Sequence record: MK327928.1
DNA length: 64,000 nt
Reading direction: 5' to 3' (one strand)
Source: Escherichia phage vB_EcoM_G2133
Shown: piece by piece, positions 1-64,000 of the stretch
How positions within the stretch are numbered: the first letter of the stretch is position 1
How the letters are laid out: each line of letters opens with the position of its first letter
The notes under the pieces: generated by a model
Told to the model about the DNA's origin: nothing
Seen by the model: only the letters and a program-made list of their open reading frames with translations
The model's database searches: none
Made by a program: the position numbers and the translations under genes

Positions 1-1384
1 GACCACGGGATTTAATTGTCTCATTAAATTCTTCATCTAATGTAAACACATAATCCGCTTCCATTATTTTAAGATAATGGTTAATCTGCTTATTAAATAA
101 TGGAATGTACTTTTTAATAATAGCACCTTTAATACCAGAATCTTTGAGCATATCAGTCAAAATTCCTCGGTGGTATTTTTCCATTACTAAATTAGTTTTT
201 GTCTTAACAATTTTATCAAGTTCTTCTTGAAGCAGTGCTATTTCATCAGCATGGTCAATAAACTCAGAAGATGCTTTTTCTATAGCCGCTTTAACCTTTT
301 TAGCTTTATCTACCGTCGTGATTAGAGATTGCTTTTTATTGCGAATATCATTTGCCAACGACTGTTGGGTTTTAATATTATCTCGGTATTCATCAACAAG
401 AACTCTTAAATTATCACGATGTGTTGAAAGCTGTTCAAACGAATGCGTACATTCAGAAACTTTATCTTTAATTTTAGAAACAACTTTATCACCGGAACTT
501 AATTGTGACAAACAGGTTGGACATAATCCACCTTCGTGATACATATTAATGACTTTATTATACGAGTCAATTTTTGATTTAATTAAAAATGCTTCTTGAC
601 CGATTTTATTAAATGCATCAGTCGGGTCTTCATCCAAAACAATATTAACTAATCTTTCATTAGCTTCTTCTATTTCCGATTTTAGCGTTCTAGCTTCTTT
701 TGCCAAATCATCATACATATTTTGAAGACGAGTAAGGTTGTCACCCGTTAATTTTTTCTGGCGTTCAACGTTATCATTATATATTTTAATTTGTTGGATA
801 ATACTATCTTTTTTAACATCAAGCACTTGGTTTTGTGAGTTTAATTCACGTATTAGTGCTTTATTAAGCTTATCCATTTCAGCTAATGTTCCTACCTCGA
901 GCAGGTCTTCCACAAGCTTTCTTCGCGCAGGGGTCGACAAACCCATGAAAGGGGTATACCCTGCTGTACCAAGGACAACAATCTGCTTGAAACTGGCATA
1001 TGACATTCCGATAAGCTGTTCAAATTCTGCTTGGAAATCTTTACTGCTGGCAGATTCATTAAGACGTGTATCGTTAACGGTGATTTCGAAAACGTTTGGT
1101 TTTTGTCCTCTTTTGATATAGTACTTTTTCTCATCATATTCCATCCACAGTTCAACTAAAAGTTCTTTCTTATTTGTGCTGTTTATTAATTGACCTTTCT
1201 TTACATCGCGAAATGGCTTACCAAAAAGCCCAAATGTGATGGCTTCTAACATAGTAGACTTACCACCGCCATTTCGGCCAGTAATAAGAGTTTTTTGAAC
1301 CTTATCTAATTGAATGTCAACTCCATTTTGACCAACTGACATTATATTTTTATATTTTACTCTATTAAGTTTAAATGATTTCAT
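1..1384 (-). CDS. 46: Recombination endonuclease subunit gp46 (SbcC/Rad50-like ATPase), N-terminal part; C-terminus lies beyond the window start
   Basis: Minus-strand translation from ATG at 1384 reads MKSFKLNRVKYKNIMSVGQNG...TGRNGGGKST (Walker A) and stays open to the window edge; matches the T4 gp46 N-terminus as I recall it. Confidence 0.85.
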   Translation of the reverse strand, partial: MKSFKLNRVKYKNIMSVGQNGVDIQLDKVQKTLITGRNGGGKSTMLEAITFGLFGKPFRDVKKGQLINSTNKKELLVELWMEYDEKKYYIKRGQKPNVFEITVNDTRLNESASSKDFQAEFEQLIGMSYASFKQIVVLGTAGYTPFMGLSTPARRKLVEDLLEVGTLAEMDKLNKALIRELNSQNQVLDVKKDSIIQQIKIYNDNVERQKKLTGDNLTRLQNMYDDLAKEARTLKSEIEEANERLVNIVLDEDPTDAFNKIGQEAFLIKSKIDSYNKVINMYHEGGLCPTCLSQLSSGDKVVSKIKDKVSECTHSFEQLSTHRDNLRVLVDEYRDNIKTQQSLANDIRNKKQSLITTVDKAKKVKAAIEKASSEFIDHADEIALLQEELDKIVKTKTNLVMEKYHRGILTDMLKDSGIKGAIIKKYIPLFNKQINHYLKIMEADYVFTLDEEFNETIKSRG

Positions 1385-1399
1385 TTTGTATCCAATTGT

Positions 1400-2261
1400 T
1401 CACAATGAAGAAAATTCTTTAACTAAAGCCTGTAATGAAGCCTCTATTGGATATCCATTCTTAACTAACATTTTCCTAAACATCACATGTTTAGGACGAT
1501 TATATGATATCCACAATTCATACAATTTATCTTTATTATCCCAATGATAACCTTTTCGTCGAGATGCTATATGAGCTTTTCTAATCTCCGGATTTTTCCA
1601 ACTAGCAGCTACTGAATTTGATATAGCTATTTTATATTCAGGTTTTGATAAAGCAGCACGAACAGCCTTTTGGTGTTTAATTTTATTTTCTTCGTTATTA
1701 AACCATTCCCTTGAAGCCATTGAAATTTTTTGTTTTGTTTTAAAATTATTTAATCTTTCTTTGTTATCTTTCCTATTTTTTGCTACTGAAAAATATTTTA
1801 ATGCCCTTTCTCTAGCAGCATTTCTATTTTGCGGATTTGAATAATACTGTTGAAGCCTTTTTGATATTGTGTCACTTACATCTTGTTTTATAAAACTATA
1901 CTCAGCAGCTATTAAATCAACTTCGGCTAAAGATAAATTTTTATATGTTTTTCCTGACATCATTCTATTTAAAGCATTTAGCATTTAGCATTTTTCCATT
2001 TTTACCTTTTGCTAATAAGAAATGTGCTTTAAAATGATTAAAATGACTTAAATTAACTAAATTCCATGTAGATTTTAAATATTCAGGAAATATTGATTTA
2101 GGAAGCACGTGGTGTGCTTCCGTTTTACCTGGAGTTTTAACAGTTGAATTCATAGAAATAAAATTAATGTAAGACTTGGCGTCTTCTTCACTCAACGCTA
2201 ATTTTTCAACTAATTCCTTTATTAAAAATTCATCATTAATGTCAAGTTTAAAATTCTTCAC
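1400..2261 (-). pseudogene. HNH homing endonuclease (Mob-like, HNH N-domain plus basic repeat C-domain) split into two frames
   Basis: ORF 1965..2261 carries the HNH motif (HHVLPKS...NLVNLSHFNHFKAHFLL); ORF 1400..1984 carries basic repeat motifs like those in the C-terminus of the HNH gene at 21868..22647. The two overlap in different frames inside a heptamer repeat. Confidence 0.55.
1974..1994. repeat. Tandem heptamer repeat GCATTTA GCATTTA GCATTTT at the HNH frame junction
   Basis: Direct read of the sequence at 1974-1994. Confidence 0.85.
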
Positions 2262-2473
2262 AAAAGATTCCTTTTAATGTATCTTTTAGACCATTCTATC
2301 ATATCATCATAATCTAAAAAGTATTCATCAAATTCAGCCATGCAAACAACACCTTGTGCTGTTTTTGATGTAATATAAATTATTCCAACATATCTAGAAT
2401 CTTCTTCGGTATAATCAATGTTTGCTATGAATTCATCATTAATGTCAAATGTCGAAAACTTCACAGTATGCAT
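2258..2473 (-). CDS. Hypothetical small protein
   Basis: ORF-track ORF trimmed to the internal ATG at 2473; its N-terminus (FSTFDINDEF) resembles the N-terminus of the adjacent HNH ORF. Confidence 0.3.
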   Translation of the reverse strand: MHTVKFSTFDINDEFIANIDYTEEDSRYVGIIYITSKTAQGVVCMAEFDEYFLDYDDMIEWSKRYIKRNLL

Positions 2474-2708
2474 CCTTAATACAAGATACAGCCATATCTC
2501 GTAATGATTTAGGCGTGTCATTATCTAAAATGTTGAAGTTAAAAGATACAGCCCAATCAGTGCAGACTGTAACCTTTTTAATATAATTATCTTCAACCTC
2601 TAGTGGTTCAAACCAGTATTCAATAATTTCTTTATGACCAATATCATCTTTTACTTCGCATTCAAAATGCTGACTCATCATAACATTTTTAAATTCATCA
2701 AAAGTCAT
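2445..2708 (-). CDS. Hypothetical protein
   Basis: 87-aa ORF; its ATG overlaps the gp47 stop codon (ATGA), suggesting translational coupling. Confidence 0.5.
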   Translation of the reverse strand: MTFDEFKNVMMSQHFECEVKDDIGHKEIIEYWFEPLEVEDNYIKKVTVCTDWAVSFNFNILDNDTPKSLRDMAVSCIKDAYCEVFDI

Positions 2709-3724
2709 TGTGTTGCCTCTACATATAACTGATTTGCATATTGAATAAGTGCTTCACGGTCAGAATCAGTGATGTCTGGAATTGCATTAATGTATTCTTC
2801 CATCAATGTCTGAAGCGATTGAACTTCAACTTCTTCACTGTTATCTGACTCGACAGAGTTATCAATCTTTGACACAACTCGTAATGAATGCACAACTTTT
2901 TCTAGTTCAGATTCGAACTTCGTCAGATTTTTGTCTACTTCAGTTACTATAACACGTACTGATAGATTTGTAAAATCTTTATAGTCAATTTTTCCTTTAA
3001 ATGGATAATGAATTCTACGATGCCAGGTAGTATTGTTTGGAATAAATTCCATTCGTTCTGTTTCTGTATCAAACATCCAGAACCCGCGAGGGTCATTCTC
3101 GTCACCTGCTGTTAGTGTCCATGGTGTCCCAATATATCTGACGTTAGCAGCCTCAGAAATAGTATGGAAGTGACCAGACCACACTTCTTTATAAGTCTTA
3201 AGGAAATCAGGTTCAAGACCATGAGATTTCATTCCTTTATAAAAATAAAATCCATTCAGTTCCCAGTGACCAACACAAAAAGAAGCAGATGAAGTTTTGA
3301 TGTGCTCAAGAATTTCACCAGTATTTTCTTCGCACATCCAAGGAATCAAATCAATCAAACACCCGTCAAAATCTACTGTAGTAGGCTTATCATATACTTT
3401 AACATTAGGATATTTAGCCAAAAGCTCAGTAGAAGCATTTGGAGTTAAAGTATTTTTAAAGTGCATATCATGGTTTCCTACAACAGTATGTAGGGTAATA
3501 CCAGCATCATCAAGCATTTGAACTATTTCACGAGCGAACTCCATAGTTTTATGCGTGATTGCTTTTCGCACATCAAAAATATCGCCGTATTGAATCCATG
3601 TAGTAATTTCATTTTTCTTAGAATATTCTATGGCTTGTTTAATTCCATCCAACTGAATGGATTGAACCCACTCATCATCGGCTTTAACGCCTAAATGCCA
3701 ATCACCTAAATTTAAAATTTTCAT
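2705..3724 (-). CDS. 47: Recombination endonuclease subunit gp47 (SbcD/Mre11-like phosphoesterase)
   Basis: 339 aa; calcineurin-like motifs GDWHLG, GDIFD, GNHD; length and sequence match T4 gp47. Confidence 0.9.
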   Translation of the reverse strand: MKILNLGDWHLGVKADDEWVQSIQLDGIKQAIEYSKKNEITTWIQYGDIFDVRKAITHKTMEFAREIVQMLDDAGITLHTVVGNHDMHFKNTLTPNASTELLAKYPNVKVYDKPTTVDFDGCLIDLIPWMCEENTGEILEHIKTSSASFCVGHWELNGFYFYKGMKSHGLEPDFLKTYKEVWSGHFHTISEAANVRYIGTPWTLTAGDENDPRGFWMFDTETERMEFIPNNTTWHRRIHYPFKGKIDYKDFTNLSVRVIVTEVDKNLTKFESELEKVVHSLRVVSKIDNSVESDNSEEVEVQSLQTLMEEYINAIPDITDSDREALIQYANQLYVEATQ

Positions 3725-3883
3725 ATATCAAGAACCGTCATTGAAATGCAAAATAAAATTATTGAAATAAATCCATCTGGAGTGCTAAAGAACCCAATCC
3801 AACATGCTCTAGTGAATAGATAAAATGCAAGAAAAAGTATCACATATCCAAGAAATATCATTATATCAAACTCCGTATAAAGC

Positions 3884-3900
3884 TAAAGGGCCGAAGCCCT
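3884..3900 (-). other. Stem-loop (AAAGGGC / tetraloop / GCCCTTT) immediately 3' of a-gt
   Basis: Perfect 7-bp inverted repeat with a 4-nt loop (UUCG on the minus-strand RNA); weak U-tract. Confidence 0.4.
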
Positions 3901-5103
3901 TTATTTTGTAATAATGTCAAACTGTTCTTTAAAGCAGAAGCTTGAATCTTGATGTTGATACAAAAATTCATACGCTTTTTCACGTTCGCGGTCATAAAGA
4001 GCTCGGTCAGATGACAGTTCTTTAATACGCTCAAACGTTGATTCCATATCATTTTCATCAAACCAAATGATACCGCTATCATGCGAGGTCAAAGGAGTAT
4101 TATCAACACGGAATTTTAAATTTTCGCCAGTAGATTTCCAAAATACCGGAATTGTTCCACATGCACCAAGCTCGAGATGAGTATATTCTAAAGAACGCTG
4201 TAGATATTTTTTATCCAACTTACTCAGCTGATAACCAAATCCGGATTTACTCATGCGTTCAAGCATTTCGCTATTTACATAACGGTCAAGAATTTGCGTT
4301 GGCAAATTAGGAGCAATTTTAATTTGGTCTACTTGATGAAGACGATAATACTCGTATGGAATTCCTTTTTCTTTAATAGGAATGAACGCTGGAGAACGTT
4401 CCAGACCTTCCATAATAGTACTTAGTCCTGCAGGTTTAAGATGTTTTTCATGAAAATCAAACATCTGATAAAAACCTTTCCATGTAGTCGTACGACCAAT
4501 CCAACGGTTGATATTCATGTTAATTTCAGAAACATCTTTCCAGTAGGTTGATCGAACCTTCGCAATATCCATAGGAGGCTGAAAGTTATATACTGTCGGC
4601 GCTTCTTCAATATCATCAAACAGAGAAACTGTTTCCGGATACCATTCTTTCATCAGAACTTTATTAAAATCGCCATTATCAGAATGGCTAAAAATAACAT
4701 CAGCTCGACGAACAGTTTCTTCTAATCCCAAATTTCGACGCAAAGAAAGAGAAGAATGGTCATGCTGATAAACTACAACACGAACAGAAGGTTTAATGTT
4801 ATCAATAATTTTTTTATAGTTATTAATAGTGTCTTCTTCAACCGAAGTAGCAGGAACTGAATTGATAATTAGAATATCACAATCATTTACCAGCTTAAGT
4901 GTTTTATCGTATTCTTTTGCCAATAAAACCGGAATTGAAAATGATTTATAATCATGCGCGCAATTACGAGTAAATGATTTATCTTTAGCATAAACCAAAG
5001 TCACTTCATGACCATTTTTAATAAACCAATCACGTTGCTCGAGTGAGAATTTAGTTACACCACAACCTTCAAGACCTCGAGCCATAAAAATACATACTTT
5101 CAT
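3901..5103 (-). CDS. a-gt: DNA alpha-glucosyltransferase (glucosylates hydroxymethylcytosine DNA)
   Basis: 400 aa; near-identical to the T4 alpha-glucosyltransferase sequence as I recall it (MxxCIFMARGLEGCGVTKFSLEQRDWFIKNGHEVTLVYAKDK...). Confidence 0.9.
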   Translation of the reverse strand: MKVCIFMARGLEGCGVTKFSLEQRDWFIKNGHEVTLVYAKDKSFTRNCAHDYKSFSIPVLLAKEYDKTLKLVNDCDILIINSVPATSVEEDTINNYKKIIDNIKPSVRVVVYQHDHSSLSLRRNLGLEETVRRADVIFSHSDNGDFNKVLMKEWYPETVSLFDDIEEAPTVYNFQPPMDIAKVRSTYWKDVSEINMNINRWIGRTTTWKGFYQMFDFHEKHLKPAGLSTIMEGLERSPAFIPIKEKGIPYEYYRLHQVDQIKIAPNLPTQILDRYVNSEMLERMSKSGFGYQLSKLDKKYLQRSLEYTHLELGACGTIPVFWKSTGENLKFRVDNTPLTSHDSGIIWFDENDMESTFERIKELSSDRALYDREREKAYEFLYQHQDSSFCFKEQFDIITK

Positions 5104-5153
5104 TTAATATCCTCTTTGTTTTGGTTTATTTTACCAAAAATTTATAAAGCAAT

Positions 5154-5173
5154 ATAGGAGCCGAAGCTCCTAT
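5154..5173 (-). other. Stem-loop (8-bp stem, tetraloop) upstream of a-gt
   Basis: ATAGGAGC cgaa GCTCCTAT inverted repeat. Confidence 0.35.
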
Positions 5174-5346
5174 CCACATAATACGCCATACAGAGGCTCG
5201 TTAGAACTTTTAAATTTTATGCGCTTATATTTTATAGTTCCTTCTGCTTTAGCTTTATCATGAGACTCTTTAAAGCGTCTCATCATTTCCTCTTTAGAGG
5301 AACGAATTTTATTATAATCTATTTCAGAAGTCTGGGTGTTCATCTT

Positions 5347-5550
5347 TCATAACTGCCACCATTTTTTGACTTGATAAGAATCAACCCACACTTTCATATT
5401 AGGGTCTGCTCTTACAATAGGAGAATTAACTTCTTTAATTGAACTATCATGGTATTCTTTTTCAGAAATTTTCACACAAAGATGACCATTCAAAGATTCA
5501 GTAAATCCTGCATTAATTTTAAGACGCTTGAATTTTACGTGTGTAAGCAT
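5347..5550 (-). CDS. Hypothetical small protein
   Basis: ORF-track ORF; start moved to the first ATG. Confidence 0.35.
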   Translation of the reverse strand: MLTHVKFKRLKINAGFTESLNGHLCVKISEKEYHDSSIKEVNSPIVRADPNMKVWVDSYQVKKWWQL

Positions 5551-5836
5551 CAATCATATCCTCAATCTGCGATCTAGTAGTCTTCCAAAGAATACTGATG
5601 AGTTCATCGTTATATGGCTGTTTTAGAATATCCCGACTTTTCTTGATAGCATATTCGTATTGAGCAAAATTATTATTTTCAGCTGCAATCTGAGCGTGCT
5701 TATAAAGACGATTCAGTTCGCGTTTGTTTTTAGACAATAACTTATTTGCTTTTCTTTCTGCTTCAAGACGGTTCTTTTCTTCAATAGAAGAAATAAGCTT
5801 TTCCACTTCATCATTAATTTCGGGTTTATCAGTCAT
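5519..5836 (-). CDS. Hypothetical protein (charged, coiled-coil-like)
   Basis: 105-aa ORF with ATG start, in the early-gene orientation. Confidence 0.45.
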   Translation of the reverse strand: MTDKPEINDEVEKLISSIEEKNRLEAERKANKLLSKNKRELNRLYKHAQIAAENNNFAQYEYAIKKSRDILKQPYNDELISILWKTTRSQIEDMIDAYTRKIQAS

Positions 5837-5837
5837 A

Positions 5838-6056
5838 TTATTTCTCTAATATAAAATAAAAATCATCATCTGTTAAATGATACCGATAGTTTAATTCTAC
5901 ACCATTAGATTTAAAAGCGGTATCATACGGATTTTCTGGATCAATATCAATGTCAAGAGCTAAAACTTCCCTGAGATACATTTTAAGTAAATAGGGAATA
6001 GCTTCAACTTCAGGTATTTCTTCCAAGAATCCGGAGAGGTTAATCGTTAGCCTCAT
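5838..6056 (-). CDS. Hypothetical protein
   Basis: 72-aa ORF; its stop is followed after one nucleotide by the next gene's ATG (TAAtATG). Confidence 0.45.
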
Positions 6057-6597
6057 ATAAAAAATCCAAACTAGGAGAATCGTCTACAACACTTTTCTTT
6101 TCAGCCCCCGGTGTTCTATAGGTTGATTCTTCGTAATGCGTCATTTTATCGTAGATGTCTTGAATAAAAGTTTCATCTACTAACGCAACCATATCGTCGT
6201 CACGGCTGTCATAGACATTGTGAACGAAGTAACTATATTTCTTTGCAACTTCCTTACGTTCTTTTTTAATACGTTGGACGAATGCATTAAAACAAGCTTG
6301 AGTTATATACGCATGTGGGTTTTTATATTTCGTTTCATCAAAATTGTGAAGCCCCTTAATAGAAGCTTCTATACCATCTGCAATCATTTCTTGTTTCCAA
6401 GACTGGGTGTATCCTGAAAAGTTGAAACGTTTAGATAAGCCTTCTGCAATAAGCATAATGGCTAATCCGATAGTATCATTCTGACGAACTACTTTATTTG
6501 GGTCTTTATTATTTGCTAATTCTGTTTTCCAATCAATAATAGCTTGTAAAAGCTCTTTATTGTTTACGTAATTATATTTAGGCTTAGTTTCTGACAT
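6040..6597 (-). CDS. 55: Late-transcription sigma factor gp55
   Basis: 185 aa from the ATG at 6597 (track start is GTG); sequence [23 protein letters not shown]... matches T4 gp55. Confidence 0.9.
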
Positions 6598-6675
6598 TTT
6601 CACCTCTTAGCTCAATTCATAGATCTATTATATCATAATATTTGAAGATCTATCTTAAAGCATAGAGGATATCAG

Positions 6676-6945
6676 TTATCTAAGTAAGCAGTATGCTTGG
6701 AACACTTTCTCCATCATCTTTTTAAATTCATGAATATCTATGTAATGATCATTAATATCAGCGCGATATAAAAAGTCTAAAAACTTTTTATGGGTATTAG
6801 AATATTTACTTCCAGTTAATTCAGAAACATGGCTTTCCCAATATCCAACACCAGTTTTATTTGGGAAAAATGAAATTTTCATGTATTGGTCAACATAGAA
6901 AATACCAAAATTTTCAATAGCAATAGAAATATTAATTAATTTCAT
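6676..6945 (-). CDS. Hypothetical protein
   Basis: 89-aa ORF; ATG overlaps the upstream stop (ATGA). Confidence 0.45.
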   Translation of the reverse strand: MKLINISIAIENFGIFYVDQYMKISFFPNKTGVGYWESHVSELTGSKYSNTHKKFLDFLYRADINDHYIDIHEFKKMMEKVFQAYCLLR

Positions 6946-7157
6946 ACATTCATCAACTTAGCCGCTTCGAGAGCTGCATCTAGTGAATCAAATTGGTCAA
7001 CATATTCAATCAATTCGCCGTAATTAGCATATAACCACCATTGGCTAAATTCATACTCAAGGATGAATCCGTTTCCTTCAATTTGAGTTAAACCAATGCC
7101 ATTTGTATTTACTTCATATCCAGCAAGACGCAAATCGTTAATAAGAGCTTCGTTCAT
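6942..7157 (-). CDS. Hypothetical protein
   Basis: 71-aa ORF with ATG start. Confidence 0.45.
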   Translation of the reverse strand: MNEALINDLRLAGYEVNTNGIGLTQIEGNGFILEYEFSQWWLYANYGELIEYVDQFDSLDAALEAAKLMNV

Positions 7158-7159
7158 AA

Positions 7160-7486
7160 TTATACCTTAGTAATTTTCAGGTCTGCAAATTTTTTCTTGC
7201 GTTGATTTTTCATACGACGAATAGTCTTATCGGAAATTTCATGCTTTTGATAAGCTTTAGATTCTACACCAAAAGCTTTAACATCAAATTCTGACAAGAT
7301 ATATTGAACCAACAATTCACGGACAGTATTGCGTCCAATCTTCTGATCATTCTGTTTCATCGTCTGATGAAGCTCTTTTTCCCATTTATCCAAAATTTGA
7401 GGAGTTACAATATCGCCTTTTTCTAGCAAAGAAACTACTTTATCATATGCGTAAGAATTGATGGCGTTTTTAATTTGAATAGTCAT
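7160..7486 (-). CDS. Hypothetical protein
   Basis: 108-aa ORF with ATG start. Confidence 0.45.
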   Translation of the reverse strand: MTIQIKNAINSYAYDKVVSLLEKGDIVTPQILDKWEKELHQTMKQNDQKIGRNTVRELLVQYILSEFDVKAFGVESKAYQKHEISDKTIRRMKNQRKKKFADLKITKV

Positions 7487-7521
7487 ACATTATCCTCAAT
7501 TACGTTAAAATTTTATTATCC

Positions 7522-7541
7522 AAAAAAGGGCCGAAGCCCTT
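7522..7541 (-). terminator. Intrinsic terminator (AAGGGC-UUCG-GCCCUU then U6 on the minus-strand RNA)
   Basis: Hairpin at 7526-7541 followed on the transcribed strand by six U (plus-strand A-run 7522-7527); overlaps the stop of ORF 7540..7740. Confidence 0.6.
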
Positions 7542-7740
7542 AGCTAAACTTTTTGGCACCCTTCCAGCCTTCATACATCATTGCGGCTGATATTAATATT
7601 GCTCCTGAGCAACTTGAATATTTGTGATTCCAAAACCAGTTCAGAAAAACTTCGTCATCAATACCTTGTGCTATCATATTTTCAAAGAACTGACGACGAG
7701 CTTCGGCAATTCGCTGCGATAATTTAGATTCAGGATTCAT
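7540..7740 (-). CDS. Hypothetical protein
   Basis: 66-aa ORF with ATG start. Confidence 0.45.
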   Translation of the reverse strand: MNPESKLSQRIAEARRQFFENMIAQGIDDEVFLNWFWNHKYSSCSGAILISAAMMYEGWKGAKKFS

Positions 7741-7879
7741 TTAAATTTCCCAATTACCGTTTTCATCAATAAATTTAATCCAGTCATTTACTGACCACTT
7801 AGTTGTATCACCCTTTGGAGTAACATTTAAAGTGTATAGCCCTTGCTTAAAAAGCATGCGTTTGATATTCATATTTTCC

Positions 7880-8173
7880 TCAGCTGTAACGATAACACTC
7901 GTTTGATTTACGTTTAGCGACTCGTTGAGAAGTATTATAATCAAAATCATCGTCAATGTAAACTGATTTTTTCAACTTTCTTACTTCACCGCGTAATTGA
8001 CGATTTAACTCATCTTTAACTTCTGAATCAATACCTTTCATTCTACGCCATTTATCTGAGCGAAAAATGTTTTCAACCATATCTTTATGACTTACACCGT
8101 CAGGAGCTTTACGCTTTCCGAAATAGTCATAATCACGCACTTTCAAGTCTTTACGACGATACGTTTTACCCAT
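7880..8173 (-). CDS. Hypothetical basic protein
   Basis: ORF trimmed to the ATG at 8173, which has an AGGAAA Shine-Dalgarno sequence; Lys/Arg-rich. Confidence 0.4.
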   Translation of the reverse strand: MGKTYRRKDLKVRDYDYFGKRKAPDGVSHKDMVENIFRSDKWRRMKGIDSEVKDELNRQLRGEVRKLKKSVYIDDDFDYNTSQRVAKRKSNECYRYS

Positions 8174-8348
8174 GGAGTTTAATTTCCTTAGCAACTGAAC
8201 TAAATGCAGCACGATCACAAATCATGCGTTTATGTAACTTGAGTATAATATAGCAAACTTCAAAACTATTTACATGAGTAACACGAACAGCATTACCATT
8301 AATGAGATAATACTGTCCCTTTTTAATTTCTTTATCAACCATAACCAT
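8166..8348 (-). CDS. Hypothetical small protein
   Basis: 60-aa ORF directly downstream of the early promoter at 8379-8408. Confidence 0.4.
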   Translation of the reverse strand: MVMVDKEIKKGQYYLINGNAVRVTHVNSFEVCYIILKLHKRMICDRAAFSSVAKEIKLHG

Positions 8349-8378
8349 ATCAATTCCTCAAAGGTAATTCATATGTTA

Positions 8379-8408
8379 ATAATACCACGGTTTGAACTTG
8401 TTGTAAAC
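8379..8408 (-). promoter_or_regulatory. T4-type early promoter
   Basis: Minus strand reads GTTTAC, 18-nt spacer, TATTAT; A/T-rich upstream element (plus-strand gtaaacaactttgtgaaaaatatttt). Confidence 0.55.
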
Positions 8409-8480
8409 AACTTTGTGAAAAATATTTTAGGGAATGACAAGAAGGGAACGATAGCTTAGAATGGTAATATACAGAATGTA

Positions 8481-8503
8481 AGAAAGAAAGGCCCAGAGGG
8501 CCC
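8481..8503 (-). terminator. Intrinsic terminator downstream of nrdH
   Basis: GGCCC-aga-GGGCC hairpin followed by UUUCUUUCUU on the minus-strand RNA. Confidence 0.6.
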
Positions 8504-8506
8504 GCC

Positions 8507-8815
8507 TTAGTCTTCTATGATATCTCTATCATATCCAAGTGAAATGAGAGTTTCTTTGAAGTGTTTAATGTTCTTTTGTCTAGAATCATTGATGAAAATG
8601 ACTGGATAACGAATGTTAAGAGATGTGAATCCAGCGCGTTTAGCAAGAGATACAATCAGTGGACGATCATACTCAATCTTACCATTATTTGTAAGAACTT
8701 TATAGAAAGTAAAAGGAGCATTGAGCTCCTTTAGAAGTTTTGTAACTGATTGACATCCAGGACAACGACCTACTTCATCTGGAATTCCATAGACTTCAAT
8801 CTTATTTTGTTTCAC
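8507..8815 (-). CDS. nrdH: Glutaredoxin-like protein NrdH
   Basis: 102 aa with a CPGC redox motif; position next to nrdG/nrdD as in T4; start codon is GTG preceded by AAGGAA. Confidence 0.75.
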   Translation of the reverse strand: MKQNKIEVYGIPDEVGRCPGCQSVTKLLKELNAPFTFYKVLTNNGKIEYDRPLIVSLAKRAGFTSLNIRYPVIFINDSRQKNIKHFKETLISLGYDRDIIED

Positions 8816-8817
8816 AA

Positions 8818-9030
8818 CTATTCCTTACTAAGAGCAGCATTCAGCTTGTTAGTAATTTTATCCAGACGCTCATTGAACTCACTAGAAGATAAGCCCTTTT
8901 CTGGAGAAATCAAACTAATCACGAAAAATATAGCAATAAAAGGAATAAGGAAAATAGCTCCAACTGCCATAAACAGAAAGAATGTTACAGTTGTAAGAAA
9001 ATCAGCTAAACCTTTACGAAATTTATACAT
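8818..9030 (-). CDS. Small membrane protein
   Basis: 70 aa with one hydrophobic helix (FLFMAVGAIFLIPFIAIFFVISLI). Confidence 0.45.
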   Translation of the reverse strand: MYKFRKGLADFLTTVTFFLFMAVGAIFLIPFIAIFFVISLISPEKGLSSSEFNERLDKITNKLNAALSKE

Positions 9031-9145
9031 ATTTTACCCTTAATTGATTAACCAAGCATTGATAAGCACTAAACTATACTGTGAATAAAATTCTGGACCA
9101 AAATGAAAAATCATATCATTTATAGTATCCATAATATAATTCAAT

Positions 9146-9616
9146 TTAATCATGTTTCCACACCCCATCGGTATTTGACCAAAGCCGCTGATTATCTGAT
9201 CCTCGCCACAGCTTTTTAGTCGGAAGATTTTTCTCATACTTCCCATCAATAATAACATCAACATATTTAAGCATTTCTAGTTGTTTAATATCTTCAAACT
9301 TATATCCTGTCCACAACCAAATGCTTTTATTGGGATAAAGATTTTTTACTGTTTGAACAATACAATGAATAACATCTCGATTGTCAGGATAGAGAGGGTC
9401 TCCTCCAGTTATAGTCAATCCTTCTATATAATCATTATTCAAACATTCAATTAATTGTTCTAGTGTTTCACCAGTGAATGGAATACCATTTCTAGCATTC
9501 CATGTTGATTTATTATAACACCCTTCACATTTATGCAAACAACCTGTAACGAAAAGAACGACCCTGCAACCAGGGCCATTCACAAAATCGCAAGGATAAA
9601 ATCTATCATAATTCAT
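9146..9616 (-). CDS. nrdG: Anaerobic ribonucleotide reductase activating protein NrdG (radical SAM)
   Basis: 156 aa; CxxxCxxC cluster motif (GCLHKCEGC); stop overlaps the nrdD start region. Confidence 0.9.
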   Translation of the reverse strand: MNYDRFYPCDFVNGPGCRVVLFVTGCLHKCEGCYNKSTWNARNGIPFTGETLEQLIECLNNDYIEGLTITGGDPLYPDNRDVIHCIVQTVKNLYPNKSIWLWTGYKFEDIKQLEMLKYVDVIIDGKYEKNLPTKKLWRGSDNQRLWSNTDGVWKHD

Positions 9617-11430
9617 TGGTGTTTAACCCTATGCATGATTTCTTTATTTTTGCCGAGATTAAATCCGCGTTCGTTCGGATTTCCCAAATAACCACATGTT
9701 CTTCTTATGGTATTCATCTTTTTAGGATCAGTTTCTCCACAAATAGAACAAACAAATCCGTTTTCAGTAGGAGTCATTTCATGGGTACTTCCACATGTAA
9801 AACATTTATCTACCGGCATGTTAACACCAAAATAATCTAAATGTTGTGCAGCATAATCCCATACAGCCTCAAGACCTTTTAGATTATTTTTCATATCAGG
9901 AAGTTCAACATAAGAAATGTGACCACCTGTCGCAATGAAATGATATGGCGCTTCACGAGAAATCTTTTCAAACGGAGTAATATTTTCTTCTACTGAAACA
10001 TGGAAACTGTTAGTGTACCAGCCTTTATCAGTAACATCTTTTACACTTCCATATTTTTCTGTATCGAGTTTACAGAAGCGATAACAAAGGTTTTCAGCAG
10101 GAGTAGAATATAAACTAAAAGCAAATCCGGTTCTTTCAGTCCACTGTTTAAGATGGGCATTCATTTTAGTTAAAATTTCCTGTCCAATATCACGACCGAC
10201 AAGAATATTCAATTCGTGAATACCAATGTATCCTAGGGACACTGAACTTCTACCGTTTTTAAATAACTCAATTATGTCGTCATCAGGTTTAAGACGAACC
10301 CCGAATGCACCTTCTTGGTAAAGAATAGGAGCAACAGTAGCTTTAACTCCTTTTAAGGAACTAATTCTACACATCAAAGCTTCAAAACATAAATCCATTC
10401 GTTCATTGAATAATTCAACAAATTTCTGTTCATTGAACTGTGTTCCAATATAAGAATCTAACGCTATGCGAGGAAGATTCAATGTTACAACACCAAGATT
10501 ATTACGTCCATCAAGAATTTCATTACCAGTCGAATCTTTCCATACGCTCAAGAAACTACGGCAACCCATTGGAGAAACAGGAACAGATGAACCAGTGATA
10601 GCTTTATTGTTCTTAGCTGAAATAATATCAGGATACATTCTTTTGCTTGCGCACTCTAAAGCAAGCTGTTTAATATCATAGTTCGGATCGTCTTTATAAA
10701 GATTAACACCTTCTTCAACGAACATAACAAGCTTAGGAAAAATAGGAGTTATCCCATCACGACCGAGACCTTTAATACGATTTTTCAGAATTGCTTTCTG
10801 AATCATTCGTTCAGTCCAGTCAGTTCCCGTACCAAATGTAATTGTTACAAAAGGTGTTTGTCCGTTTGAACTAAAGAGAGTATTTACTTCATATTCATAA
10901 GCTTGGAATGCATCGTATACGTCTTTTTCTGTTTTAGATTGAGCATAATTCAGTGCATCGGCGATTTGCCATTTTTCTGCATCCTCAATATGTTTTGCAT
11001 AGGTACGTTTAACATAAGGAGAAAGTACTTTATCTACATTCGCAAAAGTCGTTCCGCCGTACTGGTGTGAAGCAACCTGTGCAGTAATTTGTGCCATAAT
11101 TGCAGTAGCAACACCGATTAATTTAGGAGTTTCAATCTGCGCATTACCAAGCTTAAATCCGTTCTCAAGCATTCCTTTTAAATCTACTAAACAACAATTA
11201 GTAAATGGAAGAGCAGGGGAATAATCAATATCATGGAAATGGATAATTCCGCTTTCATGCGCTTTCATAATAAAAGACGGGACCATATTTTTGGCAATGT
11301 GTTTAGACACAATACCAGCCATAAGGTCCCGTTGAGTTGGAAAAACACGAGAATCTTTATTAGCATTCTCGTTTAAAAGGTCTTTATTAGTTTTATGAAT
11401 CAATCCTTCAATTTCTTTTTCAATTGTCAT
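9613..11430 (-). CDS. nrdD: Anaerobic ribonucleoside-triphosphate reductase NrdD, uninterrupted
   Basis: 605 aa continuous ORF; C-terminal glycyl-radical and Zn-ribbon region (CFTCGSTHE...CSICGETD...RRTCGYLGNP). Confidence 0.92.
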   Translation of the reverse strand: MTIEKEIEGLIHKTNKDLLNENANKDSRVFPTQRDLMAGIVSKHIAKNMVPSFIMKAHESGIIHFHDIDYSPALPFTNCCLVDLKGMLENGFKLGNAQIETPKLIGVATAIMAQITAQVASHQYGGTTFANVDKVLSPYVKRTYAKHIEDAEKWQIADALNYAQSKTEKDVYDAFQAYEYEVNTLFSSNGQTPFVTITFGTGTDWTERMIQKAILKNRIKGLGRDGITPIFPKLVMFVEEGVNLYKDDPNYDIKQLALECASKRMYPDIISAKNNKAITGSSVPVSPMGCRSFLSVWKDSTGNEILDGRNNLGVVTLNLPRIALDSYIGTQFNEQKFVELFNERMDLCFEALMCRISSLKGVKATVAPILYQEGAFGVRLKPDDDIIELFKNGRSSVSLGYIGIHELNILVGRDIGQEILTKMNAHLKQWTERTGFAFSLYSTPAENLCYRFCKLDTEKYGSVKDVTDKGWYTNSFHVSVEENITPFEKISREAPYHFIATGGHISYVELPDMKNNLKGLEAVWDYAAQHLDYFGVNMPVDKCFTCGSTHEMTPTENGFVCSICGETDPKKMNTIRRTCGYLGNPNERGFNLGKNKEIMHRVKHQ

Positions 11431-11900
11431 TTTAAACTCTTTCTAAGCTGCTTCTTAAATGAAGCTATTAACTGTGTTTTGGTGTCAGATTCATTATATT
11501 CAAATCCTCTTTGAAGCATCTCAGCCATCATTTCCTCTTTTCCTAAACGAGAAAATTCCTTTGATTTATCTCCAACAAAGTTAGGGTGAATATTATTTTG
11601 GGTGTAATCGGATTTTAAATAAGTAAGTAAATTTTCTAACCATTCAAGATAATCAACACCTTGTCCCTTTAAGCCAGAACGATTAAATTTATGCTTCATT
11701 TGACCTTCTGCGGCATTGCAGAGATTACAAAGCAATCCACGTACCTTTCCTGCTTTTGGTCCATTTAATTCATGGTCATGGTCGAGGTGATTAGCTTGAA
11801 CATCAGGATTTAGTTCTCGTTGGCAAATTAAGCATTTACCGTTTTGTGCATCATAAAATTTCTGTTTTTCTTCTTTGTATAATTTGCCAGTCAATAACAT
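11427..11900 (-). CDS. 49: Endonuclease VII (Holliday-junction resolvase) gp49
   Basis: 157 aa; MLLTGKLYKEEKQKFYDAQNGKCLICQREL...HLDHDHELNG matches T4 endonuclease VII. Confidence 0.9.
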   Translation of the reverse strand: MLLTGKLYKEEKQKFYDAQNGKCLICQRELNPDVQANHLDHDHELNGPKAGKVRGLLCNLCNAAEGQMKHKFNRSGLKGQGVDYLEWLENLLTYLKSDYTQNNIHPNFVGDKSKEFSRLGKEEMMAEMLQRGFEYNESDTKTQLIASFKKQLRKSLK

Positions 11901-11941
11901 AATAAACCCTTACCTTAAATAGATAAGGGTATTTATTATTT

Positions 11942-12427
11942 TCAAGTATTGTAAAACATTTGATTCAATCGCTTATATTGCCGAATCTTTTGGTCAGAAA
12001 AAGAAATTTGGGTTTCAAGCCATTCAATATATTCTGCCGCAGCTTGCATCAAATTTCCTTCATAGCCATCGTTATTTTCTTGTGCAGCTAATTTAGCTAA
12101 TGCGTATGAAATACGTTCACCTTGAAAATCAGCTTTAGGCTTCTGAACAACTTGATTAGTTCTCTCTACAACTTCTTCAATTTCGCCATTTTCTACTGAT
12201 TCAGTATTCCACAAGCACCAATACGTAATTGGCTTATCGTAGATGTTAATAATCTTTCCATCAGAAAGTTCAATTTCAATAATTCCAGTATCAGGCTCTA
12301 TATCATCTTCACATTCTTTTGCAAGTTCACGAACTTTAAAGACAGTACCTGCACTAAGTTCCGGCCAGTAATTACACAGTCCTGTATCAGCACGATTAAT
12401 TCTAAACCACTTATCTACTGTAATCAT
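11942..12427 (-). CDS. pin: Probable Pin (inhibitor of host Lon protease)
   Basis: 161 aa from the ATG at 12427 (track start is TTG); assigned by position between 49 and nrdC and by size; sequence identity not verified. Confidence 0.5.
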   Translation of the reverse strand: MITVDKWFRINRADTGLCNYWPELSAGTVFKVRELAKECEDDIEPDTGIIEIELSDGKIINIYDKPITYWCLWNTESVENGEIEEVVERTNQVVQKPKADFQGERISYALAKLAAQENNDGYEGNLMQAAAEYIEWLETQISFSDQKIRQYKRLNQMFYNT

Positions 12428-12517
12428 GTCCCATCTCCATATCAATTAAGTCATTTATCGTTGGTTCATTATATATTGTTTCTTCATCAGTGTAAACCGG
12501 TTCTTCCTGCTCTGGCT

Positions 12518-12721
12518 CTACAGTTTCCCATCTAGCCGCCCACCAGGGTTTAACCCCCGAAGCTTATTAAGTTCTTCATAATCAATCCAGGATTCTAATC
12601 CTGATGGCAAATCAGATTCAATTTCCCAAAGAAGCTCTTCAATTTTCTGAAGACGATCTAGTTCTTCAGCTGGAATAGTAACCATTGATGGAGTTCTTGA
12701 TACACTAATATCGTAAATCAT
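12518..12721 (-). CDS. Hypothetical small protein
   Basis: ORF trimmed to the ATG at 12721. Confidence 0.35.
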   Translation of the reverse strand: MIYDISVSRTPSMVTIPAEELDRLQKIEELLWEIESDLPSGLESWIDYEELNKLRGLNPGGRLDGKL

Positions 12722-12723
12722 AT

Positions 12724-12939
12724 TTACCCCAGTTTGACCATGCAATCGCCGTATTTCCACTTAGAAATAGACTTTTCGCCATTAGAATAATAAACTTCGA
12801 GTTTAGCACGGTTATTTTTAATTTGAATAATCTTTGCTGTCATCAAAGTTCCATACCCATAATAAACTGCAACTTCATCACCTACATATACCGCGCTTCC
12901 GCGGTAATCATGGATATAGTCAGTTCCTTCGAGCATCAT
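12724..12939 (-). CDS. Hypothetical small protein
   Basis: 71 aa; ATG overlaps the nrdC stop (ATGA). Confidence 0.4.
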   Translation of the reverse strand: MMLEGTDYIHDYRGSAVYVGDEVAVYYGYGTLMTAKIIQIKNNRAKLEVYYSNGEKSISKWKYGDCMVKLG

Positions 12940-13199
12940 TTAAAGTATTCCCGCAATTGGTCAAATCCACCAATATGACTTCCATCAGGAGCAAATACCT
13001 GAGGCATTGTCAATCCAATTTGAGTATCACGACCTAGTTTAGTCAGAAGCTCAGCGATTTTCTCATCATCAAAAACACTTTTTTCCGGCATAATGTTGAT
13101 AAATTCAAACGTCTGTTTCTTCACGGTCAAAAGACGTTTTGCATTATCACAATACACACATTTGTGGATGTTGCTATCATAACCATATACTTTAAACAT
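12936..13199 (-). CDS. nrdC: Thioredoxin/glutaredoxin NrdC
   Basis: 87 aa; MFKVYGYDSNIHKCVYCDNAKRLL with a CVYC active site; matches T4 NrdC. Confidence 0.88.
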   Translation of the reverse strand: MFKVYGYDSNIHKCVYCDNAKRLLTVKKQTFEFINIMPEKSVFDDEKIAELLTKLGRDTQIGLTMPQVFAPDGSHIGGFDQLREYFK

Positions 13200-13200
13200 A

Positions 13201-13443
13201 TTATTCCTTAATTCCTAGTACTTGTTTAAAAGTCTCGTCGTAATCAAGACTTTGGCCCGTTTGTTCTTTATGTTTGTATATAATATCACTTACTTCTGAT
13301 AGCATATTTTTATATGAACGAGTTAAAGCTGATTTAAGCACGCTGTATCTATCAGGAAATTTACCATGTTCATTATAATAAGCTATTGCTAATTCACGGA
13401 CTGCCTTTTCAGCAGTCTCCATATATTCTTTACGCTTTGTCAT
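13201..13443 (-). CDS. Hypothetical small protein
   Basis: ORF trimmed to the ATG at 13443. Confidence 0.35.
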
Positions 13444-13744
13444 TTTCTTCTCGGTCAAATCGGTGTTTACAATGGCGACATTTATAACGAAGATTACTAG
13501 TCTGCCAATGGACCAATTGCACCTGTTCAGTTCCACATTCAGGGCAATTAGGAACGTTTTTAGAAGCACGTTCGCGGCGTTCAACCATGACCATTACAGA
13601 ATCCCAATTAATAGGGCTGCTATAATCATCACAACCATGAATCTTTCCACGCATTTCCAAATCGTCTTCTTCACCGGCCATAATAATTTTAATTAAACTG
13701 GAATTACTTGAAGCTGCAATGTCTTCTAATAGACGCTTTTTCAT
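13430..13744 (-). CDS. Hypothetical zinc-ribbon protein
   Basis: 104 aa with CPECG...CRHCKH paired-cysteine motifs. Confidence 0.45.
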
Positions 13745-14673
13745 TTCAATATCTCAATAGCATTACGTAAACCATTTGCTTTTGCATTAAGAGCTTTTAA
13801 CAATTTGGTGTGTTCTGCAATTTGGGCTTCAACTTCAATCAAACGAGCATTGAGATATTCGCGTTCTTCACTCAGATTATCAGCCTTTTCTGCTTTAGGT
13901 TCTTTTACAACTTGCTTATATGTATTAGGGTTCTTCAGTTTAATTAGAATGCGTGAACTGTACAGCATTGAACCATTATCTTCGGTTTCGTCATACATTT
14001 CCACTACGTCCATCATCTCCACCATCGTGCAGAGTTTATAAGACAACGAACGAATAATTTTGTTGTGCTTATTAATTTCTCTAGCTGTCATGGTGCCGAG
14101 ATTACGTGAGTAATAATAAGGAACCTGGATATTAATTAATACTGATGAACCACCTGGCTTGTGTGTTACTTCATCAGCAATAACCCAATCCTTAACATGA
14201 ACTGTATTTGTACGGTCATCTCCCGCGGTAAATAGTTTACGAGCATGCTTAAAAAGCATATTCACTTGGTCATTGAATTGACAAGCGAATTTATCAGCAA
14301 ATTTAGTTTCGGGAATGGTAGATAACCAATCAGCCAAATGGGTCTTTTTAACATCGTTAACAATAGTAAATTCAACCAAATCGGTTATAGATGTCTCAGA
14401 TTTAATGAAGCTCGGCTTCATAAAGTTTTTAATGTTATCACTAGCTACAGTAGAAGATAACAGACGAGAACGTTTAAACCATTGAAGCAAATTGCCTAAC
14501 GAATGAGAATAAGCGTTTTGAGTATCTTTACAGATATGATTTTCCTGGCCAACATATTGAAGGAAATCACGAAGAATATTATTATTGATTACTGCCCTGT
14601 GTCCTATCTGATAATTACGATGTTTAGTAATAAGACTGTCAAAATAATCAATATAATGTTTACGAGTTTTCAT
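13741..14673 (-). CDS. Hypothetical protein with C-terminal coiled coil (nrdC.x-type block)
   Basis: 310 aa; C-terminus [42 protein letters not shown] has heptad character. Confidence 0.55.
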   Translation of the reverse strand: MKTRKHYIDYFDSLITKHRNYQIGHRAVINNNILRDFLQYVGQENHICKDTQNAYSHSLGNLLQWFKRSRLLSSTVASDNIKNFMKPSFIKSETSITDLVEFTIVNDVKKTHLADWLSTIPETKFADKFACQFNDQVNMLFKHARKLFTAGDDRTNTVHVKDWVIADEVTHKPGGSSVLINIQVPYYYSRNLGTMTAREINKHNKIIRSLSYKLCTMVEMMDVVEMYDETEDNGSMLYSSRILIKLKNPNTYKQVVKEPKAEKADNLSEEREYLNARLIEVEAQIAEHTKLLKALNAKANGLRNAIEILK

Positions 14674-14725
14674 GTTCTTCTCACTTTGTTAATGATTTGT
14701 ACTCCGAGCCATCCTTGGCTTTAAA

Positions 14726-15727
14726 TTACTTAATTAACTGTAAAGCTTGTTCAAGACGATCAAGACGATTAACAGATTCTTCCCAAATCCTTTTAGCCTG
14801 CTCATATTCTTTCTGCGCTTTATTAGAAATTTCTAGAACTTCTTTATAAGCTTTTTCTAGTGCAATAACTTCTGGACGAATTTCTACCGATTCAGGTGAA
14901 TCATCAAGATTATCCATTAGTTCCTCAAGGGTAGTTTCTTCTTTAGGAGTATTCACAATTTCATCACATTTTTGCTGGTAAATTTCTTTATCAGTCGGTG
15001 AGTACGCACACTTTACTTCACGAAGACTAATTACAATTTTATATCCTTCCCAACCACCCATATTTTTGAAAGGATATGTATGAATACTTTTTACAGTTTC
15101 CATACAATCCAAAGCCGTCTCTAATTGATGAGTTATAGTGCTAGCAATTGAGAAAAATTTATTAATATTCTTTTGGTTAGCTTCTGGTGTAAAAAATTCG
15201 TAATTCACAAAAATAGCTACTTTATTTTTATCAAGCTCATATTCTTTTACGATAATCATATCAGAAGCCAAAGGATGAATTTGACGATAATCGCCATAAC
15301 ATAATTTAGAAGCTGATTTTAGAATTTGTCCTTTAAAAAGTCTGAAATTACTAATCCAACGACGAGTAAAAATATTCTTAGGGTCTTCTTTGATATTAAG
15401 ATGATAAGAATTAACATCACCGAACCAATTGTATCCTATTACACCTTTAGTTCGTTTAATTTCTTTCCCAAAATTACCAAGAATATCCCGATTAACTAAA
15501 TATGAAAGAAGACGAGACCCTTTAAAGATTATCTTAATATCATCTTTATCTACACGGCTAGAAATTTCACGAACTTCATGAATAAATTTACTGGAAGAAA
15601 CAATACTTGCATCAATACTACTGAGCCATTGATTGATAATAGAAAGAACAGCGTTCTGACTAGACATGGGTTTAACTTTATCATCAATAACGCTATTGAA
15701 TGATTTGATATATTCGTTACGAGTCAT
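14726..15727 (-). CDS. Hypothetical protein with C-terminal coiled coil
   Basis: Start set at the ATG at 15727 (GAGGAG Shine-Dalgarno); C-terminus KAQKEYEQAKRIWEESVNRLDRLEQALQLIK. Confidence 0.55.
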   Translation of the reverse strand: MTRNEYIKSFNSVIDDKVKPMSSQNAVLSIINQWLSSIDASIVSSSKFIHEVREISSRVDKDDIKIIFKGSRLLSYLVNRDILGNFGKEIKRTKGVIGYNWFGDVNSYHLNIKEDPKNIFTRRWISNFRLFKGQILKSASKLCYGDYRQIHPLASDMIIVKEYELDKNKVAIFVNYEFFTPEANQKNINKFFSIASTITHQLETALDCMETVKSIHTYPFKNMGGWEGYKIVISLREVKCAYSPTDKEIYQQKCDEIVNTPKEETTLEELMDNLDDSPESVEIRPEVIALEKAYKEVLEISNKAQKEYEQAKRIWEESVNRLDRLEQALQLIK

Positions 15728-15755
15728 ATTAATCTCCTCAGTAGAAAGTAAGAAC

Positions 15756-15785
15756 ATTATACCACATCCTTGTGGCAAAGTAAAC
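15756..15785 (-). promoter_or_regulatory. T4-type early promoter
   Basis: Minus strand reads GTTTAC, 18 nt, TATAAT; overlaps the stop of the upstream gene. Confidence 0.5.
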
Positions 15786-16807
15786 TAGTTCAGTGCATTT
15801 AGTGCATTGTTCAGTTTAGAACGTTGCTTTGTCAGATTTTGAACCCTTGACTGAGCTTGTTCTAACGCCTTTTCAGCTTCTAGCACTTCATTGGTCGCTT
15901 TAACGAGTTCATCATCTACTGCCTTAAGAGACTTCTCAATCGCGTCAGCGTGCCATTTTTCTACAGGTTTAAAATTTGAATTTTCAGTAGGAAGAAAACT
16001 CACTTTATTAAGTTTACATGCATCTTTATTACCTGAACTATACATCCAAAATTTAGGATCGTTTGATAAGTAATTAGATAAATTTAAGTTATCTTGCACT
16101 TCCTGCTTTTTCTCTTGTGTAACTTCGTCCTTTCTCAAAAAATCATATTTAAATGAAACGATCATATCAAGTTCATATGTTGTCGTATCTAATTTAAATC
16201 GTTCGAAATGCTGCGAAATCTTAGACTGAACAGCAGAAACAACATCCATATACTTAAATGCTTCTGTCAACTGTGATTTAAGGCATTCACAAATTGAAAG
16301 AGAATTTTTTGTATTAGGTTTAAAGCTAATTCGTGCAGTTCTATTATTTTCTTTTAATGGTCTTACTTCCATCTGAAGAGTATAACCATCAAATTTCAGG
16401 TTCTTTAAGTTAATATCAGAACCTTTTAATCGACTCGCAGTTGATAAAATTTGCTTTAATTGTCTACGGAACAGAGCAATAAATCTCCATTCAATACGAT
16501 AATGATTTGGATTGAAAAATCCAGATGATAAATCGACCTTACTTTGACCAACGCCTTGAACAAATAGAGGATTTTTATAATCAATAGTTTTACAGAAATC
16601 GGTGAGCTGCTCACGAGCAGTCATTTGTGTAATATACCCTGCTTCATTAAAATTACGCACCCATTCACTGCTGTTCAGATGTTTAAAGGCGTGAATGGAA
16701 CAATTAACTTTATTAAGGTCTAAATTATTTTCACACAAAAATGTCATAGCATCACGAGTATAGCTTGCATTACGAACCATATCTTCAATTTGAGAACGAG
16801 TTTTCAT
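15785..16807 (-). CDS. Hypothetical protein with C-terminal coiled coil
   Basis: 340 aa; C-terminus LEAEKALEQAQSRVQNLTKQRSKLNNALNALN. Confidence 0.55.
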   Translation of the reverse strand: MKTRSQIEDMVRNASYTRDAMTFLCENNLDLNKVNCSIHAFKHLNSSEWVRNFNEAGYITQMTAREQLTDFCKTIDYKNPLFVQGVGQSKVDLSSGFFNPNHYRIEWRFIALFRRQLKQILSTASRLKGSDINLKNLKFDGYTLQMEVRPLKENNRTARISFKPNTKNSLSICECLKSQLTEAFKYMDVVSAVQSKISQHFERFKLDTTTYELDMIVSFKYDFLRKDEVTQEKKQEVQDNLNLSNYLSNDPKFWMYSSGNKDACKLNKVSFLPTENSNFKPVEKWHADAIEKSLKAVDDELVKATNEVLEAEKALEQAQSRVQNLTKQRSKLNNALNALN

Positions 16808-16815
16808 AGTGTTCC

Positions 16816-17706
16816 TTAAGATTTAAGTAAATCAACAATTTTAATTAATTTTTCACGTTCAGATTTAGCTTTACTACTCAATCCAGATAGTCTAAAGATT
16901 TCATCGTCATATTGTTGAATAGAAATATTCAGCTCTTCAATCTGTTTATTAAAATAATCAATTTGTTCAGAATGTTTTTCATTACTACGAACTGATACAG
17001 GTTTTGTAGGCAATTTAGTTGAACTAGATTCATCCGGGCGATAAATTAAAATACAACTTGAACCAATTGGACATTTTGCACCAGATGAATATTCTAATGT
17101 TCCGGCTTCTTTTAAAACTTCAAAAGCTAAACAGAGATGATGCCCCATATTAACATAATCAGTAGAGCGAGCTCTGATGTAATAATCATCTCCGCGAATA
17201 CTAAATTTAAAGCATTTAAGGTCTTCTGTATTATTGGTCTTAAAAATCATTTGTTTATTTAGACCTTTAGCTAATCGAGCGCCTAATGCTAATAATCGTC
17301 GTTGATTTTCCCACAAATCTGCGATCATTTGGTCAAATGATAATTTCGGCATTAGTCGACCATAAAGGTCGTATCCTTTATTATAATTGCGAAGGATTTC
17401 ACTCGCGTTAATACGGGACAATGCTCCAATTTTATTAAGGGCTTTCATAATGCGATTAGATAAACTCATTCCAGACCCGTTTGTTCGCTGTAAATGTTTT
17501 TCTAATCCAAATCCAATATCAACTTTAAATTTATCTAAAATTTCAGCATGAACATCTCTGTCAATAACATTCAAATCCAGAGTTGGGTTAAATCTATGAA
17601 AAAATTTATCTGGCTCTCCACGACGAAGTACAGTCCATTCATTCATCATTTTTTTATTAACTAAAGATTTAATTACTGCATTGACATTATTAATTACGAC
17701 TGACAT
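16816..17706 (-). CDS. Hypothetical protein with C-terminal coiled coil
   Basis: Start at the ATG at 17706 (GAGGAAAA Shine-Dalgarno); C-terminus QIEELNISIQQYDDEIFRLSGLSSKAKSEREKLIKIVDLLKS. Confidence 0.55.
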   Translation of the reverse strand: MSVVINNVNAVIKSLVNKKMMNEWTVLRRGEPDKFFHRFNPTLDLNVIDRDVHAEILDKFKVDIGFGLEKHLQRTNGSGMSLSNRIMKALNKIGALSRINASEILRNYNKGYDLYGRLMPKLSFDQMIADLWENQRRLLALGARLAKGLNKQMIFKTNNTEDLKCFKFSIRGDDYYIRARSTDYVNMGHHLCLAFEVLKEAGTLEYSSGAKCPIGSSCILIYRPDESSSTKLPTKPVSVRSNEKHSEQIDYFNKQIEELNISIQQYDDEIFRLSGLSSKAKSEREKLIKIVDLLKS

Positions 17707-17713
17707 ATTTTCC

Positions 17714-18121
17714 TCACTCAATTTCAATTTTACTAAATATACAGAATAAGATGGAACAGACTATATAAGCACCACACACAGATTGAACTAATACCATTCC
17801 AAAGAACCAAACAATATTATCAAACAATGTCTGTTTTACGTCGAAAGGACGTAAACTTACAGTAATATTATCGCCTTTTTCTATTGATGAATACATCTCT
17901 GGTGAAATATATTCGCTAAATCTATAACCGTCTTTGAGTTCATATACAGCAATAAACGATAAACTAGACCCCTTTCCTTGAGTTCCTGTAAGGGTATTAA
18001 CTACAGTAACATCATAATCTTTATAATGCATATAATCATTAATTGCGTAATAACCATATGCAATTGCTATACATAAACAACATATCAATAAATTCAATCT
18101 TTTAATTATCAACTGTTTCAT
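17714..18121 (-). CDS. Membrane protein (N- and C-terminal transmembrane helices)
   Basis: 135 aa; hydrophobic N-terminal segment LLICCLCIAIAYGYYAI and C-terminal segment FFGMVLVQSVCGAYIVCSILFCIF. Confidence 0.5.
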   Translation of the reverse strand: MKQLIIKRLNLLICCLCIAIAYGYYAINDYMHYKDYDVTVVNTLTGTQGKGSSLSFIAVYELKDGYRFSEYISPEMYSSIEKGDNITVSLRPFDVKQTLFDNIVWFFGMVLVQSVCGAYIVCSILFCIFSKIEIE

Positions 18122-18176
18122 AATAATCTCAATTAAAAGGGCTTAGAACCATTATACCATCCTTGGTATAAAGCGG

Positions 18177-18704
18177 TTATGCGAGTACCGTCTTTAACCG
18201 TTCTTCAAACTTCCGAAGAGTATTCTGGCGTTCAGCTCTTTGCTTTTTGTAAGTTTCAATACGCTCTGAAATGAGAGTGTATCGTTCATTTACTGATTCT
18301 TTCATAAAATCAGGAATTTCACGAGAAGCTTTAATCTCGTCAAATTTATCAATAACAGCTTGCTCTTCAGCAATTAAGTTATCATACATCAAAATATCTT
18401 TCTTGATGAACTCAATATCTTCTTGAGTTACACGAGATAATTTAGATGCTTTATCCTTTTTGTACTGTTCGTTAGTATCACGAGACCAGTGTAATGTACG
18501 ATTTTTATTCGTATTCTTGTAAATTTCTACAATACCAATCTCATCGATAATAACGATCCAATTCCAACGGGATTTGTAAATTTGTCCTCCATCAACAGTG
18601 ATTTCACCTCCAATTGAGATGTCATTAAAGAACTTGCTTTGTGCTTCAGATTTAAATTTACCATCGTTGTAATTTACCAGGTTGAAAATATCTTTAGCGT
18701 TCAT
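18177..18704 (-). CDS. Hypothetical protein
   Basis: 175 aa from the ATG at 18704 (GGAGGAA Shine-Dalgarno), directly downstream of an early promoter. Confidence 0.5.
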   Translation of the reverse strand: MNAKDIFNLVNYNDGKFKSEAQSKFFNDISIGGEITVDGGQIYKSRWNWIVIIDEIGIVEIYKNTNKNRTLHWSRDTNEQYKKDKASKLSRVTQEDIEFIKKDILMYDNLIAEEQAVIDKFDEIKASREIPDFMKESVNERYTLISERIETYKKQRAERQNTLRKFEERLKTVLA

Positions 18705-18732
18705 TTTGTGTTCCTCCGTAGTTGATAGTTGT

Positions 18733-18762
18733 ATAGTACCACAGAGGAACAGTCTTGTAAAC
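18733..18762 (-). promoter_or_regulatory. T4-type early promoter
   Basis: GTTTAC, 18 nt, TACTAT on the minus strand, followed by the conserved CAACTATCAACTAC box. Confidence 0.55.
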
Positions 18763-18764
18763 AA

Positions 18765-19067
18765 CTAAAAGAAACTTCTTTCACAATTTTTTCCACTGAA
18801 CCAAGCGCTCACTGCTTTCTTAGTCTCAGGAGCAGTGTTATCCATAAACCATTCAAAGGCAGCCTTTTTATGATTCTGGAGGGCTTCTCGGGCTTTAATC
18901 TGCTCACGGTCTATTAACACTAACATATGAGCCTTTCTTGTCACCAGGGGCTTCTTATGATTTTTTGAATACTCCCAATCATTTGTCCATCGCATCGTTG
19001 TTGCGAACTGAAATACTGCTTCTTTAATTTTAGTTTCGTAAATTTCACGAGCCTTTGAGTATAACAT
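18765..19067 (-). CDS. Hypothetical protein
   Basis: ORF with the likely start at the ATG at 19067 (GGAGG Shine-Dalgarno). Confidence 0.4.
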   Translation of the reverse strand: MLYSKAREIYETKIKEAVFQFATTMRWTNDWEYSKNHKKPLVTRKAHMLVLIDREQIKAREALQNHKKAAFEWFMDNTAPETKKAVSAWFSGKNCERSFF

Positions 19068-19168
19068 CACTACCTCCATTTACCAGTTTAATTCTAATCA
19101 TCTTTTTGATGGCAGTCCATATAATCTATTTCTGAACTGCCTTTTTGTCATAGAAGGCCTCTTATGAA

Positions 19169-20137
19169 TTATTTCAGAAGAGTAACCTCAGCAATTTCTT
19201 CCCAACCGTTTTTGTCGGTCATAATAAAGTCAGCAAGATAAAGTGCAGTACGCAGTGAAACATTGCGTAAACGGTTAACATTGACTTTCATCCATGATAA
19301 TGCTTTATAAGTTTCTTCATCAGAAAGACCGCGCTTTTGCATCATGTCGGTTGAAAGAATAACATCTTCAACCCTGACCATAATTTCTTCATTAGTGTGA
19401 ACACCCAAATCTAAATAAACTGAGCGGGACACTAATGCTTGTAAATGTGGAGCAAGTTTAGTACCACGGTCTAATTCGCGGTCAATATCAACGTTTGTGA
19501 TAAAAACAATCGTTCCTTTAAATTCAAACTCACGCTCAATGCCTTTTTCTTCTAAGTAAGAAGATGCAGTGCTCCAGCAGACTTTACGGGTCTCTCCAGT
19601 GTCCAGAGCAGCTTTCAGAAGATTAAGAATGTCCATATCAGAGAAAACATCCACATCATCAATCAAAAGGACAGAATTCTCTTCACGATTATTCCAGAGC
19701 TGTTCATAAAGACCGATACCAGAGATTTTACCGTTAATGCTTTTATATTCAATGTATCCAATATCATTTGCTTTATTTAAAGCTTTATCTAAAGAATACG
19801 TTTTACCAATACCTGCTGCTCCCGAGATAATTAATGAACGAATGTTTCCGTTAATAATACCATTCGTCATCATTCCCATAACATTAAATCTTTTATTAAT
19901 GCGGGTTTTCATATCTTCATATGATTCTTTAACTTCTTCAACTTTTACACCATCATATGAAATGTCTGATTTGTAAACCCAAACACCGCGACGTTTACCG
20001 TCAATTTCAACAAAAACTTTACCATCTCCTTGTGCATCTACTGGAGCATTATCTGGGAACCATTCGCCTAAGAGCTCAAAAGTTCCAGAGATTTCTTTAC
20101 CGAAGTAGATACCCTTATTGATAGTTACAGTTTTCAT
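19169..20137 (-). CDS. P-loop NTPase (Walker A and B), function unknown
   Basis: Start at the ATG at 20137 (track start is TTG); Walker A SGAAGIGKT and Walker B LLIDDVD. Confidence 0.6.
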   Translation of the reverse strand: MKTVTINKGIYFGKEISGTFELLGEWFPDNAPVDAQGDGKVFVEIDGKRRGVWVYKSDISYDGVKVEEVKESYEDMKTRINKRFNVMGMMTNGIINGNIRSLIISGAAGIGKTYSLDKALNKANDIGYIEYKSINGKISGIGLYEQLWNNREENSVLLIDDVDVFSDMDILNLLKAALDTGETRKVCWSTASSYLEEKGIEREFEFKGTIVFITNVDIDRELDRGTKLAPHLQALVSRSVYLDLGVHTNEEIMVRVEDVILSTDMMQKRGLSDEETYKALSWMKVNVNRLRNVSLRTALYLADFIMTDKNGWEEIAEVTLLK

Positions 20138-20174
20138 TTTATTCTCCAAATCTGTATCAGTAGTTGATAGTTGT

Positions 20175-20204
20175 ATAGTACCATAAAGCTTTATGCTTGT
20201 AAAC
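20175..20204 (-). promoter_or_regulatory. T4-type early promoter
   Basis: GTTTAC, 18 nt, TACTAT; conserved CAACTATCAACTAC box downstream; A/T-rich upstream element. Confidence 0.55.
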
Positions 20205-20230
20205 CGTTTTGTGAAAAAATTTTTGAAATA

Positions 20231-20254
20231 AAAAAGGGGACCTCTAAGGCCCCT
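20231..20254 (-). terminator. Intrinsic terminator
   Basis: GGGG(a)CC-tctaa-GGCCCC hairpin followed by U5 on the minus-strand RNA; lies just 3' of ORF 20263..20748. Confidence 0.5.
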
Positions 20255-20262
20255 TTATGCTT

Positions 20263-20748
20263 TTATTCCATTTCTATTATATGCATGTTCTTTTTGCTAT
20301 CAAAATATATGTTTTTAACTGTTAACTCCGAATTAATTGGCAATAAAAACTCTCTTTCATAATCTACCATACAAAGGTTATCATAAAGCTTGTTAAGCTT
20401 ATCATCGTCAGTTTGGCCAGATTCTTCAATTGCGATTAAATTTTCTAAAATGTCAATCATAGCAGTCGAATAGTCAAAAACGTTTGCATTTTTTAACACT
20501 ACTAAAACATTAGTCATATAGCGTTCTGCAGCAAACGTTTCAGCTATATGAGACTCACTGCTAAAGGAAGTTATTCTTTTAAATTTGATTCTCCTATTAA
20601 CTTCAAACTTATAAGATAGCACTTCCTCTATTGTAAGTCCTCTAAAAAGTGTGTCTTTAATCTCAAGTTTGTCTTTAATGTAATCATTAACACGCTTATG
20701 ATTAAAATTATTAATTTTGTTGCCAAGGCATTGCATTAAAATATGCAT
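20263..20748 (-). CDS. Hypothetical protein
   Basis: 161-aa ORF with ATG start and GAGGAG Shine-Dalgarno, flanked by its own promoter and terminator. Confidence 0.5.
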   Translation of the reverse strand: MHILMQCLGNKINNFNHKRVNDYIKDKLEIKDTLFRGLTIEEVLSYKFEVNRRIKFKRITSFSSESHIAETFAAERYMTNVLVVLKNANVFDYSTAMIDILENLIAIEESGQTDDDKLNKLYDNLCMVDYEREFLLPINSELTVKNIYFDSKKNMHIIEME

Positions 20749-20794
20749 TGTATTCTCCTCAATTTTTAAAGAGCAATTAATTAACTACACGTAT

Positions 20795-20824
20795 ATTATA
20801 ATATGCTTTGCGGCAGAAGTAAAC
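20795..20824 (-). promoter_or_regulatory. T4-type early promoter
   Basis: GTTTAC, 18 nt, TATAAT on the minus strand. Confidence 0.55.
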
Positions 20825-20850
20825 AACTTTGTGACGTCATTTTAAACAAA

Positions 20851-20871
20851 AAAAGGAGCCCGAAGGCTCCC
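20851..20871 (-). terminator. Intrinsic terminator
   Basis: GGAGCC-uucg-GGCUCC hairpin followed by U7 on the minus-strand RNA. Confidence 0.6.
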
Positions 20872-20873
20872 TA

Positions 20874-21884
20874 TCATTTATAATAACTTCGATGGTTTTC
20901 AAGATAGACTTTCTCAAGGAAGTCATCCCAAAAACCCATGTCCACTTTTTGCTGCATACCGTTCTTAGAAGCTTCAGTAGATGCTGCTTCTACTTGATCG
21001 ACCACATCTTCCAAAAACTCTTGAACGGTTTTAAATGGATGTTTACCCAACTTCACGTCGAGAATAAATGGAGCGTCTTGAAGTGGATAAACCAAGTCGC
21101 CAGTTTTGTAAATTTCCAATAGTTGAAGTCCACCACGACAGGCATGGCTCAGAGCTTTCCAGTCAATACCTTCATTGGCTTCGGCCTTACGAGCACGTTC
21201 ACCATATTCAGCATCTAATTTGTTCAGTGACTGCTTAAGCTCAATAAGAGAAAGAGTTGTCTGATATTTACGACCCAACACTGTGTAAAACGTTTGTGGG
21301 CCTGTTTTCTCATGATTATGGAACACCCATTCACAGAATTCGTTTTCTGGAAGACGATGCTTAATATCTTCAACTTTAGTACGACGCTGCTTAATGGAAC
21401 CGTCTTCTTGGTAATCAACCCATTGCTCAGGGATTTGATTAACTACTTTCAATACATCACGTAATGCAGCCAAACGAGAACCCTTGACACCGTATTTAGA
21501 AGCTTGCTTGCGGACATATCCTAAATAGGATTTCATGTTAGTCGTATAAAAACGAGAACGGTTGTCTTGAATAAACTTCCATACATCAGGCAAATCGGAT
21601 TTAACCACTAGTTCAGGTGGAGTGTGAAGCATATCCAACGCTACAGTTTCACCATCTGCCGCTAATTTAAAGAAATATTTAAGACTGTATAGTTCATGGT
21701 CAATATCATCTTTAGTGTTTTTAGATGATGTGTTGTTAGTGTTTTTACTCATGTGCTCTTTGACATTTCCGATAAGAATATCACGAGCAGGAGGAACAAA
21801 AATTTCTTTAAAATCTACATCAGATTCTGGGGTAGAAGTTCCATAAAGATGACTACCAAAATAAGACTTAACTACAGTTTTCAT
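20874..21884 (-). CDS. Nucleotidyltransferase-fold protein (Pol-beta-type GS...DxD motif), function unknown
   Basis: Motif FGSHLYGTSTPESDVDF (G-S, ten residues, DxD); start is uncertain (ATGs at 21884, 21899, 21908) and overlaps the 3' end of the HNH gene. Confidence 0.55.
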   Translation of the reverse strand: MKTVVKSYFGSHLYGTSTPESDVDFKEIFVPPARDILIGNVKEHMSKNTNNTSSKNTKDDIDHELYSLKYFFKLAADGETVALDMLHTPPELVVKSDLPDVWKFIQDNRSRFYTTNMKSYLGYVRKQASKYGVKGSRLAALRDVLKVVNQIPEQWVDYQEDGSIKQRRTKVEDIKHRLPENEFCEWVFHNHEKTGPQTFYTVLGRKYQTTLSLIELKQSLNKLDAEYGERARKAEANEGIDWKALSHACRGGLQLLEIYKTGDLVYPLQDAPFILDVKLGKHPFKTVQEFLEDVVDQVEAASTEASKNGMQQKVDMGFWDDFLEKVYLENHRSYYK

Positions 21885-22647
21885 TATTAGACCTTTCATA
21901 ATCTTCATTAAATTGTACAATCAATCGATGATAATTAGATTTTGGATATCCTAATTTACTTATATAAGTTCCGAATGACCCACGTTTAGGTCTATTTAAT
22001 TTAATCCATAACTTATAAAGTAAGTCATAGTCTTGCCAATGTTTACCAGTTCTTTGTCTAATTTTAGATGAATTTGATTGTTTCTTTTTAGTTTCAAAAT
22101 TATTCAAAGATTTTTTGACTGCAGCAGAGTGTTTTTCTTTAACTCCCGGTCGTTTAAAAGCAGCTTTCACCCCTTTAGATATTTTTTCTTTAACTTCCGG
22201 TTTGTTTTGTGCTTCTAACTGGGATTCTGAAATTTTAGCCCTTATTTCAGGAAGACTTAATGTTATCGAACGTTTTTCTCTGTATTCATTAGACTTCCAC
22301 ATTTCTTTCATTGTATTAGAATGTATTTTTGAAAATTTTTCTCTAACTAACTGATATCCTCTTGAAGTTAATTTGAGATTTCTTCCTAAAGAATCTTCTC
22401 CAAAATTATAAAATGACCACCATGCATAAATTAATCCAGGCGAATTATAATGAATTTTAGCTAAAAGCCAATGGGCTATAAAATGCTCTCTAGCTGTTAA
22501 TAAAACTAGATTATCAGAATCATCATTACCACCAATACAAGATGGAATAATATGATGCTTTTCCGTATAAAAATTTAATTTAGATTTATCTAATTTTCTG
22601 AGTTTTCCTTTCTTAATTAAATTATTATATACTTTAGTATAATTCAT
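21868..22647 (-). CDS. HNH homing endonuclease (Mob family; mobD-like by position)
   Basis: 259 aa; HHIIPSCIGGNDDSDNLVLLTAREHFIAHWLL HNH motif and lysine-rich C-terminal repeat motifs. Confidence 0.7.
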   Translation of the reverse strand: MNYTKVYNNLIKKGKLRKLDKSKLNFYTEKHHIIPSCIGGNDDSDNLVLLTAREHFIAHWLLAKIHYNSPGLIYAWWSFYNFGEDSLGRNLKLTSRGYQLVREKFSKIHSNTMKEMWKSNEYREKRSITLSLPEIRAKISESQLEAQNKPEVKEKISKGVKAAFKRPGVKEKHSAAVKKSLNNFETKKKQSNSSKIRQRTGKHWQDYDLLYKLWIKLNRPKRGSFGTYISKLGYPKSNYHRLIVQFNEDYERSNNENCS

Positions 22648-22721
22648 TGGTTCTTCGTCTCATTTAATTTTGCTTTGCATTTATAACACATGTCTGTTCC
22701 ACTTGAAATAAACATATTTCC

Positions 22722-23255
22722 TCACTTCGAAATCATAGTTGGAATGACAGAATCAAGATAAGTCTTTAGCGCAATAGCTTCGTCTTTGGTAAATGTGACA
22801 ATATGTGATCGAAAATCGTCAATTTGGCGAATAGTTAAGACATCTCCCTCTTCATAACATTTTGATACATTTAAAAGAGTTTCATCATTCTGATTGCAAG
22901 CGTTAGTAATAATAGCATTGCAATTTTTGAGCCATTTTAAACTATGTTTTCTTTCATTAGAATAATAAAAATATTTAATCTTAGCTATAAAACTATCCCA
23001 ATGGATAACTGATAAACACATTGACTCACTTTTAATATTAAATCCTGGGCATGAAGAATAAAAATGAATTTTGTGCTCATCATTGATGCTTACAATTTTA
23101 TCAGTATAAGGATATTCAATTTGGGTTAAATGAATAATTTCACTAGATGTAAAATACAGCATATCGTCTTCTTGCGTCAAACGATACATATTATTTACTT
23201 TTTCTATAGCCAATTCACCAAAAAGTGGACTAACTTCTAATACTAATCGTTTCAT
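22722..23255 (-). CDS. Hypothetical protein
   Basis: 177-aa ORF with ATG start. Confidence 0.45.
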   Translation of the reverse strand: MKRLVLEVSPLFGELAIEKVNNMYRLTQEDDMLYFTSSEIIHLTQIEYPYTDKIVSINDEHKIHFYSSCPGFNIKSESMCLSVIHWDSFIAKIKYFYYSNERKHSLKWLKNCNAIITNACNQNDETLLNVSKCYEEGDVLTIRQIDDFRSHIVTFTKDEAIALKTYLDSVIPTMISK

Positions 23256-23256
23256 A

Positions 23257-23523
23257 TTAATCCTTTTTATTTGCGCTGATTTGTTCTAAAATTTTAGAGT
23301 ATTCCTTTGTATCAGATTTACGTACAATCGATACGCTATACGGCATACTATCGGTGTCTTTTATAAAGCGTTCCAAATGACACTCTAATAAAATTTCTGG
23401 ATTATAAATCGTGTACATCAAATTACCTGTTGCTCCACGATATTGACAGATTTCTACTGATTGAACATCATTCCATAATTTTGTTAAGACCAAATCACCT
23501 ACTTCTAATTTAGGAAAGCCCAT
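23257..23523 (-). CDS. Hypothetical protein
   Basis: ORF trimmed to the ATG at 23523. Confidence 0.4.
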   Translation of the reverse strand: MGFPKLEVGDLVLTKLWNDVQSVEICQYRGATGNLMYTIYNPEILLECHLERFIKDTDSMPYSVSIVRKSDTKEYSKILEQISANKKD

Positions 23524-23524
23524 G

Positions 23525-23710
23525 TTATTCACCAATTAAAGTTTCAATATAAGAATCAAGATTTACTTTAGCTTCTTCCATAAGAGTTTTGTATTTAATC
23601 TTGTTGGCATGTCCGGAGAAAGCTGATTCATCAATAATTGTTGATGTATGAACAGCTTTACTATACGTCTCAATTAATTCTCTTAATTTAAAAGCCTGCT
23701 CACTTGTCAT
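23525..23710 (-). CDS. Hypothetical small protein
   Basis: 61-aa ORF; its ATG overlaps the stop of an upstream mini-ORF (TAATG). Confidence 0.4.
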   Translation of the reverse strand: MTSEQAFKLRELIETYSKAVHTSTIIDESAFSGHANKIKYKTLMEEAKVNLDSYIETLIGE

Positions 23711-23808
23711 TACATACTCCTTTGAATAATATCAATAATGTTGTTCACTAGATTATAAGTAAACATTGGGTAATTATATTGAATCATCACATACACAACA
23801 AACAAAAC
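23710..23808 (-). CDS. Possible 33-aa hydrophobic peptide (not in the ORF track)
   Basis: ATG at 23808 preceded by AAGGAGAAGAGA; translation MKVLFVVYVMIQYNYPMFTYNLVNNIIDIIQRSM; lies between an early promoter and the next gene. Confidence 0.3.
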   Translation of the reverse strand, partial: VLFVVYVMIQYNYPMFTYNLVNNIIDIIQRSM

Positions 23809-23842
23809 TTTCATTCTCTTCTCCTTGACAGTTGACAAGATT

Positions 23843-23872
23843 ACTATACCATAACCTTGCCAACTTGTAAAC
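23843..23872 (-). promoter_or_regulatory. T4-type early promoter
   Basis: GTTTAC, 18 nt, TATAGT on the minus strand. Confidence 0.5.
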
Positions 23873-24037
23873 CGTTAAATGTTGTTTTCAATAAAATTTT
23901 GAAGCTTTGTGTGAGCATCAACCATGATTTTCATTTCTTCTTTGGCGAAAGCTGTGCCTCTTTCACGAGAAGAACATTCATAGTCAGAAACTGCATTAGC
24001 ATATTCTTCAATTAGTTTCATTAAAAACATCTGCTTT

Positions 24038-24232
24038 TCAGTTTTCATTATTCCACCTAATCATTTCAAGATATTGAACTAACTTAGCTTTGGATTTATC
24101 CAAATCCTTTTTAGCTGCTTCTATACCGTCGTATGAATATCCTTCACAATGCTCAACTGCTAATTGATATGAATCTATTTCAATATCACGTGCTAATTTA
24201 ATGATTTTTTCAAACTGTTCGCGTGTTAGCAT
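24038..24232 (-). CDS. Hypothetical small protein
   Basis: 64-aa ORF with ATG start. Confidence 0.4.
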   Translation of the reverse strand: MLTREQFEKIIKLARDIEIDSYQLAVEHCEGYSYDGIEAAKKDLDKSKAKLVQYLEMIRWNNEN

Positions 24233-24234
24233 AA

Positions 24235-24438
24235 TTAAACTCTCGTATTATGATCGATAATTTCATCAAGAAACATATCTAACGCTTCTAAAGCATTATC
24301 AACTTTAGCTTCAAGTTCATCAGCACCTTTATTTGCAATGCCTGACGAAAACCAAGCAAAGTCACTAAGTTCCTCGTCTGCCTTGCGAATTGAAGCCACT
24401 AATTCCTTGATTTTATCCGCTTGCTCTACACTAATCAT
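24235..24438 (-). CDS. Hypothetical small acidic protein
   Basis: Start at the ATG at 24438, overlapping the upstream stop (TAATG). Confidence 0.4.
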   Translation of the reverse strand: MISVEQADKIKELVASIRKADEELSDFAWFSSGIANKGADELEAKVDNALEALDMFLDEIIDHNTRV

Positions 24439-24626
24439 TATTCCACCACATATGAAAGAGAGAATATTGCACACGCCATGTGAGTTGCAACTTCATCACA
24501 CATATTATAACGTTTCTTAAGAAGTTCTACAAGTTTTTCACTGGTAACTTCATCCATGTTGACGAAAAAATCACCATTAATGATGACGTAGATATTTCCT
24601 TCTTGATTAAGTGCTTCAATTTTCAT
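24438..24626 (-). CDS. Hypothetical small protein
   Basis: Start at the ATG at 24626 with GAGGAG Shine-Dalgarno, just downstream of an early promoter. Confidence 0.4.
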
Positions 24627-24654
24627 GATGTTCTCCTCTTTATCCGATGGTTGT

Positions 24655-24684
24655 ATAGTACCACGGCTCAAACGAAAAGTAAAC
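24655..24684 (-). promoter_or_regulatory. T4-type early promoter
   Basis: TTTAC, 18 nt, TACTAT on the minus strand. Confidence 0.5.
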
Positions 24685-24694
24685 AGGTAAAATG

Positions 24695-24716
24695 AAAAAA
24701 GTCTCCCGAAGGAGAC
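24695..24716 (-). terminator. Intrinsic terminator
   Basis: GUCUCC-uucg-GGAGAC hairpin followed by U6 on the minus-strand RNA. Confidence 0.6.
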
Positions 24717-24721
24717 TAATG

Positions 24722-25108
24722 TTATTCGAGGGAAAGAAGATATTTACTCTGGTAAAACATTCCAGTAATATCATCTATAGTGCTTTGGATGGCTGGAGGC
24801 ATTTCTTTATAAATGCTGTTAGATTGGTCTAATATGCGATCAATCATTTTAATTGTGTCGGTAGGAAGTTTACTGGCATCTGGAATTGAAGGTGTGTATT
24901 TTCTACCAGAATACCCCAAATACTGCTCACCAAATTTGTCAATCAAATCTGGTAACTCGGAGAAAATAAAATCGTATGCTTTATGTCTAGCATAACTTTT
25001 AGTTTCAAAATGTGCAGAATGAAAATAAGCTTGTGCAGCCATTAATAAACCTAAGTATTCATCTGCCTTTGAAGGTTTTCCACTTTGTGAAAAGTCGCTG
25101 AATTTCAT
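24722..25108 (-). CDS. Hypothetical protein (rI.1 position)
   Basis: 128 aa; ATG overlaps the rI stop (ATGA). Confidence 0.45.
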
Positions 25109-25398
25109 TCAGTCTCCAATTTAATGTTCATAATTCTAGCGTATGATTGTGCCATCTCCGCGCCTCGTTCTATACATTCAAAATCAGAAGAGCACGGGTC
25201 ATTTTTATAGGTCGTTCTCATAAAACTATAGAATTGTTCAGACGATTCTACGCTTTTATTTTCAAAAAGCATATAAACATGTCTAATACCAGATTCCATA
25301 AATTTATCAAAATGAGGATCGACATTCGCTTCAATTGGTGGAGATAAAGCAAATGACAATCCTAGCATGGCAAATAGTGCCGTTGCTTTTAAGGCCAT
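25105..25398 (-). CDS. rI: Lysis-inhibition regulator RI
   Basis: 97 aa with an N-terminal signal-anchor; MALKATALFAMLGLSF...NVDPHFDKFMESGIRHVYMLF matches T4 RI. Confidence 0.8.
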   Translation of the reverse strand: MALKATALFAMLGLSFALSPPIEANVDPHFDKFMESGIRHVYMLFENKSVESSEQFYSFMRTTYKNDPCSSDFECIERGAEMAQSYARIMNIKLETE

Positions 25399-25410
25399 AA
25401 AGGCCTCCTA

Positions 25411-25623
25411 TCATTTTTGTCCTGTATTTACTTTATGCCGGTGCACGGCCTTAACTTTATCAAGGTATTTTTCAAAATTTCGCAATCTAGTATAGTCTGC
25501 CGGAGATTGGTTGAGTGATACTTCTCGACGCAAAGCTGAAATGATATTTCCAACTTCCCTACGAATTTCATCTAATTGAAGCACAGTAAGATTGCGAAGT
25601 TGCTTTTCAGTTAATTGTAGCAT
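25411..25623 (-). CDS. Hypothetical small protein (rI.-1 position)
   Basis: 70-aa ORF with ATG start. Confidence 0.4.
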
Positions 25624-25665
25624 ATATACCCCTTTAGTTAGATAAACCTATTTATAACTTTTGCA

Positions 25666-26247
25666 CTAACCGAGCTTTTTAGTTAATTCATTCCAATGTT
25701 TTCTACACAAAGAAACATAAATTTCATCACCAATACAGATTTGATTACCTTCTTTAACTGGTGTTCCATCTTCCATTAATCGAGCTGTCATAATCGCTTT
25801 TTTGCCGCAATGACAAACTGCCTTTAGTTCAATAAGTTTATCTGCAATCGCCAAAAGTTCTTTAGAACCTTCAAACAATTTTCCAGCGAAATCAGTCCTT
25901 AGACCATAAGCCATAACAGGAACATTATATGTATCAACAATTCGACTTAATTGATGCACCTGTTCAGTTTTTAAAAACTGAGCTTCATCTACAAATACGC
26001 AATGAATATCTTTTTGTGCTTCAGCCCATTTATAGAACTCAAAAATATCCATATCATCTGTAATAATATTCGCTTCCTGTTTAATTCCAATGCGAGAAAC
26101 GACTTCGCAGACAGAATCGCGAGTATCAATAGCAGGCTTAAGAACTAATACACTCATTCCACGCTCTTTATAATTATGCGCAGCAGTCAAAAGAGAAGCA
26201 GATTTTCCAGCATTCATTGCTGCATAAGTAAAAATTAAACTCGCCAT
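25666..26247 (-). CDS. tk: Thymidine kinase
   Basis: 193 aa; P-loop NAGKS and Zn-ribbon cysteines (CHCGKK...CRKH); matches T4 Tk. Confidence 0.9.
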   Translation of the reverse strand: MASLIFTYAAMNAGKSASLLTAAHNYKERGMSVLVLKPAIDTRDSVCEVVSRIGIKQEANIITDDMDIFEFYKWAEAQKDIHCVFVDEAQFLKTEQVHQLSRIVDTYNVPVMAYGLRTDFAGKLFEGSKELLAIADKLIELKAVCHCGKKAIMTARLMEDGTPVKEGNQICIGDEIYVSLCRKHWNELTKKLG

Positions 26248-26256
26248 ATCACCTTC

Positions 26257-26442
26257 TTAAAGCGTATTCACATAAGCTATTAATTCGTTTTCTTTCTTAT
26301 CAAACCGATCAGCAAATTCTTCCTGCTGTTCGGGAGATAACGGGCCGTATTCATCATAAAAGGTGTTTGCTTCTGTATGCTCATCTAGAAGTTCATGGAT
26401 AAGCTCAAACAATTTATCTTTTTGTTCTTTTCTTAGACTCAC
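26257..26442 (-). CDS. Hypothetical small acidic protein
   Basis: 61-aa ORF; apparent GTG start. Confidence 0.35.
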   Translation of the reverse strand: MSLRKEQKDKLFELIHELLDEHTEANTFYDEYGPLSPEQQEEFADRFDKKENELIAYVNTL

Positions 26443-26611
26443 AGTATGTCAATCCCCAAAAGTTTTAAAATGACTCGTTTCTGATTCATAACCGCTACGA
26501 TTGAATGACCGTTAGGGTCTTTTTGACCCGATCCAATTATAAATCCTTTTTGTGCAGAAAGTTCAATCAAAACATCAAGTTCACGTAATAATTGATATTT
26601 TAAATCATCAT

Positions 26612-26824
26612 TCATTTTGGTTTGCCTTCTTTAACGAAATCAGGATAAGGATAAAATCCCGAATAAAATCCTTCACCTTTATGATTGATGCATCCTTTAT
26701 TAGAACAATAGCACCAATAATCGAAATCACAAGCCATTTCATCATTACATAAAGCAAAAACAACAGGCCATTTACACTTTTCACAATGGGCATTTTTAAG
26801 AATACTAGTTTGGCTCATAACCAT
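26612..26824 (-). CDS. Hypothetical Cys-rich small protein
   Basis: Start at the ATG at 26824; cysteine pairs CEKC...CNDEMAC...CYC...GC. Confidence 0.4.
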   Translation of the reverse strand: MVMSQTSILKNAHCEKCKWPVVFALCNDEMACDFDYWCYCSNKGCINHKGEGFYSGFYPYPDFVKEGKPK

Positions 26825-27027
26825 GTAACCTTTAAGCAATATTCTTCTACGTGCTGTTTACGACCTTTCTTATCAATAAAGGTATATTCAACGAATGTTC
26901 CAATGTAGTCTTTATCTACATCATGTGGACTATTAATTGGACATTTAGTACGGCAAATGCGTTCCCATTGACGGATAATTACTGCCTTATTCTTTGGGTC
27001 ATACGGATGTGGATAATGTATATTCAT
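26815..27027 (-). CDS. Hypothetical small protein
   Basis: Start at the ATG at 27027, overlapping the macro-domain gene stop (ATGA). Confidence 0.4.
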   Translation of the reverse strand: MNIHYPHPYDPKNKAVIIRQWERICRTKCPINSPHDVDKDYIGTFVEYTFIDKKGRKQHVEEYCLKVTWL

Positions 27028-27491
27028 AATAATGGTTCCCAATCAACAATCACAATTTCTAATTTAGAAGAATATGTATCTAAAATCCCCTCAATAATAT
27101 CCCAGTTCCCTTTACCTATGCCTGCACCAATCCTAGGCATATAGATTGTAGGTTTAATCAGTTTATTTTCACCAAACTCATTTAATTCTAACATACAATT
27201 CATTAAAGCGGAATACTCAAAATTTGGCCCTGGTTGAAATTGAGTATAAAGGTTGAAGCAATACGCTTTATGAGTCCTAAAGTATTTTTCATAGACTGAG
27301 TAAGAACCGAGTTTAGTTACATCACCCCATTCAGTCTGTAATTTATCAGCTTCCAAAATTTTAGGGAAAGCTTTGGTTAATTGACCTGCGACTCCAGCTT
27401 TCATCGTGTGAAAACAATTACATCCATGCGCAATATTTTTACCTTCAGCGAAAAGGGCGACAATATCGCCCTTAATATATTTTACAATCAT
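27024..27491 (-). CDS. Macro-domain (ADP-ribose binding/processing) protein
   Basis: 155 aa; N-terminal GDIVALFAEGKNIAHGCNCFHTMKAGVAGQ and glycine-rich IGAGIGKGNWD resemble macro-domain signature regions. Confidence 0.55.
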   Translation of the reverse strand: MIVKYIKGDIVALFAEGKNIAHGCNCFHTMKAGVAGQLTKAFPKILEADKLQTEWGDVTKLGSYSVYEKYFRTHKAYCFNLYTQFQPGPNFEYSALMNCMLELNEFGENKLIKPTIYMPRIGAGIGKGNWDIIEGILDTYSSKLEIVIVDWEPLL

Positions 27492-27835
27492 CTAGTACTC
27501 AATCCTCGATTATAAGAATCTACCAAACGGTCAACCATTGAATGACAAGCGGCTTTATCTTTCTCCTCCGCAACTGAGCATTCTAAGGTATTCCACTTTT
27601 TAGCATATCGTTTTAACAATGTATCGTTTTTGTATCTGCTTGATTTATCTCTTTCTCCGTCTTTATATGCATATATTAATTTCTGCGCAAATTCAGCTTG
27701 GCATGCTTTATTTTTCCCACAATAATCTGCCGCAGTGCGGTTTACATATTCTCTAATTTCAGTATATGATGTATCTGCTGACGCAGAAGCAGAAAATGAA
27801 ATTAATCCTATACATAAAACCAAAATTTTAGTCAT
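27488..27835 (-). CDS. vs: Vs (valyl-tRNA synthetase modifier), secreted/periplasmic-type
   Basis: 115 aa with an N-terminal signal peptide; size and position match T4 vs. Confidence 0.6.
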   Translation of the reverse strand: MTKILVLCIGLISFSASASADTSYTEIREYVNRTAADYCGKNKACQAEFAQKLIYAYKDGERDKSSRYKNDTLLKRYAKKWNTLECSVAEEKDKAACHSMVDRLVDSYNRGLSTR

Positions 27836-28373
27836 TTACTATTTCCAAAAGTTTATTATTTTTAAGGTAGTTAGCCTTTTCTAGGACTTCAGAAGCATAT
27901 TTAGAACCTGCTTTAACATTCCATCCCGAATTATAAGAGGATATTGCTTTTCTTATATCACCCTTATGTATATTTAACCAATAAGAAAGTTCAATGTACG
28001 CCCAGGAAGCTGAATTGGATCGTTTATTCAACATTCTTTTTATTTCAGCATCGGTCATATTATAACCAAGTTCCTTAACTCTCGCTCGCATAGTAGGCAA
28101 ATAATTTTGGAACATTCCGTAGGCGTGATGCTTTGGTTTAGATTTTAAATTAACTCCGCCAGAGCTTTCTTGCCATAAAATAGCAGCCATTATATGACCT
28201 AATCCGCTCTTGTGGATATTTTTGTGTGTTTTATATTTTCCATCCTTAGAAAATTGTTCCCCGAATTGATACGCGTAACGCATGTTATCGAGTTGGACAT
28301 TACTGAAAGTATGCTCGGAGCTATGTGCCATCATTGAAATGGCCAATAGACCAGCGAGTAGTGCTTTTCTCAT
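27828..28373 (-). CDS. Lytic transglycosylase-like protein (vs.1 position) with signal peptide
   Basis: 181 aa; signal peptide MRKALLAGLLAISMMAHS; AAILWQESSG resembles the catalytic E-S motif of lytic transglycosylases. Confidence 0.55.
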   Translation of the reverse strand: MRKALLAGLLAISMMAHSSEHTFSNVQLDNMRYAYQFGEQFSKDGKYKTHKNIHKSGLGHIMAAILWQESSGGVNLKSKPKHHAYGMFQNYLPTMRARVKELGYNMTDAEIKRMLNKRSNSASWAYIELSYWLNIHKGDIRKAISSYNSGWNVKAGSKYASEVLEKANYLKNNKLLEIVND

Positions 28374-28380
28374 GCTTACC

Positions 28381-28842
28381 TCATTGAGTTTTAATTACTG
28401 CTTTAGAAGCCTTTCCTGGTAAACGACGACTGTTGATAATTGCCATCCTACATTGAAGTGACGGGTCTTTGAACTTCGCGTTAGGTTTACAAACTGTAAA
28501 TCCAAGCCAAAGATTTCCATCTGTGATTTCTAAACGTCCAGGACGATATTCAACCCCATCAATAAAATCCTCGTCAATGTCAGGACGCGGAGGCATACTC
28601 AGGAATTCATTAACTTCTAAAACATGGTCTTTTATTTTATGGAATAATTCAAAAACGTATGTCTCATCAATCTCCCGTTGAATTGCGCGATCAAGAAGAT
28701 GCTGAGAATATTTTAGATGAAACGATGAGACTCCTGCTGCTTTTGATGCCTCACGAATCTCATTGTTAATTTGACGAAACTCCGACTCAAAGTGACGACG
28801 AAGCTTATTTCGACGGATAAAAACTTCTGTATTGATAGTCAT
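28381..28842 (-). CDS. regB: RegB site-specific endoribonuclease
   Basis: 153 aa; sequence MTINTEVFIRRNKLRRHFESEF... recognised as T4 RegB. Confidence 0.75.
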   Translation of the reverse strand: MTINTEVFIRRNKLRRHFESEFRQINNEIREASKAAGVSSFHLKYSQHLLDRAIQREIDETYVFELFHKIKDHVLEVNEFLSMPPRPDIDEDFIDGVEYRPGRLEITDGNLWLGFTVCKPNAKFKDPSLQCRMAIINSRRLPGKASKAVIKTQ

Positions 28843-28869
28843 GTTATTCTCCTCTTAACTGATAGAAAA

Positions 28870-28899
28870 ATTATACCACAGTCAAGAGGAAAAGTAAAC
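28870..28899 (-). promoter_or_regulatory. T4-type early promoter upstream of regB
   Basis: GTTTAC, 18 nt, TATAAT on the minus strand. Confidence 0.5.
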
Positions 28900-28901
28900 A
28901 G

Positions 28902-29180
28902 TTATTCTTTAAATCTGATCAATTTATTCATAGACTTTGAAACTTCTGCACGAACCTCATGTAAGTTTTTAAGCTGTTCAAGACGCTGTTCATAGTAAGC
29001 AATTTCATCTTCTTCGAGACAGTCCTGTGAATCTTCTTTAAGATAGCGTGCATAGTCCTGGAAAGCTTTACGGACTACTTCCTGGAAGTCATCAAGACTT
29101 TGAATTTTCTTAGGAGCAACAGATACACGACGAGGGGCAGTATAATACTCATAACCAAACCCTGCGCTTAATTGAGCCAT
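28902..29180 (-). CDS. Hypothetical small protein (vs.3 position)
   Basis: 92 aa from the ATG at 29180, which overlaps the upstream stop (TAATG). Confidence 0.4.
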
Positions 29181-29446
29181 TAGTATTTTTCCTCTGGTTG
29201 GAACACTGCGCGACAAGCCCACATACTGGCTTCTTTGAGTTTCGTTTTAGCAATAGTTAACTGATCGAGGCTTTCGGCATAATTCTTCGCGAATTCACAG
29301 TCTTCACAATTATCTAGTGCTTCCCAAAATTCATCGTATAAAGCGTCAAAGATAAGTCCTAAACGAACTTCAGCATCTTTGATAGCATTCACTTTACCGA
29401 TTTTCTCTTCAGTATGTGGCTTATAACCTTTAATATCTTCAATCAT
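29180..29446 (-). CDS. Hypothetical small protein (vs.4 position)
   Basis: 88 aa from the ATG at 29446 with GAGGAAG Shine-Dalgarno. Confidence 0.4.
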
Positions 29447-29660
29447 ATTTGACTTCCTCACCAGTACATAAATCATATTCAACTAAACGAATAGGTTCAT
29501 GAATGCCATATCCTTGAACAGAAATTTCTGTCGTAGGATAAATTCCATCAATATCACCCATGGTCCACGCTTCATTAAATTGCTGTTCGCCTGAATTACT
29601 AAACCACTCGGCGAAAGCATTTAGCACATCTTTAGAACCTTCAATAATTATCTTTGCCAT
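29439..29660 (-). CDS. Hypothetical small acidic protein (vs.5 position)
   Basis: 73 aa; ATG overlaps the stop of the GrcA-like gene (TAATG). Confidence 0.4.
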   Translation of the reverse strand: MAKIIIEGSKDVLNAFAEWFSNSGEQQFNEAWTMGDIDGIYPTTEISVQGYGIHEPIRLVEYDLCTGEEVKYD

Positions 29661-30022
29661 TACAAACTCTCAGTAAAGGTACGAGCGATAACGTCGCGCT
29701 GCTGTTCCGGAGTCAGAGAGTTAAAGCGAACTGCATAACCGGATACACGGATGGTCAGCTGCGGATATTTTTCCGGATGCTTAACTGCATCTTCCAGAGT
29801 TTCACGACGCAGAACGTTAACGTTCAGGTGTTGACCACCTTCAATTTTAACTGTAGGCTGTTGCTCAATTTCAATTTCACGGGCATGCAAACCGTAGAAA
29901 ATTTCTGGGTCTACAAAAGAGTCCTCTTTAAAGGTTTTAGAGACAATAATTCGTGCTTGAATACCATCTTCAAAATAAATAGTACCTTTATGTGTGCCTT
30001 CAAGAATTTGATATGCTTTCAT
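29660..30022 (-). CDS. Autonomous glycyl-radical cofactor (GrcA/YfiD-like)
   Basis: 120 aa; C-terminal ~60 residues ([59 protein letters not shown]) carry the RVSGYAV glycyl-radical signature and look essentially identical to E. coli GrcA. Confidence 0.8.
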
Positions 30023-30029
30023 ATAAACC

Positions 30030-30359
30030 TCAATTAGAAAATAAATTTATCCAAGATTGTTCTTTAATTAAAAACGGCTCAGAATCATATGCCATTAAAC
30101 TCTGTGTGATTAGTCCTTTAAAAGGTCCATCAATAAATTCCATGGTAAAATATGGAATTTTATTCATTAGCCGTGCATTAGGAGCAGTACATAAAACTCT
30201 GCATCCTTTGAATACGCCTTTTTGTAATTTGTATTGCTTGGGATAAAATTCGCTCAAAATATTATTATTCGCTAAAATTTCAAAATGATTCACCAATTTA
30301 TTTTTAATAGTTTTTGGCGAAAAATAAAGATATTCGAAAAGCTGAGTGTCTGTCATCAT
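30030..30359 (-). CDS. Hypothetical protein (vs.7 position)
   Basis: Start at the ATGATG at 30359, overlapping the upstream stop. Confidence 0.4.
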
Positions 30360-30943
30360 TGCATTCCGATTACGAAAAACTGTGGACGAGTAATACCACC
30401 AATACAACAGTTAATATTACAGCAGCAGTGTACAGTGTCAATATGGACACTATAAATCTTATCCATATCAGGAGATTTGACAGGCTCATCAATTATATAC
30501 AAAATTCGCGAAAGCGATAAACCTCTGAACTTGCTTCCTTTATTACCTATAAAACTGCGCACAGAATCAGTAAATAAACGAAAACGTATATCATCATTAG
30601 AATAACGCGAAAATTCCTTTTTAATGTTATTTGCAGAAATTTTAGCGTAAGCTGAAGTATTAGAAAGAACAATAACTGTTCCGCCATCATACAGCCAATT
30701 AGCAGCAAAGTTAGTCACAGCAATTGATTTACCGGATTGACGTCCACCATCTAGTCGAAGTGTGCAATACTGTTTAAGTAAATCTTCAAATGGCGGAATA
30801 TATTCGTTTTTACAAATTTCTTCTACTCTAGCATCAGAATGGTGTGTAAAAGCATTCATCAGGGATAGATAAGGTCCAGTTAAAAATGTTCTCATTTTAT
30901 TCTCTCTAAATTTGGGCCATTCCATGGCGCATGAATTGTCCAT
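30356..30943 (-). CDS. Hypothetical P-loop protein with Cys-rich C-terminus (vs.8 position)
   Basis: Start at the ATG at 30943 (GGAGGGGG Shine-Dalgarno); Walker-A-like GGRQSGKS and LYIIDEP. Confidence 0.45.
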   Translation of the reverse strand: MDNSCAMEWPKFRENKMRTFLTGPYLSLMNAFTHHSDARVEEICKNEYIPPFEDLLKQYCTLRLDGGRQSGKSIAVTNFAANWLYDGGTVIVLSNTSAYAKISANNIKKEFSRYSNDDIRFRLFTDSVRSFIGNKGSKFRGLSLSRILYIIDEPVKSPDMDKIYSVHIDTVHCCCNINCCIGGITRPQFFVIGMQ

Positions 30944-30976
30944 TTCTGTATTTACCCCCTCCAAGTAATTATGATT

Positions 30977-31006
30977 ATACTATCACAATTCTAGGAGAAA
31001 GTAAAC
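30977..31006 (-). promoter_or_regulatory. Possible early promoter
   Basis: GTTTAC present; the -10 element is ambiguous (TAGTAT at 18 nt or TATAAT at 21 nt). Confidence 0.35.
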
Positions 31007-31008
31007 TG

Positions 31009-31311
31009 TTATTTACCTTTAATTACTTTAGCTGCTTCGATAGCCGCTTGCTGAAGGTCATCCATAGACATACCGAATTTAGAAGCAAAGTTATCAATTT
31101 TCTTTTCGACAGCATTCAAAGGCTTGGCCTGTTTACCTTCATTAGCGCCAGGAAGAGCGAGAATACGCTCTTTGTCAATATAAAGGCTTACAAGTTTCTT
31201 ACGGTCTTTATCGGACAAATCATGAAATGAATGGGCCTTTTTATTTATAGCGGCTTCTAATTTACCTGCACTCACTCGCGCTTCAGTAATAAATTCTTGA
31301 TATGTTTTCAT
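31009..31311 (-). CDS. ipII: Internal protein II (capsid-targeted, injected)
   Basis: 100 aa; N-terminal capsid-targeting sequence MKTYQEFITEA. Confidence 0.75.
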   Translation of the reverse strand: MKTYQEFITEARVSAGKLEAAINKKAHSFHDLSDKDRKKLVSLYIDKERILALPGANEGKQAKPLNAVEKKIDNFASKFGMSMDDLQQAAIEAAKVIKGK

Positions 31312-31352
31312 ATGTTTCCTTTAAATGTAAATAGGTCTGAGTATTAGCTTTA

Positions 31353-31931
31353 TTAGGAATTACGGGCTGCATTAGCAACGGCGTAAGCGTACTGAACATT
31401 AGCGTCTTTAAACGTACCTTTAGAGGTATCTAGTTCTGCCTTAAAGCCGCCTTTAGTCATAACATCGGCAAATTCTTTACGGAAAGCCATTGCATCAAGA
31501 CTTCTCCATAATGATTTGTGCTTGGCGAATTCAAGACCAGCGTAGTTGACAGCCTTAGCTAATTTGTTATCAATAACCCATTTACCAGCTTTAGGCACAA
31601 ACACCGGGCCTTTCTGTTTAGAGAACAGTTTTAAATTCCAGCGACGAAGGTCACCGTCGGCTTTAACAAAAGCTGCGTCTAAGTTACTAGCAACAACATC
31701 CTGAATATGGCCAAATTTAAGCCCATCAACTTCAATATTTAGATCGGTACGCCAGCGAAGTCCTTCCCAAGCGAAAGCTTTAAAGTCGGAAGCCTTTGTA
31801 GCTAAGTACCGTTCAATAGGAGCTGTTTTAGGGTCAAAGCCGTTTCCCGATCGGTAGGTCCACTCATCTTTATTAATGCCTTTGGCCTTTACTACAGAAG
31901 CTTCGGCAATAAATTCTTGATATGTTTTCAT
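31353..31931 (-). CDS. ipIII: Internal protein III
   Basis: 192 aa; N-terminal MKTYQEFIAEA, and the body matches T4 IPIII as I recall it. Confidence 0.8.
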   Translation of the reverse strand: MKTYQEFIAEASVVKAKGINKDEWTYRSGNGFDPKTAPIERYLATKASDFKAFAWEGLRWRTDLNIEVDGLKFGHIQDVVASNLDAAFVKADGDLRRWNLKLFSKQKGPVFVPKAGKWVIDNKLAKAVNYAGLEFAKHKSLWRSLDAMAFRKEFADVMTKGGFKAELDTSKGTFKDANVQYAYAVANAARNS

Positions 31932-31959
31932 GTGTTTCCTTGTTTGTTTTGATAGAGTA

Positions 31960-31989
31960 ATTATACCATATTAATACTTAAGCGTAAAC
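31960..31989 (-). promoter_or_regulatory. T4-type early promoter upstream of ipIII
   Basis: GTTTAC, 18 nt, TATAAT (preceded by TGG) on the minus strand. Confidence 0.6.
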
Positions 31990-32069
31990 CGTTTAAGCTT
32001 TACCGCCAGAAATAATTCCGAAGTTGTTAAAATCATATCCAATATCGTCAACATCTACTTTAGGACTTG

Positions 32070-32252
32070 CTACAACATAAGCAATTTCACTACGTTTGCA
32101 TAGGTGTTGATTTCTTTACCATCGCCACCTAAGAAAGAATACCCATTACGTTTTAATGAGCCAAAGTCTTCCACATCACCAATGAAAGCTTTAACTTTAA
32201 ATTTAGAACCTTTGGCATCTGCTTCAACGATAAATTCTTGATACATTTTCAT
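32070..32252 (-). pseudogene. Truncated IP-like gene (capsid-targeting leader, then early stop)
   Basis: Starts MKMYQEFIVEA but terminates after 60 codons; the downstream sequence stays open in another frame. Confidence 0.4.
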
Positions 32253-32258
32253 TTTTCC

Positions 32259-32672
32259 TTAGTAAATTGATTTACCAAAGTATTTGTACCAAGTCGGACG
32301 TTGAGCAATTTTTTCATCTAAGCGTGCTTGACTTATCGCAATGGACGCTTCGGACGGGACATAATTATTACGAAATTCTACAGGAATGTCGGAAATATCC
32401 TGGACTGTCGTGTCCTTGATTTTGAAACCACGTTTCAAACATTCAGCGATTAGCTCGATTTGACGTAAACGTAAAAATTCGAGTTTGTCGTAAAAGAATG
32501 TTACGTGACCTGTGCCTAAGATAAATGTTGGAGAGATTTTAAAATCCTTTACACGTTTACCGTTTTGAACATGTTTACGGACTGCACCAAATACGCGTGG
32601 TAATTCACGATACTCAGCCATAAGATGTTGGTCGGTCAATTCAAAAACAAGTGTTAAATTGATACGGGTCAT
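32259..32672 (-). CDS. denV: Endonuclease V (pyrimidine-dimer DNA glycosylase) DenV
   Basis: Start at the ATG at 32672; MTRINLTLV...[19 protein letters not shown] matches T4 endonuclease V. Confidence 0.88.
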
Positions 32673-32699
32673 AATTTCCTCCAAGTAGTTGATGAATGT

Positions 32700-32729
32700 A
32701 TAGTATCAAAACCCTTGGAGGAAGTAAAC
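32700..32729 (-). promoter_or_regulatory. T4-type early promoter upstream of denV
   Basis: GTTTAC, 18 nt, TACTAT on the minus strand. Confidence 0.55.
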
Positions 32730-32731
32730 AA

Positions 32732-33972
<1,241 letters not shown>

Positions 33973-33976
<4 letters not shown>

Positions 33977-34335
33977 TTTAATTTCCTGCAATCACTCACA
34001 AACTCTTTCATTGATTCATTTTCAATATAAGACATGTAGCTATTATATTCTTTTAATTGTATTTTGTAATCCTTTTTTCTTTGCCAATTTATTTTAAAAT
34101 TATCATAATGAAAATATAACATGGTACCAAAGAATGAAAATAATGAAATCGCTATAGTATAACGAAGTTCACTCCAAACCTCTGTTATAATTACTGTGCC
34201 GTCGATGTTTAAAATAAGATAGTCAATTAACAATCCAAAAAGACTACCTGCAAGAGCTGCAGCCAACGCCACAGCAAAAATTAAAAATGACTCAGGAAAC
34301 GAATATTTGACTTTATTTAGTTTTGGTTTTTGCAT
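33973..34335 (-). CDS. Membrane protein (e.2 position)
   Basis: 120 aa with two hydrophobic helices. Confidence 0.45.
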
Positions 34336-34709
34336 CGTGATTCCTTAACAAATTTCATAATTTCATCAAATTCATACATATCTAGCTTAAGCTGGTGTTC
34401 CTTTTTGATCTTTTTACACTGAGCTTTCCATTCACGTACACGTTTACGATAATGCCTTCCTTGATACCAATATCCTACCCAATTTACAGGTACTAATAAA
34501 AATGGAACTACTAATGGAAGAATTAATACTAACAGAAATATTACGTCAGATTCAATATCAGTCATAAAGTCTATAACCATTCCAACAATCAATAGAATTA
34601 CAAATGATATAAGTATAACAGGACCTATTAATACATCAGTAGAAATTATCTGGTGCTTTGGCTCATACTTCAAAGGTTTACTTGGAAGGTATAGTGATGG
34701 TTTTGACAT
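34317..34709 (-). CDS. Membrane protein (e.3 position)
   Basis: Start at the ATG at 34709; two hydrophobic helices. Confidence 0.45.
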   Translation of the reverse strand: MSKPSLYLPSKPLKYEPKHQIISTDVLIGPVILISFVILLIVGMVIDFMTDIESDVIFLLVLILPLVVPFLLVPVNWVGYWYQGRHYRKRVREWKAQCKKIKKEHQLKLDMYEFDEIMKFVKESRCKNQN

Positions 34710-35292
34710 ATTCTCTGCATTCCTTAACAAATTTTTCTAGTAATAAATCACTTTCAAAATTAGGATTTTCCACGAATTTATCAAAAAGATCATCAACAAT
34801 AGTCAAGATATTTCTTTTACTAAGAATACGTTTATTTTCATGTTTCGTTTCAGAATCAACTATAAGAGTAAAGAAATATTTCTTTCCCTGAAATTTTACT
34901 GTAGTATCAATATAAAATAAATTTGACTTTTGTAAATTACGTTTAAACCATGCGTCACTTAAACTATAAACACCGAGATAATCAAAATCGTCGTTTAAAT
35001 AACAAACTGTCCATTCAGGAGAAATGAAATCAGTAAATTCAACATCAAAATCACACGTCAATGAATGAATTGATTCAATACTGTTAATGAGTATTCCAGG
35101 ACGTATTAAAGACTTTTTACCTCTAGAAAATCTTCCGGAAAGGCTTTCATCAGTTTCATATGAAGACCCCCAATAGTAATTACGTCCTTCTGCCATGCGT
35201 TTAAGAGCATTTAGTAATTGGTCTGGAACATCAACCTGTCTTTGGAACTCTTCAAACATTGAATTGAAATCACTTTGCATTTTCATTTTCAT
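34678..35292 (-). CDS. Hypothetical protein
   Basis: 204-aa ORF with ATG start. Confidence 0.5.
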   Translation of the reverse strand: MKMKMQSDFNSMFEEFQRQVDVPDQLLNALKRMAEGRNYYWGSSYETDESLSGRFSRGKKSLIRPGILINSIESIHSLTCDFDVEFTDFISPEWTVCYLNDDFDYLGVYSLSDAWFKRNLQKSNLFYIDTTVKFQGKKYFFTLIVDSETKHENKRILSKRNILTIVDDLFDKFVENPNFESDLLLEKFVKECREYVKTITIPSK

Positions 35293-35311
35293 TCCTATTT
35301 ACTCCAAGTAA

Positions 35312-35329
35312 TAGGGGCCGAAGCCCCTT
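35312..35329 (-). other. Stem-loop (GGGGC-tetraloop-GCCCC) between genes
   Basis: Perfect inverted repeat with a 4-nt loop; no clear U-tract. Confidence 0.35.
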
Positions 35330-35333
35330 ATCA

Positions 35334-35927
35334 TTATTTCAGAGAATTAATGTATTCCTGAACATCGGCAGAGGTAGTTTCAACCCCAGAAATATTACCG
35401 TTAAAGGTTTCAACTCGAGCAAGGGTATCTTCAATATCAACCTTAGTCAGTGCTGCAATTTCAACTACATCATCGGCAGTACTAATTCCAAGGGCATTTG
35501 CTGCACGAGTTTCACGGATATATTCCAATTTAACCGCAAGTTCTTGACGAGCATCATCTAACTCAACTACTTTCTTGGCGATTTCAATTCGCATTTCAGC
35601 ATAACCGTCAGCCTTAGTAGTCAACTGCTCAGCTGTTCGACGATATAGTAAACCGAGTTTAGCATGCATTGTTACATCTTGACCTTCGGAAAGAAGTTTA
35701 CGAATTTCACGCTCTTTTGATTCGGCTTGTCGATTCTTTTCGACAATAAGTTCACGAATACGTTTTTCTTCATTAATAGATTTAACAGAAGCAGTTTTTA
35801 GATCTTTAATTTTATCAAGTAGTTTTGCTGCTGCAGCAGTATACTGTTCTTCGACAGATAGATTTTTAGCCATAGCAGAACCAAGTTTAGTGCGAATAAA
35901 CTCAACAATTTTCTTCAGTGTGTTCAT
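35334..35927 (-). CDS. Hypothetical coiled-coil protein
   Basis: 197-aa ORF rich in charged heptad-like segments. Confidence 0.5.
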
Positions 35928-35969
35928 AGTATTTCCTTAGGTTGATTAAGATTTAAAATCTGTGGAAGA

Positions 35970-35999
35970 ATTATATCATGCTATTTAAGAGGTGTAAAC
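35970..35999 (-). promoter_or_regulatory. T4-type early promoter
   Basis: GTTTAC, 18 nt, TATAAT on the minus strand. Confidence 0.55.
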
Positions 36000-36501
36000 T
36001 ATTTTTAATTTTACAAATTCGTTCAGCTTCTTCAACAGCGGCGGCGATAATGCTTTTAGCTATAGGAGTACTAATACTAGTAGCTTTTACACTTAACACG
36101 ATTTCTTTATCTTTACCAGGCCAACCCCACGTTTTTTCACCGTGAGTGCCTTTAATTACAGCAAACACCTCAAGTGAGCATCCATTATCACATGTTTTTA
36201 CATTAACAACCCAAGGGTCACTTTTCTCAACCGGTTTATCAATCGGTTTATCCCAGTAAATATTAAGAATACGTGGGACATCAAATTTAGCAGGGCAAAT
36301 CTTAACCGTAAGACCTTCGCTTTCTAGCCAATTAATAAGAGGGCGTTCATACATGCGACGATGTGGGCTTTGGACTCGACAAGCCTTGTGCCCATTGCTT
36401 GCGGCTTCACTAAGTTGTTCTAATACCTGCTTTTGCATTATTGATAAGATACCATCAAAAGATTTTTCGGAAGTTTCATTTAGTTCGGTATAAAGAGACA
36501 T
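35971..36501 (-). CDS. Hypothetical protein
   Basis: Start at the ATG at 36501. Confidence 0.5.
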   Translation of the reverse strand: MSLYTELNETSEKSFDGILSIMQKQVLEQLSEAASNGHKACRVQSPHRRMYERPLINWLESEGLTVKICPAKFDVPRILNIYWDKPIDKPVEKSDPWVVNVKTCDNGCSLEVFAVIKGTHGEKTWGWPGKDKEIVLSVKATSISTPIAKSIIAAAVEEAERICKIKNSLHLLNSMI

Positions 36502-36527
36502 AACAGTTTTCCTCAAGTTACAGGCTC

Positions 36528-36557
36528 ATAATATCTCAATCATGAGCCTGTGTAAAC
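36528..36557 (-). promoter_or_regulatory. T4-type early promoter
   Basis: GTTTAC, 18 nt, TATTAT on the minus strand. Confidence 0.5.
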
Positions 36558-36821
36558 TTATTTCATATTATTGAAATATTCTTCTGCGATTTCGTCGTTA
36601 TCATGGTAAACTTTAGAAGACAGTTTAACATAACCTTCAGCAGTGAACATATTAATCACAACCTTTACAGTATACCACTGACCATCTTCATTACCCATTA
36701 CTGCGTAAGTTTCAAACATCGGATGGTCAGGACCGATAACTTTAATATCATTCACTGTACGACCGAAATCTTCTGAAACGCATTTCATAAAGAAGTTGAA
36801 CAGTTCACCGTAATTATCCAT
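36558..36821 (-). CDS. Hypothetical small protein
   Basis: Start at the ATG at 36821 (GGAGAATGAA Shine-Dalgarno). Confidence 0.45.
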   Translation of the reverse strand: MDNYGELFNFFMKCVSEDFGRTVNDIKVIGPDHPMFETYAVMGNEDGQWYTVKVVINMFTAEGYVKLSSKVYHDNDEIAEEYFNNMK

Positions 36822-36864
36822 TTCATTCTCCAAGTTGTTTTCTGTATCAGTAGTTGATAGTTAT

Positions 36865-36894
36865 ATAGTACCATGGAAGAACAGGGATGTAAAC
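36865..36894 (-). promoter_or_regulatory. T4-type early promoter
   Basis: GTTTAC, 18 nt, TACTAT, followed by the CAACTATCAACTAC box. Confidence 0.55.
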
Positions 36895-37020
36895 CGTTTT
36901 GTGAAAAAATTTTTAAAAAGTTTTAGGGAATTCTAGGGTCAGGAGGGGCAATTAAAAGATAGGATAATATATTATAAAGGGTATAAACTAAATGATGCCT
37001 AGAGAGGCTCGGAAAGGCCT

Positions 37021-37054
37021 AGATACCAAAAAGCCCCAACCTTTCGGTCGGGGC
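37021..37054 (-). terminator. Intrinsic terminator closing the tRNA/stable-RNA transcription unit
   Basis: 9-bp stem (one mismatch) with a GAAA loop followed by U5 on the minus-strand RNA. Confidence 0.6.
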
Positions 37055-37059
37055 TAAGC

Positions 37060-37370
37060 CTTGCGGCAACCTTGTCGGGGTTCCACCTGCTAAGGCAAGT
37101 GTTTGTACGAAACGCCGGGATTCGAACCCGGTTATTAAGCAGTTGACGCTACTCAATATTTTAAAAGGCCATATCTCGACCATATCCGAACGTTCCGTCA
37201 AAAACGCTACTCGGCTTATGGCAAAGATATTTCCTCGAATCGATAATTCGGTGCGCCGTTTCTGCTGTGATATAAGGGGGGCATTAACAAAACATAAAGA
37301 TTTATTAATGCCAGTCCTTAAACAGGGAACATCAGTCCGACGACTTACCGGTAGCGACCCGGTTTCTTGT
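37060..37370 (-). ncRNA. Probable stable small RNA region (positional equivalent of the T4 species 1/2 stable RNAs), includes a tRNA-like T-arm
   Basis: No convincing ORF; GC-rich structured sequence with GGTTCGAATCC at about 37112-37132; lies between tRNA-Arg and the terminator. Confidence 0.3.
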
Positions 37371-37371
37371 C

Positions 37372-37447
37372 TGGTCGAGGCAGTAGGGATCGAACCTACG
37401 ACCCAGGACTTAGAAGGTCCTTGCTCTTCCTTCTGAGCTATGCCCCG
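37372..37447 (-). tRNA. tRNA-Arg (anticodon UCU), CCA encoded
   Basis: Manual fold: acceptor CGGGGCA/TGCCTCG, anticodon loop CTTCTAA, T-arm GGTTCGATCC, 3' ACCA. Confidence 0.85.
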
Positions 37448-37450
37448 TAA

Positions 37451-38116
37451 TTAAAATTTCATTTTTCGACCTTTAAACCATCCTTCTGGAATTGGGTCAG
37501 TTTTCTTAATACGTTTAGAAACTTTTTCATCTAATGAATGAATCCACATCATGCCAAATTGGGAATTCTTTTCACCTTGTTGGTGTTTATTTCTGGCGTG
37601 AGATTCTTTCATTTTATTAATAGTTTCAGGAGTATGGGTCTTACCCAAGAAAGATTTAGTATTTAAAAATTTCTCTCTATACTTAGGATTATCCCAAAGC
37701 TGTTTAAACCTTTCTGAACCCATTTTACGATATTTTTCTTTAAGGTCTGGGTCGTTCTCAAATCTGGTTTTAAAAGCGGCAGCTCCTTTTAAGGAAGCTT
37801 CTTTCTTTTTATCCAAATATTCTTTAGTGTTTAAATGGTCCCAACCACCTTCACCACCTAATTTCAAATTATAAACATCAGGGCGCTTTAAAAACTCTTC
37901 AGTCACAATATTCTTTTCTGACTCAAACATAGAGGTTTTATCGTCAAAGAACTCTAATATTTCTTTAGAAAAATTTTCTATACCATACTTATCTTGGGCT
38001 CTTTTTAATAATTTACCAGAACCCATATATCCATCATCTAAATTTTCGGTAGAATGAGCGCCTATATAGATTTTATTATTAATTTTATTTGTTATTTTAT
38101 AAATGTAATGGAACAT
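37451..38116 (-). CDS. segB: GIY-YIG homing endonuclease SegB
   Basis: 221 aa; N-terminal YIYKITNKINNKIYIGAHS GIY-YIG module; sits inside the tRNA cluster as in T4. Confidence 0.75.
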   Translation of the reverse strand: MFHYIYKITNKINNKIYIGAHSTENLDDGYMGSGKLLKRAQDKYGIENFSKEILEFFDDKTSMFESEKNIVTEEFLKRPDVYNLKLGGEGGWDHLNTKEYLDKKKEASLKGAAAFKTRFENDPDLKEKYRKMGSERFKQLWDNPKYREKFLNTKSFLGKTHTPETINKMKESHARNKHQQGEKNSQFGMMWIHSLDEKVSKRIKKTDPIPEGWFKGRKMKF

Positions 38117-38157
38117 AAATATCTCCTATTTCTAAGAGTATTTATGTTCTCAAAATA

Positions 38158-38229
38158 TGGCCCTGGGTGGAATTGAACCACCATCTGGCGATTATGAGTC
38201 GCTTGCTTGAACCTTCCAGCTACAGGGCC
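38158..38229 (-). tRNA. tRNA with anticodon CAU (Ile-type if modified, otherwise Met)
   Basis: Manual fold: acceptor GGCCCTG/CAGGGCC, anticodon loop CTCATAA, T-arm GGTTCAATTCC; CCA not encoded. Confidence 0.75.
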
Positions 38230-38235
38230 TTGATA

Positions 38236-38308
38236 TGCTGATTGACGGAATCGAACCGCCGACGTCCTCATTACAAGTGAGGTGCTCTACCTACTGAGCT
38301 AAATCAGC
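38236..38308 (-). tRNA. tRNA-Thr (UGU)
   Basis: Acceptor GCTGATT/AATCAGC, anticodon loop CTTGTAA, T-arm GGTTCGATTCC. Confidence 0.85.
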
Positions 38309-38315
38309 GAAATTA

Positions 38316-38402
38316 CGGAGGCGATAGGATTTGAACCTATGAGTCGCCGGAGCGACTGCCGGTTTTCAAGACCGGTGCATTAAACCACTCTGCCACGCCT
38401 CC
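38316..38402 (-). tRNA. tRNA-Ser (UGA), long variable arm
   Basis: Acceptor GGAGGCG/CGCCTCC, anticodon loop CTTGAAA, T-arm GGTTCAAATCC. Confidence 0.85.
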
Positions 38403-38404
38403 AG

Positions 38405-38478
38405 TCTCCATACAAGGATTTGAACCTTGGACCTCCTGATCCCAAATCAGGCGCTCTACCAAACTGAGCTACACGGAG
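38405..38478 (-). tRNA. tRNA-Pro (UGG)
   Basis: Anticodon loop TTTGGGA, T-arm GGTTCAAATCC; directly abuts tRNA-Ser as a dimeric precursor. Confidence 0.85.
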
Positions 38479-38490
38479 TAAATTAAATTT

Positions 38491-38562
<72 letters not shown>

Positions 38563-38568
38563 AAACTT

Positions 38569-38655
38569 TGGTACGAGAAGTGGGACTCGAACCCACAAGG
38601 AAATCATTCCGCAGCATTTTAAGTGCTGTGCCTTTACCAATTTGACTATTCTCGC
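38569..38655 (-). tRNA. tRNA-Leu (UAA), long variable arm, CCA encoded
   Basis: Acceptor GCGAGAA/TTCTCGT, anticodon loop CTTAAAA, T-arm GGTTCGAGTCC, 3' ACCA. Confidence 0.85.
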
Positions 38656-38661
38656 TCTATA

Positions 38662-39270
38662 TTATTTATTACGTGAAAAAGATTGTTCTATCAATTCTGG
38701 ACACTTTCGTTCTATCCATTTTCTAGCTTTTTGTGGGCTTATACCTATTATTTTAGCAGCTTTACTAACCCATCCAAATTTAGAATAATCGATTTTAACT
38801 AATTCTTCGTAAATTTCATCAGTTAAAATCTTTTCATTAATATTTACCAGTAAATGATATAATTTATTATCATTAGCAATTTTAATGAATCTTTTATAGT
38901 TTCCGCCTTTACTTAAACCTAATGAAGTAATTGCAGATGATATAGTAGCCGAATTTAATAATGCGTTTAAAATTTCTTCATCACTAACATTATAACGCTT
39001 TTTATTATTTTTAATATTTTTACCAGCAAAAGTATCAGTTTGCGAATGGCAATTTGGACATAATAATCTTAAATTTGATTTAAGATGATTTTTATTATTT
39101 CCATCAATATGGTCTAATTGCAGAACAATATGCTTATTTTGCCATTTTGAAATTTTACAAATTGCACACTCATATGGAAAAATATTTTCTTTTATTATTT
39201 TGTCTTTCAGCTTTCCTGTACTAAAATTTGGATGTTTTCCTTCAAAAATTTCAGCTAATTTAGTATCCAT
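38662..39270 (-). CDS. HNH endonuclease with C-terminal helix-turn-helix-like domain, adjacent to the tRNA array
   Basis: Start at the ATG at 39270; CAIC...LQLDHIDGNNKNHLKSNLRLLCPNCH HNH and zinc-finger motif. Confidence 0.65.
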   Translation of the reverse strand: MDTKLAEIFEGKHPNFSTGKLKDKIIKENIFPYECAICKISKWQNKHIVLQLDHIDGNNKNHLKSNLRLLCPNCHSQTDTFAGKNIKNNKKRYNVSDEEILNALLNSATISSAITSLGLSKGGNYKRFIKIANDNKLYHLLVNINEKILTDEIYEELVKIDYSKFGWVSKAAKIIGISPQKARKWIERKCPELIEQSFSRNK

Positions 39271-39380
39271 AATATAATTCCCAATTATTAACAAAGGCTC
39301 TCTAACAAGAACCCTTGATGATAGAGGGTATTAATCGGTGCGGTATGAGTTAATAATAACAAATAATTCTTAAAGCATAT

Positions 39381-39668
39381 TTACCATTTATGATGATACA
39401 TATTTACGATGCATTCAAGACCCAAAGGATTCTTGAAAATATCATATTCAAGAGGACCTTTTTCTGTTTCAATAAAGAAATCAAAGTTAACTGTGTTAAA
39501 TTTACGGTCTTCCTTTACTAATTTAACCTGAGAAGATGAACGGTCAATGTAAACCTTTTCGACTTCAAAACATGTTAAAATGCCATAATCATCAATCAAG
39601 GCTTTAGCTGCTTCTTGATCATATTTATATCCATTTTCAATGGACGATACTTTCGCATAAAGAATCAT
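39381..39668 (-). CDS. Hypothetical protein
   Basis: 95-aa ORF with ATG start. Confidence 0.45.
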   Translation of the reverse strand: MILYAKVSSIENGYKYDQEAAKALIDDYGILTCFEVEKVYIDRSSSQVKLVKEDRKFNTVNFDFFIETEKGPLEYDIFKNPLGLECIVNMYHHKW

Positions 39669-39670
39669 TA

Positions 39671-39853
39671 TTAACCTTTAGAAATTTTATCCATAGCAAT
39701 AGCGATTAAACCAATTAAAAATGCTACTACAAGTGAAAAAACATTTTCTGCCGTAGTCAATAATCCGCATATAAATCCAACAAACATTGAAAAACTGAAA
39801 GCAGAAGCAGAAATTGCAATAGCAACATTTCGAATTAATTCACAGCGTTTCAT
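39671..39853 (-). CDS. Small membrane protein
   Basis: 60 aa from the ATG at 39853 (GAGGAGAA Shine-Dalgarno); two hydrophobic segments. Confidence 0.4.
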   Translation of the reverse strand: MKRCELIRNVAIAISASAFSFSMFVGFICGLLTTAENVFSLVVAFLIGLIAIAMDKISKG

Positions 39854-39881
39854 TTTATTCTCCTCAGTAGTTGATAGGGTA

Positions 39882-39911
39882 ATAGTATCACTACCCCATC
39901 TAAAAGTAAAT
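39882..39911 (-). promoter_or_regulatory. Early promoter variant (ATTTAC -35)
   Basis: ATTTAC, 18 nt, TACTAT, followed by the CCCTATCAACTAC box. Confidence 0.45.
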
Positions 39912-40145
39912 TTATTTTTTACGAAAAATTGATTTATTTTCTGCTGCCCATTTTTCAATAACTGCAGCAGGACCAGTAACAACAATTTTATCACCGTAAT
40001 CTTCTGCGGCGAGTTGACCGAAATTATCTAATGCATCACGAAGAACTCCATGAGGCATTTCACCCATTTTATCTTTCTTGCCAGTGTAAATAAACTCAAC
40101 TTTTACATCAGCAGTTTCAGCAATAAATTCTTGGTAAGTTTTCAT
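39912..40145 (-). CDS. IP-like capsid-targeted small protein (ipI position)
   Basis: 77 aa from the ATG at 40145; N-terminal MKTYQEFIAE capsid-targeting sequence. Confidence 0.6.
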   Translation of the reverse strand: MKTYQEFIAETADVKVEFIYTGKKDKMGEMPHGVLRDALDNFGQLAAEDYGDKIVVTGPAAVIEKWAAENKSIFRKK

Positions 40146-40177
40146 TTTAGTTTCCATTCGATTGTTTTGATAGGGTA

Positions 40178-40207
40178 ATAGTATCACAACTAAAACCCTA
40201 TGTAAAC
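40178..40207 (-). promoter_or_regulatory. T4-type early promoter
   Basis: GTTTAC, 18 nt, TACTAT; upstream element aaaataatttcacaaagttGTTTAC. Confidence 0.55.
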
Positions 40208-40219
40208 AACTTTGTGAAA

Positions 40220-40477
40220 TTATTTTAAATCTTCTAATCGTTTTTTCATCTTAGAACCATTTTTAGCAATTTCTCCTGCATCGGAGCATAATGCTAAAAG
40301 TGCTTTAACTTTCGTTTGGTCTCCTTTAAAAGATGAAGGATCTACTGCAGCAGCAAGTTCTTTAATACGAGAGAAAAGACGCTCAGCTTCAGCTAAAGCC
40401 ATTCCAAGCTTTACTTCCATACCGTGGGAAGATTCAGTGATAGTAGTTTTTGTAGCAAACTCTTTGAAAGTTTTCAT
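40220..40477 (-). CDS. IP-like capsid-targeted protein, paralog of ORF 32732..33013
   Basis: 85 aa; N-terminal MKTFKEFATK; body AEAERLFSRIKELAAAVD...ALLALCSDAGEIAKNGSKMKKRLEDL aligns with 32732..33013. Confidence 0.6.
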   Translation of the reverse strand: MKTFKEFATKTTITESSHGMEVKLGMALAEAERLFSRIKELAAAVDPSSFKGDQTKVKALLALCSDAGEIAKNGSKMKKRLEDLK

Positions 40478-40507
40478 TTTATTTTCCTAATTAATTTTGA
40501 TGAGATA

Positions 40508-40537
40508 ATAGTATCACTACCTCATCAGCATGTAAAC
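40508..40537 (-). promoter_or_regulatory. T4-type early promoter
   Basis: GTTTAC, 18 nt, TACTAT; same upstream element as the promoter at 40178-40207. Confidence 0.55.
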
Positions 40538-40549
40538 AACTTTGTGAAA

Positions 40550-41246
<697 letters not shown>

Positions 41247-41247
<1 letters not shown>

Positions 41248-41972
41248 TATAGTACCTTTAGTGTATTTTTAATTTTAGAAAAAAGTTCTTCAAGAGAACC
41301 ATCGTTTGTAATTACTAAATCGCCATCACGAATTGGCAATCCAGCTTCTGTAATATGTGTATCATTGGATTTTTGACCAGGACGAACTACATGAATTACT
41401 GTAGCACCCATCGCCCTAGCCGCATCCATTTCATGATCTTGACGGGTATCAGGAACGATATAATAATCATAACCTGAGTTAAATTTATCAAGATAATCTA
41501 AAGCAAATAATTTTACCCAGTACATGCGGTCGAAGTTATTAACAATCAAATCCGTACCTAGGGCTTGCATCAGACGACGGACTGACCATTGATCTTCAAT
41601 ATTATTTATAACGTCAGTAATTTTGTTAAATGCTACGAAATTAACTGATTCTTTTCCTTCGTCGTCAAAAACAAACACGCCTTTAATCGGGCTTTTACTA
41701 TTAAGATAGCAAAATGCTTGTTCCATAATCATAATTACTTCTAATTTAGTCAAATTCAAATTAGTCTCACGATCATAGTCAATTCCTTCAAACTCTTTAC
41801 GAGTTAAGCAAGGATAATCATTGTTTGCAGCAAATACACCCCATGCATAAGCCAATGCATCCTTAATAGGACCAGCAAGTTGATATTTAACTGCAGAATA
41901 ATTATTCATGATAAAATCTGCAGTAGTATCTTTTCCACTACGCTTTACACCACTTAAAAAGATTAGTTTCAT
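41247..41972 (-). CDS. 1: dNMP kinase gp1
   Basis: 241 aa; P-loop GVKRSGKDT; matches T4 gp1. Confidence 0.9.
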
Positions 41973-42021
41973 GTGTTTCTCCTCAAATTTAGTTAAGATT
42001 ATAACACATGAAACTGAAGCA

Positions 42022-42552
42022 TTAAACTTCTGCTATAATTTTGCCATCTTTTTCTACTTGAAAATACGTATAAGGAATCGTTGCTGTGCATACTAAAGCC
42101 GGGTCTGAATCTTCCGTGTAGCTAAATTCTACTTCAGACAGGTCAGAAACCCAGGGCTTATAAAAATTTATTGACATCACGATTTCAGTTTTACTATTAT
42201 CTAAAATGTAAAGCGTAATGTATTCAGGACCTGTTTTTTGGGCAGTATTTTCGCCTGTAAGATAGTTACTAGTTCCTAACATCCATTCATACATTCCTAT
42301 CCACGACTTAAGTTCTTCATCAACTATAAATCTCACAATGAGTGGATCATACTCAAATGTAACACCTGGACGTTGTGCTCGACCCAGGCCAAATGGCCCA
42401 GTCACGGTATCAGTAACAGGTATCCTAATTCCTGGAATAGGAACTGACTGAGCATTTAAAGTAAAAGCAGATGTAGTATTACTATGCGGTATTGATACTA
42501 CAAAGTTAGTTGTATTTGCTTGGTTAAAAATTTGTTGCAGTGCTTGCGACAT
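42022..42552 (-). CDS. 3: Tail completion and sheath stabiliser gp3
   Basis: 176 aa from the ATG at 42552 (track ORF is N-terminally extended); size and position match T4 gp3. Confidence 0.8.
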   Translation of the reverse strand: MSQALQQIFNQANTTNFVVSIPHSNTTSAFTLNAQSVPIPGIRIPVTDTVTGPFGLGRAQRPGVTFEYDPLIVRFIVDEELKSWIGMYEWMLGTSNYLTGENTAQKTGPEYITLYILDNSKTEIVMSINFYKPWVSDLSEVEFSYTEDSDPALVCTATIPYTYFQVEKDGKIIAEV

Positions 42553-42658
42553 ATATTCCTCATAATGCTTTATAAATGTTGGTGGTATAATGGGTCTAAG
42601 TCCCTTCCATTCAATTCCAATTAGAACAAACAACAGAAAAGAATGGAAGATAATAGAA

Positions 42659-43318
42659 TTAATTTATTAGACTTCTTAAACGAACAGAAGTCATAAATGG
42701 AAATTTTTCTAAAGTTGGCTTTCGCCAATATCTTGGATGACAAGTTGATTTAAAATCAAGAACAATTTTCTTTGCTTCATCAATAGTGTTAACTCCAAAG
42801 TTATCTAACATTATTTTCTTTTCTTTTTCCCACCGTTTATTAGCTAAAGCAGATTGAAGCTTTTTGTTTTTAAATGTGTCATTTTTTCTAGAATGAGTTG
42901 TTCCTTGTGTCGGACTCCATCCTCTTCCTAAAATAAATCCCTCAGGAATTATATCTCCATCATGCAATTTTATACATCTTTTACCATTATTATAATATTT
43001 TCGTCCAGTTTGTGTATTTGAAATATTATTTGCATGTTTTCTTTTTAACCAACCATAAACTTTATTATTTCTCCTAACATATTTAGTTGAAACCGTCATT
43101 TTTATGGCTGCATAAGATAATTTTAAAGAATTTGGGTGTATTTTTACTAATAGCTGATGTGCAACATAATGCTCTTCTGGAGTTAAATCAACCAAGTTAG
43201 AAGCATCATTACTACCGCCTAAACATTTCGGAATAATATGATGTCTTTCTTTATATCCAGTAAGGGCTCTATTGCGAGCCCTATCAATTAGTGAATTATA
43301 AATTTTTTCATAATTCAT
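42659..43318 (-). CDS. HNH homing endonuclease (Mob family) inserted between genes 2 and 3
   Basis: Start at the ATG at 43318, overlapping the gp2 stop (ATGA); motif [32 protein letters not shown]. Confidence 0.65.
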
Positions 43319-44142
43319 CGTACATTGCTCCAAACTTTGTTTGCAGAGAAACGTTTTCCTTTTGAGTAGAAGCTTTGGAGTGGCATCAACACAACGTTCG
43401 CCCAGTCTTTCGGGGCGATTTCAACAAGGCTACCCATAATATTACCAGGTATATATGCCTTAATCATTTGGTCTGCACCCCTAAATCCTTTCACTTGACT
43501 CCAATCAATTTTTAATTTCGTTTTATTAGTAATAGTAGGTGTATTTGCATATTGCTTTAAAAGCTCTTCTAGAAACTGTTGACGAGCTTTAGGTGGAATA
43601 TAGTGCAAGTTCAATCCGTACATTAAATTATGCTTACCTAAACCAAGGTAAATTATCAAAGGAAATTTATCCCAGTAAGGAAGAGTTTCCTTGTGTTTAG
43701 CATCATAAGCAAAAGCATATATTCGTCCCGGCTGCGGGCGAACAACTTTATGTCCTTTTACTTGCTTAATAGTTTCAGCAAACCACTTTCTGGTTTTATT
43801 ATTAATTGCTGCGCCTTCATTACGAATTTTATCGCGCAATGTTTGTCTGAATGAATTTATCATAAGCAGTTGTCTTTCTTGCTTATTGAGCTTATTCATT
43901 GGTTTTGATTCAAGCTTTTGAATCTTTTCAGCCGTTTTAATTCCTGAAGCATATTTTGACATTGCTGAAGTAAACGTAGAGTATTTGATTCCTCTTTCTT
44001 CGGCAAATTGCTTTCCTGTCATTCCTTTTGCTTTGGCCTTTTTATATTCAAGACCTATCTGAATCCATTTCTTTTCGTTTAATGATTGCTTAACCTTTGG
44101 AACTTGGGGAGTGCTTTCATTAATTATTTGAAAAATAGCCAT
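43315..44142 (-). CDS. 2: DNA end-protector protein gp2
   Basis: 275-codon ORF; size and position match T4 gp2. Confidence 0.85.
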
Positions 44143-44594
44143 TATGCCCCCTTAAAGCCAAGAGCTCGTAATCCATCTTCTGTTAGAATTCTAAATTTTA
44201 TTCCACGCTTTTCAGCTAAAGCTTGCGCTGCTTTCCATTTGTCGGTATTAACGGAATATGTATAAATTTCATTCATAAATCTTTTCTTCGCTGCAGTTGT
44301 TAGATGTGCTGGTTTAACTGGTGGTTGTGTTTCTTTTTTAGGTTTTATTTCAATAAAAAATTCTTGTCCAGAAGAATCTTTCATCCAAATATCCATGAAG
44401 TATCTACGTTTTTTCCCTTCGGCATTACAAAAATAAGGAATTACTGCTGTTTCACTACCCCATGCAATAATTTCTGGATTTTTATCTAACCATTCAAAAA
44501 AGAATTTTTCCCAATTTGATCTATACGTAATTTTTTTAGGGTCACCTCTATATTTTGATATATTTTTAGGAACCCATTTTCCAGAATATGCCAT
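44142..44594 (-). CDS. 4: Head completion protein gp4
   Basis: 150 aa; size and position match T4 gp4. Confidence 0.85.
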
Positions 44595-44605
44595 TGGATT
44601 CTCCT

Positions 44606-44613
44606 TATAAATA
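44606..44613 (+). promoter_or_regulatory. T4 late promoter (TATAAATA) for gene 53
   Basis: Exact TATAAATA about 29 nt upstream of the 53 ATG. Confidence 0.5.
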
Positions 44614-44620
44614 GATAATA

Positions 44621-44628
44621 TATTTATA
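44621..44628 (-). promoter_or_regulatory. T4 late promoter (TATAAATA on the minus strand) for genes 4-2-3
   Basis: Plus-strand tatttata; AAGGAG and the gene 4 ATG lie downstream. Confidence 0.45.
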
Positions 44629-44641
44629 AACAGGAGGGCCC

Positions 44642-45232
44642 ATGCTCTTTACATTTTTTGATCCGATTGAATATGCGGCCAAAACGGTGGATAAAAACGC
44701 GCCGACTATTCCTATGACAGATATTTTTAGAAACTATAAAGACTATTTTAAACGCGCTCTTGCGGGATACCGCTTACGTACTTATTATATTAAAGGTTCA
44801 CCACGCCCGGAAGAATTAGCAAATACTATATATGGAAATCCGCAGTTGTATTGGGTTTTATTGATGTGTAATGATAATTATGATCCATATTATGGATGGA
44901 TTACTTCGCAAGAAGCTGCTTATCAAGCATCTATACAAAAATACAAAAATGTAGGTGGAGACCAAATAGTATATCATGTGAATGAGAACGGTGAAAAATT
45001 TTATAATTTAGTATCATACGATGATAATCCATATGTTTGGTATGACAAAGGTGATAAAGCTAGAAAATATCCTCAATATGAAGGAGCACTTGCTGCTGTT
45101 AATACGTATGAAGCTGCTGTTCTTGAAAATGAAAAACTTCGTCAAATAAAAATAATAGCAAAATCAGACATCAATTCATTTATGAACGACCTTATACGTA
45201 TAATGGAGAAATCTTATGGAAATGATAAGTAA
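44642..45232 (+). CDS. 53: Baseplate wedge protein gp53
   Basis: 196 aa; recognised as T4 gp53; first gene of the late baseplate block. Confidence 0.85.
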   Translation: MLFTFFDPIEYAAKTVDKNAPTIPMTDIFRNYKDYFKRALAGYRLRTYYIKGSPRPEELANTIYGNPQLYWVLLMCNDNYDPYYGWITSQEAAYQASIQKYKNVGGDQIVYHVNENGEKFYNLVSYDDNPYVWYDKGDKARKYPQYEGALAAVNTYEAAVLENEKLRQIKIIAKSDINSFMNDLIRIMEKSYGNDK

Positions 45233-46943
45233 TAACCTCAATTGGTTTGTTGGTGTTGTTGAAGATAGAATGGACCCATTGAAATTAGGTCGTGTTCGTG
45301 TTCGTGTGGTTGGTCTGCATCCACCCCAAAGAGCGCAAGGCGATGTAATGGGTATTCCAACCGATAAATTACCATGGATGTCAGTTATTCAACCTATAAC
45401 TTCTGCAGCAATGTCTGGAATTGGAGGTTCTGTTACAGGACCAGTAGAAGGAACTAGAGTTTATGGTCATTTTTTAGACAAATGGAAAACTAACGGAATT
45501 GTCCTTGGCACGTATGGTGGGATAGTTCGCGAAAAACCTAATAGACTTGAAGGATTTTCTGACCCAACTGGGCAGTATCCTAGACGTTTAGGAAATGATA
45601 CTAACGTATTAAACCAAGGCGGAGAAGTAGGATATGATTCGTCTTCTAATATTATCCAAGATAGCAATCTAGACACTGCGATAAATCCTGATGATAGACC
45701 GCTATCAGAGATTCCAACCGATGATAATCCAAATATGTCAATGGCTGAAATGCTTCGCCGTGATGAAGGATTAAGACTAAAAGTTTATTGGGATACCGAA
45801 GGATATCCGACAATTGGTATTGGTCATCTTATCATGAAGCAGCCAGTTCGTGATATGACCCAAATTAATAAAGTTTTATCAAAACAAGTTGGTCGTGAAA
45901 TTACAGGAAATCCAGGTTCTATTACAATGGAAGAGGCGACGACTTTATTTGAGCGTGATTTGGCTGATATGCAACGTGACATTAAATCACATTCTAAAGT
46001 TGGCCCAGTTTGGCAAGCAGTTAATCGTTCTCGTCAAATGGCGTTAGAAAATATGGCATTCCAAATGGGCGTTGGTGGCGTAGCTAAATTTAACACAATG
46101 TTAACTGCTATGTTAGCAGGAGATTGGGAAAAAGCATATAAAGCCGGTCGTGATTCATTGTGGTATCAACAAACAAAAGGCCGTGCATCCCGTGTTACCA
46201 TGATTATTCTTACGGGGAATTTGGAATCATATGGTGTTGAAGTGAAAACTCCAGCTAGGTCTTTGTCGGCAATGGCTGCTACTGTGGCGAAGTCTTCTGA
46301 TCCAGCTGACCCTCCTATTCCAAATGACTCAAGAATTTTATTCAAAGAACCAGTTTCTTCATATAAAGGCGAATATCCTTATGTGCATACAATGGAAACT
46401 GAAAGTGGACATATTCAGGAATTTGATGATACCCCTGGGCAAGAACGATATAGATTAGTTCATCCAACTGGAACTTATGAAGAAGTATCACCGTCAGGGA
46501 GAAGAACAAGAAAAACAGTTGATAATTTATATGATATAACAAACGCCGACGGTAATTTTTTGGTTGCTGGAGATAAAAAGACCAATGTTGGCGGATCTGA
46601 AATTTATTACAACATGGATAATCGTCTCCACCAAATAGATGGAAGCAATACGATATTTGTTCGAGGCGATGAAACTAAGACGGTTGAAGGTAATGGAACT
46701 ATCCTAGTCAAAGGTAATGTTACTATTGTAGTTGAAGGTAATGCTGACATTACAGTTAAAGGAGATGCTACCACTTTAGTTGAAGGAAATCAAACTAATA
46801 CAGTAAATGGAAATCTTTCTTGGAAAGTTGCTGGGACAGTTGATTGGGACGTTGGCGGTGATTGGACAGAAAAAATGGCATCTATGAGTTCTATTTCATC
46901 TGGTCAATACACAATTGATGGATCGAGGATTGACATTGGCTAA
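45216..46943 (+). CDS. 5: Baseplate hub and cell-puncturing lysozyme gp5
   Basis: 575 aa; internal lysozyme domain (MLRRDEGLRLKVYWDTEGYPTIGIGHL) and C-terminal VxGxxxxx beta-helix repeats. Confidence 0.92.
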   Translation: MEMISNNLNWFVGVVEDRMDPLKLGRVRVRVVGLHPPQRAQGDVMGIPTDKLPWMSVIQPITSAAMSGIGGSVTGPVEGTRVYGHFLDKWKTNGIVLGTYGGIVREKPNRLEGFSDPTGQYPRRLGNDTNVLNQGGEVGYDSSSNIIQDSNLDTAINPDDRPLSEIPTDDNPNMSMAEMLRRDEGLRLKVYWDTEGYPTIGIGHLIMKQPVRDMTQINKVLSKQVGREITGNPGSITMEEATTLFERDLADMQRDIKSHSKVGPVWQAVNRSRQMALENMAFQMGVGGVAKFNTMLTAMLAGDWEKAYKAGRDSLWYQQTKGRASRVTMIILTGNLESYGVEVKTPARSLSAMAATVAKSSDPADPPIPNDSRILFKEPVSSYKGEYPYVHTMETESGHIQEFDDTPGQERYRLVHPTGTYEEVSPSGRRTRKTVDNLYDITNADGNFLVAGDKKTNVGGSEIYYNMDNRLHQIDGSNTIFVRGDETKTVEGNGTILVKGNVTIVVEGNADITVKGDATTLVEGNQTNTVNGNLSWKVAGTVDWDVGGDWTEKMASMSSISSGQYTIDGSRIDIG

Positions 46944-47472
46944 TATACTTCCAATGAGCGCTGATTTAGGAGAATCCCTGGAAGGTTCTTCTATCGACGT
47001 CACCTTTACCGCTCAATTAGAAACAGGTGAAACGTTAGTATCTATAAATATAACTAGTTACGAAGAAACTCCTGGGGTTTTAGTAGAAGAAAGTCGCTTA
47101 TACGGAACATATGAATCTGTGTTTGGATTTGGAAATGACGCGTTGAAATATCGTTTAGGTGATGAATTTAAAACTGCTGCTTCATGGGAAGAACTTCCTA
47201 CTGATTCTGACACTCAGTTGTATTTGTGGAAAGCTCCTCAGAATCTCCAGAAGACATTCACTTACGAAGTAACATTAATATATGACTACCAAGAACAAAG
47301 TGAATCTGGAGGTTCTGGCAGTAATTCTAGGTCATCTTCTGATACTACTGAACCGACAGATCCTCCTGCTCCAATAAGAAAAACTCTCGTTAAAAATTAT
47401 ACTAAAACTATAGTTGGAAATTGGAGTCGTTGGGCTAATAAATTAAGAAGCTATGTGTATGAGAGGTCATAG
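46918..47472 (+). CDS. Hypothetical acidic Ser-rich protein between 5 and 5.4
   Basis: ORF with the first ATG at 46918; function not recognised. Confidence 0.5.
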
Positions 47473-47766
47473 ATGTCAGGATTAAGTTATGATAAATGTG
47501 TTACTGCTGGTCATGAAGCATGGCCTCCAACAGTTGTGAATGCTACACAAAGTAAAGTATTCACTGGAGGAATTGCTGTTCTCGTAGCAGGTGATCCAAT
47601 TACAGAACATACAGAAATTAAAAAGCCATATGAAACACATGGCGGAGTGACACAACCTAGAACTTCTAAGGTATATGTCACAGGAAAGAAAGCTGTCCAA
47701 ATGGCTGATCCAATATCATGCGGTGATACTGTGGCTCAGGCATCATCTAAAGTATTCATTAAATAG
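47473..47766 (+). CDS. 5.4: PAAR-repeat spike tip protein gp5.4
   Basis: 97 aa; small Gly/Val-rich protein with a PAAR-like fold signature, directly after gene 5. Confidence 0.8.
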
Positions 47767-47774
47767 GATTTAAA

Positions 47775-49757
47775 ATGGCAAATACCCCTGTAAATTATCA
47801 ATTAACAAGAACAGCAAATGCTATTCCCGAGATATTCGTCGGGGGTACGTTTGCTGAAATAAAACAAAACCTCATTGAATGGCTTAATGGCCAAAATGAA
47901 TTTTTGGATTATGATTTTGAAGGCTCAAGATTAAACGTTCTGTGCGACCTTTTAGCTTATAATACATTGTACATTCAGCAGTTTGGTAATGCTGCCGTGT
48001 ATGAAAGCTTTATGCGTACTGCTAACTTACGAAGTTCAGTTGTTCAGGCTGCACAAGATAATGGATATTTACCTACTTCAAAATCCGCTGCACAGACCGA
48101 AATTATGTTAACGTGTACAGATGCATTGAATAGAAATTACATTACTATTCCTCGCGGTACTCGCTTTTTAGCATATGCAAAGGATACTTCTGTTAATCCA
48201 TATAACTTCGTTTCTACCGAAGACGTTATTGCTATTCGTGATAAAAATAACCAATATTTTCCACGATTAAAATTAGCCCAGGGACGTATAGTAAGAACTG
48301 AAATCATTTATGATAAATTAACACCTATTATCATTTATGACAAAAACATAGATAGAAACCAAGTTAAACTATACGTTGATGGAGCAGAATGGATTAACTG
48401 GACAAGAAAGTCAATGGTTCATGCTGGTTCTACATCAACAATTTACTACATGCGTGAAACTATTGATGGAAACACTGAATTCTATTTTGGCGAAGGTGAA
48501 ATTTCTGTTAATGCGGCAGAAGGAGCTCTAACTGCTAACTATATTGGAGGTCTTAAACCTACCCAGAACTCTACTATTGTTATTGAGTACATCAGTACTA
48601 ACGGTGCAGATGCGAATGGTGCAGTCGGATTTTCATACGCAGATACATTAACAAATATAACTGTCATCAATATTAACGAAAATCCAAATGATGACCCAGA
48701 TTTTGTTGGGGCAGATGGCGGTGGCGATCCAGAAGATATTGAGCGTATCCGCGAATTGGGTACTATTAAACGCGAAACCCAGCAACGCTGCGTAACTGCG
48801 ACTGACTATGATACATTCGTTTCAGAGAGATTTGGTTCTATTATTCAAGCTGTGCAGACTTTCACTGATTCTACTAAACCTGGGTATGCATTTATTGCTG
48901 CTAAACCTAAATCAGGATTGTATTTAACTACTGTGCAACGTGAAGATATTAAAAATTATCTCAAAGACTATAATTTAGCGCCTATTACACCGTCAATTAT
49001 TTCTCCTAATTATCTTTTTATTAAGACTAATTTAAAAGTCACATATGCTTTAAATAAACTACAAGAATCCGAACAGTGGCTTGAAGGTCAAATAATTGAT
49101 AAAATTGATCGCTATTATACCGAAGATGTAGAAATTTTTAACTCATCTTTTGCCAAGTCTAAGATGTTAACTTACGTAGATGATGCAGATCATTCTATCA
49201 TTGGTTCATCAGCGACTATTCAAATTGTTCGTGAAGTACAAAACTTCTATAAAACGCCTGAAGCAGGTATTAAATACAATAATCAAATAAAAGATCGTTC
49301 TATGGAATCTAATACGTTTTCATTTAATTCTGGACGAAAGGTTGTAAATCCTGATACCGGTTTAGAAGAAGATGTATTATATGACGTTCGTATAGTATCA
49401 ACAGACCGAGATTCTAAAGGAATTGGTAAAGTTATTATTGGTCCATTTGCTTCTGGCGATGTTACAGAAAATGAAAACATTCAGCCGTATACAGGCAACG
49501 ATTTTAACAAATTAGCAAATTCTGATGGACGCGACAAATACTATGTTATCGGTGAAATAAATTATCCAGCTGACATGATTTATTGGAATATCGCTAAAAT
49601 TAATTTAACATCTGAAAAATTTGAAGTTCAGACTATTGAATTATATTCTGACCCAACCGATGATGTTATCTTTACTCGCGATGGTTCACTGATTGTATTT
49701 GAAAATGACTTACGTCCACAATACTTAACTATCGATTTGGAGCCTATATCACAATGA
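47775..49757 (+). CDS. 6: Baseplate wedge protein gp6
   Basis: 660 aa; size and order match T4 gp6. Confidence 0.88.
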   Translation: MANTPVNYQLTRTANAIPEIFVGGTFAEIKQNLIEWLNGQNEFLDYDFEGSRLNVLCDLLAYNTLYIQQFGNAAVYESFMRTANLRSSVVQAAQDNGYLPTSKSAAQTEIMLTCTDALNRNYITIPRGTRFLAYAKDTSVNPYNFVSTEDVIAIRDKNNQYFPRLKLAQGRIVRTEIIYDKLTPIIIYDKNIDRNQVKLYVDGAEWINWTRKSMVHAGSTSTIYYMRETIDGNTEFYFGEGEISVNAAEGALTANYIGGLKPTQNSTIVIEYISTNGADANGAVGFSYADTLTNITVININENPNDDPDFVGADGGGDPEDIERIRELGTIKRETQQRCVTATDYDTFVSERFGSIIQAVQTFTDSTKPGYAFIAAKPKSGLYLTTVQREDIKNYLKDYNLAPITPSIISPNYLFIKTNLKVTYALNKLQESEQWLEGQIIDKIDRYYTEDVEIFNSSFAKSKMLTYVDDADHSIIGSSATIQIVREVQNFYKTPEAGIKYNNQIKDRSMESNTFSFNSGRKVVNPDTGLEEDVLYDVRIVSTDRDSKGIGKVIIGPFASGDVTENENIQPYTGNDFNKLANSDGRDKYYVIGEINYPADMIYWNIAKINLTSEKFEVQTIELYSDPTDDVIFTRDGSLIVFENDLRPQYLTIDLEPISQ

Positions 49758-52700
49758 CAGTAAAAGCACCTTCAGTCACTAGTCTCAGAATTTCCAAGTT
49801 ATCCGCTAATCAGGTGCAAGTACGCTGGGATGACGTTGGTGCTAATTTCTACTATTTTGTAGAAATCGCTGAGACAAAATCAAACTCGGGAAAAAATCTC
49901 CCGAGTAATCAATATCGTTGGATTAATTTAGGATATACAGCAAATAATAGTTTCTTTTTTGATGATGCTGATCCATTGACATCATATGTTATTAGAGTAG
50001 CTACAGCTGCGCAAGATTTTGAGCAGTCTGATTGGATTTATACCGAAGAGTTTGAAACTTTTGCTACAAATGCTTATACATTTCAAAACATGATTGAAAT
50101 GCAATTAGCCAATAAATTCATTCAGGAAAAATTTACTCTTAATAATTCTGATTATGTTAATTTCAATAATGACACAATAATGGCTGCGTTGATGAATGAA
50201 TCATTTCAGTTCAGCCCATCGTATGCTGATGTCTCATCAATCAGTAATTTTATTATTGGTGAAAACGAGTATCATGAAATACAAGGTTCTATCCAGCAAG
50301 TATGTAAGGATATTAACCGAGTTTATTTGATGGAATCAGAAGGGATTCTATATCTTTTTGAGCGTTATCAACCCGTAGTTAAAGTATCAAATGATAAAGG
50401 ACAAACTTGGAAAGCTGTAAAGCTCTTCAATGACCGTGTAGGATATCCTTTATCTAAGACTGTATATTACCAATCTGCAAACACAACATACGTTCTAGGA
50501 TACGATAAGATTTTCTATGGCCGTAAATCGACTGACGTTAGATGGTCAGCAGATGATGTCAGATTCAGTTCACAGGATATAACATTTGCTAAATTAGGAG
50601 ACCAACTTCATTTGGGATTCGATGTTGAAATCTTCGCTACTTATGCGACTTTACCAGCGAATGTATATCGTATAGCTGAAGCCATTACTTGTACGGATGA
50701 TTATATCTATGTTGTTGCCAGAGATAAAGTTAGATATATAAAAACGAGTAATGCACCTATAGATTCTGACCCGTTATCACCAACATACTCGGAAAGACTT
50801 TTTGAACCTGATACAATGACTATAACTGGAAATCCTAAAGCTGTATGCTATAAAATGGATTCTATTGGTGATAAAGTTTTTGCTCTTATTATTGGTGAAG
50901 TTGAAACATTAAATGCCAATCCGAGAACTTCAAAAATAATTGATTCCGCTGATAAAGGAATATATGTTTTGAATCAAGACACGAAAACATGGAAAAGAGT
51001 TTTTGGCAACACTGAAGAAGAAAGAAGACGTATTCAACCTGGGTATGCGAATATGTCAACTGATGGTAAATTAGTTTCTCTATCTTCGAGTAATTTTAAA
51101 TTTTTAAATGATAACGTTGTTAATGACCCTGAAACTGTAGCAAAATATCAGTTAATCGGTGCCGTTAAATATGAATTTCCTCGTGAATGGTTAGCTGATA
51201 AGCATTATCATATGATGGCATTTATAGCAGATGAAAAGTCTGATTGGGAAACTTTTACGCCTCAGCCAATGAAATACTACGCAGAACCGTTCTTTAATTG
51301 GTCTAAAAAATCTAACACTCGTTGTTGGATAAACAACTCTAATAGAGCTGTAGTAGTTTATGCTGATTTAAAATACACTAAAGTTATAGAAAATATTCCA
51401 GAAACGTCACCAGATAGATTAGTGCATGAATACTGGGATGATGGCGATTGCACTATAGTAATGCCAAATGTTAAATTCACCGGATTTAAAAAATACGCAT
51501 CAGGAATGCTTTTTTATAAATCTTCTGGTGAAATAATTTCTTATTATGATTTTAACTATCGTGTGAGAGATACAGTAGAAATTATTTGGAAGCCGACTGG
51601 AGTATTTTTAAAAGCATTTTTACAAAACCAAGAGCATGAGACTCCTTGGTCGCCAGAAGAAGAGCATGGATTAGCTGACCCTGATTTAAGACCATTAATT
51701 GGCACAATGATGCCTGATTCTTATTTGTTGCAGGATTCGAATTTTGAGGCATTTTGTGAAGCATATATTCAATATCTTTCTGACGGATACGGAACTCAGT
51801 ATAATAATTTACGAAATTTAATTCGTAATCAGTATCCACGAGAAGAGCATGCGTGGGAATATTTGTGGTCAGAGATATATAAAAGAAACATTTATTTAAA
51901 TGCTGACAAACGTGATGCTGTTGCAAGATTTTTTGAATCACGTAGTTATGATTTTTATTCTACTAAAGGAATTGAAGCATCATACAAATTTCTTTTTAAA
52001 GTTCTTTATAATGAAGAAGTTGAAATTGAAATTGAATCTGGAGCTGGTACTGAATATGATATAATCGTTCAATCTGATTCTTTGACTGAGGATTTAGTAG
52101 GACAAACGATTTATACAGCTACAGGAAGATGTAATGTTACTTATATAGAAAGAAGTTATTCTAATGGTAAATTGCAATGGACCGTGACTATACATAATCT
52201 TTTGGGGCGTTTAATAGCAGGGCAAGAAGTTAAAGCAGAAAGACTTCCTAGTTTTGAAGGCGAAATTATTCGTGGGGTTAAAGGAAAGGATTTGCTTCAA
52301 AATAATATAGACTATATTAATAGAAGTCGATCATATTATGTAATGAAAATTAAATCCAATTTACCTTCTTCTCGTTGGAAATCTGACGTTATTCGTTTTG
52401 TTCATCCAGTAGGATTTGGATTTATAGCAATCACGCTTTTAACTATGTTTATTAATGTCGGTTTAACTCTTAAACACACAGAGACAATAATTAATAAATA
52501 TAAAAACTACAAATGGGATTCTGGATTGCCTACTGAATATGCTGATAGAGTAGCTAAATTAACTCCAACTGGCGAAATTGAACATGATTCAGTAACAGGA
52601 GAAGCAATTTATGAACCTGGCCCAATGGCTGGTGTAAAATATCCTCTTCCTGATGACTATAATGCTGAAAATAATAATTCAATATTTCAAGGTCAATTGC

Positions 52701-52852
52701 CTTCTGAACGACGCAAGTTAATGAGTCCTCTATTTGACGCATCTGGAACAACATTTGCACAGTTTAGGGATTTAGTTAATAAACGTCTAAAAGATAATAT
52801 AGGAAATCCAAGAGACCCTGAAAATCCAACACAGGTTAAAATAGATGAATGA
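49754..52852 (+). CDS. 7: Baseplate wedge initiator gp7
   Basis: 1032 aa; size and order match T4 gp7. Confidence 0.88.
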   Translation: MTVKAPSVTSLRISKLSANQVQVRWDDVGANFYYFVEIAETKSNSGKNLPSNQYRWINLGYTANNSFFFDDADPLTSYVIRVATAAQDFEQSDWIYTEEFETFATNAYTFQNMIEMQLANKFIQEKFTLNNSDYVNFNNDTIMAALMNESFQFSPSYADVSSISNFIIGENEYHEIQGSIQQVCKDINRVYLMESEGILYLFERYQPVVKVSNDKGQTWKAVKLFNDRVGYPLSKTVYYQSANTTYVLGYDKIFYGRKSTDVRWSADDVRFSSQDITFAKLGDQLHLGFDVEIFATYATLPANVYRIAEAITCTDDYIYVVARDKVRYIKTSNAPIDSDPLSPTYSERLFEPDTMTITGNPKAVCYKMDSIGDKVFALIIGEVETLNANPRTSKIIDSADKGIYVLNQDTKTWKRVFGNTEEERRRIQPGYANMSTDGKLVSLSSSNFKFLNDNVVNDPETVAKYQLIGAVKYEFPREWLADKHYHMMAFIADEKSDWETFTPQPMKYYAEPFFNWSKKSNTRCWINNSNRAVVVYADLKYTKVIENIPETSPDRLVHEYWDDGDCTIVMPNVKFTGFKKYASGMLFYKSSGEIISYYDFNYRVRDTVEIIWKPTGVFLKAFLQNQEHETPWSPEEEHGLADPDLRPLIGTMMPDSYLLQDSNFEAFCEAYIQYLSDGYGTQYNNLRNLIRNQYPREEHAWEYLWSEIYKRNIYLNADKRDAVARFFESRSYDFYSTKGIEASYKFLFKVLYNEEVEIEIESGAGTEYDIIVQSDSLTEDLVGQTIYTATGRCNVTYIERSYSNGKLQWTVTIHNLLGRLIAGQEVKAERLPSFEGEIIRGVKGKDLLQNNIDYINRSRSYYVMKIKSNLPSSRWKSDVIRFVHPVGFGFIAITLLTMFINVGLTLKHTETIINKYKNYKWDSGLPTEYADRVAKLTPTGEIEHDSVTGEAIYEPGPMAGVKYPLPDDYNAENNNSIFQGQLPSERRKLMSPLFDASGTTFAQFRDLVNKRLKDNIGNPRDPENPTQVKIDE

Positions 52853-53849
52853 TTCAAGTGTTATCTATCGTGCGATAGTTACTTCAAAATTTAGAACAGA
52901 AAAAATGTTGAATTTTTATAATTCAATTGGAAGTGGTCCGGATAAAAACACTATCTTTATCACATTTGGAAGATCAGAACCGTGGTCATCAAATGAAAAT
53001 GAGGTGGGATTTGCCCCACCTTATCCAACCGATTCTGTATTAGGTGTAACTGATATGTGGACACATATGATGGGAACCGTAAAAGTTCTTCCATCTATGC
53101 TTGATGCAGTTATTCCTCGTCGAGATTGGGGAGATACTAGATATCCGGATCCATACACATTTAGAATTAATGATATTGTAGTGTGCAACTCAGCTCCTTA
53201 CAACGCTACTGAATCAGGCGCGGGATGGTTAGTGTATCGCTGTTTAGATGTTCCTGATACTGGAATGTGCTCAATAGCATCTTTAACTAATAAGGATGAA
53301 TGTCTTAAATTAGGTGGAAAATGGACTCCTTCTGCTAGGTCAATGACTCCTCCTGAAGGCCGAGGAGATGCTGAAGGAACAATTGAACCTGGCGATGGAT
53401 ATGTATGGGAATATCTTTTTGAGATTCCGCCTGATGTATCTATAAATAGATGCACGAATGAATACATCGTGGTTCCTTGGCCTGAGGAATTAAAAGAAGA
53501 CCCGACTAGATGGGGGTATGAAGATAATCTCACTTGGCAGCAAGATGATTTTGGATTAATTTACCGTGTTAAGGCAAATACTATCCGTTTTAAAGCATAT
53601 TTAGATTCAGTTTATTTTCCTGAAGCTGCATTGCCGGGAAATAAAGGATTTAGACAAATATCAATAATTACGAATCCTCTTGAAGCTAAAGCTCATCCAA
53701 ATGACCCAAATGTTAAAGCTGAAAAGGATTATTATGATCCGGAAGATTTAATGAGGCATTCGGGCGAAATGATTTATATGGAAAATAGGCCACCTATTAT
53801 TATGGCAATGGATCAGACAGAAGAAATCAATATTCTGTTTACATTTTAA
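52845..53849 (+). CDS. 8: Baseplate wedge protein gp8
   Basis: 334 aa; MNDSSVIYRAIVTSKFRTEKMLNFYNSIGSG matches T4 gp8. Confidence 0.9.
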   Translation: MNDSSVIYRAIVTSKFRTEKMLNFYNSIGSGPDKNTIFITFGRSEPWSSNENEVGFAPPYPTDSVLGVTDMWTHMMGTVKVLPSMLDAVIPRRDWGDTRYPDPYTFRINDIVVCNSAPYNATESGAGWLVYRCLDVPDTGMCSIASLTNKDECLKLGGKWTPSARSMTPPEGRGDAEGTIEPGDGYVWEYLFEIPPDVSINRCTNEYIVVPWPEELKEDPTRWGYEDNLTWQQDDFGLIYRVKANTIRFKAYLDSVYFPEAALPGNKGFRQISIITNPLEAKAHPNDPNVKAEKDYYDPEDLMRHSGEMIYMENRPPIIMAMDQTEEINILFTF

Positions 53850-53854
53850 ATTAA

Positions 53855-53880
53855 GGGAGCCCATGGGCTCCCTTTTTCTT
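53855..53880 (+). terminator. Intrinsic terminator after gene 8
   Basis: GGGAGCCC-at-GGGCTCCC perfect palindrome followed by TTTTT. Confidence 0.65.
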
Positions 53881-53888
53881 TATAAATA
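53881..53888 (+). promoter_or_regulatory. T4 late promoter (TATAAATA) for gene 9
   Basis: Exact TATAAATA 25 nt upstream of the gene 9 ATG. Confidence 0.55.
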
Positions 53889-53912
53889 CTATAAACTCAT
53901 AAGGAAACCGCT

Positions 53913-54779
53913 ATGTTCATTCAAGAACCAAAGAAATTGATTGATACCGGCGAAATTGGTAACGCTTCTACTGGTGATATCTTATTCGACGGTGGTAATA
54001 AAATTAATAGTGATTTTAACGCAATTTATAACGCGTTTGGCGATCAACGTAAAATGGCAGTAGCAAATGGCACTGGAGCAGATGGTCAAATTATCCATGC
54101 TACTGGATATTATCAAAAACACTCTATTGCAGAGTATGCAACTCCAGTAAAAGTTGGCACTAGGCATGATATTGATACCTCTACTGTAGGTGTTAAAGTT
54201 ATCATTGAAAGAGGCGAACTTGGCGACTGCGTTGAATTTATTAACTCAAATGGATCAATATCAGTTACTAATCCTTTAACGATTCAAGCTATTGATTCAA
54301 TTAAAGGCGTTTCAGGTAATTTAGTAGTAACTAGTCCATATAGTAAAGTTACCTTACGTTGTATTTCATCTGATAATTCTACGTCGGTTTGGAATTATTC
54401 TATTGAAAGTATGTTTGGTCAAAAGGAATCACCTGCTGAAGGTACATGGAATATTTCTACATCTGGATCAGTTGACATTCCACTATTTCATCGCACTGAA
54501 TACAATATGGCTAAATTGCTAGTTACGTGCCAATCAGTAGATGGAAGAAAAATTAAAACAGCAGAAATAAATATTCTTGTGGATACTGTTAATTCAGAAG
54601 TTATTTCTTCTGAGTATGCTGTCATGCGAGTTGGAAATGAAACAGAAGAAGACGAAATCGCTAATATTGCATTTAGTATTAAAGAAAATTACGTAACGGC
54701 GACTATAAGTTCTTCAACTGTCGGTATGAGAGCAGCAGTTAAAGTTATCGCTACGCAGAAAATCGGGGTGGCTCAATAA
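53913..54779 (+). CDS. 9: Baseplate wedge / long tail-fibre socket protein gp9
   Basis: 288 aa; size and order match T4 gp9. Confidence 0.88.
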   Translation: MFIQEPKKLIDTGEIGNASTGDILFDGGNKINSDFNAIYNAFGDQRKMAVANGTGADGQIIHATGYYQKHSIAEYATPVKVGTRHDIDTSTVGVKVIIERGELGDCVEFINSNGSISVTNPLTIQAIDSIKGVSGNLVVTSPYSKVTLRCISSDNSTSVWNYSIESMFGQKESPAEGTWNISTSGSVDIPLFHRTEYNMAKLLVTCQSVDGRKIKTAEINILVDTVNSEVISSEYAVMRVGNETEEDEIANIAFSIKENYVTATISSSTVGMRAAVKVIATQKIGVAQ

Positions 54780-56584
54780 TGAAACAAAATATTAATATCG
54801 GTAATGTTGTAGATGATGGTACCGGTGACTACCTGCGTAAAGGTGGTATAAAAATAAATGAAAACTTTGATGAGCTTTATTATGAACTCGGTGATGGTAA
54901 TGTTCCATATTCAGCCGGTGCCTGGAAAACTTATAATGCTTCATCTGGGCAAACATTAAAAGCTGAATGGGGAAAATCATACGCTATTAATACTTCGTCT
55001 GGAAGAGTAACACTGCAACTTCCTAAAGGAACTGTTAATGATTATAATAAAGTAATTAGAGCTAGGGATGTATTTGCAACATGGAATGTTAATCCAGTTA
55101 CTTTAGTAGCCGCTTCTGGTGATACTATCAAAGGATCATCGTCATCGGTTGAAATTAACGTTCAATTTAGTGATTTAGAGCTAGTTTATTGCGCTCCGGG
55201 TCGTTGGGAATATGTCAAAAATAAACAAATTGACAAAATTATTAGTTCAGACATTAGCAATGTAGCTCGTAAAGAATTTTTAGTCGAAGTTCAAGGACAA
55301 ACAGACTTTTTAGATATTTTCCGTGGAACTAGTTATAATGTTAATAACATCAGAGTAAAACACCGCGGTAACGAATTGTATTACGGCGATGTTTTTAGCG
55401 AAAACAGTGACTTTGGCTCTCCAGGGGAAAATGAAGGAGAATTGGTTCCTCTTGATGGATTTAATATTAGATTAAGACAGCCTTGTAATATTGGTGACAC
55501 TGTTCAAATTGAAACATTTATGGATGGTGTATCGCAGTGGAGAAGTTCATACACAAGACGTCAAATAAAAGTATTAGATTCAAAATTAACATCAAAAACT
55601 TCTTTGGAAGGAAGTATTTACGTTACTGATTTATCGACAATGAAATCAATTCCATTCTCCGCATTTGGATTAATTCCAGGAGAACCTATTAATCCTAATT
55701 CTCTTGAAGTTCGTTTTAATGGAATTTTACAACAACAAGCTGGAACAGCCGGATATCCTCTGTTTTTATGTGAAGGCGCTAATTCAGATACACAAGAAGG
55801 ATGTATATCTCTTGGTGGTGAATGGAAAGAATCAAACACAGATTATTCTATAGAATATGAAGATGGAAAACCGATCAGTCTTTTATTTGATAGAAAATTT
55901 GAATCAGGTGATATAATCGTTATAACATGGTTCAATAATGATTTAGGAACTCTTTTGGAAAAAGATGACATCATTGAATTAACTGATGAACGCTATGTTA
56001 GCAAAGGATCATCTACTGAAGTTACTGGTGACGTAGCCTTAACTGATTTTGATAAAATCGGTTGGCCAAATGTTGAAAAAGTTGATTCTTATACTAGAAC
56101 ATATAATTCAATATCATCTATTTTCGATAGCATTTATCCCATTGGTTCAATTTATGAAAATGCTATAAACCCAAATAATCCGGTGACTTATATGGGATTT
56201 GGTTCATGGAAATTATTTGGTAAAGGACAAGTTTTAGTAGGATGGAATGATGATGTTACGGATCCAAACTTTGCATTAAATAACAATGATTTAGATTCTA
56301 GCGGAAATCCTTCGCATACTGCCGGTGGAACAGTTGGAACAACATCAGTGACACTTGAGAACGCAAATCTTCCTGCGACTAAAACTGATGAAAAAGTTTT
56401 AATTGAAGATGAAAACGGATCAGTTATTATTGGAGGTTGCCAATATGACCCAGATGAAACTGGTCCTATATATACAAAATATCGTGAAGACTACGCAACA
56501 ACAAACTCTTCACATACTCCTCCTGCTAATATTAGTAATATTCAACCGTCTATTACTGTATACCGTTGGATAAGGATTGCATAA
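54779..56584 (+). CDS. 10: Baseplate wedge and tail-pin protein gp10
   Basis: 601 aa; size and order match T4 gp10. Confidence 0.88.
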
Positions 56585-57243
56585 TGAGTTTACTTAATAA
56601 TAAAGCGGGAGTTATTTCCCGCTTAGCAGATTTTCTTGGTTTTAGAACTAAGAAAAATGATATTTCGGTTATGAATAATCAGCCGGTAGGTGCTGTAACA
56701 ATTTCACAAATAGCAAAAGGTTTTTATGACCCAAATGTAGAATCTGCTATCAATGATGTTAGAAATATGGCAGAGCAACAGGTTGGAGCTGTATTAGTTA
56801 ATATAAGTGGCGTATCTCCTACTGGCGTGCAACAAACCGACTATTGGTCATTTGAAGGAACTGTTACTGATACTTCAGCTAAACCAGGTGACCCAGTTAT
56901 TGTTAATATGTTTGGCATTCCTGTTAAAGCTACTAATGGAATGACTTCAATCGAATTTACCAGTGCCGTTAGAACAGCTCTGCAGGAAATGGTTGCAAAA
57001 TTTATCGCAATTGATTCATTTGAAGACCATCCTACCATAGGAAATAAAATACAAGTTAAGTATTTAGATAACCAAGAACATATCTTAGAACAATACTCTG
57101 ATAAAGGAATTACTTTCAAACAGGAAATAATTTCTCCTTCTAAACCTGGGTATGGAACTTGGCAATTATTAGGTGCGCAAACTGTTACGCTAGATAGTCA
57201 CACCCAACCTACAGTATTTTATTATTTTGAGAGAATAGCATGA
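56584..57243 (+). CDS. 11: Baseplate wedge and tail-pin protein gp11
   Basis: 219 aa from the ATG at 56584 (track start is TTG); matches T4 gp11. Confidence 0.88.
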
Positions 57244-58790
57244 GTAACAATACATATCAGCACGTATCAAATGAATCAAAATACGTTAAATTCGATCCTG
57301 CAGGATCGAATTTTCCTGACACTGTCACGACAGTGCAGTCAGCATTATCAAAAATAAGTAATATCGGCGTAAATGGTATTCCTGATGCAACTATGGAAGT
57401 TAAAGGAATAGCAATGATTGCATCGGAGCAAGAGGTTTTAGATGGAACTAATAATTCTAAAATCGTTACACCAGCTACATTAGCAACAAGATTATTGTAT
57501 CCAAATGCTACTGAAACTAAATATGGATTAACGCGCTATTCAACAAATGAAGAAACTTTAGAAGGCTCAGATAATAATTCATCAATAACGCCGCAAAAAC
57601 TGAAATACCATACTGACGATGTATTCCAAAATAGGTATTCATCTGAATCATCAAATGGAGTTATTAAAATATCATCTACTCCTGCGGCTTTGGCTGGTAT
57701 AGATGATACTACGGCGATGACTCCGTTGAAAACCCAAAAACTCGCAATAAAATTAATTTCGCAAATAGCTCCTTCAGAAGACACAGCATCAGAATCTGTT
57801 AGAGGTGTAGTTCAGTTATCAACTGTCGCTCAAACTCGTCAAGGAACTCTCCGCGAAGGATATGCAATTTCTCCGTATACCTTTATGAATTCTGTTGCAA
57901 CACAAGAATATAAGGGTGTTATACGTTTAGGAACACAATCAGAAATTAACAGTAATTTGGGAGATGTTGCAGTAACAGGTGAAACATTAAATGGTCGAGG
58001 AGCTACCGGTTCTATGCGTGGGGTAGTAAAATTAACGACGCAAGCCGGTATTGCCCCTGAAGGTGATAGCTCTGGAGCATTAGCATGGAACGCAGATGTA
58101 ATTAATACTCGCGGTGGACAAACTATTAATGGTTCTTTAAATTTAGATCATTTAACAGCAAATGGAATTTGGTCGCGCGGCGGAATGTGGAAAAATGGCG
58201 ATCAACCTGTTGCCACTGAAAGATATGCGTCCGAAAGGGTTCCAGTTGGAACTATTATGATGTTTGCTGGAGATTCAGCTCCTCCTGGTTGGATTATGTG
58301 TCATGGTGGAACTGTGTCAGGAGATCAATATCCTGATTATAGAAACACAGTTGGAACAAGATTTGGTGGGGATTGGAATAATCCAGGGATTCCTGATATG
58401 CGAGGTCTTTTCGTCAGAGGAGCGGGCACAGGTGGTCATATTTTAAATCAACGAGGACAAGATGGTTATGGGAAGGATAGACTTGGTGTAGGATGTGATG
58501 GAATGCATGTTGGTGGTGTTCAAGCGCAACAAATGTCATACCATAAACACGCTGGTGGTTGGGGAGAACATAACAGAAGTGAAGGTCCATTTGGCGCGTC
58601 TGTTTATCAAGGATATCTTGGAACTAGAAAATATGCCGACTGGGATAACGCTTCATACTTCACCAATGATGGATTTGAATTAGGTGGACCGAGAGATGCC
58701 CTTGGTACACTTAATCGTGAAGGATTAATTGGTTATGAAACTAGACCATGGAATATATCATTAAACTATATTATTAAAATTCATTACTAA
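57240..58790 (+). CDS. 12: Short tail fibre gp12
   Basis: 516 aa; Gly/Thr/Ser-rich fibre sequence in the gp12 position. Confidence 0.85.
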
Positions 58791-58799
58791 GGATTACAA

Positions 58800-60257
58800 A
58801 TGATTGAATTAAAAGATTTACCTTTTGTTGATAGCGTTCCTGGCGAAGGTCAGGAACGTATTTCATGGATTAAAAATGGTGAAGAAATACTAGGAGCTAG
58901 TACTAAGTATGGAAACGATGGATCAATGAATAGACCAACTGTTTCCGTGTTTAAAAATGTCGAAGTTCTTGATGAAAATGTGGGAATTCTTAAAACTGCC
59001 GTTGAAACATCGCAGGAAGATATTAAAACAATTCAAGGCATTTTAGATGTATCAGGAGATATAGAAGCACTATCGCAGATCAGCGTTAATAAAAATGATA
59101 TATCAAATTTAAAGACACTCACAAATGAACACACTGATATATTAAATGGTACAAATACCACAGTTGACCGCATTCTTTCTGATATAGGTCCATTTAATGA
59201 GCAAGCAAATTCAGTTTATAGAACGATTAGAAATGATTTGCTGTGGATTAAAAGGGAATTAGGGCAATATGCTGGGCAAGATATTAATGGTCTTCCTGTT
59301 GTAGGAAATAACAGCACGGGAATGAAGCACCGCATCATTAATAATACAGATGCTATAACTTCCCAAGGAATACGTCTAAGTGATTTGGAAGAAAAATTTA
59401 TTGAATCTGATGTAGGTTCGCTTACAATCGAAGTAGGAAATCTTAGACAGGAATTAGGACAAAGACCATCTTCATTTAGTGAAAGCATATATTCACGTGT
59501 GCATAATTTAGATCAAGCACAAATTGATCTAAATTCTGAAATTAAATTTATAAAAACTTCTATTGGATATCCAGGAAATACTTCTATAATCACAGATGTC
59601 AATGTCAATAGTCAAGAAATTTCAGCTTTAAATGATGAACTAAATAAAAGCGGAGGTGTTAAACAACGATTAACTATTATCGAAACATCGATTGGTTCAG
59701 ATGATATTCCTTCTAGTATTAAAGGTCGAATTAAAGATAATACTACTTCTATTGAATCTTTAAATGGAATTGTAGGTGAAAACACCTCGTCTGGTTTAAG
59801 AGCCAATGTTTCATGGTTAAACCAAATTGTTGGAACTGATTCTAGCGGTGGACAACCTTCTCCTCCTGGGTCTCTTTTAAATAGAATTTCAACAGTTGAA
59901 ACTTCCGTTAATAGATTGAACAATGATGTTCAAAACTTACAAGTTGAAATTGGTAATAACAATTCCGGAATTAAAGGACAAGTTGTAGCATTAAATAAAT
60001 TAGTAAATGGAACAAATCCAAATGGTTCAACTGTCGAAGAACGCGGATTGACTAATTCAATAAAAGCTAATGAGACTAACATTGCTTCAATTAATCAAGA
60101 GATTCGTAGCATTAAAAGCGATGTATCTTCATTACAAAGGGATGTCCAGACTTTACAGGAAGCCGGTTATATTCCTGAAGCTCCAAGAGATGGGCAAGCT
60201 TACGTTCGTAAAGACGGCGAATGGGTATTGCTTTCTACCTTTTTATCACCAGCATAA
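58800..60257 (+). CDS. wac: Fibritin (whisker antigen control, wac) with C-terminal foldon
   Basis: 485 aa; coiled-coil heptads; C-terminus [27 protein letters not shown] is the canonical foldon. Confidence 0.92.
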
Positions 60258-60260
60258 CAT

Positions 60261-60276
60261 GGGGCCGCAAGGCCCC
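60261..60276 (+). other. Stem-loop GGGGCC-gcaa-GGCCCC between wac and 13
   Basis: 6-bp GC stem with a GNRA loop; no U-tract. Confidence 0.4.
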
Positions 60277-60288
60277 AAAGGATTTTAA

Positions 60289-61990
<1,702 letters not shown>

Positions 61991-62031
61991 TAAATATTAT
62001 AAACTAATTAAAGCCCAGATTAGGAGAAATC

Positions 62032-64000
<1,969 letters not shown>

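Follow-up and report, generated by a model that had tools for sequence, protein, structure and literature searches.

Results

Gene content and junctions of the vs.8-regB string

The 64,000-nucleotide stretch of Escherichia phage vB_EcoM_G2133 DNA analysed here (MK327928.1; hereafter the window) carries a string of seven genes that reads, 5' to 3' and on the minus strand throughout, vs.8, vs.7, vs.6, vs.5, vs.4, vs.3 and regB. The string opens with vs.8 (30356..30943; 195 aa) and vs.7 (30030..30359; 109 aa), continues with vs.6 (29660..30022; 120 aa), which encodes a GrcA-like autonomous glycyl-radical cofactor (Pfam Gly_radical, 2.5e-18; vs.6/GrcA in the T4 annotation), and then passes through vs.5 (29439..29660; ATG start, TGA stop), which encodes a 73-aa acidic protein, vs.4, or acb2 (29180..29446; ATG start, TAA stop; 88 aa), and vs.3, or tadIV-1 (28902..29180; ATG start, TAA stop; 92 aa). 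The endoribonuclease gene regB (28381..28842; 153 aa; Pfam REGB_T4, 1.4e-68) serves as the downstream landmark. An initial sequence-only reading of this DNA had described three chained small ORFs, in the position of T4 vs.3 to vs.5, lying upstream of regB; the ORF list and our reading of the reverse strand place all three on the minus strand where that reading had them, and their location upstream of regB is borne out, with a 59-nt spacer separating vs.3 from regB. The vs.6 product carries the motif RVSGYAVRF, which makes vs.6 a metabolic spare-part gene amid a counter-defence cluster.

The mechanical ORF list starts vs.4 and vs.3 at upstream TTG/GTG codons (29482 and 29222), but we take the ATG codons as the actual starts, since the homologues of solved structure begin at the same residues. 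Each of the three start codons is preceded by a purine-rich Shine-Dalgarno-like element; this reads GAGGAAG for vs.4 and AGAGGA for vs.3, and the vs.5 element, GAGAG, is weaker. A scan of the minus strand from vs.8 to regB found no terminator-like sites, and a consensus scan placed a TG-extended promoter-like site, TTTACT-17-TATAAT, in the vs.3-regB spacer (28870..28898, minus strand), as a pattern match only. We infer that the vs.8-regB string is co-transcribed.

Read from the sequence, the junctions of the three-ORF chain are TAATG or stop-start overlaps, as had been claimed, and the stop/start overlap expected of a translationally coupled operon occurs at all three junctions from vs.6 to vs.3. 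The vs.6/vs.5 junction is a TAATG (29658..29662, minus strand) in which one nucleotide, at 29660, is shared; vs.5 and vs.4 overlap by 8 nt in ATGATTGA (29439..29446, minus strand), such that vs.4 starts 8 nt within vs.5, which also contains the vs.4 Shine-Dalgarno sequence; and vs.4 and vs.3 meet in a second TAATG (29178..29182, minus strand) with one shared nucleotide at 29180. Similar arrangements recur in related phages: the 8-nt vs.5/vs.4 overlap is also annotated in T4T, an overlap of 4-11 nt joins the same two genes in PHB12, PEi26, X20 and WG01, the vs.4/vs.3 TAATG is also annotated in T4, T4T, PHB12 and PEi26, and the vs.6/vs.5 TAATG overlap occurs in Tequatrovirus and Mosigvirus. Overlaps are nevertheless the norm in T4, where 12 of 26 neighbouring gene junctions in a 9-kb stretch overlap by 1-11 nt, so that the chaining of these ORFs is ordinary packing of T4 early genes and not a distinguishing feature. 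Translational coupling through the overlaps is plausible, and the maintenance of the vs.5/vs.4 overlap despite sequence divergence would fit it, although each gene could also initiate independently, since each has its own Shine-Dalgarno-like element.

GGAG, the motif at which RegB cleaves, forms part of the Shine-Dalgarno sequence of both vs.8 (GGAG at 30962..30959, minus strand) and regB (GGAG at 28852..28849, minus strand), and three further copies lie inside regB. A sequence scan of the vs.8 to regB region found no GGAG within vs.7-vs.3, and we rejected RegB processing sites inside the vs.3-vs.7 cassette on this ground. With the motif missing from vs.7-vs.3, the sponge genes described below may escape RegB cleavage while the translation of vs.8 is targeted.

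Relation to T4 and distribution across genera

The proposed synteny with T4 vs.3 to vs.5 was confirmed by DNA alignment, in which the window and T4 are colinear and 97.4% identical over 4.15 kb, the colinearity running from tk.3 (T4 locus position 3713) through vs, vs.1 and regB into vs.8. A 1.8-kb segment spanning the locus matches 821 phage records, nearly all of them enterobacterial T4-like phages, with a best identity of 98.3%. When the query was extended to 24 kb, the best phage record reached only 88% coverage at 96% identity, which indicates that the window is a mosaic Tequatrovirus. Judged by its sequence, the locus corresponds to vs.5-vs.4-vs.3 in a T4-like phage of the genus Tequatrovirus.

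We compared the locus in Tequatrovirus T4T and in one representative of each of six other Tevenvirinae genera by mapping the window proteins onto each (locus coordinates about 1100-3200). Three of the genes, vs.8, vs.5 and regB, are present in all seven genera sampled; vs.4 is present in six of the seven, being missing in Gelderlandvirus UTK0003. By comparison, vs.3 occurs in three of the seven, in its long form only in Tequatrovirus and as short forms in Mosigvirus PHB12 and Kanagawavirus PEi26; tadIV-1 is missing in the representatives of Winklervirus, Jiaodavirus, Dhakavirus and Gelderlandvirus. The vs.6/GrcA gene is likewise found in three of the seven genera, and in Jiaodavirus it lies between vs.5 and vs.4. 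The Vs.5 homologue of Jiaodavirus KpnM6E1 is annotated at 114 aa. Thus acb2 and tadIV-1 behave as accessories that are gained and lost independently of one another.

vs.4 encodes Acb2

The ORF at 29180..29446 had been put forward as a positional candidate for the anti-CBASS sponge Vs.4/Acb2, with alignment to T4 Vs.4 as the proposed check. All 88 of its residues are identical to those of T4 Vs.4 (100% identity over 88 residues with PDB 7UQ2, E=1.9e-57), and the Pfam match agrees with the assignment. The reading had also held that the candidate should fall if similarity to Acb2-family proteins and nucleotide binding were both missing; at the sequence level that similarity is present, with Vs.4 matching PF24729 (Acb2_Tad1_hairpin) at 71.4 bits against a cutoff of 27 (E=7.1e-20) over profile positions 1-58 of 58. 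The premise that Acb2 of T4 is Vs.4 agrees with the literature, both as Jenson et al. (2023) is summarised in PMC10449767 and in PMC12657218. The T4 protein (7UQ2; Jenson et al., 2023; Huiting et al., 2023) is thus the same protein in the same position, with the same overlaps with vs.5 and vs.3.

At the nucleotide level, vs.4 of the window differs from that of T4T by 12 synonymous and 0 non-synonymous differences, leaving no difference between the proteins, and this pattern of 12 synonymous differences alone reads as a clear signature of purifying selection. More distant relatives are also detectable: Vs.4 weakly matches the structures of PaMx33 Acb2 (P26; 8IXZ and 8H2J, E about 0.03), which also belongs to PF24729 and aligns over residues 4-85 with an N-terminal IKGY and a C-terminal RA(V/I)xQP in common. 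This similarity is distant, PaMx33 being a Pseudomonas phage of another phage family and host.

The published work on T4 Vs.4 indicates what the window protein would do. According to PMC10449767, ITC shows that T4 Vs.4 binds cGAMP, its crystals contain a hexamer with three cGAMP molecules, and in vitro it soaks up cyclic nucleotides and so raises the activation threshold of CapV; its roughly 198 phage homologues were named Acb2. PDB entry 7UQ2, whose sequence is identical to window Vs.4, contains 6 chains. T4 acb2/vs.4 has in addition been found to be both necessary and sufficient for triggering Panoptes, and its product binds 2',3'-c-di-AMP (PMC12657218). By carry-over from this identical protein, window Vs.4 is expected to bind the same ligands, assemble into the same oligomer and counter defence in the same way: a Vs.4/Acb2 homohexamer would bind the cyclic oligonucleotides that CBASS CD-NTases produce, 3'3'-cGAMP and its relatives, and thereby keep the CBASS effector inactive, and the same nucleotide-binding activity would expose the phage to detection by Panoptes.

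vs.3 encodes TadIV-1

In naming its sponge candidate, the sequence-only reading had hedged that it might be the neighbouring ORF instead, and this hedge also held, since Vs.3 is a separate and independently published sponge, TadIV-1 (PMC13243611). In T4, TadIV-1 is the product of vs.3 and the phage's sole inhibitor of type IV Thoeris (PMC13243611; Nat Commun, April 2026), and deletion of vs.3 makes T4 sensitive to that system; the protein sequesters N7-cADPR as a two-helix homodimer whose pocket is formed by a flexible N-terminal loop (PMC13243611). Activity is confined to the long homologues (>80 aa), the short forms having none, and depends on residues R17, R18 and K24 of the T4 protein (PMC13243611). 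On this basis, the short Vs.3 forms of PHB12 and PEi26 are presumably inactive.

Window Vs.3 has the length of the long form with its N-terminal loop (92 aa, against a threshold of >80 aa) and is identical to T4 Vs.3 at 90 of 92 residues (97.8%), differing only by N38K and T64E. R17, R18 and K24 (T4 numbering) are kept, K25 is present too, and K48, E49 and H74 are the counterparts of K57, E58 and H83 in the UPEC07 TadIV-1 (PDB 9WIW), to which Vs.3 aligns over residues 1-92 with E=4.9e-38. The UPEC07 protein has 9 extra loop residues that window Vs.3 lacks. Loss of function through N38K or T64E is unlikely, because residues differ at position 38 among homologues (Q in UPEC07) and the active UPEC07 protein itself carries E at the position of E64, and we therefore expect window Vs.3 to be functional, with ligand binding and an anti-defence role taken over from the 98%-identical T4 protein. 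The loop of the Vs.3/TadIV-1 homodimer would capture N7-cADPR, the signal that TIR makes in type IV Thoeris, and the caspase-like effector would then not be activated. Presence of tadIV-1 does not by itself guarantee the phenotype, since T2 has a functional TadIV-1 homologue and yet can be sensitive to type IV Thoeris (PMC13243611).

Homologues of Vs.3/TadIV-1 are named 'endoribonuclease' in PDB 9WIW and in several phage records (e.g., MN895435, teqhal). In our Pfam search, REGB_T4 matched the regB product, and Vs.3 gave only a sub-threshold match to Tex_N; the label has probably spread from the adjacent regB.

vs.5 and the T4 reference genome

The window vs.5 differs from the form annotated in the T4 reference genome, where Vs.5 (NP_049729; NC_000866 locus 6382..6558) is 58 aa long and has no overlap with vs.4. 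Both lie at one locus, and over its first 17 residues the reference protein agrees with that of the window except for E10K. The T4 reference lacks one base, reading GCTTTCG-CGAG where the window has an extra C in GCTTTCGCCGAG, and the resulting frameshift gives the 58-aa product a tail unrelated to that of the window protein. This deletion is confined to X04567, AF158101 and NC_000866, of which X04567 is the original partial T4 entry of 8,008 bp from the 1980s, whereas the extra base and the 73-aa form are found in all the resequenced T4 isolates listed and in about 985 other phage records; in T4T, vs.5 is annotated at 222 nt and 73 aa with an 8-nt overlap with vs.4. The 58-aa T4 Vs.5 is probably a legacy one-base sequencing error that has spread into protein databases, and the three-ORF chain of the sequence-only reading is more accurate on this point than the T4 reference annotation. 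The true Vs.5 would accordingly be 73 aa long, and ORF-library screens based on the reference would have used the wrong protein.

Vs.5 is strongly acidic, with 14 D/E against 4 K/R and a pI of 4.14 in 73 aa. It matches phrog_1986 over its full length (2.8e-43; residues 1-73 on profile positions 1-76 of 76), its PHROGs matches being families of unknown function only, and a tblastn search finds it in 988 phage records, apparently all Straboviridae, down to about 40% identity. Searches of Vs.5 against Pfam and NCBIfam gave no matches; a word-indexed search of 5.8 billion proteins returned 5 clusters, consisting of close phage homologues only; a Foldseek search of BFVD returned only its own uncharacterised Straboviridae homologues; and a literature search by the gene names vs.3, vs.5 and regB returned nothing relevant. 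An AF2 model built on a 10-sequence alignment (pLDDT 80) predicts a long helix over residues 10-33 followed by a beta-hairpin. Taken together, the synonymous-only change in vs.4, the 988 records of Vs.5 and the solved homologues of Vs.3 and Vs.4 mark the three ORFs as real genes and not chance reading frames.

Two leads from these searches were set aside. A match to SurE in the PDB sequence search was marginal and partial (E=0.008 over 38 residues) and is treated as chance. An exhaustive HMMER search of 1.84 billion representatives gave 7 matches, which include short phage homologues as well as proteins of 895 aa (P0007) and 3501 aa (P0008). P0007, a metagenomic FG-GAP/VCBS-type repeat protein, aligns with Vs.5 residues 13-61 in 7 matched stretches (HMMER E=1.3e-14). 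The conserved Vs.5 motif WFSNSGEQxFxE resembles the P0007 repeat unit WFENNGSQSFTE. All that the two proteins have in common is the short motif WFxNxGxQxFxE. Kinship with P0007 and P0008 was rejected as repeat-amplified motif similarity, because only this short repeated motif is involved and the segment is helical in the Vs.5 model; the likeness to P0007 is probably a motif coincidence inflated by repeats.

Discussion

We conclude, with little room for doubt, that the locus is a Tequatrovirus vs.5-vs.4-vs.3 segment that encodes two independent sponges, Acb2 and TadIV-1, together with the conserved acidic protein Vs.5. The identities of Acb2 and TadIV-1 were already known; the comparison presented here establishes which genes these are in the window, that their products are identical or nearly identical to characterised T4 proteins and that the published key residues are retained. 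Both sponges would disarm signalling-based immunity by sequestering, and not degrading, the alarm molecule, a strategy in which small oligomeric proteins capture immune second messengers and which they have in common with Tad1, Tad2, Acb4, sequestin and lockin (PMC13243611). These proteins have other folds and ligands and gave no match to Vs.3 or Vs.5 in our searches, although Tad1 and Acb2 have a hairpin domain in common in Pfam.

The overlaps that chain the three genes invite the suggestion that their products are subunits of one anti-defence machine whose stoichiometry the overlaps fix, and the stop-start overlaps at both junctions are indeed kept in diverged genera in which the proteins are at 45-70% identity. 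Such a machine is nonetheless very improbable: vs.3, vs.4 and vs.5 are gained and lost independently (three, six and seven of the seven genera, respectively), grcA separates vs.5 from vs.4 in Jiaodavirus, Vs.3 and Acb2 each suffice for their activities when expressed singly from plasmids (PMC13243611; PMC12657218), and the known oligomers are homomeric, a hexamer for Acb2 (7UQ2) and a dimer for TadIV-1 (9WIW). We rejected a single three-protein complex because of the independent gain and loss of the genes across genera.

What Vs.5 contributes to this locus can be approached from its neighbourhood and its distribution, which point in different directions. Its gene adjoins, with overlap, two validated sponges; the protein is small and acidic, has no homologue of known function or fold match in the searches, and is restricted to Straboviridae, all of which would suit a third anti-defence protein in the cassette, such as an acidic inhibitor that binds protein or mimics DNA. 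Individual expression of Vs.3-Vs.8, however, impaired type IV Thoeris only in the case of vs.3 (PMC13243611), which implies that Vs.5 is not an inhibitor of that system. Its presence in all seven genera sampled moreover suits a conserved early gene of accessory or physiological function better than an anti-defence gene, whose distribution is typically patchy, and guilt by association is weak where early regions hold many unrelated small genes, so we regard an anti-defence role for Vs.5 as rather unlikely. The fuller version of this idea, in which Vs.5 would be a third anti-defence factor with a new fold, missed in part through the frameshifted 58-aa reference, and vs.8-regB a compact multi-target counter-defence cassette, is speculative and strikes us as improbable. 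The same presence in all sampled genera, independent of acb2 and tadIV-1, argues instead for a host-takeover or metabolic modulator without an immune role, tied to Vs.6/GrcA or to regB-linked RNA metabolism, as do the constant position of vs.5 inside the vs.8 to regB string and its TAATG overlap with vs.6 in Tequatrovirus and Mosigvirus. Against this stand the absence of vs.6 from four of the seven sampled genera, all of which keep vs.5, and searches that gave no domain, motif or structural hint of an activity; we hold the modulator role tentatively, as close to an even prospect.

The window contains a further gene that bears on the defences this phage may face. At 40553..41008 (minus strand) it encodes 57B/Acb1, which shows 99.3% identity to T4 57B across 152 aa. 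Acb1, a cyclic-nucleotide phosphodiesterase, is the other anti-CBASS protein of T4. Together with vs.4/Acb2, this gene means that the phage carries both Acb1 and Acb2. The window thus holds the standard T4 counter-immunity set, comprising Acb2 (directed at CBASS and a liability against Panoptes), TadIV-1 (directed at type IV Thoeris) and Acb1 (57B), a set that helps to predict the defences that the phage can overcome without adding new biology.

Upstream of the string, the gene order of the window departs from that of T4, in which ipIII, ipII, denV and vs.8 follow one another. In the window, vs.8 comes directly after ipII (31009..31311; intervening stretch 30943..31009, minus strand), and denV (32262..32672, minus strand; product 89.8% identical to T4 DenV) lies farther upstream, past an IPIII-like gene (31353..31931). 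The internal-protein gene region has therefore undergone a local rearrangement in the window relative to T4.

Follow-up and report, generated by a model that had tools for sequence, protein, structure and literature searches.

A T4-type phage gene for a GrcA-like glycyl-radical cofactor with a 3′ half that appears to derive from Escherichia coli grcA

What use would a phage have for a small protein that carries the radical domain of a host enzyme, and how did part of the gene for it come to be nearly the same DNA as a gene of its host? Both questions are raised by an open reading frame of Escherichia phage vB_EcoM_G2133 (MK327928.1), a Tequatrovirus. The window, that is, the whole stretch of DNA that was analyzed, comprises 64,000 nt. 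A previous sequence-only reading of it had proposed that the open reading frame 29660-30022 encodes a GrcA/YfiD-like autonomous glycyl-radical cofactor. The open reading frame exists at these positions; it encodes 120 aa and lies on the minus strand, which that reading had left unspecified. The features of the gene, all of them on the minus strand, are the following:

30028-30031, minus strand: GAGG, Shine-Dalgarno sequence of vs.6; the ATG is located 6 nt downstream, and the TGA stop of vs.7, which lies upstream, overlaps this sequence
29660-30022, minus strand: coding sequence of vs.6 (Y06I), 363 nt, 120 aa, 13.9 kDa; GrcA/YfiD homologue
30020-30022, minus strand: ATG start codon of vs.6
29845-30022, minus strand: phage-type 5′ half, codons 1-59; GC 33.9%, GC3 21.7%, about 47% nucleotide identity to grcA
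29660-29844, minus strand: apparently host-derived 3′ half, codons 60-120 plus stop, encoding the glycyl-radical domain; 182 of 185 nt identical to E. coli grcA
29729-29749, minus strand: RVSGYAV glycyl-radical loop, vs.6 residues 92-98
29738-29740, minus strand: codon of the radical glycine Gly95, counterpart of GrcA Gly102 and PflB Gly734
29663-29671, minus strand: last three sense codons of vs.6, GAG AGT TTG, where E. coli has GAA AGC CTG
29660-29662, minus strand: TAA stop codon of vs.6

The gene is organized as that of a stand-alone small protein, with a Shine-Dalgarno sequence and an ATG of its own, placed between the stop of vs.7 and the start of vs.5. The TAA stop and the ATG of vs.5, the gene that follows, overlap as TAATG, and vs.8, vs.7, vs.6, vs.5 and vs.4 form a tightly packed string in which all genes are co-directional. 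Scanning of the region 28800-31500 yielded 11 promoter-like sites (9.7 expected) and 2 terminator-like sites (1.7 expected). A terminator-like hairpin at 29826-29840 on the plus strand, AGGTGTTGACCACCT, was considered implausible as a terminator; it corresponds to the palindrome GGTGGTCAACACCT formed by the codons for EGGQHL. This hairpin falls within the E. coli-derived tract described below, on the strand antisense to vs.6.

Membership of the protein in the GrcA/YfiD family (NCBIfam TIGR04365, InterPro IPR011140) was analyzed with profile models. TIGR04365, 'autonomous glycyl radical cofactor GrcA', is the best NCBIfam model for vs.6 (154.9 bits, E = 1.2e-45), with a whole-protein score that remains below the equivalog cut-off of 170 bits. 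The score stays under the cut-off because of the divergent N-terminal half: when used alone, the C-terminal half scores 131.5 bits, and the N-terminal 60 aa give no match to NCBIfam. The protein also matches the Pfam Gly_radical model PF01228 with 67 bits (cut-off 22.2). At the DNA level, blastn of vs.6 against grcA gives E = 3e-84, with a match in every one of 5426 E. coli genomes, a similarity well outside what chance would produce. Among structures in the PDB, GrcA as solved by NMR (6OWR; E = 9e-42) comes closest, in an alignment that reaches GrcA residue 28, followed by the C-terminus of PflB.

The C-terminal ~60 aa had been described as essentially identical to E. coli GrcA, and alignment with GrcA and with the PflB C-terminus had been proposed as a check. 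These alignments bear the description out to the residue: vs.6 61-120 is identical to GrcA 68-127 at 60 of 60 positions (BLASTP E = 2e-52), and vs.6 58-120 aligns to PflB 697-759 with 94 bits. The RVSGYAV motif is where it had been read, with the radical glycine intact. The claim that the N-terminal ~55 aa differ from host GrcA was right as well, both in nucleotide identity and in the profile search just mentioned. Two refinements have to be made: the C-terminal identity reaches the DNA level, and the N-terminal half, while divergent, is shown by profile comparison to be a distant homologue of the N-terminus of GrcA.

When compared with E. coli GrcA (YfiD; 6OWR), the phage protein is thus the same over the C-terminal 60 aa, which comprise the RVSGYAV loop as well as the C-terminal helix, and according to the literature both proteins are activated by PflA and act on O2-cleaved PflB (PMC8683613). 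It differs in being 7 aa shorter, in having no counterpart of GrcA's N-terminal segment, in an N-terminal half which is about 33% identical over 46 profile-aligned columns, and in its location in a string of genes of the phage early region instead of in the regulatory context of host grcA. Fold and motif are common to vs.6, the C-terminal domain of PflB (PDB 1H16/2PFL) and TdcE; PflB, however, is an enzyme of 759 aa, whereas vs.6 consists only of a radical domain and a docking tail.

The gene is already known. vs.6 is a small T4 open reading frame with a Gly_radical domain (Nolan et al., PMC1524935), and records of T4-type phages match the window gene at one place only; hence, the window gene is T4 vs.6, the ~14-kDa Y06I of the biochemical literature. 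It has been characterized biochemically for T4 and is routinely annotated in public records. In phage AR1, which is annotated with T4 gene names, the entry reads 'vs.6: autonomous glycyl radical cofactor', and the gene order is vs.8-vs.7-vs.6-(vs.5)-vs.4-vs.3-regB-vs.1-vs-tk.4...tk. The DNA of the window gene is 100% identical in phages slur03, slur08, slur14 and fPS-2 and 98.9% identical in T4 and T2. As for the protein, 119 of 120 aa are identical to T4, the sole difference being Q54P in the N-terminal half, from which no functional effect is expected; the exact protein and that of T4 belong to one 90% cluster, under the UniRef name 'Autonomous glycyl radical cofactor ... _BPT4'. In T4 the gene likewise lies in the tk-vs-regB-vs.x-e region, flanked by vs.7 and vs.5. 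Altogether, matches that span 80% or more of vs.6 occur in 925 phage records.

Alignment of the DNA of vs.6 with that of grcA reveals that the gene is a mosaic. A maximum-chi-square scan places a boundary at gene nucleotides 178/179 (window 29844/29845), with an identity to grcA of 47.4% upstream and 98.4% downstream; the breakpoint statistic was reached by 0 of 2000 shuffles. The longest unbroken identical run spans 175 nt (29670-29844). Base composition changes at the same time: the 3′ half has a GC content of 49.4%, the window average being 34.7%, and GC3 is 21.7% upstream of the boundary and 43.3%, exactly the figure for E. coli, downstream of it. It is grcA that the 3′ tract matches at the DNA level (98.4%), and not pflB or tdcE.

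Could such an identity merely reflect constraint on the sequence? In the same segment, E. coli differs from Citrobacter with a dS of 0.36 and from Salmonella with a dS of 1.0. As this segment diverges freely between hosts, constraint at the nucleotide level cannot account for the identity of phage and E. coli, and the fact that the identity extends to the DNA points to a recent transfer from host to phage, beyond mere conservation of the protein. When the 3′ half was compared with those of 80 sampled host species, 176-181 of 183 nt were identical to E. coli grcA in Tequatrovirus and Mosigvirus, with at most 167 in the other genera. To judge from these comparisons, the source of the tract is E. 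coli. The opposite direction, from phage to host, was rejected: both halves of E. coli grcA have diverged vertically from their Citrobacter and Salmonella counterparts, and this normal divergence, together with the host composition and host GC3 of the tract, indicates a transfer from host to phage.

The only three mismatches to grcA in the 3′ half are synonymous and confined to the final three sense codons (GAGAGTTTG vs GAAAGCCTG), at which all T4-like phages retain the phage-type sequence. We infer that these codons either mark where the transferred tract ends on its 3′ side or are kept as a GAGAG ribosome-binding site for vs.5.

For the N-terminal half, a profile built from 9 diverse phage N-halves was compared, by means of hhalign, with one built from 66 distinct bacterial GrcA N-halves. 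The two align over 46 columns with a probability of 92.7% (E = 4.4e-7) and have in common the pattern AR-x-IVSK...ED...RE-V-x-E-x-P-x-V. At this profile-profile level vs.6 has a GrcA-type N-terminal region, in which the first ~18 residues of GrcA have no phage counterpart. Between Tequatrovirus and Mosigvirus, the 5′ half shows a dN of 0.052 and a dS of 0.43-0.48 (dN/dS of about 0.11), and it is under purifying selection; in the 3′ half, dS is just 0.09-0.14.

The best reading of these data is that vs.6 is an ancient phage homologue of grcA whose radical-domain half has been overwritten, or homogenized, by E. coli DNA through recombination, and that the overwriting postdates the divergence of the Tequatrovirus and Mosigvirus 5′ halves. 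The tract variants of Mosigvirus reach a best identity of just 97.3 and 96.8% to the grcA alleles of 5426 E. coli genomes. The history may have consisted either of a single event followed by spread from phage to phage, or of repeated transfers. No paper on a host-derived tract in vs.6 was found in the searchable literature, an absence which is not proof of novelty. If the reading is correct, vs.6 would represent a rare documented case of gene conversion from host to T4 inside a coding sequence. The 175-nt tract is a clear example from nature of how a strictly lytic phage, which degrades the DNA of its host, overwrites part of one of its own genes with host sequence, and the gene as a whole is a natural domain swap that combines a host radical domain with a phage docking half.

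The distribution of the tract was analyzed in 80 IMG/VR loci and 13 GenBank phages, in which a nearly identical E. coli tract is present only in Tequatrovirus and Mosigvirus types. GrcA-like genes of other lineages (Karamvirus, Slopekvirus, Pseudotevenvirus, Jiaodavirus, Krischvirus, T5-like and jumbo phages) match any sampled host at 116-164 of 183 nt. Those of T5, Krischvirus, Slopekvirus, Jiaodavirus, Karamvirus and jumbo phages such as 7t3 resemble vs.6 in size (about 120-138 aa) and in their invariant core, but their 3′ halves are 63-91% identical at the nucleotide level to any sampled host grcA and lack a recent E. coli tract. In every phage lineage examined, the radical glycine, the whole loop and the protein core are invariant. 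Phages of Klebsiella carry the Klebsiella-type LLDAVEH where E. coli has LEDAVKH, with many synonymous differences, and Jiaodavirus and Slopekvirus show 83-90% nucleotide identity to the sampled Klebsiella-group genes (80 loci, K. pneumoniae not among them). The Klebsiella-type residues hint at older host-matching.

Some individual records in this set merit a comment. In Klebsiella phage CPRSB (locus L086, 401-766) the vs.6 homologue has 366 nt, a disrupted frame and several in-frame stops after about codon 40, and a CDS of only 66 aa is annotated; its near relatives Miro and phT4A are intact. The CPRSB copy is either a pseudogene or the product of an indel sequencing error. The GrcA-like gene of T5 is annotated as 'putative acetyltransferase-related protein'. 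A 19-kb IMG/VR contig (L124, 9287-9580) contains a full-length Yersinia-like grcA, and the IMG/VR loci L165-L175 contain pflB 3′ ends; these bacterial-type genes probably come from host DNA flanking prophages, or from bacterial sequence that was mis-binned.

What the protein does can be approached from the biochemistry of its relatives. Y06I and YfiD are ~14-kDa spare-part proteins in which the glycyl radical is put in place by PFL-AE (Wagner et al., 2001, cited through PMC8683613). When activated, YfiD or Y06I forms with O2-cleaved PFL a complex that regains activity (Wagner et al., 2001, BBRC 285:456, likewise through PMC8683613), so that the statement that a T4 homologue repairs oxygen-damaged pyruvate formate-lyase is borne out for Y06I as far as this secondary account goes. 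YfiD and T4 Y06I are the sole two spare-part proteins that have been validated experimentally (PMC8683613). Residues 61-127 of YfiD duplicate residues 693-759 of PFL; residues 1-60 are disordered in solution, but without them cleaved PFL is not bound measurably, and radical installation is about 4-fold higher when they are present (PMC8683613). In vivo, GrcA gives formate production back to a PflB G734A strain, the radical at GrcA G102 being passed to PflB C419 (PMC12338860). A search of the accessible literature for the in vivo phenotype of a vs.6 mutant returned none.

We consider it highly probable that vs.6 is a stand-alone glycyl-radical domain which serves as a spare part for host PflB. 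Activation by PFL-AE and rescue of cleaved PFL are known from the literature, in vitro, for the T4 protein (119/120 aa), and by analogy would apply to vs.6 of the window. The proposed sequence of events is as follows. O2 would cleave active PflB at Gly734, and the 120-aa protein would bind the cleaved enzyme, its N-terminal half presumably aiding the docking. The C-terminal 60 residues, which are those of GrcA, would then stand in for the lost radical domain of PflB. Host PflA (PFL-AE), with SAM, would abstract a hydrogen from Gly95 of vs.6, and the Gly95 radical would be transferred to PflB Cys419, upon which pyruvate could once more yield acetyl-CoA and formate. Under fluctuating or low oxygen, the phage might benefit from fermentative ATP and especially from formate for its NrdD.

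The coexistence of the gene with a phage glycyl-radical enzyme, NrdD, and its activase, NrdG, had also been pointed out. Profile searches corroborate the presence of both genes in the window:

9613-11430, minus strand: nrdD, class III RNR, 605 aa, uninterrupted; NF006732, 905 bits; Gly loop RRTCGYLG
9146-9616, minus strand: nrdG, radical-SAM activase of NrdD, 156 aa; TIGR02491, 198.6 bits

They are encoded on the same strand as vs.6, at about 18 kb from it. The nrdD gene of this phage has no intron, and no group I intron was detected in the window with Rfam; it thus lacks the sunY intron found in T4 nrdD.

In other phages the genes are closer to each other. The Salmonella jumbo phage 7t3 (locus L093, grcA-like gene at 321-683) shows the order nrdD, grcA-like gene, small ORF, nrdG. 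The homologue is likewise placed between nrdD and nrdG, at about 10001-10360, in three jumbo contigs from IMG/VR (L120, L122 and L123). On a 235-kb contig (L137, 9848-10210) the order is nrdB, nrdD, nrdG, grcA-like gene and two glutaredoxin-like ORFs, nrdG being separated from the grcA-like gene by only 2 nt. Thus, a 120-aa GrcA-like gene is found within the nrdD-nrdG operon in two lineages of jumbo phages. In a T5-like phage, grcA-like and nrdD-like genes are located about 25 kb apart. No paper dealing with linkage of grcA-like genes to nrdDG was found in the searchable literature.

This arrangement brings in a first alternative to PflB repair, namely that vs.6 is part of a glycyl-radical system of the phage itself, either activated by NrdG (instead of or besides PflA) or acting as a spare radical domain for cleaved NrdD. 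The presence of nrdD and nrdG in the window and the position of the homologues between the two genes (7t3, L120, L122, L123) or 2 nt after nrdG (L137) would fit with it, as would the weak similarity of NrdG to PflA at the family level (TIGR02493, 51 bits). Nevertheless, the radical domain of vs.6 is that of GrcA, its nearest enzyme sequence is the PflB C-terminus, at the 94 bits given above, and it bears no likeness to the C-terminus of NrdD. The latter reads CFTCGS...CSICGE...RRTCGYLG, a Gly loop of the NrdD type (RxCGY) after a Zn-binding Cys cluster, and vs.6 has IRVSGYAV and lacks that cluster; no NrdD model appears among the NCBIfam matches of vs.6. Furthermore, the T4 protein has been shown to be activated by PFL-AE (PMC8683613), and in T4-like and T5-like phages the gene does not adjoin nrdD or nrdG. 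We therefore regard an exclusive or additional role in the phage's own system as improbable.

Considerably less probable still is that vs.6 works as a decoy which titrates PflA or occupies PflB, redirecting pyruvate flux or blocking GrcA-dependent repair. A host-identical radical domain joined to a different docking half has indeed the look of a competitive mimic and, as the N-terminus of YfiD controls binding to cleaved PFL (PMC8683613), an altered one could alter the outcome. Yet the T4 protein is described as a restorer, not an inhibitor, of PFL activity (PMC8683613), and the strict conservation of the radical glycine and loop across the phage lineages examined would be needless for a pure binder. 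That vs.6 is a neutral passenger without selected function, host grcA DNA taken up recently and by accident, can practically be discarded: the 3′ half is nearly unaltered E. coli DNA with host GC, but the 5′ half has a phage-like composition, is related to GrcA only at the profile level and is under purifying selection, intact homologues occur in Straboviridae genera on several hosts and in T5-like and jumbo phages, and vs.6 is among just eleven T4 ORFs of unknown function that are kept in all five T4-like genomes compared (PMC1524935).

Coming back to repair of PflB as the preferred reading, the question is what the phage would gain from it. In class III RNRs, formate supplies both reducing equivalents (PMC4493059, citing Mulliez 1995), and PFL is the enterobacterial source of formate (PMC12338860). 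As a tentative proposal, which may well turn out to be wrong, vs.6 could serve the PFL side of an 'anaerobic dNTP module' of the phage, keeping host PFL active while oxygen fluctuates and so securing formate, on which NrdD depends as its obligatory reductant, with the radical domain of E. coli T-even phages being kept host-matched by recombination with grcA. A role in formate supply would explain both why grcA-like genes lie inside nrdD-nrdG operons in jumbo phages and why T4-like and T5-like phages possess them along with nrdD. The co-occurrence alone is a weak argument, as nrdD is common in large virulent enterobacterial phages. As a further possibility, NrdG may cross-activate vs.6. Linkage to nrdD and nrdG in the jumbo phages provides a testable physiological rationale for phages to carry a grcA-like gene, i.e., formate for anaerobic dNTP synthesis. 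Together with the host-derived tract, it constitutes a modest addition to what was known about the gene.

Other features of the window were recorded in the course of the analysis. Within 37372-38655 on the minus strand, both tools used detect 7 tRNA genes (Arg-tct, 'Met'-cat, Thr, Ser, Pro, Gly and Leu), of which the 'Met'-cat tRNA is probably an Ile-type CAT tRNA. Neither tool detects a tRNA-Gln in this cluster; T4 is usually described with a tRNA-Gln in its own. Beside the cluster, at 37105-37198 on the minus strand, ARAGORN predicts a 94-nt 'tRNA-Lys(ttt)' that scores below the Rfam tRNA gathering threshold. It may correspond to a tRNA-like stable RNA rather than to a real tRNA; T4 encodes a stable RNA near tRNA-Arg. 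Closer to vs.6, at 27024-27491 on the minus strand, lies an orthologue of tk.4 (155 aa), a further conserved T4 gene whose orthologues match the macro/A1pp domain (Nolan et al., PMC1524935).

Follow-up and report, generated by a model that had tools for sequence, protein, structure and literature searches.

The locus at 36849-36894 raises the question of why promoters that already share their -35 and -10 elements should also share a short sequence immediately downstream. The window, that is, the whole 64,000-nucleotide stretch of Escherichia phage vB_EcoM_G2133 DNA analysed here (MK327928.1), derives from a T4-like coliphage (Tequatrovirus) and shows ~96% identity to T4-like coliphages, with ~900 Tequatrovirus genomes matching the region. 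Within it, the repeated CAACTATCAACTAC box was confirmed as genuine. The box is the segment around the transcription start in one subclass of T4-type early promoters, and it represents an ordinary feature, already largely known for phage T4 and its relatives, whose role is predicted. In textbooks, T4 early promoters exemplify how a virus can win the host polymerase away from host promoters; they also serve as very strong promoters in engineering.

The box in the early promoters of the window

At 36894, on the minus strand, an A/T-rich UP-like region (aaaactttttaaaaattttttcacaaaacg, 36895..36924) precedes the -35 element GTTTAC (36894-36889), an 18-nt spacer (36888-36871) ending in TGG with an extended -10 TG at 36873-36872, and the -10 hexamer TACTAT (36870-36865). 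The box at this promoter, TAACTATCAACTAC (36863-36850), carries one mismatch and begins 1 nt after the hexamer, a position just behind the -10 that the initial annotation had correctly assigned to the GTTTAC-N18-TACTAT promoters of the minus strand. With a predicted +1 at the A in 36858, the box spans -5 to +9. A leader of 37 nt connects this start to an 87-aa gene of unknown function (phrog_2678), whose Shine-Dalgarno GGAG (36831-36828) and ATG (36821-36819) occupy 36819..36831. By position, the T4 counterpart of the gene is e.8, whose start codon at 70623 lies 37 nt downstream of the promoter start in T4 (70660). A terminator-like GC-rich hairpin with a T-run (37032..37055, minus strand) would end the upstream transcription unit ~140 nt before the promoter.

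Two other minus-strand promoters carry the exact box: that at 18718..18762 (-35 at 18762-18757, -10 at 18738-18733, box at 18731-18718, +1 at 18726), upstream of the nrdC.8 homologue, and that at 20160..20204 (box at 20160-20173, +1 at 20168), upstream of the nrdC.10 homologue. Variants with three mismatches, all within the first four bases, were observed on the same strand at 32685..32729 (CATTCATCAACTAC; box at 32685-32698, +1 at 32693), identified by its pattern and box match, and at 39867..39911 (ACCCTATCAACTAC; box at 39867-39880, +1 at 39875), which is followed by phrog_1692, the counterpart of T4 trna.4. These five promoters had been described as reading GTTTAC followed by a near-identical box. 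The description stands for the boxes (two exact, one with a single mismatch, two with three mismatches, and ATCAACTAC identical in all five), but the promoter at 39911 has ATTTAC. Two further minus-strand promoters had been credited with a variant of the box, namely 40163..40207 (TACCCT ATCAAAAC; +1 at 40171), before an internal virion protein gene (phrog_8111), and 40493..40537 (TATCTC ATCAAAAT; +1 at 40501), before an internal head protein gene (phrog_3499). They do share the core, but the common part is limited to (C/T)ATCAAAA. Additional minus-strand promoters were found at 31945..31989 (TATAAT -10, core, TACTCT ATCAAAAC; +1 at 31953), at 24640..24684 (TACTAT, partial box ACAACC ATCGGATAA; +1 at 24648) and at 28855..28899 (TATAAT, minimal core TTTTCT ATCAGTT; +1 at 28863). 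The last of these corresponds to the regB promoter region of T4, which has an identical promoter (+1 at 62761) just upstream of regB.

The early promoter sets used for counting (n = 17 in the window, n = 35 in T4) were defined by a box-blind pattern rule (-35, spacing, TANNNT, then Shine-Dalgarno, ATG and an open reading frame) and not by experiments. In the window, GTTTAC-N18-TACTAT with at most one mismatch gave 12 matches against 0.58 expected, and 11 of the 12 lie on the minus strand, the strand of the early genes. All four copies of CTATCAACTAC are promoter-linked at one fixed offset from the -10/-35 pair, while ~0.04 copies would be expected by chance, as estimated from base composition. 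This excess of the promoter pattern, together with the fixed register of the CTATCAACTAC copies, rules out chance. Searched on its own with up to three mismatches, the 14-mer gave 10 matches in the window against 7.2 expected, which is not above chance; the signal comes from the exact core held in one register, not from a loose 14-mer. Among the five promoters, mean pairwise identity was 80% over the box (-6 to +9), compared with 38% in the spacer, 41% in the upstream region and 41% from +10 to +24. The box is a discrete island of conservation, and the proposal that conservation extends beyond the -10 is upheld.

Promoter class, start register and anatomy of the box

The assignment to early promoters was also borne out. 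The box promoters show the features of T4-type early (sigma-70) promoters: a GTTTAC -35, 18-nt spacing (TTTACA-N17 in the sigma-70 register), a TAnnnT -10 and usually TGn. An A/T-rich UP-like stretch at about -40 to -55 is present (aaaaattttttcacaaaacg upstream of 36894); in T4, the early-promoter consensus is A-rich over -40 to -44 and -50 to -54, and 94% of the promoters have A at -40. The window promoters precede and point towards early genes, and they are orthologous to listed T4 Pe sites. Downstream of them, after a Shine-Dalgarno sequence and ATG, lie e.8, nrdC.8, nrdC.10, trna.4 and the internal-protein genes, with T4 counterpart starts at 70660, 53907, 55348, 73536 and 73903. Orthologous T4 promoters with an identical box have +1 at 70660, 55348, 53907 and 73536, and T4 carries the same box at further starts, 167050, 163637 and 27044. 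A T4 middle (MotA-dependent) identity was rejected: the box promoters have GTTTAC and lack TGCTT in the spacer or -35, where the MotA box (a/t)(a/t)TGCTT(t/c)A would be centred on -30.

We place the predicted +1 at the A of CT-A-TC; the end of the discriminator, the start site and the first transcribed bases would then fall within the box (-5 to +9). This register rests on three concordant observations, since the T4 GenBank note Pe133295 and the tabulated P1 start at 75393 each fall on the 7th nt past the -10 hexamer and TANNNT occupies -12 to -7 in 48 of the 58 mapped T4 middle starts. Leaders of promoters with ATC at +1 vary from 20 to 54 nt, while the distance of the motif to the -10 is fixed; the motif is therefore anchored to the -10 and not to the gene, and an element linked to the ribosome-binding site is ruled out by the varying distance to the ATG. 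Of the roles initially offered for the box, that of early transcribed sequence, or start region, fits best, with the predicted +1 inside it. The discriminator fared worse. The optimum for sigma region 1.2 is GGGA at -6 to -3, with G at -5; the box reads ACAA or TAAC there, and across 96 promoters the information content at each position from -6 to -4 is only 0.16-0.25 bits, although -5 is G in 40%. These same positions (ACA/TAC) are the least conserved part of the box across genera. The core recognition element, an RNAP beta contact with G at +2, was likewise rejected, as 62% of the 96 promoters have T at +2 and 8% have G.

How widely the box is distributed among promoters was decisive for the claim that early promoters in general share it. 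The full box (ATCAACTAC at +1) is present in only 6 of the 35 T4 and 4 of the 17 window early promoters, and it marks a subclass, not the whole early-promoter class. The general claim fails for the 14-mer, which is absent from most early promoters, and holds only for the shorter core. ATC at +1 was found in 13/35 T4 and 9/17 window early promoters, compared with 3/58 mapped T4 middle promoters (p = 1e-4), and ATCAA at +1 in 9/35 early versus 0/58 middle promoters of T4. ATC at +1 is tied to the TACTAT variant of the -10 (11/13 vs 2/22, p = 1e-5). Over +1 to +9, G content is 11% in early and 20% in middle promoters, and no comparable signal was observed downstream of 21 late TATAAATA promoters. 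Since 58 mapped middle and 21 late promoters lack the motif, the idea that polymerase needs it wherever it starts on T4 DNA is ruled out; the T4 middle promoters function without the core motif on the same core polymerase. Because only about one third to one half of early promoters carry it, the ATC core is also dispensable for early promoter activity.

Compared across phages, the box appears to consist of two layers. The first can be read as an old core, C(-3), Y(-1), A(+1)TC(A/G)AA, G-poor and always 6 nt after the -10. This core recurs in early promoters of Citrobacter, Acinetobacter and Aeromonas T4-like phages and of RB49, where spacers and leaders are unrelated. Examples include 37 IMG/VR loci upstream of nrdC.10 orthologues (among them Acinetobacter Acj61, a ZZ1-like phage and Citrobacter Merlin), RB49 promoters of the type TTGACA-N17, and 7 of 12 promoters of Aeromonas 44RR, which read 'C ATCAAAT'. 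In 96 non-redundant promoters, a pyrimidine occupies -1 in 93%, A +1 in 71%, T +2 in 62% and C +3 in 48%, and G on the non-template strand remains at 0-10% from -4 to +8, except at +1 (15%) and +8 (11%). The anatomy of the box, its fixed register, its restriction to the early class and the recurrence of the core across genera are observations of this analysis.

The second layer is apparently a Tequatrovirus-specific extension, with ACAACT ahead of the start, CTAC behind the core and, in many cases, TGATACRGA next. In one promoter family, identity continues into TGATACRGA and the UP region. Given the strong link to TACTAT, part of the signal within Tequatrovirus reflects shared ancestry and does not count as independent support. 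The T4 nrdC.10 promoter, ATCAACTGATACGG, lacks the 'TAC' of the box (the window counterpart is ATCAACTACTGATACAG), so that +6 to +9 are dispensable. The extension is probably best explained by the recombinational spread of promoter cassettes of the PeSL type (promoter-early stem-loop; Arbiol et al. 2010, Comeau et al. 2014), which are described as conserved promoter-to-ATG cassettes of ~100 bp that act as recombination substrates in T4 and PST.

Proposed role of the start segment and alternative explanations

We propose, with a probability of roughly 0.55, that the box is the start-site segment of T4-type early promoters, in which the core acts on the polymerase and the extension is a cassette spread by recombination. 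Its likeliest function would be to tune, at very strong sigma-70 promoters, where transcription starts, how it initiates and how the polymerase escapes. Immediately after infection, early promoters would be read by unmodified host sigma-70 RNA polymerase, starting at the A of CT-A-TC. The core would probably act on the polymerase itself, fixing the start point through the pyrimidine at -1, A at +1 and T at +2, and it would give an A/C-rich, G-free initial transcript. Such a transcript may speed the start of the polymerase and its escape from promoters that grip it tightly through UP, -35, TGn and -10. As a by-product, early mRNAs would receive a uniform and unstructured 5' end. The extension travels with TACTAT and would be kept alike mainly because its carriers derive by copying from a single regulatory cassette, of the PeSL type of Arbiol, Comeau and Krisch, which recombination spreads and homogenises.

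The same cassette biology could account for the entire box. Pure hitch-hiking, in which the box has no function and is alike because its carriers are recent copies of one PeSL cassette spread or homogenised by recombination, is consistent with the tie of the full box to the TACTAT subclass, with the family whose identity reaches TGATACRGA and the UP region, and with the documented role of PeSL cassettes as recombination substrates. The window also contains an additional cassette of a promoter and an internal-protein gene (40171) compared with T4: three promoters (40501, 40171 and 39875) and two internal-protein genes are found where T4 has two promoters and ipI, a single example. Identity is not contiguous, however: the 36894 promoter matches the otherwise near-identical 20204 promoter in 14 of 15 box positions and 23 of 30 upstream positions but in only 8 of the 18 positions of the spacer between them. 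Two more observations argue against hitch-hiking, which we consider unlikely: the core recurs in RB49 and in phages of Acinetobacter, Aeromonas and Citrobacter although their spacers, -10 variants and leaders are unrelated, and it is absent where the same genome uses middle or late promoters (ATC still occurs in 3/58 T4 middle promoters).

A role in the early mRNA was weighed as well, with the conserved bases acting at the 5' end of the transcript and not in promoter DNA, either as an unstructured A/C-rich leader for ribosome or S1 loading or in 5'-end-dependent decay. G is depleted and A/C enriched over +1 to +9, the box makes up the whole leader up to the Shine-Dalgarno sequence in many promoters (leaders of 21-22 nt), and leaders are predicted to be nearly unstructured, with a mean MFE of -2.0 kcal/mol versus -2.9 kcal/mol for shuffles and ~77% of the first nine bases unpaired. 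The folding signal is weak and non-discriminating, however, since 5' accessibility differs little between ATC (0.77) and non-ATC (0.68) leaders. Conservation begins upstream of +1, where C at -3 and the pyrimidine at -1 (93%), among the strongest positions, fall outside the RNA, and the spacing kept constant is that to the -10, not that to the Shine-Dalgarno sequence and ATG (20 to 54 nt). As a translation-free case, early promoters before tRNA genes were sought in 44RR and the window, and none convincingly preceded a tRNA directly. The RNase site that had been suggested for the box lies elsewhere: the RegB/S1 cleavage motif of T4 early mRNAs, GG*AGRAYARAA (Durand et al. 2006, via Uzan & Miller 2010), is the known nuclease target in these transcripts, and it matches downstream Shine-Dalgarno regions, e.g. 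GGAGAATAAAA, whereas the box contains no G/GGAG. Sequence alone does not separate a DNA-level from an RNA-level role, because both are anchored at +1; on the evidence given, the RNA-level role seems distinctly unlikely.

The class-specificity of the motif and its overlap with the start site, a typical operator position, would also suit a binding site for a phage or host protein acting only on early promoters, with early shut-off or the choice of early promoters stimulated by Alt-modified polymerase as candidate processes. Reviews describe the shut-off of T4 early promoters minutes after infection as 'not completely understood' and report that early promoters with identical -35, TGn and -10 elements differ in their response to Alt; in mutational analysis of T4 P8.1 and Ptac, no single promoter position was responsible for Alt stimulation (Hinton 2010). 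A factor site is highly improbable in view of the core itself, which is short (~7 informative bases, ~4.4 bits summed over -6 to +8), is carried by only about one third to one half of early promoters and is common to phages of very different hosts, and no candidate binding protein was identified. The core is also present at T7 A1, which reads CC followed by ATCGAG at its annotated start (498), and at lambda PL, which reads CAC followed by ATCAGC at what we take to be its start. Its presence at these two promoters therefore favours a polymerase-level optimum over a factor site.

Placing the box at the start site of early promoters sets the finding within known biology and removes the RNase-site reading. 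What is added is modest: T4-like phages from four host genera retain a short core at the start site despite unrelated flanks, this core is missing from middle and late promoters, and the long box marks the TACTAT subclass. The core suggests a better promoter model for the annotation of T4-like genomes, and the segment from -5 to +9 offers a handle on early shut-off and on why only some early promoters respond to Alt. It is very unlikely, though conceivable, that the start motif (pyrimidine, ATC(A/G)AA, G-free) singles out early promoters or their transcripts for class-specific control, by shut-off or Alt stimulation. If so, immediate-early promoters with the full Tequatrovirus box would form a subclass under separate regulation.

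Comparison with known systems

The closest known system is the class of T4 early promoters (Pe), which has reportedly been described before. They share with the window promoters the -35 GTTTAC, the 18-nt spacing, TGn, the TAnnnT -10, the A-rich upstream region and the same downstream genes; no structural difference was observed, and the two sets are orthologues. A review of T4 transcription mentions 'additional regions of consensus' in early promoter alignments besides UP, -35, TGn and -10 (Hinton 2010), and the promoter logos of Nolan 2006 end at position 0. Among T4 records, NC_000866 and AF158101 hold no promoter features except the note Pe133295. Text searches of the literature for the sequence of the box or for TSS-seq data on T4 returned nothing relevant, the primary T4 promoter compilations lying outside their scope, and the T4 early-promoter literature searched assigns no role to the start region.

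The early leaders contain a second conserved element in the RegB motif, and at several promoters of the window (20168, 39875) the box is followed by GGAGAATAAAA. This motif differs from the box in its location, sitting 1-30 nt further downstream within the Shine-Dalgarno region.

PeSL units combine an A/T-rich region, -35, -10, stem-loop, Shine-Dalgarno sequence and ATG, with a T4/PST consensus of TTTACW-N17-TAYWAT and stem-loops between or overlapping the -35 and -10 boxes. Inverted repeats, scored as perfect arm pairs of at least 7 bp between the spacer and -6 to +30, were detected in 6 of the 17 window and 10 of the 35 T4 early promoters, against ~0.5 and ~0.9 expected. In the 18726 promoter, TGTTCCTC in the spacer forms an arm that pairs with +11 to +18, in the Shine-Dalgarno region, and in the 32693 promoter the 10-bp arm TTCCTCCAAG pairs with +9 to +18, covering the Shine-Dalgarno sequence. 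The spacer of the 40171 promoter contains ATAGGGT, complementary to ACCCTAT at -5 to +2, and a TGATGAG arm of the 40501 promoter pairs with -3 to +4. The promoters at 36858 and 20168 reach only 4 bp. The promoters with the full box and TGATACRGA are those without a straddling inverted repeat. The emphasis of the PeSL papers, in the portions available, is on recombination and termination, with no start-site motif singled out there.

Classical sigma-70 starts prefer 'CAT', with a purine at +1, a pyrimidine at -1 and a start 7-8 nt after the -10. T4-type promoters follow this preference, with a pyrimidine at -1 in 93%, A at +1 in 71%, T at +2 in 62% and a start 7 nt after the -10, but their core extends further (C at -3, C at +3, the A-run from +4 to +6 and the exclusion of G up to +8) and belongs to one promoter class only. 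T5 early promoters (e.g. N25) are likewise very strong phage promoters that use the unmodified host polymerase, and the first ~20 bases of their transcripts reportedly affect late initiation and promoter escape. Their sequence (ATAAATTTGAG...) differs from the T4 box, and we propose them as a mechanistic analogy for the tuning of initiation and escape by the start segment described here.

Anatomy of the box and its predicted start site

The region 34000-42000 matches ~940 phage records, the best at 96% identity and 100% query coverage, and almost every hit is a T4-like coliphage (Escherichia phage Killian and RB33, for example). Together with the T4-like gene order of the window, which is collinear with T4 from ~32 to 96 kb, these matches identify the sites under study as early promoters of a Tequatrovirus. 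Minus-strand early genes extend to ~44 kb, where the sign of the GC skew also flips. Between 37105 and 38655, eight tRNA calls were obtained with ARAGORN (Lys(ttt), Arg, Met(cat), Thr, Ser, Pro, Gly and Leu); the T4 record lists Arg, Ile, Thr, Ser, Pro, Gly, Leu and Gln. The Met(cat) call may represent an Ile tRNA with a modified CAU anticodon, and the 94-nt Lys call, located at the T4 rnaC/rnaD position, looks doubtful.

On the minus strand, the promoter at 36894 comprises GTTTAC as the -35 element (36894-36889), an 18-nt spacer ending in TGG (36888-36871), TACTAT as the -10 element (36870-36865) and, one base after it, the box TAACTATCAACTAC (36863-36850). A strong terminator-like hairpin with a T-run (37055-37032; 10 pairs, 7 of them G-C) lies ~140 nt upstream, and GC hairpins with a TTCG loop and a T-run directly precede the UP region of other early promoters, for example at ~24715-24690 and upstream of nrdC.10 (locus L005). 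The window contains 12 sites for GTTTAC-N18-TACTAT with at most one mismatch, against 0.58 expected, 11 of them on the minus strand. The exact 14-mer was found at 18718-18731 and 20160-20173, with one mismatch at 36850-36863, and with three mismatches, confined to its first four bases, at 32685-32698 and 39867-39880. The sequence ATCAACTAC is identical across all five promoters named in the initial annotation (-35 ends at 18762, 20204, 36894, 32729 and 39911), and CTATCAACTAC occurs at the same offset from the -35/-10 pair in 4/4 window copies and 6/7 T4 copies. A loose search of the window for the 14-mer alone gave 10 matches against 7.2 expected, not above chance; what stands out is the exact core, held in a fixed register. 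Mean pairwise identity among the five promoters is 80% from -6 to +9, compared with 38% for the spacer, 41% for the region preceding the -35 element and 41% from +10 to +24, so the box forms a discrete conserved island. The box initially reported after the -10 element is therefore real, with one correction to its context: the -35 element at 39911 reads ATTTAC rather than GTTTAC.

The transcription start of the window promoters was predicted from three lines of T4 evidence. One early promoter is labelled "Pe133295" in the T4 record; its GTTTAC at 133331 places 133295 at the seventh base after the -10 hexamer. P1 at 75393, included among the mapped T4 middle promoters in Hinton's table, is likewise the seventh base after its TATAAT, and TANNNT falls exactly at -12 to -7 in 48 of the 58 tabulated middle starts. 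The predicted +1 of the box promoters is thus the A of CT-A-TC, at 36858 in the 36894 promoter. With this start, the box would run from -5 to +9 and take in the discriminator end, the start site and the initial nine bases of the transcript.

Distribution across promoter classes and relatives

Early promoters were collected by a rule blind to -6 to +9: GTTTAC without mismatch, TANNNT after an 18-nt spacer and then, no more than 60 nt on, a Shine-Dalgarno sequence with a start codon and an open frame. The rule yielded a T4 set of 35 promoters and a window set of 17. ATC at +1 to +3 was present in 13/35 and 9/17, ATCAA at +1 in 9/35 and 7/17, and the full ATCAACTAC in 6/35 and 4/17, respectively. 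The ATC promoters are strongly tied to the -10 variant: in T4, 11 of 13 TACTAT promoters carry ATC versus 2 of 22 with other variants (p = 1e-5), and in the window 7/7 versus 2/10. These minority counts and the tie to TACTAT indicate that the 14-mer marks a subclass; the full box, initially presented as shared by early promoters in general, is absent from most of them, the condition under which that broad claim was to fail. Across the T4 early set, information is continuous but modest, at 0.3-0.6 bit per position from -3 to +7.

Middle promoters of T4 are read by the same host core polymerase as early ones. The mapped set (n=58) has the same -10 register, yet ATC at +1 was observed in only 3/58 (p = 1e-4 versus early) and ATCAA at +1 in 0/58, while the G share of +1 to +9 was 11% in early and 20% in middle promoters. 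No start-motif signal was detected in 21 late promoters (TATAAATA in front of genes). Transcription can thus start on T4 DNA without the motif. ATC promoters place the start codon anywhere from 20 to 54 nt after +1, with a constant distance from +1 to the -10 element; the motif is part of the promoter or the 5' end, not of the ribosome-binding site.

Conservation was also assessed in 37 IMG/VR loci with nrdC.10-like protein homologues (61-100% identity), with representatives identified as Acinetobacter phage Acj61, a ZZ1-like Acinetobacter phage and Citrobacter phage Merlin. The promoters upstream of these genes vary in spacer, -10 variant and leader, but most keep (C/T)ATC(A/G)AA directly 6 nt past the -10 element, as in TATTAT agacct ATCGAAAC, TATAAT agtctt ATCAAATC and TACTAT agctcc ATCAAAAC. 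In RB49, where early promoters read TTGACA-N17, the start is C ATCAAA, ATCTAA or ATTTAA in 5/12, and in Aeromonas phage 44RR "C ATCAAAT" is found in 7/12. Pooling relatives with T4 and filtering to <75% identity over -45 to +20 gave 96 promoters, with C at -3 (51%), a pyrimidine at -1 (93%), A at +1 (71%), T at +2 (62%), C at +3 (48%) and A at +4 to +6 (~55%). In this pooled set, G is restricted to 0-10% over -4 to +8, except at +1 (15%) and +8 (11%), and information over -6 to +8 sums to ~4.4 bits. Past +6 the bases depend on the group (CTAC in Tequatrovirus, TCAAA or ACAAA elsewhere), and the nrdC.10 promoter reads ATCAACTGATACGG, without "TAC", in T4 and ATCAACTACTGATACAG in the window, which points to an old core with a lineage-specific extension.

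Inverted repeats and cassette ancestry

An inverted repeat spans the -10 element of many early promoters; its 5' arm lies in the spacer, and its 3' arm either occupies -6 to +4 or overlies the Shine-Dalgarno sequence. Perfect arm pairs of at least 7 bp were found in 10/35 T4 promoters (null 0.93), including those with +1 at 65763, 57954, 73903, 20576 and 130274, and in 6/17 window promoters (null 0.5), on the minus strand at 40537-40493, 40207-40163, 36557-36515, 32729-32676, 28899-28850 and 18762-18709. A compensatory change distinguishes T4 70359-70317, ATAGGCT(N)/GAGCCTAT, from window 36557-36515, ACAGGCTC/GAGCCTGT; the window orthologue and the complementary arm indicate that the N in the T4 reference spacer is C. 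These repeats also account for the divergent first bases of the variant boxes at 40207 and 40537, in which TACCCT and TATCTC, respectively, complement the spacer of the same promoter. RNA started locally lacks the 5' arm and read-through RNA from upstream contains both; an arm over the Shine-Dalgarno sequence (+1 at 32693, 18726 and 28863) would mask the ribosome site in read-through transcripts only.

Several box promoters of T4 and the window also have in common an upstream AAAATTTTTTCACAAAAC(G/T) and a downstream TGATAC(A/G)GA...TTGGAGAAT(A/G)AAATG. Between the 36894 and 20204 promoters, 8/18 positions match in the spacer, 14/15 in the box and 23/30 upstream. At 39671-40537, three tandem early promoters (+1 at 40501, 40171 and 39875) stand where T4 has two, serving two different small internal head/virion protein genes (phrog_3499 and phrog_8111) and a trna.4 homologue, compared with ipI and trna.4 only in T4. 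The 40501 and 40171 promoters have an identical 24-nt upstream region, and the locus looks like a product of cassette shuffling. In 44RR, the promoters with +1 at 42266, 24334, 16504 and 14576 of the locus are four near-identical copies over at least 60 nt, reading TTTACAa(t/c)gatgggactatgg(t/a)tTA(C/T)TAT(g/a)gtcccATCAAATC... with a GGGACT/AGTCCC repeat around the -10 element; cassettes have thus multiplied in this distant genus as well. A perfect 14-bp palindrome, CATAAAGCTTTATG, lies in the spacer of the 20204 promoter (20198-20181) and recurs unchanged in two T4 early promoters, whose -35 elements are at 55384 and 146875. Common cassette ancestry with homogenisation is the best reading of the extended identity of the box; the patchy identity, together with the recurrence across genera, speaks for selective maintenance of the core.

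Possible role of the core and relation to known systems

The conserved stretch starts before +1, at C(-3) and the pyrimidine at -1, so at least some of the signal has to be recognised as DNA. A pyrimidine at -1, A at +1 and T at +2 constitute the classical sigma-70 start preference. A C|ATC start is also found at T7 A1 (annotated start 498) and in the lambda PL sequence, presumably at the PL start position. For their combination of UP, -35, TGn and -10 contacts, T4 early promoters bear the name "uber" promoters in Hinton's review, which also mentions more consensus regions thought to optimise polymerase interaction. At promoters holding polymerase so tightly, escape would be expected to be the limiting step. 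The first ~20 transcribed bases reportedly control escape at T5 N25. The start preference, the tight binding and this analogy suggest, as the most likely role, that the core fixes the start point and provides a G-free, A/C-rich initial transcript favouring quick initiation and escape. An unstructured 5' leader could be a secondary benefit; early leaders have a predicted mean MFE of -2.0 kcal/mol versus -2.9 kcal/mol for shuffles, and their first nine bases are ~77% unpaired.

Pure hitch-hiking, in which boxes are alike merely through copied promoter cassettes, fits the link to TACTAT but accounts neither for the patchy identity nor for the core recurring in distant phages, and is unlikely as the whole explanation. 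Somewhat less probable is a purely RNA-level role: G depletion and short leaders would suit it, while the conserved -3 and -1 positions and the variable distance to the Shine-Dalgarno sequence do not, and the RegB/S1 target matches the Shine-Dalgarno regions instead of the box. The published target, GG*AGRAYARAA, is matched by GGAGAATAAAA in the Shine-Dalgarno regions of the promoters with +1 at 20168 and 39875. GGAGAATAAAA(TG) occurs at this position in several box-promoter genes (20145-20135, 39850-39840 and 36831-36821) and at other early starts, so these early mRNAs are likely RegB targets, and the RegB-type Shine-Dalgarno sequence is a second conserved element of box-promoter leaders. The suggestion that the box itself is an RNase site was consequently dropped. 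A protein operator at the start is attractive because reviews describe early shut-off as "not completely understood" and report that promoters with identical -35/TGn/-10 elements differ in their Alt response. We give this very little weight, as the core is short, is carried by no more than one-third to one-half of early promoters and recurs at T7 A1 and lambda PL.

Other known elements were considered for the box. The proposed discriminator, in its optimal form, does not agree with the weak conservation of -6 to -4; a core recognition element was rejected with T rather than G at +2, and a MotA box was also rejected.

The feature is known biology, given that the same sequences stand at known early promoters of the T4 reference and that reviews already mention extra consensus regions. 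The box promoters resemble T4-type early promoters in every testable respect and are orthologues of listed T4 sites. They also fit the promoter-early stem-loop (PeSL) cassette, which is, according to Arbiol et al. (2010) and Comeau et al. (2014), a ~100-bp conserved unit (A/T-rich region, -35, -10, stem-loop, Shine-Dalgarno sequence and ATG) with the consensus TTTACW-N17-TAYWAT in the T4/PST pair, acting as a recombination substrate that shuffles small genes; the repeats straddling the -10 element are the PeSL stem-loops of this literature. The promoter logos of Nolan et al. (2006) end at position 0, and the paper's sole remark on this region concerns RB69, RB49 and 44RR, in which positions -3 to -1 favour C. 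Compared with these descriptions, the cross-genus, early-specific core and its TACTAT-linked subclass represent a small refinement rather than a discovery.

Follow-up and report, generated by a model that had tools for sequence, protein, structure and literature searches.

What are the two small genes that lie beside gene 57B in the T-even phage vB_EcoM_G2133, and what do their products do for the phage? The window that we analyzed is a stretch of 64,000 nucleotides from this phage (record MK327928.1). An initial annotation, made from the sequence alone, took the two genes for a second cluster of internal protein (IP) genes, with capsid-targeting leaders and an early promoter in front of each; it also took one of them for a paralog of the IP gene beside the lysozyme gene e, and read the pair as a sign of diversifying selection on injected effectors.

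The phage belongs to Tequatrovirus. Over 11.5 kb, the closest records in the phage collection match only in pieces, at about 95–96% identity, and none is identical, so its genome is a mosaic. The interval runs on the minus strand throughout, with gene 1 (dNMP kinase), 57A, 57B, the two small ORFs, tRNA.4, tRNA.2, a homing-endonuclease-like ORF, and the tRNA cluster. The two ORFs have the coordinates that were first given for them (39912..40145 and 40220..40477), but they are on the minus strand. In the direction of transcription, the features are:

40550..41005, minus strand: 57B, of the Acb1 anti-CBASS nuclease family (Pfam PF23474 Acb1, E = 2.6e-60), the upstream boundary of the ipI slot.
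40478..40549, minus strand: promoter module 1, between 57B and Ip5 (from promoter motifs, repeat alignment, and RNA folding).
40220..40477, minus strand: Ip5 (ipV), 85 amino acids, MKTFKEFATK... (100% identity to RB15 Ip5; phrog_3499).
40146..40219, minus strand: promoter module 2, between Ip5 and Ip6, with the architecture of module 1 (from promoter motifs, repeat alignment, and RNA folding).
39912..40145, minus strand: Ip6 (ipVI), 77 amino acids, MKTYQEFIAE... (100% identity to bas37_0260; phrog_8111).
39854..39911, minus strand: promoter module 3, between Ip6 and tRNA.4, a related copy with a weaker −35 (ATTTAC) (from repeat alignment and RNA folding).
39671..39853, minus strand: tRNA.4, which encodes a small membrane protein and bounds the ipI slot on the downstream side (phrog_1692).

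Both boundaries are well annotated in relatives (57B as gp57B in PST, T6, and T4; tRNA.4 under that name in PST, RB51, RB18, and T4). The order 57B-Ip5-Ip6-tRNA.4 is also found in PST, T6, and Bas37, and in 248 records in all. In T4, the slot from 57B to tRNA.4 is occupied by ipI. Thus, the second IP cluster is real, and it is the classical ipI locus. The Ip5 paralog lies elsewhere, between e and denV. As 57B is of the Acb1 anti-CBASS family, 57B, Ip5, and Ip6 make up a run of three counter-defense-type genes. Farther downstream, tRNA.3, which lies between tRNA.4 and tRNA.2 in T4, PST, T6, and Bas37, is missing from the window (38662..39668). An ORF of 210 amino acids (38662..39294, minus strand) lies between tRNA-Leu and tRNA.2; it has no Pfam match, and in relatives an HNH or homing endonuclease is annotated in this region. 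The tRNA cluster (37105..38655, minus strand) includes eight tRNAs (Lys, Arg, Met, Thr, Ser, Pro, Gly, and Leu), with the GIY-YIG homing endonuclease segB (37451..38116) inside it. T4 and PST have different sets; in the window, for instance, tRNA-Leu has no tRNA-Gln beside it.

The identity of both proteins is clear. Ip5 is 100% identical to Ip5 of RB15 (a 1994 GenBank record), to the PST and T6 forms, and to bas37_0261 of phage Bas37, and 177 phage records have a protein that is at least 99% identical to it. Ip6 is 100% identical to bas37_0260 of Bas37 (record MZ501089) and 95–99% identical to the forms in PST and T6; its start is an ATG inside a longer, GTG-started ORF (39912..40187), and the ATG is the annotated start in all relatives. 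Ip5 is homologous over its full length to phrog_3499 (E = 1e-50), and Ip6 to phrog_8111, "internal virion protein" (E = 1e-52). The names ipV and ipVI, or Ip5 and Ip6, are used in the annotations of PST, GiZh, RB51, RB18, and VR7, and Ip6 or ipVI is annotated in PST, GiZh, RB18, VR7, and fFiEco06. The genes, the locus, and its repeated promoter modules are already known, as the polymorphism of the ipI locus was published in 1994.

Beyond the T-even phages, homology offers little help. Homolog searches with Ip5 and Ip6 returned T-even phage proteins only, neither protein has a Pfam family, and a sequence search of the PDB with both gave nothing significant. The Ip5 family is very narrow: when 1.84 billion representative proteins were searched with a profile, four representative clusters matched. 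Each of them has the leader, and no function can be borrowed from more distant relatives, as there are none. Fold searches were uninformative, and a search of the literature for the names Ip5, Ip6, and Ip7 returned only papers on inositol phosphates.

Are these proteins destined for the capsid? Six copies of ATGAAAACNTWYMARGAATT, the pattern that codes for the start of the leader, are present in the window, where 0.09 would be expected, and every one is on the minus strand. Two of these are the starts of Ip5 and Ip6 and the other four are at the IP locus next to e:

32732..33013, minus strand: the Ip5 paralog, 93 amino acids, with a leader ending in SILNE (phrog_3499 and alignment with Ip5).
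32070..32252, minus strand: an ORF of 60 amino acids between denV and Ip3, with a capsid-targeting (CTS) type of leader, MKMYQEFIVE (from the leader pattern).
31353..31931, minus strand: Ip3, 192 amino acids, a classical T4-type internal protein (phrog_5341 and leader match).
31009..31311, minus strand: Ip2, 100 amino acids, a classical T4-type internal protein (leader match).

Across 12 IP genes from the window, RB15, and the Gaprivervirus TH22, the only part that aligns is M-K-T-[YF]-x-E-F-...-[LIV]-x-E; Ip6 begins with MKTYQEF and Ip5 with MKTFKEF, and both align with the other ten. This leader is present in diverged family members as well. Ip6 has the canonical leader of 10 residues (MKTYQEFIAE). 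The leader of Ip5 has 15 residues (MKTFKEFATKTTITE; coded by 40433..40477, minus strand), which is its length in Tequatrovirus, and resembles the 19-residue leader of T4 IPI. At the level of the motif, the [L/I]-x-E site of the prohead protease gp21 is present as IAE at residues 8–10 of Ip6 and as ITE at residues 13–15 of Ip5, with predicted cuts after E10 and E15, respectively.

Two comparisons bear on the cut in Ip5. First, T4 IPI (95 amino acids, leader MKTFKEFTSTTTPVSTITE) has the same type of leader, and its mature form, IPI*, has 76 residues (PMC3012670). This places the gp21 cut of IPI after ITE19 and, by analogy, that of Ip5 after ITE15. Second, the Ip5 ortholog of TH22 (701-943 of the compared TH22 sequence) has a leader of 10 amino acids, MKTYQTFITE, which is followed directly by SSHGMEV as in the window's Ip5; this supports a cut at ITE15. 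As the same mature N-terminus is found behind a leader of 10 or of 15 amino acids, the leader and the body of Ip5 seem to have recombined separately. Overall, both ORFs do have the capsid-targeting leader that was claimed for them, and it is retained in relatives (in the Gaprivervirus ortholog and in more distant members), where the initial annotation had allowed that it might be missing. From these leaders we infer that Ip5 and Ip6 are packaged in the head and cut by gp21; we found no virion proteomics for Ip5 or Ip6 in the literature.

The regions upstream of the two genes are also alike. Positions 40165-40235 and 40495-40565 are 83% identical over 71 nt, and by inspection they share an exact stretch of about 32 nt, which starts at the end of the preceding gene (three codons, D-L-K, and the stop codon) and takes in the −35 hexamer. 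Each of the two contains TTTACA-17-TACTAT, with a TG in front of the −10. A search of the window for GTTTACA-N13-GTGATACTAT gave 12 matches with at most three mismatches, all on the minus strand (0.23 were expected), and the only exact ones are the promoters of Ip5 and Ip6. Thus, the near-identical promoter and upstream element that had been noticed before each ORF are confirmed as a repeated intergenic module with a sigma-70-type early promoter, and each gene has its own. Module 1 consists of an AT-rich upstream element, the −35 GTTTACA, the TG-extended −10 TACTAT, a predicted stem-loop over the −10, and a Shine-Dalgarno sequence. Its RNA has a predicted folding energy of −14.8 kcal/mol (z = −2.65 relative to shuffled sequences), and that of module 2 has −21.6 kcal/mol (z = −4.79); the corresponding z score for module 3 is −3.18. 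In all three modules, the predicted stem-loop would enclose the −10 hexamer. Covariation in the stem-loop is weak: across 14 junctions, double changes are seen at 2 of the 13 pairs, 77% of cells are paired, and among phages the stem occurs in two registers.

T4 internal proteins are produced in large amounts both early and late (PMC6071114). We found no late-promoter motif (TATAAATA) in either intergenic region (57B-Ip5 or Ip5-Ip6), and on the coding strand the first copy upstream of them lies within gene 1 (41603-41610). A late supply of Ip5 and Ip6 would therefore need read-through or continued use of the early promoters. This raises the possibility that the two proteins act only in the cytoplasm, as newly made early anti-defense factors, and that the leader is kept as part of a recombination module and not for packaging. 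The promoters directly upstream are indeed only of the early type, crossovers have evidently occurred in the promoter and leader region, and Ip3 expressed in the host remains active without its CTS (PMC9391042). However, otherwise unrelated bodies carry a leader whose amino-acid sequence, including [L/I]-x-E, is conserved, and although this leader may have 10, 15, or 19 amino acids, it always ends in ITE or an equivalent. Also, an inhibitor that is made after the DNA has entered would presumably come too late for the incoming genome. We give this possibility little credence and continue to expect that Ip5 and Ip6 are packaged.

The modules also suggest how the locus varies. Junctions of the slot in the window, T4, RB18, RB51, and RB15 all share the core GTTTAC...GTGATACTATTA...ATCAA...GGA...AAAATGAAA, and the sequences 5' and 3' of this core assort independently among these phages, as expected from recombination within the module. 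Judging from these junctions, the diversity of the ipI locus is due to the presence, absence, and exchange of whole cassettes at the promoter modules rather than to rapid point substitution. Such exchange at repeated promoter modules is what Repoila et al. (1994) described, going by how that study is cited: Arbiol et al. (2010, PMC2839356) credit it with PeSL-like elements at the two IP loci. The same authors mention more than 30 known IP variants and suggest that the PeSL-like elements could underlie the plasticity of the IP loci.

How is Ip5 related to the IP gene next to e? The two proteins are 48% identical over 84 amino acids (E = 1e-24), and with both leaders removed they are 54% identical (E = 1e-19). 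Both are in phrog_3499 (E = 1e-46 to 1e-50). So, the alignment is not spurious and the ORF at 40220..40477 is a true paralog of the IP beside e, as had been proposed. At the start of the e-adjacent gene, ATGA holds both its ATG and the stop codon of e. Unlike Ip5, it has no early promoter of its own; two TATAAATA late-promoter motifs are found just upstream of e (33512-33532). The e-adjacent form is found in 231 records at 95–99% identity. The two forms are nearly mutually exclusive: 496 records have either one, and only 12 of these have them in two places, which puts the window, with both, in a small minority. Given this rarity and the mosaic genome, the pair looks like two old, lineage-specific cassettes that were joined by recombination, and not like a recent local duplication.

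The window's e-proximal locus (31009..33498, minus strand) has the order e, Ip5 paralog, denV, 60-amino-acid ORF, Ip3, Ip2, and the order in T4 is e, ipIII, ipII, denV. The window's lysozyme has 162 amino acids. The 60-amino-acid ORF at 32070..32252 matches the Ip2-like phrog_2667 (internal head protein) only in part (E = 5.7e-12) and may be a short or truncated IP cassette. It shares the motif NGY[ST]FL with an ORF of TH22 (347-646 of the compared TH22 sequence).

If IP cassettes were diversifying under positive selection, then we would look for it in their substitution rates. (We used gene-wide, pairwise dN/dS by the method of Nei and Gojobori and give ranges for dS of at least 0.2.) For Ip5, dN/dS is 0.06 between the window and TH22 (dS = 1.49) and 0.08 between the window and RB51. 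Relative to RB15, PST, and T6, there are 4–9 synonymous changes and no non-synonymous changes (dN/dS = 0). Pairs of Ip6 orthologs have dN/dS of 0.10–0.26 (dS of at least 0.37), and the values for the neighboring genes 57B and tRNA.4 are within the range of those for Ip5 and Ip6. Gene-wide, each IP cassette is under purifying selection, although positive selection that is episodic or confined to certain sites could escape this method.

The initial annotation had instead read Ip5 and the e-adjacent gene as an in-genome duplicate pair that diverged under diversifying selection on injected effectors. The homology is clear, as described above, and IP genes as a class are in an arms race with type IV restriction enzymes. 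But even for the pair itself, gene-wide dN/dS is 0.29 (with dS saturated at 1.57), and every gene-wide pairwise value at dS of at least 0.2 is between 0.06 and 0.29. Each paralog is also conserved within its own group (the 177 records for Ip5 and the 231 for the e-adjacent form), the diversity comes from the exchange of cassettes, and the few records with both places fit old cassettes that were brought together in a mosaic genome. We conclude that diversifying selection is unsupported and that this account of the pair is unlikely. Cassette exchange with purifying selection on each cassette remains our reading of the locus.

Turning to function, the identity of Ip6 to bas37_0260 implies that the ORF at 39912..40145 already has a published function under another name. 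The HIDEN-SEQ preprint (10.1101/2025.11.20.689424), which combined a knockout phenotype with transposon sequencing in phage Bas37, describes bas37_0260 as "at the same locus as" T4 ipI. The gene is dispensable on clinical isolates and on K-12 without type IV systems and is required on K-12 BW25113; its deletion makes Bas37 specifically sensitive to McrBC, and insertions in it have a log2 fold change of +5 on clinical isolates as compared to K-12 BW25113 (10.1101/2025.11.20.689424). Given this knockout of an identical protein, we propose that Ip6 blocks type IV restriction by McrBC, whether directly or indirectly. Bas37 carries a β-α-glucosyltransferase of the T2/T6 type. In DNA of the T2/T6 type, a fraction of the hydroxymethylcytosines stays unglucosylated and is a substrate for McrBC. 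This would explain the need for an injected inhibitor of McrBC, if glucosylation in the window's phage is of the T2/T6 type.

A different view is that Ip5 and Ip6 are mainly generic proteins that fill the head and balance the charge of the DNA, with no specific host target. There are about 1,000 IP molecules per T4 head and IP lysines touch DNA phosphates (PMC3012670), a charge-balancing role has been discussed (PMC6071114), and the predicted mature form of Ip5 (70 amino acids) is basic (pI 9.2) and helical. (In an AF2 model with a pLDDT of 81, which is moderate confidence, the leader is followed by a long helix and then two shorter ones.) In contrast, the predicted mature form of Ip6 (67 amino acids) is near neutral (pI 6.5); its AF2 model, also of moderate confidence (pLDDT of 82), has a ferredoxin-like α/β fold. 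Furthermore, both genes are non-essential in Bas37, loss of Ip6 gives a specific, McrBC-dependent phenotype, and Ip1, Ip2, and Ip3 have specific targets (PMC12373910). Overall, a generic role in the head seems very unlikely for these two proteins, and we retain the proposal that they are anti-restriction factors.

For Ip5, the target is less obvious. Silas et al. (2025, PMC12373910) showed that three different GmrSD type IV enzymes are inhibited, one each by Ip1, Ip2, and Ip3. The initial annotation had suggested testing the paralogs against GmrSD-type systems, and such a test is already in the literature: when ip4-10 were examined against further GmrSD classes, there was no reproducible interaction or inhibition (Silas et al., 2025, PMC12373910). 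As the nomenclature in that study cites Repoila 1994, its ip5 and ip6 are presumably the families found in the window. The GmrSD of strain UTI89 restricts T2 and T6, which are carriers of Ip5 and Ip6. Comparison of the mature bodies of Ip5 and Ip6 with Ip1, Ip2, and Ip3 found no homology (only the leader aligns with T4 IPI), and Ip2 and Ip3 are separate genes in the window that belong to other PHROGs. Ip5 is most likely another injected inhibitor of a strain-specific host nuclease, and the e-adjacent paralog is probably one as well.

Transposon data give a hint of an Ip5 role on one strain. The HIDEN-SEQ supplementary values considered here for bas37_0261 (2364-2621 of the compared Bas37 sequence, identical to Ip5) are those for two of the five clinical strains. 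Insertions were four-fold depleted on the uropathogenic E. coli (UPEC) strain CFT073 as compared to K-12 (log2 fold change −2.09, adjusted p below 1e-5 and reported as 0), and on CFE299 the log2 fold change was −0.01 (10.1101/2025.11.20.689424). The preprint offers no comment on the depletion on CFT073. In the same data, insertions in 57B are also depleted on CFT073 (log2 fold change −1.56). CFT073 encodes a GmrSD homolog, c5421, in its immigration control region. That c5421 is the target of Ip5 is only a guess. Extending it, the two members of the Ip5 family might form a pair of injected inhibitors against variants of one host defense (the candidate being the GmrSD homolog in the immigration control region of UPEC, such as c5421 of CFT073), so that a phage with both paralogs would have a wider host range; we consider this doubtful, if conceivable.

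Taken together, the explanation that we favor with considerable confidence is that the window carries Ip5 and Ip6 cassettes in the ipI slot of a T2/T6-like Tequatrovirus, that they encode injected anti-restriction proteins, and that they are exchanged at their promoter modules. Within each cassette, a strong early promoter of the T4 type with its predicted stem-loop would be followed by the Shine-Dalgarno sequence, the capsid-targeting leader, and a body that varies. If T4 IPI and IPIII are a guide, Ip5 and Ip6 would be made both early and late, their N-terminal leaders would bring them into the scaffolding core of the prohead, and the mature proteins would enter the host together with the DNA. 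In between, gp21 would cut the leader at [L/I]-x-E, which would leave a neutral α/β protein of 67 amino acids (Ip6, cut after E10) and a basic helical protein of 70 amino acids (Ip5, cut after ITE15). Ip6 would then counter McrBC, and Ip5 would counter another host nuclease. The near-identical promoter modules would act as homology patches for the insertion, deletion, and swapping of cassettes between phages.

Internal proteins are established as injected anti-restriction factors for Ip1, Ip2, and Ip3, with Ip6 linked to McrBC since 2025. The present analysis makes it possible to link the old name Ip6 to the newly characterized Bas37_0260, and CFT073 gives a usable experimental lead for Ip5. 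If a target for Ip5 is found, it would add one more pair to the catalog of internal proteins and type IV restriction enzymes, which helps to predict the host range of therapeutic T-even phages.

It is also instructive to compare this locus to known systems. RB15, PST, and T6 have the same slot (57B to tRNA.4), the same gene order, and the same promoter modules, and nothing of substance is different. Just downstream, the window differs from PST, T6, and T4 in that it is without tRNA.3, and unlike most phages with Ip5, it also carries the e-adjacent paralog. The PeSL cassettes of RB49/phi1-type phages are likewise repeated modules, in which an upstream stop codon comes with an AT-rich tract, a promoter, and a Shine-Dalgarno sequence, as well as a stem-loop, for which covariation in the modules of the window and its relatives is weak; they too flank small non-essential genes and act as recombination sites for the shuffling of cassettes (PMC2839356). 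However, the elements at the IP loci are built on T4 early promoters and have weaker, AT-rich stems, and Arbiol et al. (2010, PMC2839356) consider them analogs and not homologs of PeSLs. Bas37_0260 and the window's Ip6 are the same protein in the same locus context, with the function known from the knockout in Bas37, although the preprint does not use the older name Ip6. Finally, T4 IPI resembles Ip5 in its slot, its promoter module, its long MKTFKEF...ITE leader, and its mature length of about 70–76 amino acids, and its mature form, IPI*, is an injected inhibitor of the GmrSD enzyme of E. coli CT596.

Follow-up and report, generated by a model that had tools for sequence, protein, structure and literature searches.

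The DNA analyzed here is a stretch of 64,000 nucleotides (referred to as the window) from Escherichia phage vB_EcoM_G2133 (MK327928.1), a T4-like phage of the genus Tequatrovirus; its best match among phage records showed 96% identity over 92% of a 24-kb stretch, and its gp2 is 98.9% identical to T4 gp2. On the minus strand of the window, genes are arranged in the order 4 (44594..44142), 2, an HNH open reading frame (ORF), 3 (42552..42022), 1, 57A and 57B. Gene 2, which encodes the DNA end protector (275 aa), extends from 44142 to 43315 with a TGA stop codon at 43317..43315, and the HNH ORF (43318..42659; 660 nt, 219 aa) starts with an ATG at 43318 and ends with a TAA at 42661..42659; the start of the ORF and the stop of gene 2 share the bases ATGA at 43318..43315. 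A 106-nt spacer (42553..42658, minus strand), which is essentially identical in phages with and without the ORF, precedes gene 3; in T4 (AF158101), a 106-nt spacer alone separates genes 2 and 3. The original prediction had placed an HNH endonuclease gene between genes 2 and 3, with its ATG at 43318 overlapping the gp2 stop codon as ATGA; both the coordinates and the overlap proved correct, and the gene assignment was confirmed by the match of the ORF to PHROG 655 and by its conserved HNH motif. A TTG at 43333, given as the start in a program-made ORF list, was rejected as M1-N2-Y3 is invariant across the family, and all annotated records of the ORF begin at the ATG.

The product of the ORF matched PHROG 655 ("homing endonuclease") with E = 9.5e-59 and contains the motif E24-x-H26-H27...N41...H50...H54, in which H26, H27, N41, H50 and H54 are invariant or nearly so among 48 homologues. 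The codons of the HNH motif are located at 43169..43243 on the minus strand (H26 and H27 at 43243..43238, N41 at 43198..43196, H50 at 43171..43169); the codon for H54 (43159..43157, minus strand), conserved among the same 48 homologues, lies beyond this block. When the family profile was used, the HNH block aligned with the McrA HNH motif (E = 0.0024) and also with the Cas8-HNH motif. The window protein scored under the Pfam gathering cut-offs for both PF01844 (16.5 bits; cut-off 21.4) and PF14279 (17.8 bits; cut-off 27.5), but PF01844 was matched by 32 of the 48 family members at E < 0.01, and some family members contain the NUMOD3 / I-HmuI-type Pfam domains PF07460 and PF22083. An AF2 model of the protein (mean pLDDT 89.9) shows strands at residues 24-27 and 42-45 followed by a helix at residues 47-60, in agreement with the beta-beta-alpha core on which HNH enzymes carry the His-His pair, the structural Asn and the metal-binding His. 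Fold searches with the whole AF2 model returned no significant match, and no significant match in sequence or fold was found between the protein and solved homing endonucleases. By its sequence motif and family membership, the product belongs to the HNH (His-Me finger) endonucleases.

The protein consists of an N-terminal nuclease domain (approx. residues 1-95) and a C-terminal domain (approx. residues 96-219), which differ in their distribution. The first approx. 95 residues are common to many phage HNH genes at other loci (40-70% identity), including those for MobB and MobE, which are approx. 45% identical to the window protein over residues 1-114, while the C-terminal approx. 120 residues are confined to genes positioned after gene 2. 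A modular build of this type, in which a shared nuclease head is combined with a DNA-binding tail specific to the site, is usual for homing endonucleases. The ORF is a free-standing mob-like HNH homing endonuclease gene, the cleavage activity of its product being predicted.

This gene is already known, as its annotation in phage RB32 and relatives of that phage dates back to 2006. The window gene is 99.5-99.8% identical at the nucleotide level to RB32ORF146c and to 36 other records, with copies in RB33, HY03, vB_EcoM_112 and fPS-2 among others, which are labeled as "putative site-specific intron-like DNA endonuclease" or "homing endonuclease". The RB32ORF146c record itself, annotated in 2006, reads "similar to mobB; not conserved from T4 position", and the census by Petrov et al. 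lists two mob-like genes in RB32 (Table 5 in PMC2993671). Our literature searches found no paper characterizing the gene or any of its orthologues. RB32ORF146c and its copies occupy the same site as the window gene and share with it the ATGA overlap and the recoded end of gene 2 described below; they differ from the window copy by one private substitution in the latter (A212V).

The C-terminal domain was found in 77 phage records, as a single copy in each, representing phages of Escherichia, Shigella, Salmonella, Citrobacter, Serratia, Erwinia, Kosakonia, Klebsiella, Enterobacter, Providencia and Acinetobacter, among other hosts. For comparison between genera, we used 11 lineages, i.e., the window, six named phages (NM4.3, Moonvirus; P479, Gaprivervirus; SP1, Muldoonvirus; QL01, Dhakavirus; Cronus, Roskildevirus; and Konradin, Lazarusvirus, subfamily Twarogvirinae) and four metagenomic contigs. 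In all 11 lineages, which span two subfamilies, the gene is located directly 3' of gene 2. In one metagenomic contig, gene 4 rather than gene 3 lies downstream of the orthologue, which indicates that the association is with the end of gene 2. Among relatives of SP1, two with an empty site (L013 and L017) again place the insertion at the gene 2 stop codon. Sequence conservation at the junction between genera was observed on the gene 2 side only; any recognition site that the orthologues have in common must therefore be located in the stretch encoding ...PLQQFVSKGKR...VW. Between genera, dN/dS was 0.1-0.3 in both domains, with synonymous sites saturated, which indicates purifying selection.

Within Tequatrovirus, the distribution of the gene was assessed among 512 phage records matching the region from gene 1 to gene 4. 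The full gene was present in 36 of these records and a remnant in one (Shigella phage CT01), giving 37 carriers in all; the remaining records (approx. 470), including T4, T2 and T6, show a precise empty site and are 659 bp shorter. The view that T4 has genes 2 and 3 adjacent, with no endonuclease between them, thus holds, and a comparison of the 2-3 region across T-even phages extends it to T2 and T6. In carriers, the TAA of the endonuclease gene (42661..42659) occupies the position of the TAA of gene 2 in T4, and the sequence to the right of the insertion showed no substitution linked to it in the alignments. The gene is hence a 659-bp presence/absence polymorphism among near-identical phages, with a precise empty site, as judged from genome comparison. 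A scan of IMG/VR with gp2 yielded no more than three close relatives, all of them lacking the insertion, and the population analysis was accordingly based on GenBank phage records.

To describe the population pattern, we aligned 22 Tequatrovirus sequences, of which eight came from carriers (the window and seven others), one was the CT01 remnant and 13 had an empty site. In genes 4, 2, 3 and 1, polymorphisms were mosaic and showed no linkage to the insertion, except in the last approx. 70 nt of gene 2. HEMP5 is an empty-site relative that is nearly isogenic with the window phage in genes 3 and 1. Among the eight carriers, nucleotide diversity was 0.5% in the endonuclease gene as compared to 1.4-3.2% in genes 4, 2, 3 and 1, a difference that fits recent spread of the cassette into different genetic backgrounds. 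Decayed copies were also observed; the CT01 copy has lost the HNH motif through a 486-bp in-frame deletion between ATTGAT repeats, the FL23 copy is frameshifted by a 1-nt deletion in an A run, and FL44 shows a 659-nt match and a split annotation like FL23. Such decayed copies are part of the usual life cycle of homing elements.

These patterns bear on two alternatives to a mobile cassette. According to the first, the gene would encode a domesticated nuclease that benefits the phage, e.g., through attacks on host DNA or on competing phages, or through joint action with gp2 and gp4, the neighboring head-completion proteins, and would be retained by selection rather than by homing. The presence of orthologues with intact frames and similar length at the same site in two subfamilies, the dN/dS of 0.1-0.3 and an orthologue divergence that roughly follows that of the flanking genes are consistent with this explanation, as long-term conservation at one site could mean a benefit to the phage. 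However, only about 7% of Tequatrovirus records carry the gene, viable phages contain deleted or frameshifted copies, and a diversity 3-6 times lower than that of the flanks argues for horizontal spread and not for vertical retention; overall, domestication appears improbable. The second alternative, i.e., that the window copy is an inactive relic hitch-hiking in the late operon, could draw on the private A212V substitution in this copy and on the many T4 mob genes that were never shown to be active (Table 1 in PMC2988022), but the frame is full-length, all conserved motif residues are present, and the low diversity of the gene across diverse backgrounds suggests recent mobility. We consider this second alternative to be as improbable as the first.

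The end of gene 2 differs between phages with and without the insertion. In carriers, the gene ends with GTT TGG AGC AAT GTA CGA TGA, as compared to GTC TGG TCA AAT ATC TAA in T4, and the C-terminus of gp2 accordingly reads ...SNVR instead of ...SNI. This recoded 3' end (43315..43335, minus strand) is found in carriers only and holds both the ATGA (43318..43315) and a GGAG (43331..43328), the latter arising from a change of the Ser codon TCA to AGC and located 9 nt before the ATG. An 82-nt query ending 1 nt before the ATG was matched to its end by all 37 insertion or remnant records, while for the HEG-less records among the 60 matches listed, the match ended at position 71 of 82.

A second difference further upstream in gene 2 is a 15-nt block, designated cluster 1 (43366..43380, minus strand), which reads CTCCAAAGCTTCTAC (encoding LQSFY) in carriers and CTTCAGCAGTTCGTT (encoding LQQFV) in most HEG-less phages. 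The LQSFY block was present in 37 of 37 insertion or remnant records as compared to approx. 15 of the approx. 470 empty-site records; the latter (EC128, SG1, vB_SsoM_113, SP21535, GRNsp7 and others) have the T4-type gene end. The LQQFV block was found in no Tequatrovirus carrier. Serratia phage SP1, a carrier, differs from the HEG-less L013 and L017 at the same two codons of cluster 1 (QSFQ in SP1 as compared to QQFV in L013 and L017), although its Ser is encoded by TCC and not by AGC. On the other hand, the carrier lineages P479, L077, L081 and QL01 retain QQF. Cluster 1 was thus rejected as a universal immunity change, since the pattern holds in Tequatrovirus and SP1 but fails in these four lineages, and the role of LQSFY as an immunity change is uncertain for the same reason. 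Cluster 1 may nonetheless be a candidate recognition or cleavage site, or an immunity allele.

Upstream of gene 4, an exact match to the T4 late promoter consensus, TATAAATA, is located at 44621..44628 on the minus strand, 27 nt before the gene 4 start, and represents the presumed promoter of the 4-2-HEG-3 unit. Within 44800-41900, the minus strand contains no other exact match to the late consensus; a divergent match at 44606..44613 serves gene 53. A scan from gene 4 to gene 3 detected no terminator-like site. Upstream of the HNH ORF, we found neither an exact late consensus nor a convincing MotA-box promoter, and sigma-70-like matches were fewer than in shuffled sequences; a promoter of its own for the endonuclease gene was thus rejected. 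The cassette accordingly has no such promoter and lies inside the 4-2-3 unit, and expression of gene 3 requires that the cassette be transcribed. Late co-transcription of the endonuclease gene as part of the 4-2-3 message, as put forward in the original prediction, is therefore a well-supported reading of these signals. What normally protects a genome with a homing endonuclease gene is the disruption or alteration of its target site, and not the timing of expression. The suggestion that late timing serves to avoid cleavage of the phage's own genome is thus imprecise, while late expression is indeed typical of T4 homing endonucleases (PMC2988022).

With regard to translation, the start/stop overlap was found to be kept in 10 of the 11 orthologous lineages, the arrangement being a 4-nt overlap in six lineages, a 1-nt overlap in four and a 1-nt spacer in one. 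Conservation of the overlap across saturated divergence is the best evidence obtained here for translational coupling of the endonuclease to gene 2, which is likewise well supported by these comparisons. The GGAG 9 nt before the ATG could also allow initiation that does not depend on gene 2, and one could propose that the endonuclease is translated from its own ribosome-binding site, with the ATGA as a by-product of compact insertion. The GGAG at 43331..43328 and the GGAG or GGAA-type sequences also present in P479, SP1, Konradin and QL01 are in line with this proposal. Yet L077, L081 and L078 have no recognizable Shine-Dalgarno sequence and nevertheless start at or beside the stop codon, and 10 of the 11 lineages keep the overlap although synonymous divergence is saturated; we thus regard independent translation as rather unlikely, and coupling to gene 2 as the preferred reading.

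We also considered whether the ribosome-binding site could be masked by an anti-Shine-Dalgarno structure, in which CUCCAAA in cluster 1 pairs with UUUGGAG. In the window, the GGAG was predicted to be paired with cluster 1 (P unpaired of about 0.01). However, 8-12% of shuffled upstream sequences masked the GGAG equally well, and the GGAG was still 87% paired when the T4 allele was swapped in; as these controls lent no support to a specific structure, masking is kept here as a weak possibility. Similar anti-Shine-Dalgarno-like pairings can be drawn for NM4.3 and SP1, with the result for SP1 varying with the folded length.

A GC-rich hairpin (AGGGCUC-GCAAUA-GAGCCCU; 43263..43282, minus strand; predicted -13.5 kcal/mol) spans codons 13-19 of the HNH ORF. 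Each of the 10 further orthologues that were examined has a hairpin of 6-9 bp at these codons, with different stem sequences (GGGCCC, GCGCUC, GUGCUC, CUCGGGC, UCACGUG or CCGGGC), and also in RB6 mobE, where the stem is 9 bp and the loop 4 nt. It was absent from five paralogues at other loci and from L080, a distant gene-2-linked homologue. Column-wise covariation of the stems was modest, as several of them are shifted in register. The window hairpin conforms to the mobE type in being a stable GC hairpin about 30-37 nt after the AUG. In mobE, the hairpin is followed by a short U tract and was shown by Wilson and Edgell (2009) to act as a weak intrinsic terminator (PMC2790892), whereas the window stem has no U tract after it (the sequence that follows is UUACUGGAUAU) and a consensus scan found no terminator there, which makes a terminator role in the window phage doubtful.

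Overall, the locus probably holds a selfish mob-like HNH homing cassette that lacks its own promoter and sits precisely at the stop codon of gene 2. Transcription of the cassette would be late, starting at the late promoter that precedes gene 4 and yielding the 4-2-3 message. Translation would depend mainly on ribosomes that terminate at the UGA of gene 2 and reinitiate at the overlapping AUG, aided in the window phage by the GGAG provided by the recoded gene 2 codons. Termination and reinitiation would keep the endonuclease scarce and late, and the mobE-like intragenic GC hairpin may lower expression further. As the gene lies inside an essential late operon, its insertion must leave the expression of gene 3 undisturbed. 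In a mixed infection, the enzyme would nick or cut the gene 2 / gene 3 junction of a HEG-less phage, most likely within the conserved 3' end of gene 2, and recombinational repair would then transfer the cassette to the recipient, along with about 70 nt of adjacent gene 2 sequence. The process would amount to intronless homing. It would be accompanied by local marker exclusion, which enzymes of this type bring about in phage crosses; such enzymes are also candidate sequence-specific nickases.

More tentatively, in the mob-like endonuclease family that targets gene 2, an obligatory start-stop coupling to a late structural gene and the hairpin shared with mobE could represent a conserved module for the control of expression, with the LQQFV/LQSFY block as a recognition site for which a resistance allele circulates; we regard this combined proposal as possible but somewhat doubtful. 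If it is true, natural isolates would provide a ready-made system for homing, immunity and loss within an essential late operon. The value of the locus as such is mainly confirmatory, as it adds one more copy of an annotated mob-like endonuclease gene, but it is also a convenient model, since near-isogenic T4-like phages include natural carriers, phages with empty sites, phages with a putatively resistant empty-site allele and phages with decayed copies.

Several known systems resemble the window gene in part. I-HmuI, an HNH nicking endonuclease of the Bacillus phage SPO1, likewise combines an HNH domain at its N-terminus with an extended DNA-binding region behind it; it is encoded within an intron, whereas the window gene is not. 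The T4 endonucleases SegF and SegG are alike in the lifestyle proposed here, as they are free-standing between conserved genes, cut the HEG-less allele and co-convert its flanks (PMC2993671, PMC2988022), but they are GIY-YIG enzymes with mapped cleavage sites, whereas the window enzyme belongs to the HNH type and its target is predicted. T4 MobB shares the mob-like HNH N-terminal domain (45% identity over residues 1-114); its gene, however, is located between alpha-gt and alpha-gt.2 with an upstream promoter of its own (PMC2988022), and its C-terminal region is unrelated to that of the window protein.

The lack of an own promoter and a start that overlaps the upstream gene are features of mobE and of several other T4 endonuclease genes (PMC2988022; PMC2790892). 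Like the window gene, mobE, which lies between nrdA and nrdB, is free-standing. The N-terminal HNH domains of MobE and the window protein are approx. 45% identical, and both genes lack a promoter, start in overlap with the upstream stop codon (PMC2988022) and contain a GC hairpin at the same ORF codons; mobE is co-transcribed with the upstream gene, as the window gene presumably is. The two differ in the C-terminal domain, in the insertion site and presumably in the target, and while mobE is present on early, middle and late nrdA transcripts (PMC2790892), the window gene lies in a late structural operon. The mobE-like arrangement of the window gene, i.e., the lack of a promoter, the overlapping start and the hairpin, suggests that self-limiting expression may be common to such selfish genes.

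Two copies of the endonuclease gene, a free-standing mob-like HNH homing endonuclease ORF, were found in a decayed state. In Shigella phage CT01, the gene survives as a remnant (L003:2501-2674), from which 486 bp have been lost in-frame between two ATTGAT repeats; the remaining ORF has 57 codons and the HNH motif is gone, while the recoded end of gene 2 has been retained despite the deletion. In Escherichia phage FL23 (L082:301-959), one nucleotide is missing from an A run at approx. nucleotides 176-180 of the endonuclease gene, which as a result is annotated as two ORFs and is probably a pseudogene. Although this deletion was confirmed in FL23 only, the gene of FL44 appears to be in the same state, as judged from a 659-nt match and a split annotation.

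The carrier-type LQSFY block of gene 2 was also observed, joined to a T4-type gene 2 end, in approx. 15 phages without the endonuclease gene, including EC128, SG1, vB_SsoM_113, SP21535 and GRNsp7 (L062-L066; equivalent of window 43380..43366), and the T4-type block was found in no carrier. These empty-site phages may harbour resistant alleles, may have arisen through endonuclease loss, or may retain the ancestral allele. With regard to base composition, the endonuclease gene (window 42659..43318) has a G+C content of 29.5%, which is lower than that of gene 2 (35.7%), gene 3 (37.1%) and the window as a whole (34.7%). Gene 1 shows a 12-nt in-frame indel polymorphism among Tequatrovirus records (window approx. 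41648..41659; gene lengths of 714 vs. 726 nt), which showed no linkage to the endonuclease gene in these records.

The head-completion cluster is a hotspot at which endonuclease genes concentrate. Paralogous HNH genes are located upstream of gene 4 in three comparison sequences (L007:2001-2669, L014:1337-1663 and L015:1346-1672) and between genes 4 and 2 in a fourth (L021:1611-1940). Separately, the matches to gene 4 in L007 and L014 are split over two frames, as if frameshifted. In P479 (L005:533-1180) and Konradin (L083:1-359), a second gene annotated as a homing endonuclease is located immediately upstream of gene 2. A metagenomic contig (L080:92-2221) shows the order gene 2, endonuclease, gene 4; its endonuclease is a homologue with 46% identity that still adjoins the gene 2 end, which it overlaps by 4 nt.

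Among the potential secondary structures, an AU-rich 11-bp hairpin, GAAUUAUGAAA-AAAU-UUUAUAAUUC, was predicted on the minus strand (window 43293..43316), in the Tequatrovirus copy only; its first base is the G of the endonuclease AUG, and it could be an obstacle to independent initiation. The spacer before gene 3 contains an inverted repeat, CTTCCATTC ... GAATGGAAG (window 42604..42649, minus strand), with a stem of 9-10 bp and a loop of approx. 28 nt; this repeat is also present in T4, and its predicted stability was ordinary as compared to shuffled sequences (z = -1.0). Members of the Serratia phage SP1 group have a terminator-like element 3' of gene 2, in which a T run follows a strong hairpin, CTGGGAGC-GTA-GCTCCCAG ... 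TTTTT (L006:2661-2700 in SP1, with equivalents in its empty-site relatives L013 and L017); the insertion of the endonuclease gene separates this element from the stop codon of gene 2.

Exact matches to the late-promoter consensus TATAAATA were found for gene 4 (window 44628..44621, minus strand) and for gene 53 (window 44606..44613, plus strand), placing the two consensus sequences back-to-back at window 44606..44628. Directly upstream of gene 1, TAATGCTTCA is followed by TATAAT (window approx. 42024..41990, minus strand), an arrangement whose sequence resembles that of a MotA-dependent middle promoter, which would serve this dNMP kinase gene.
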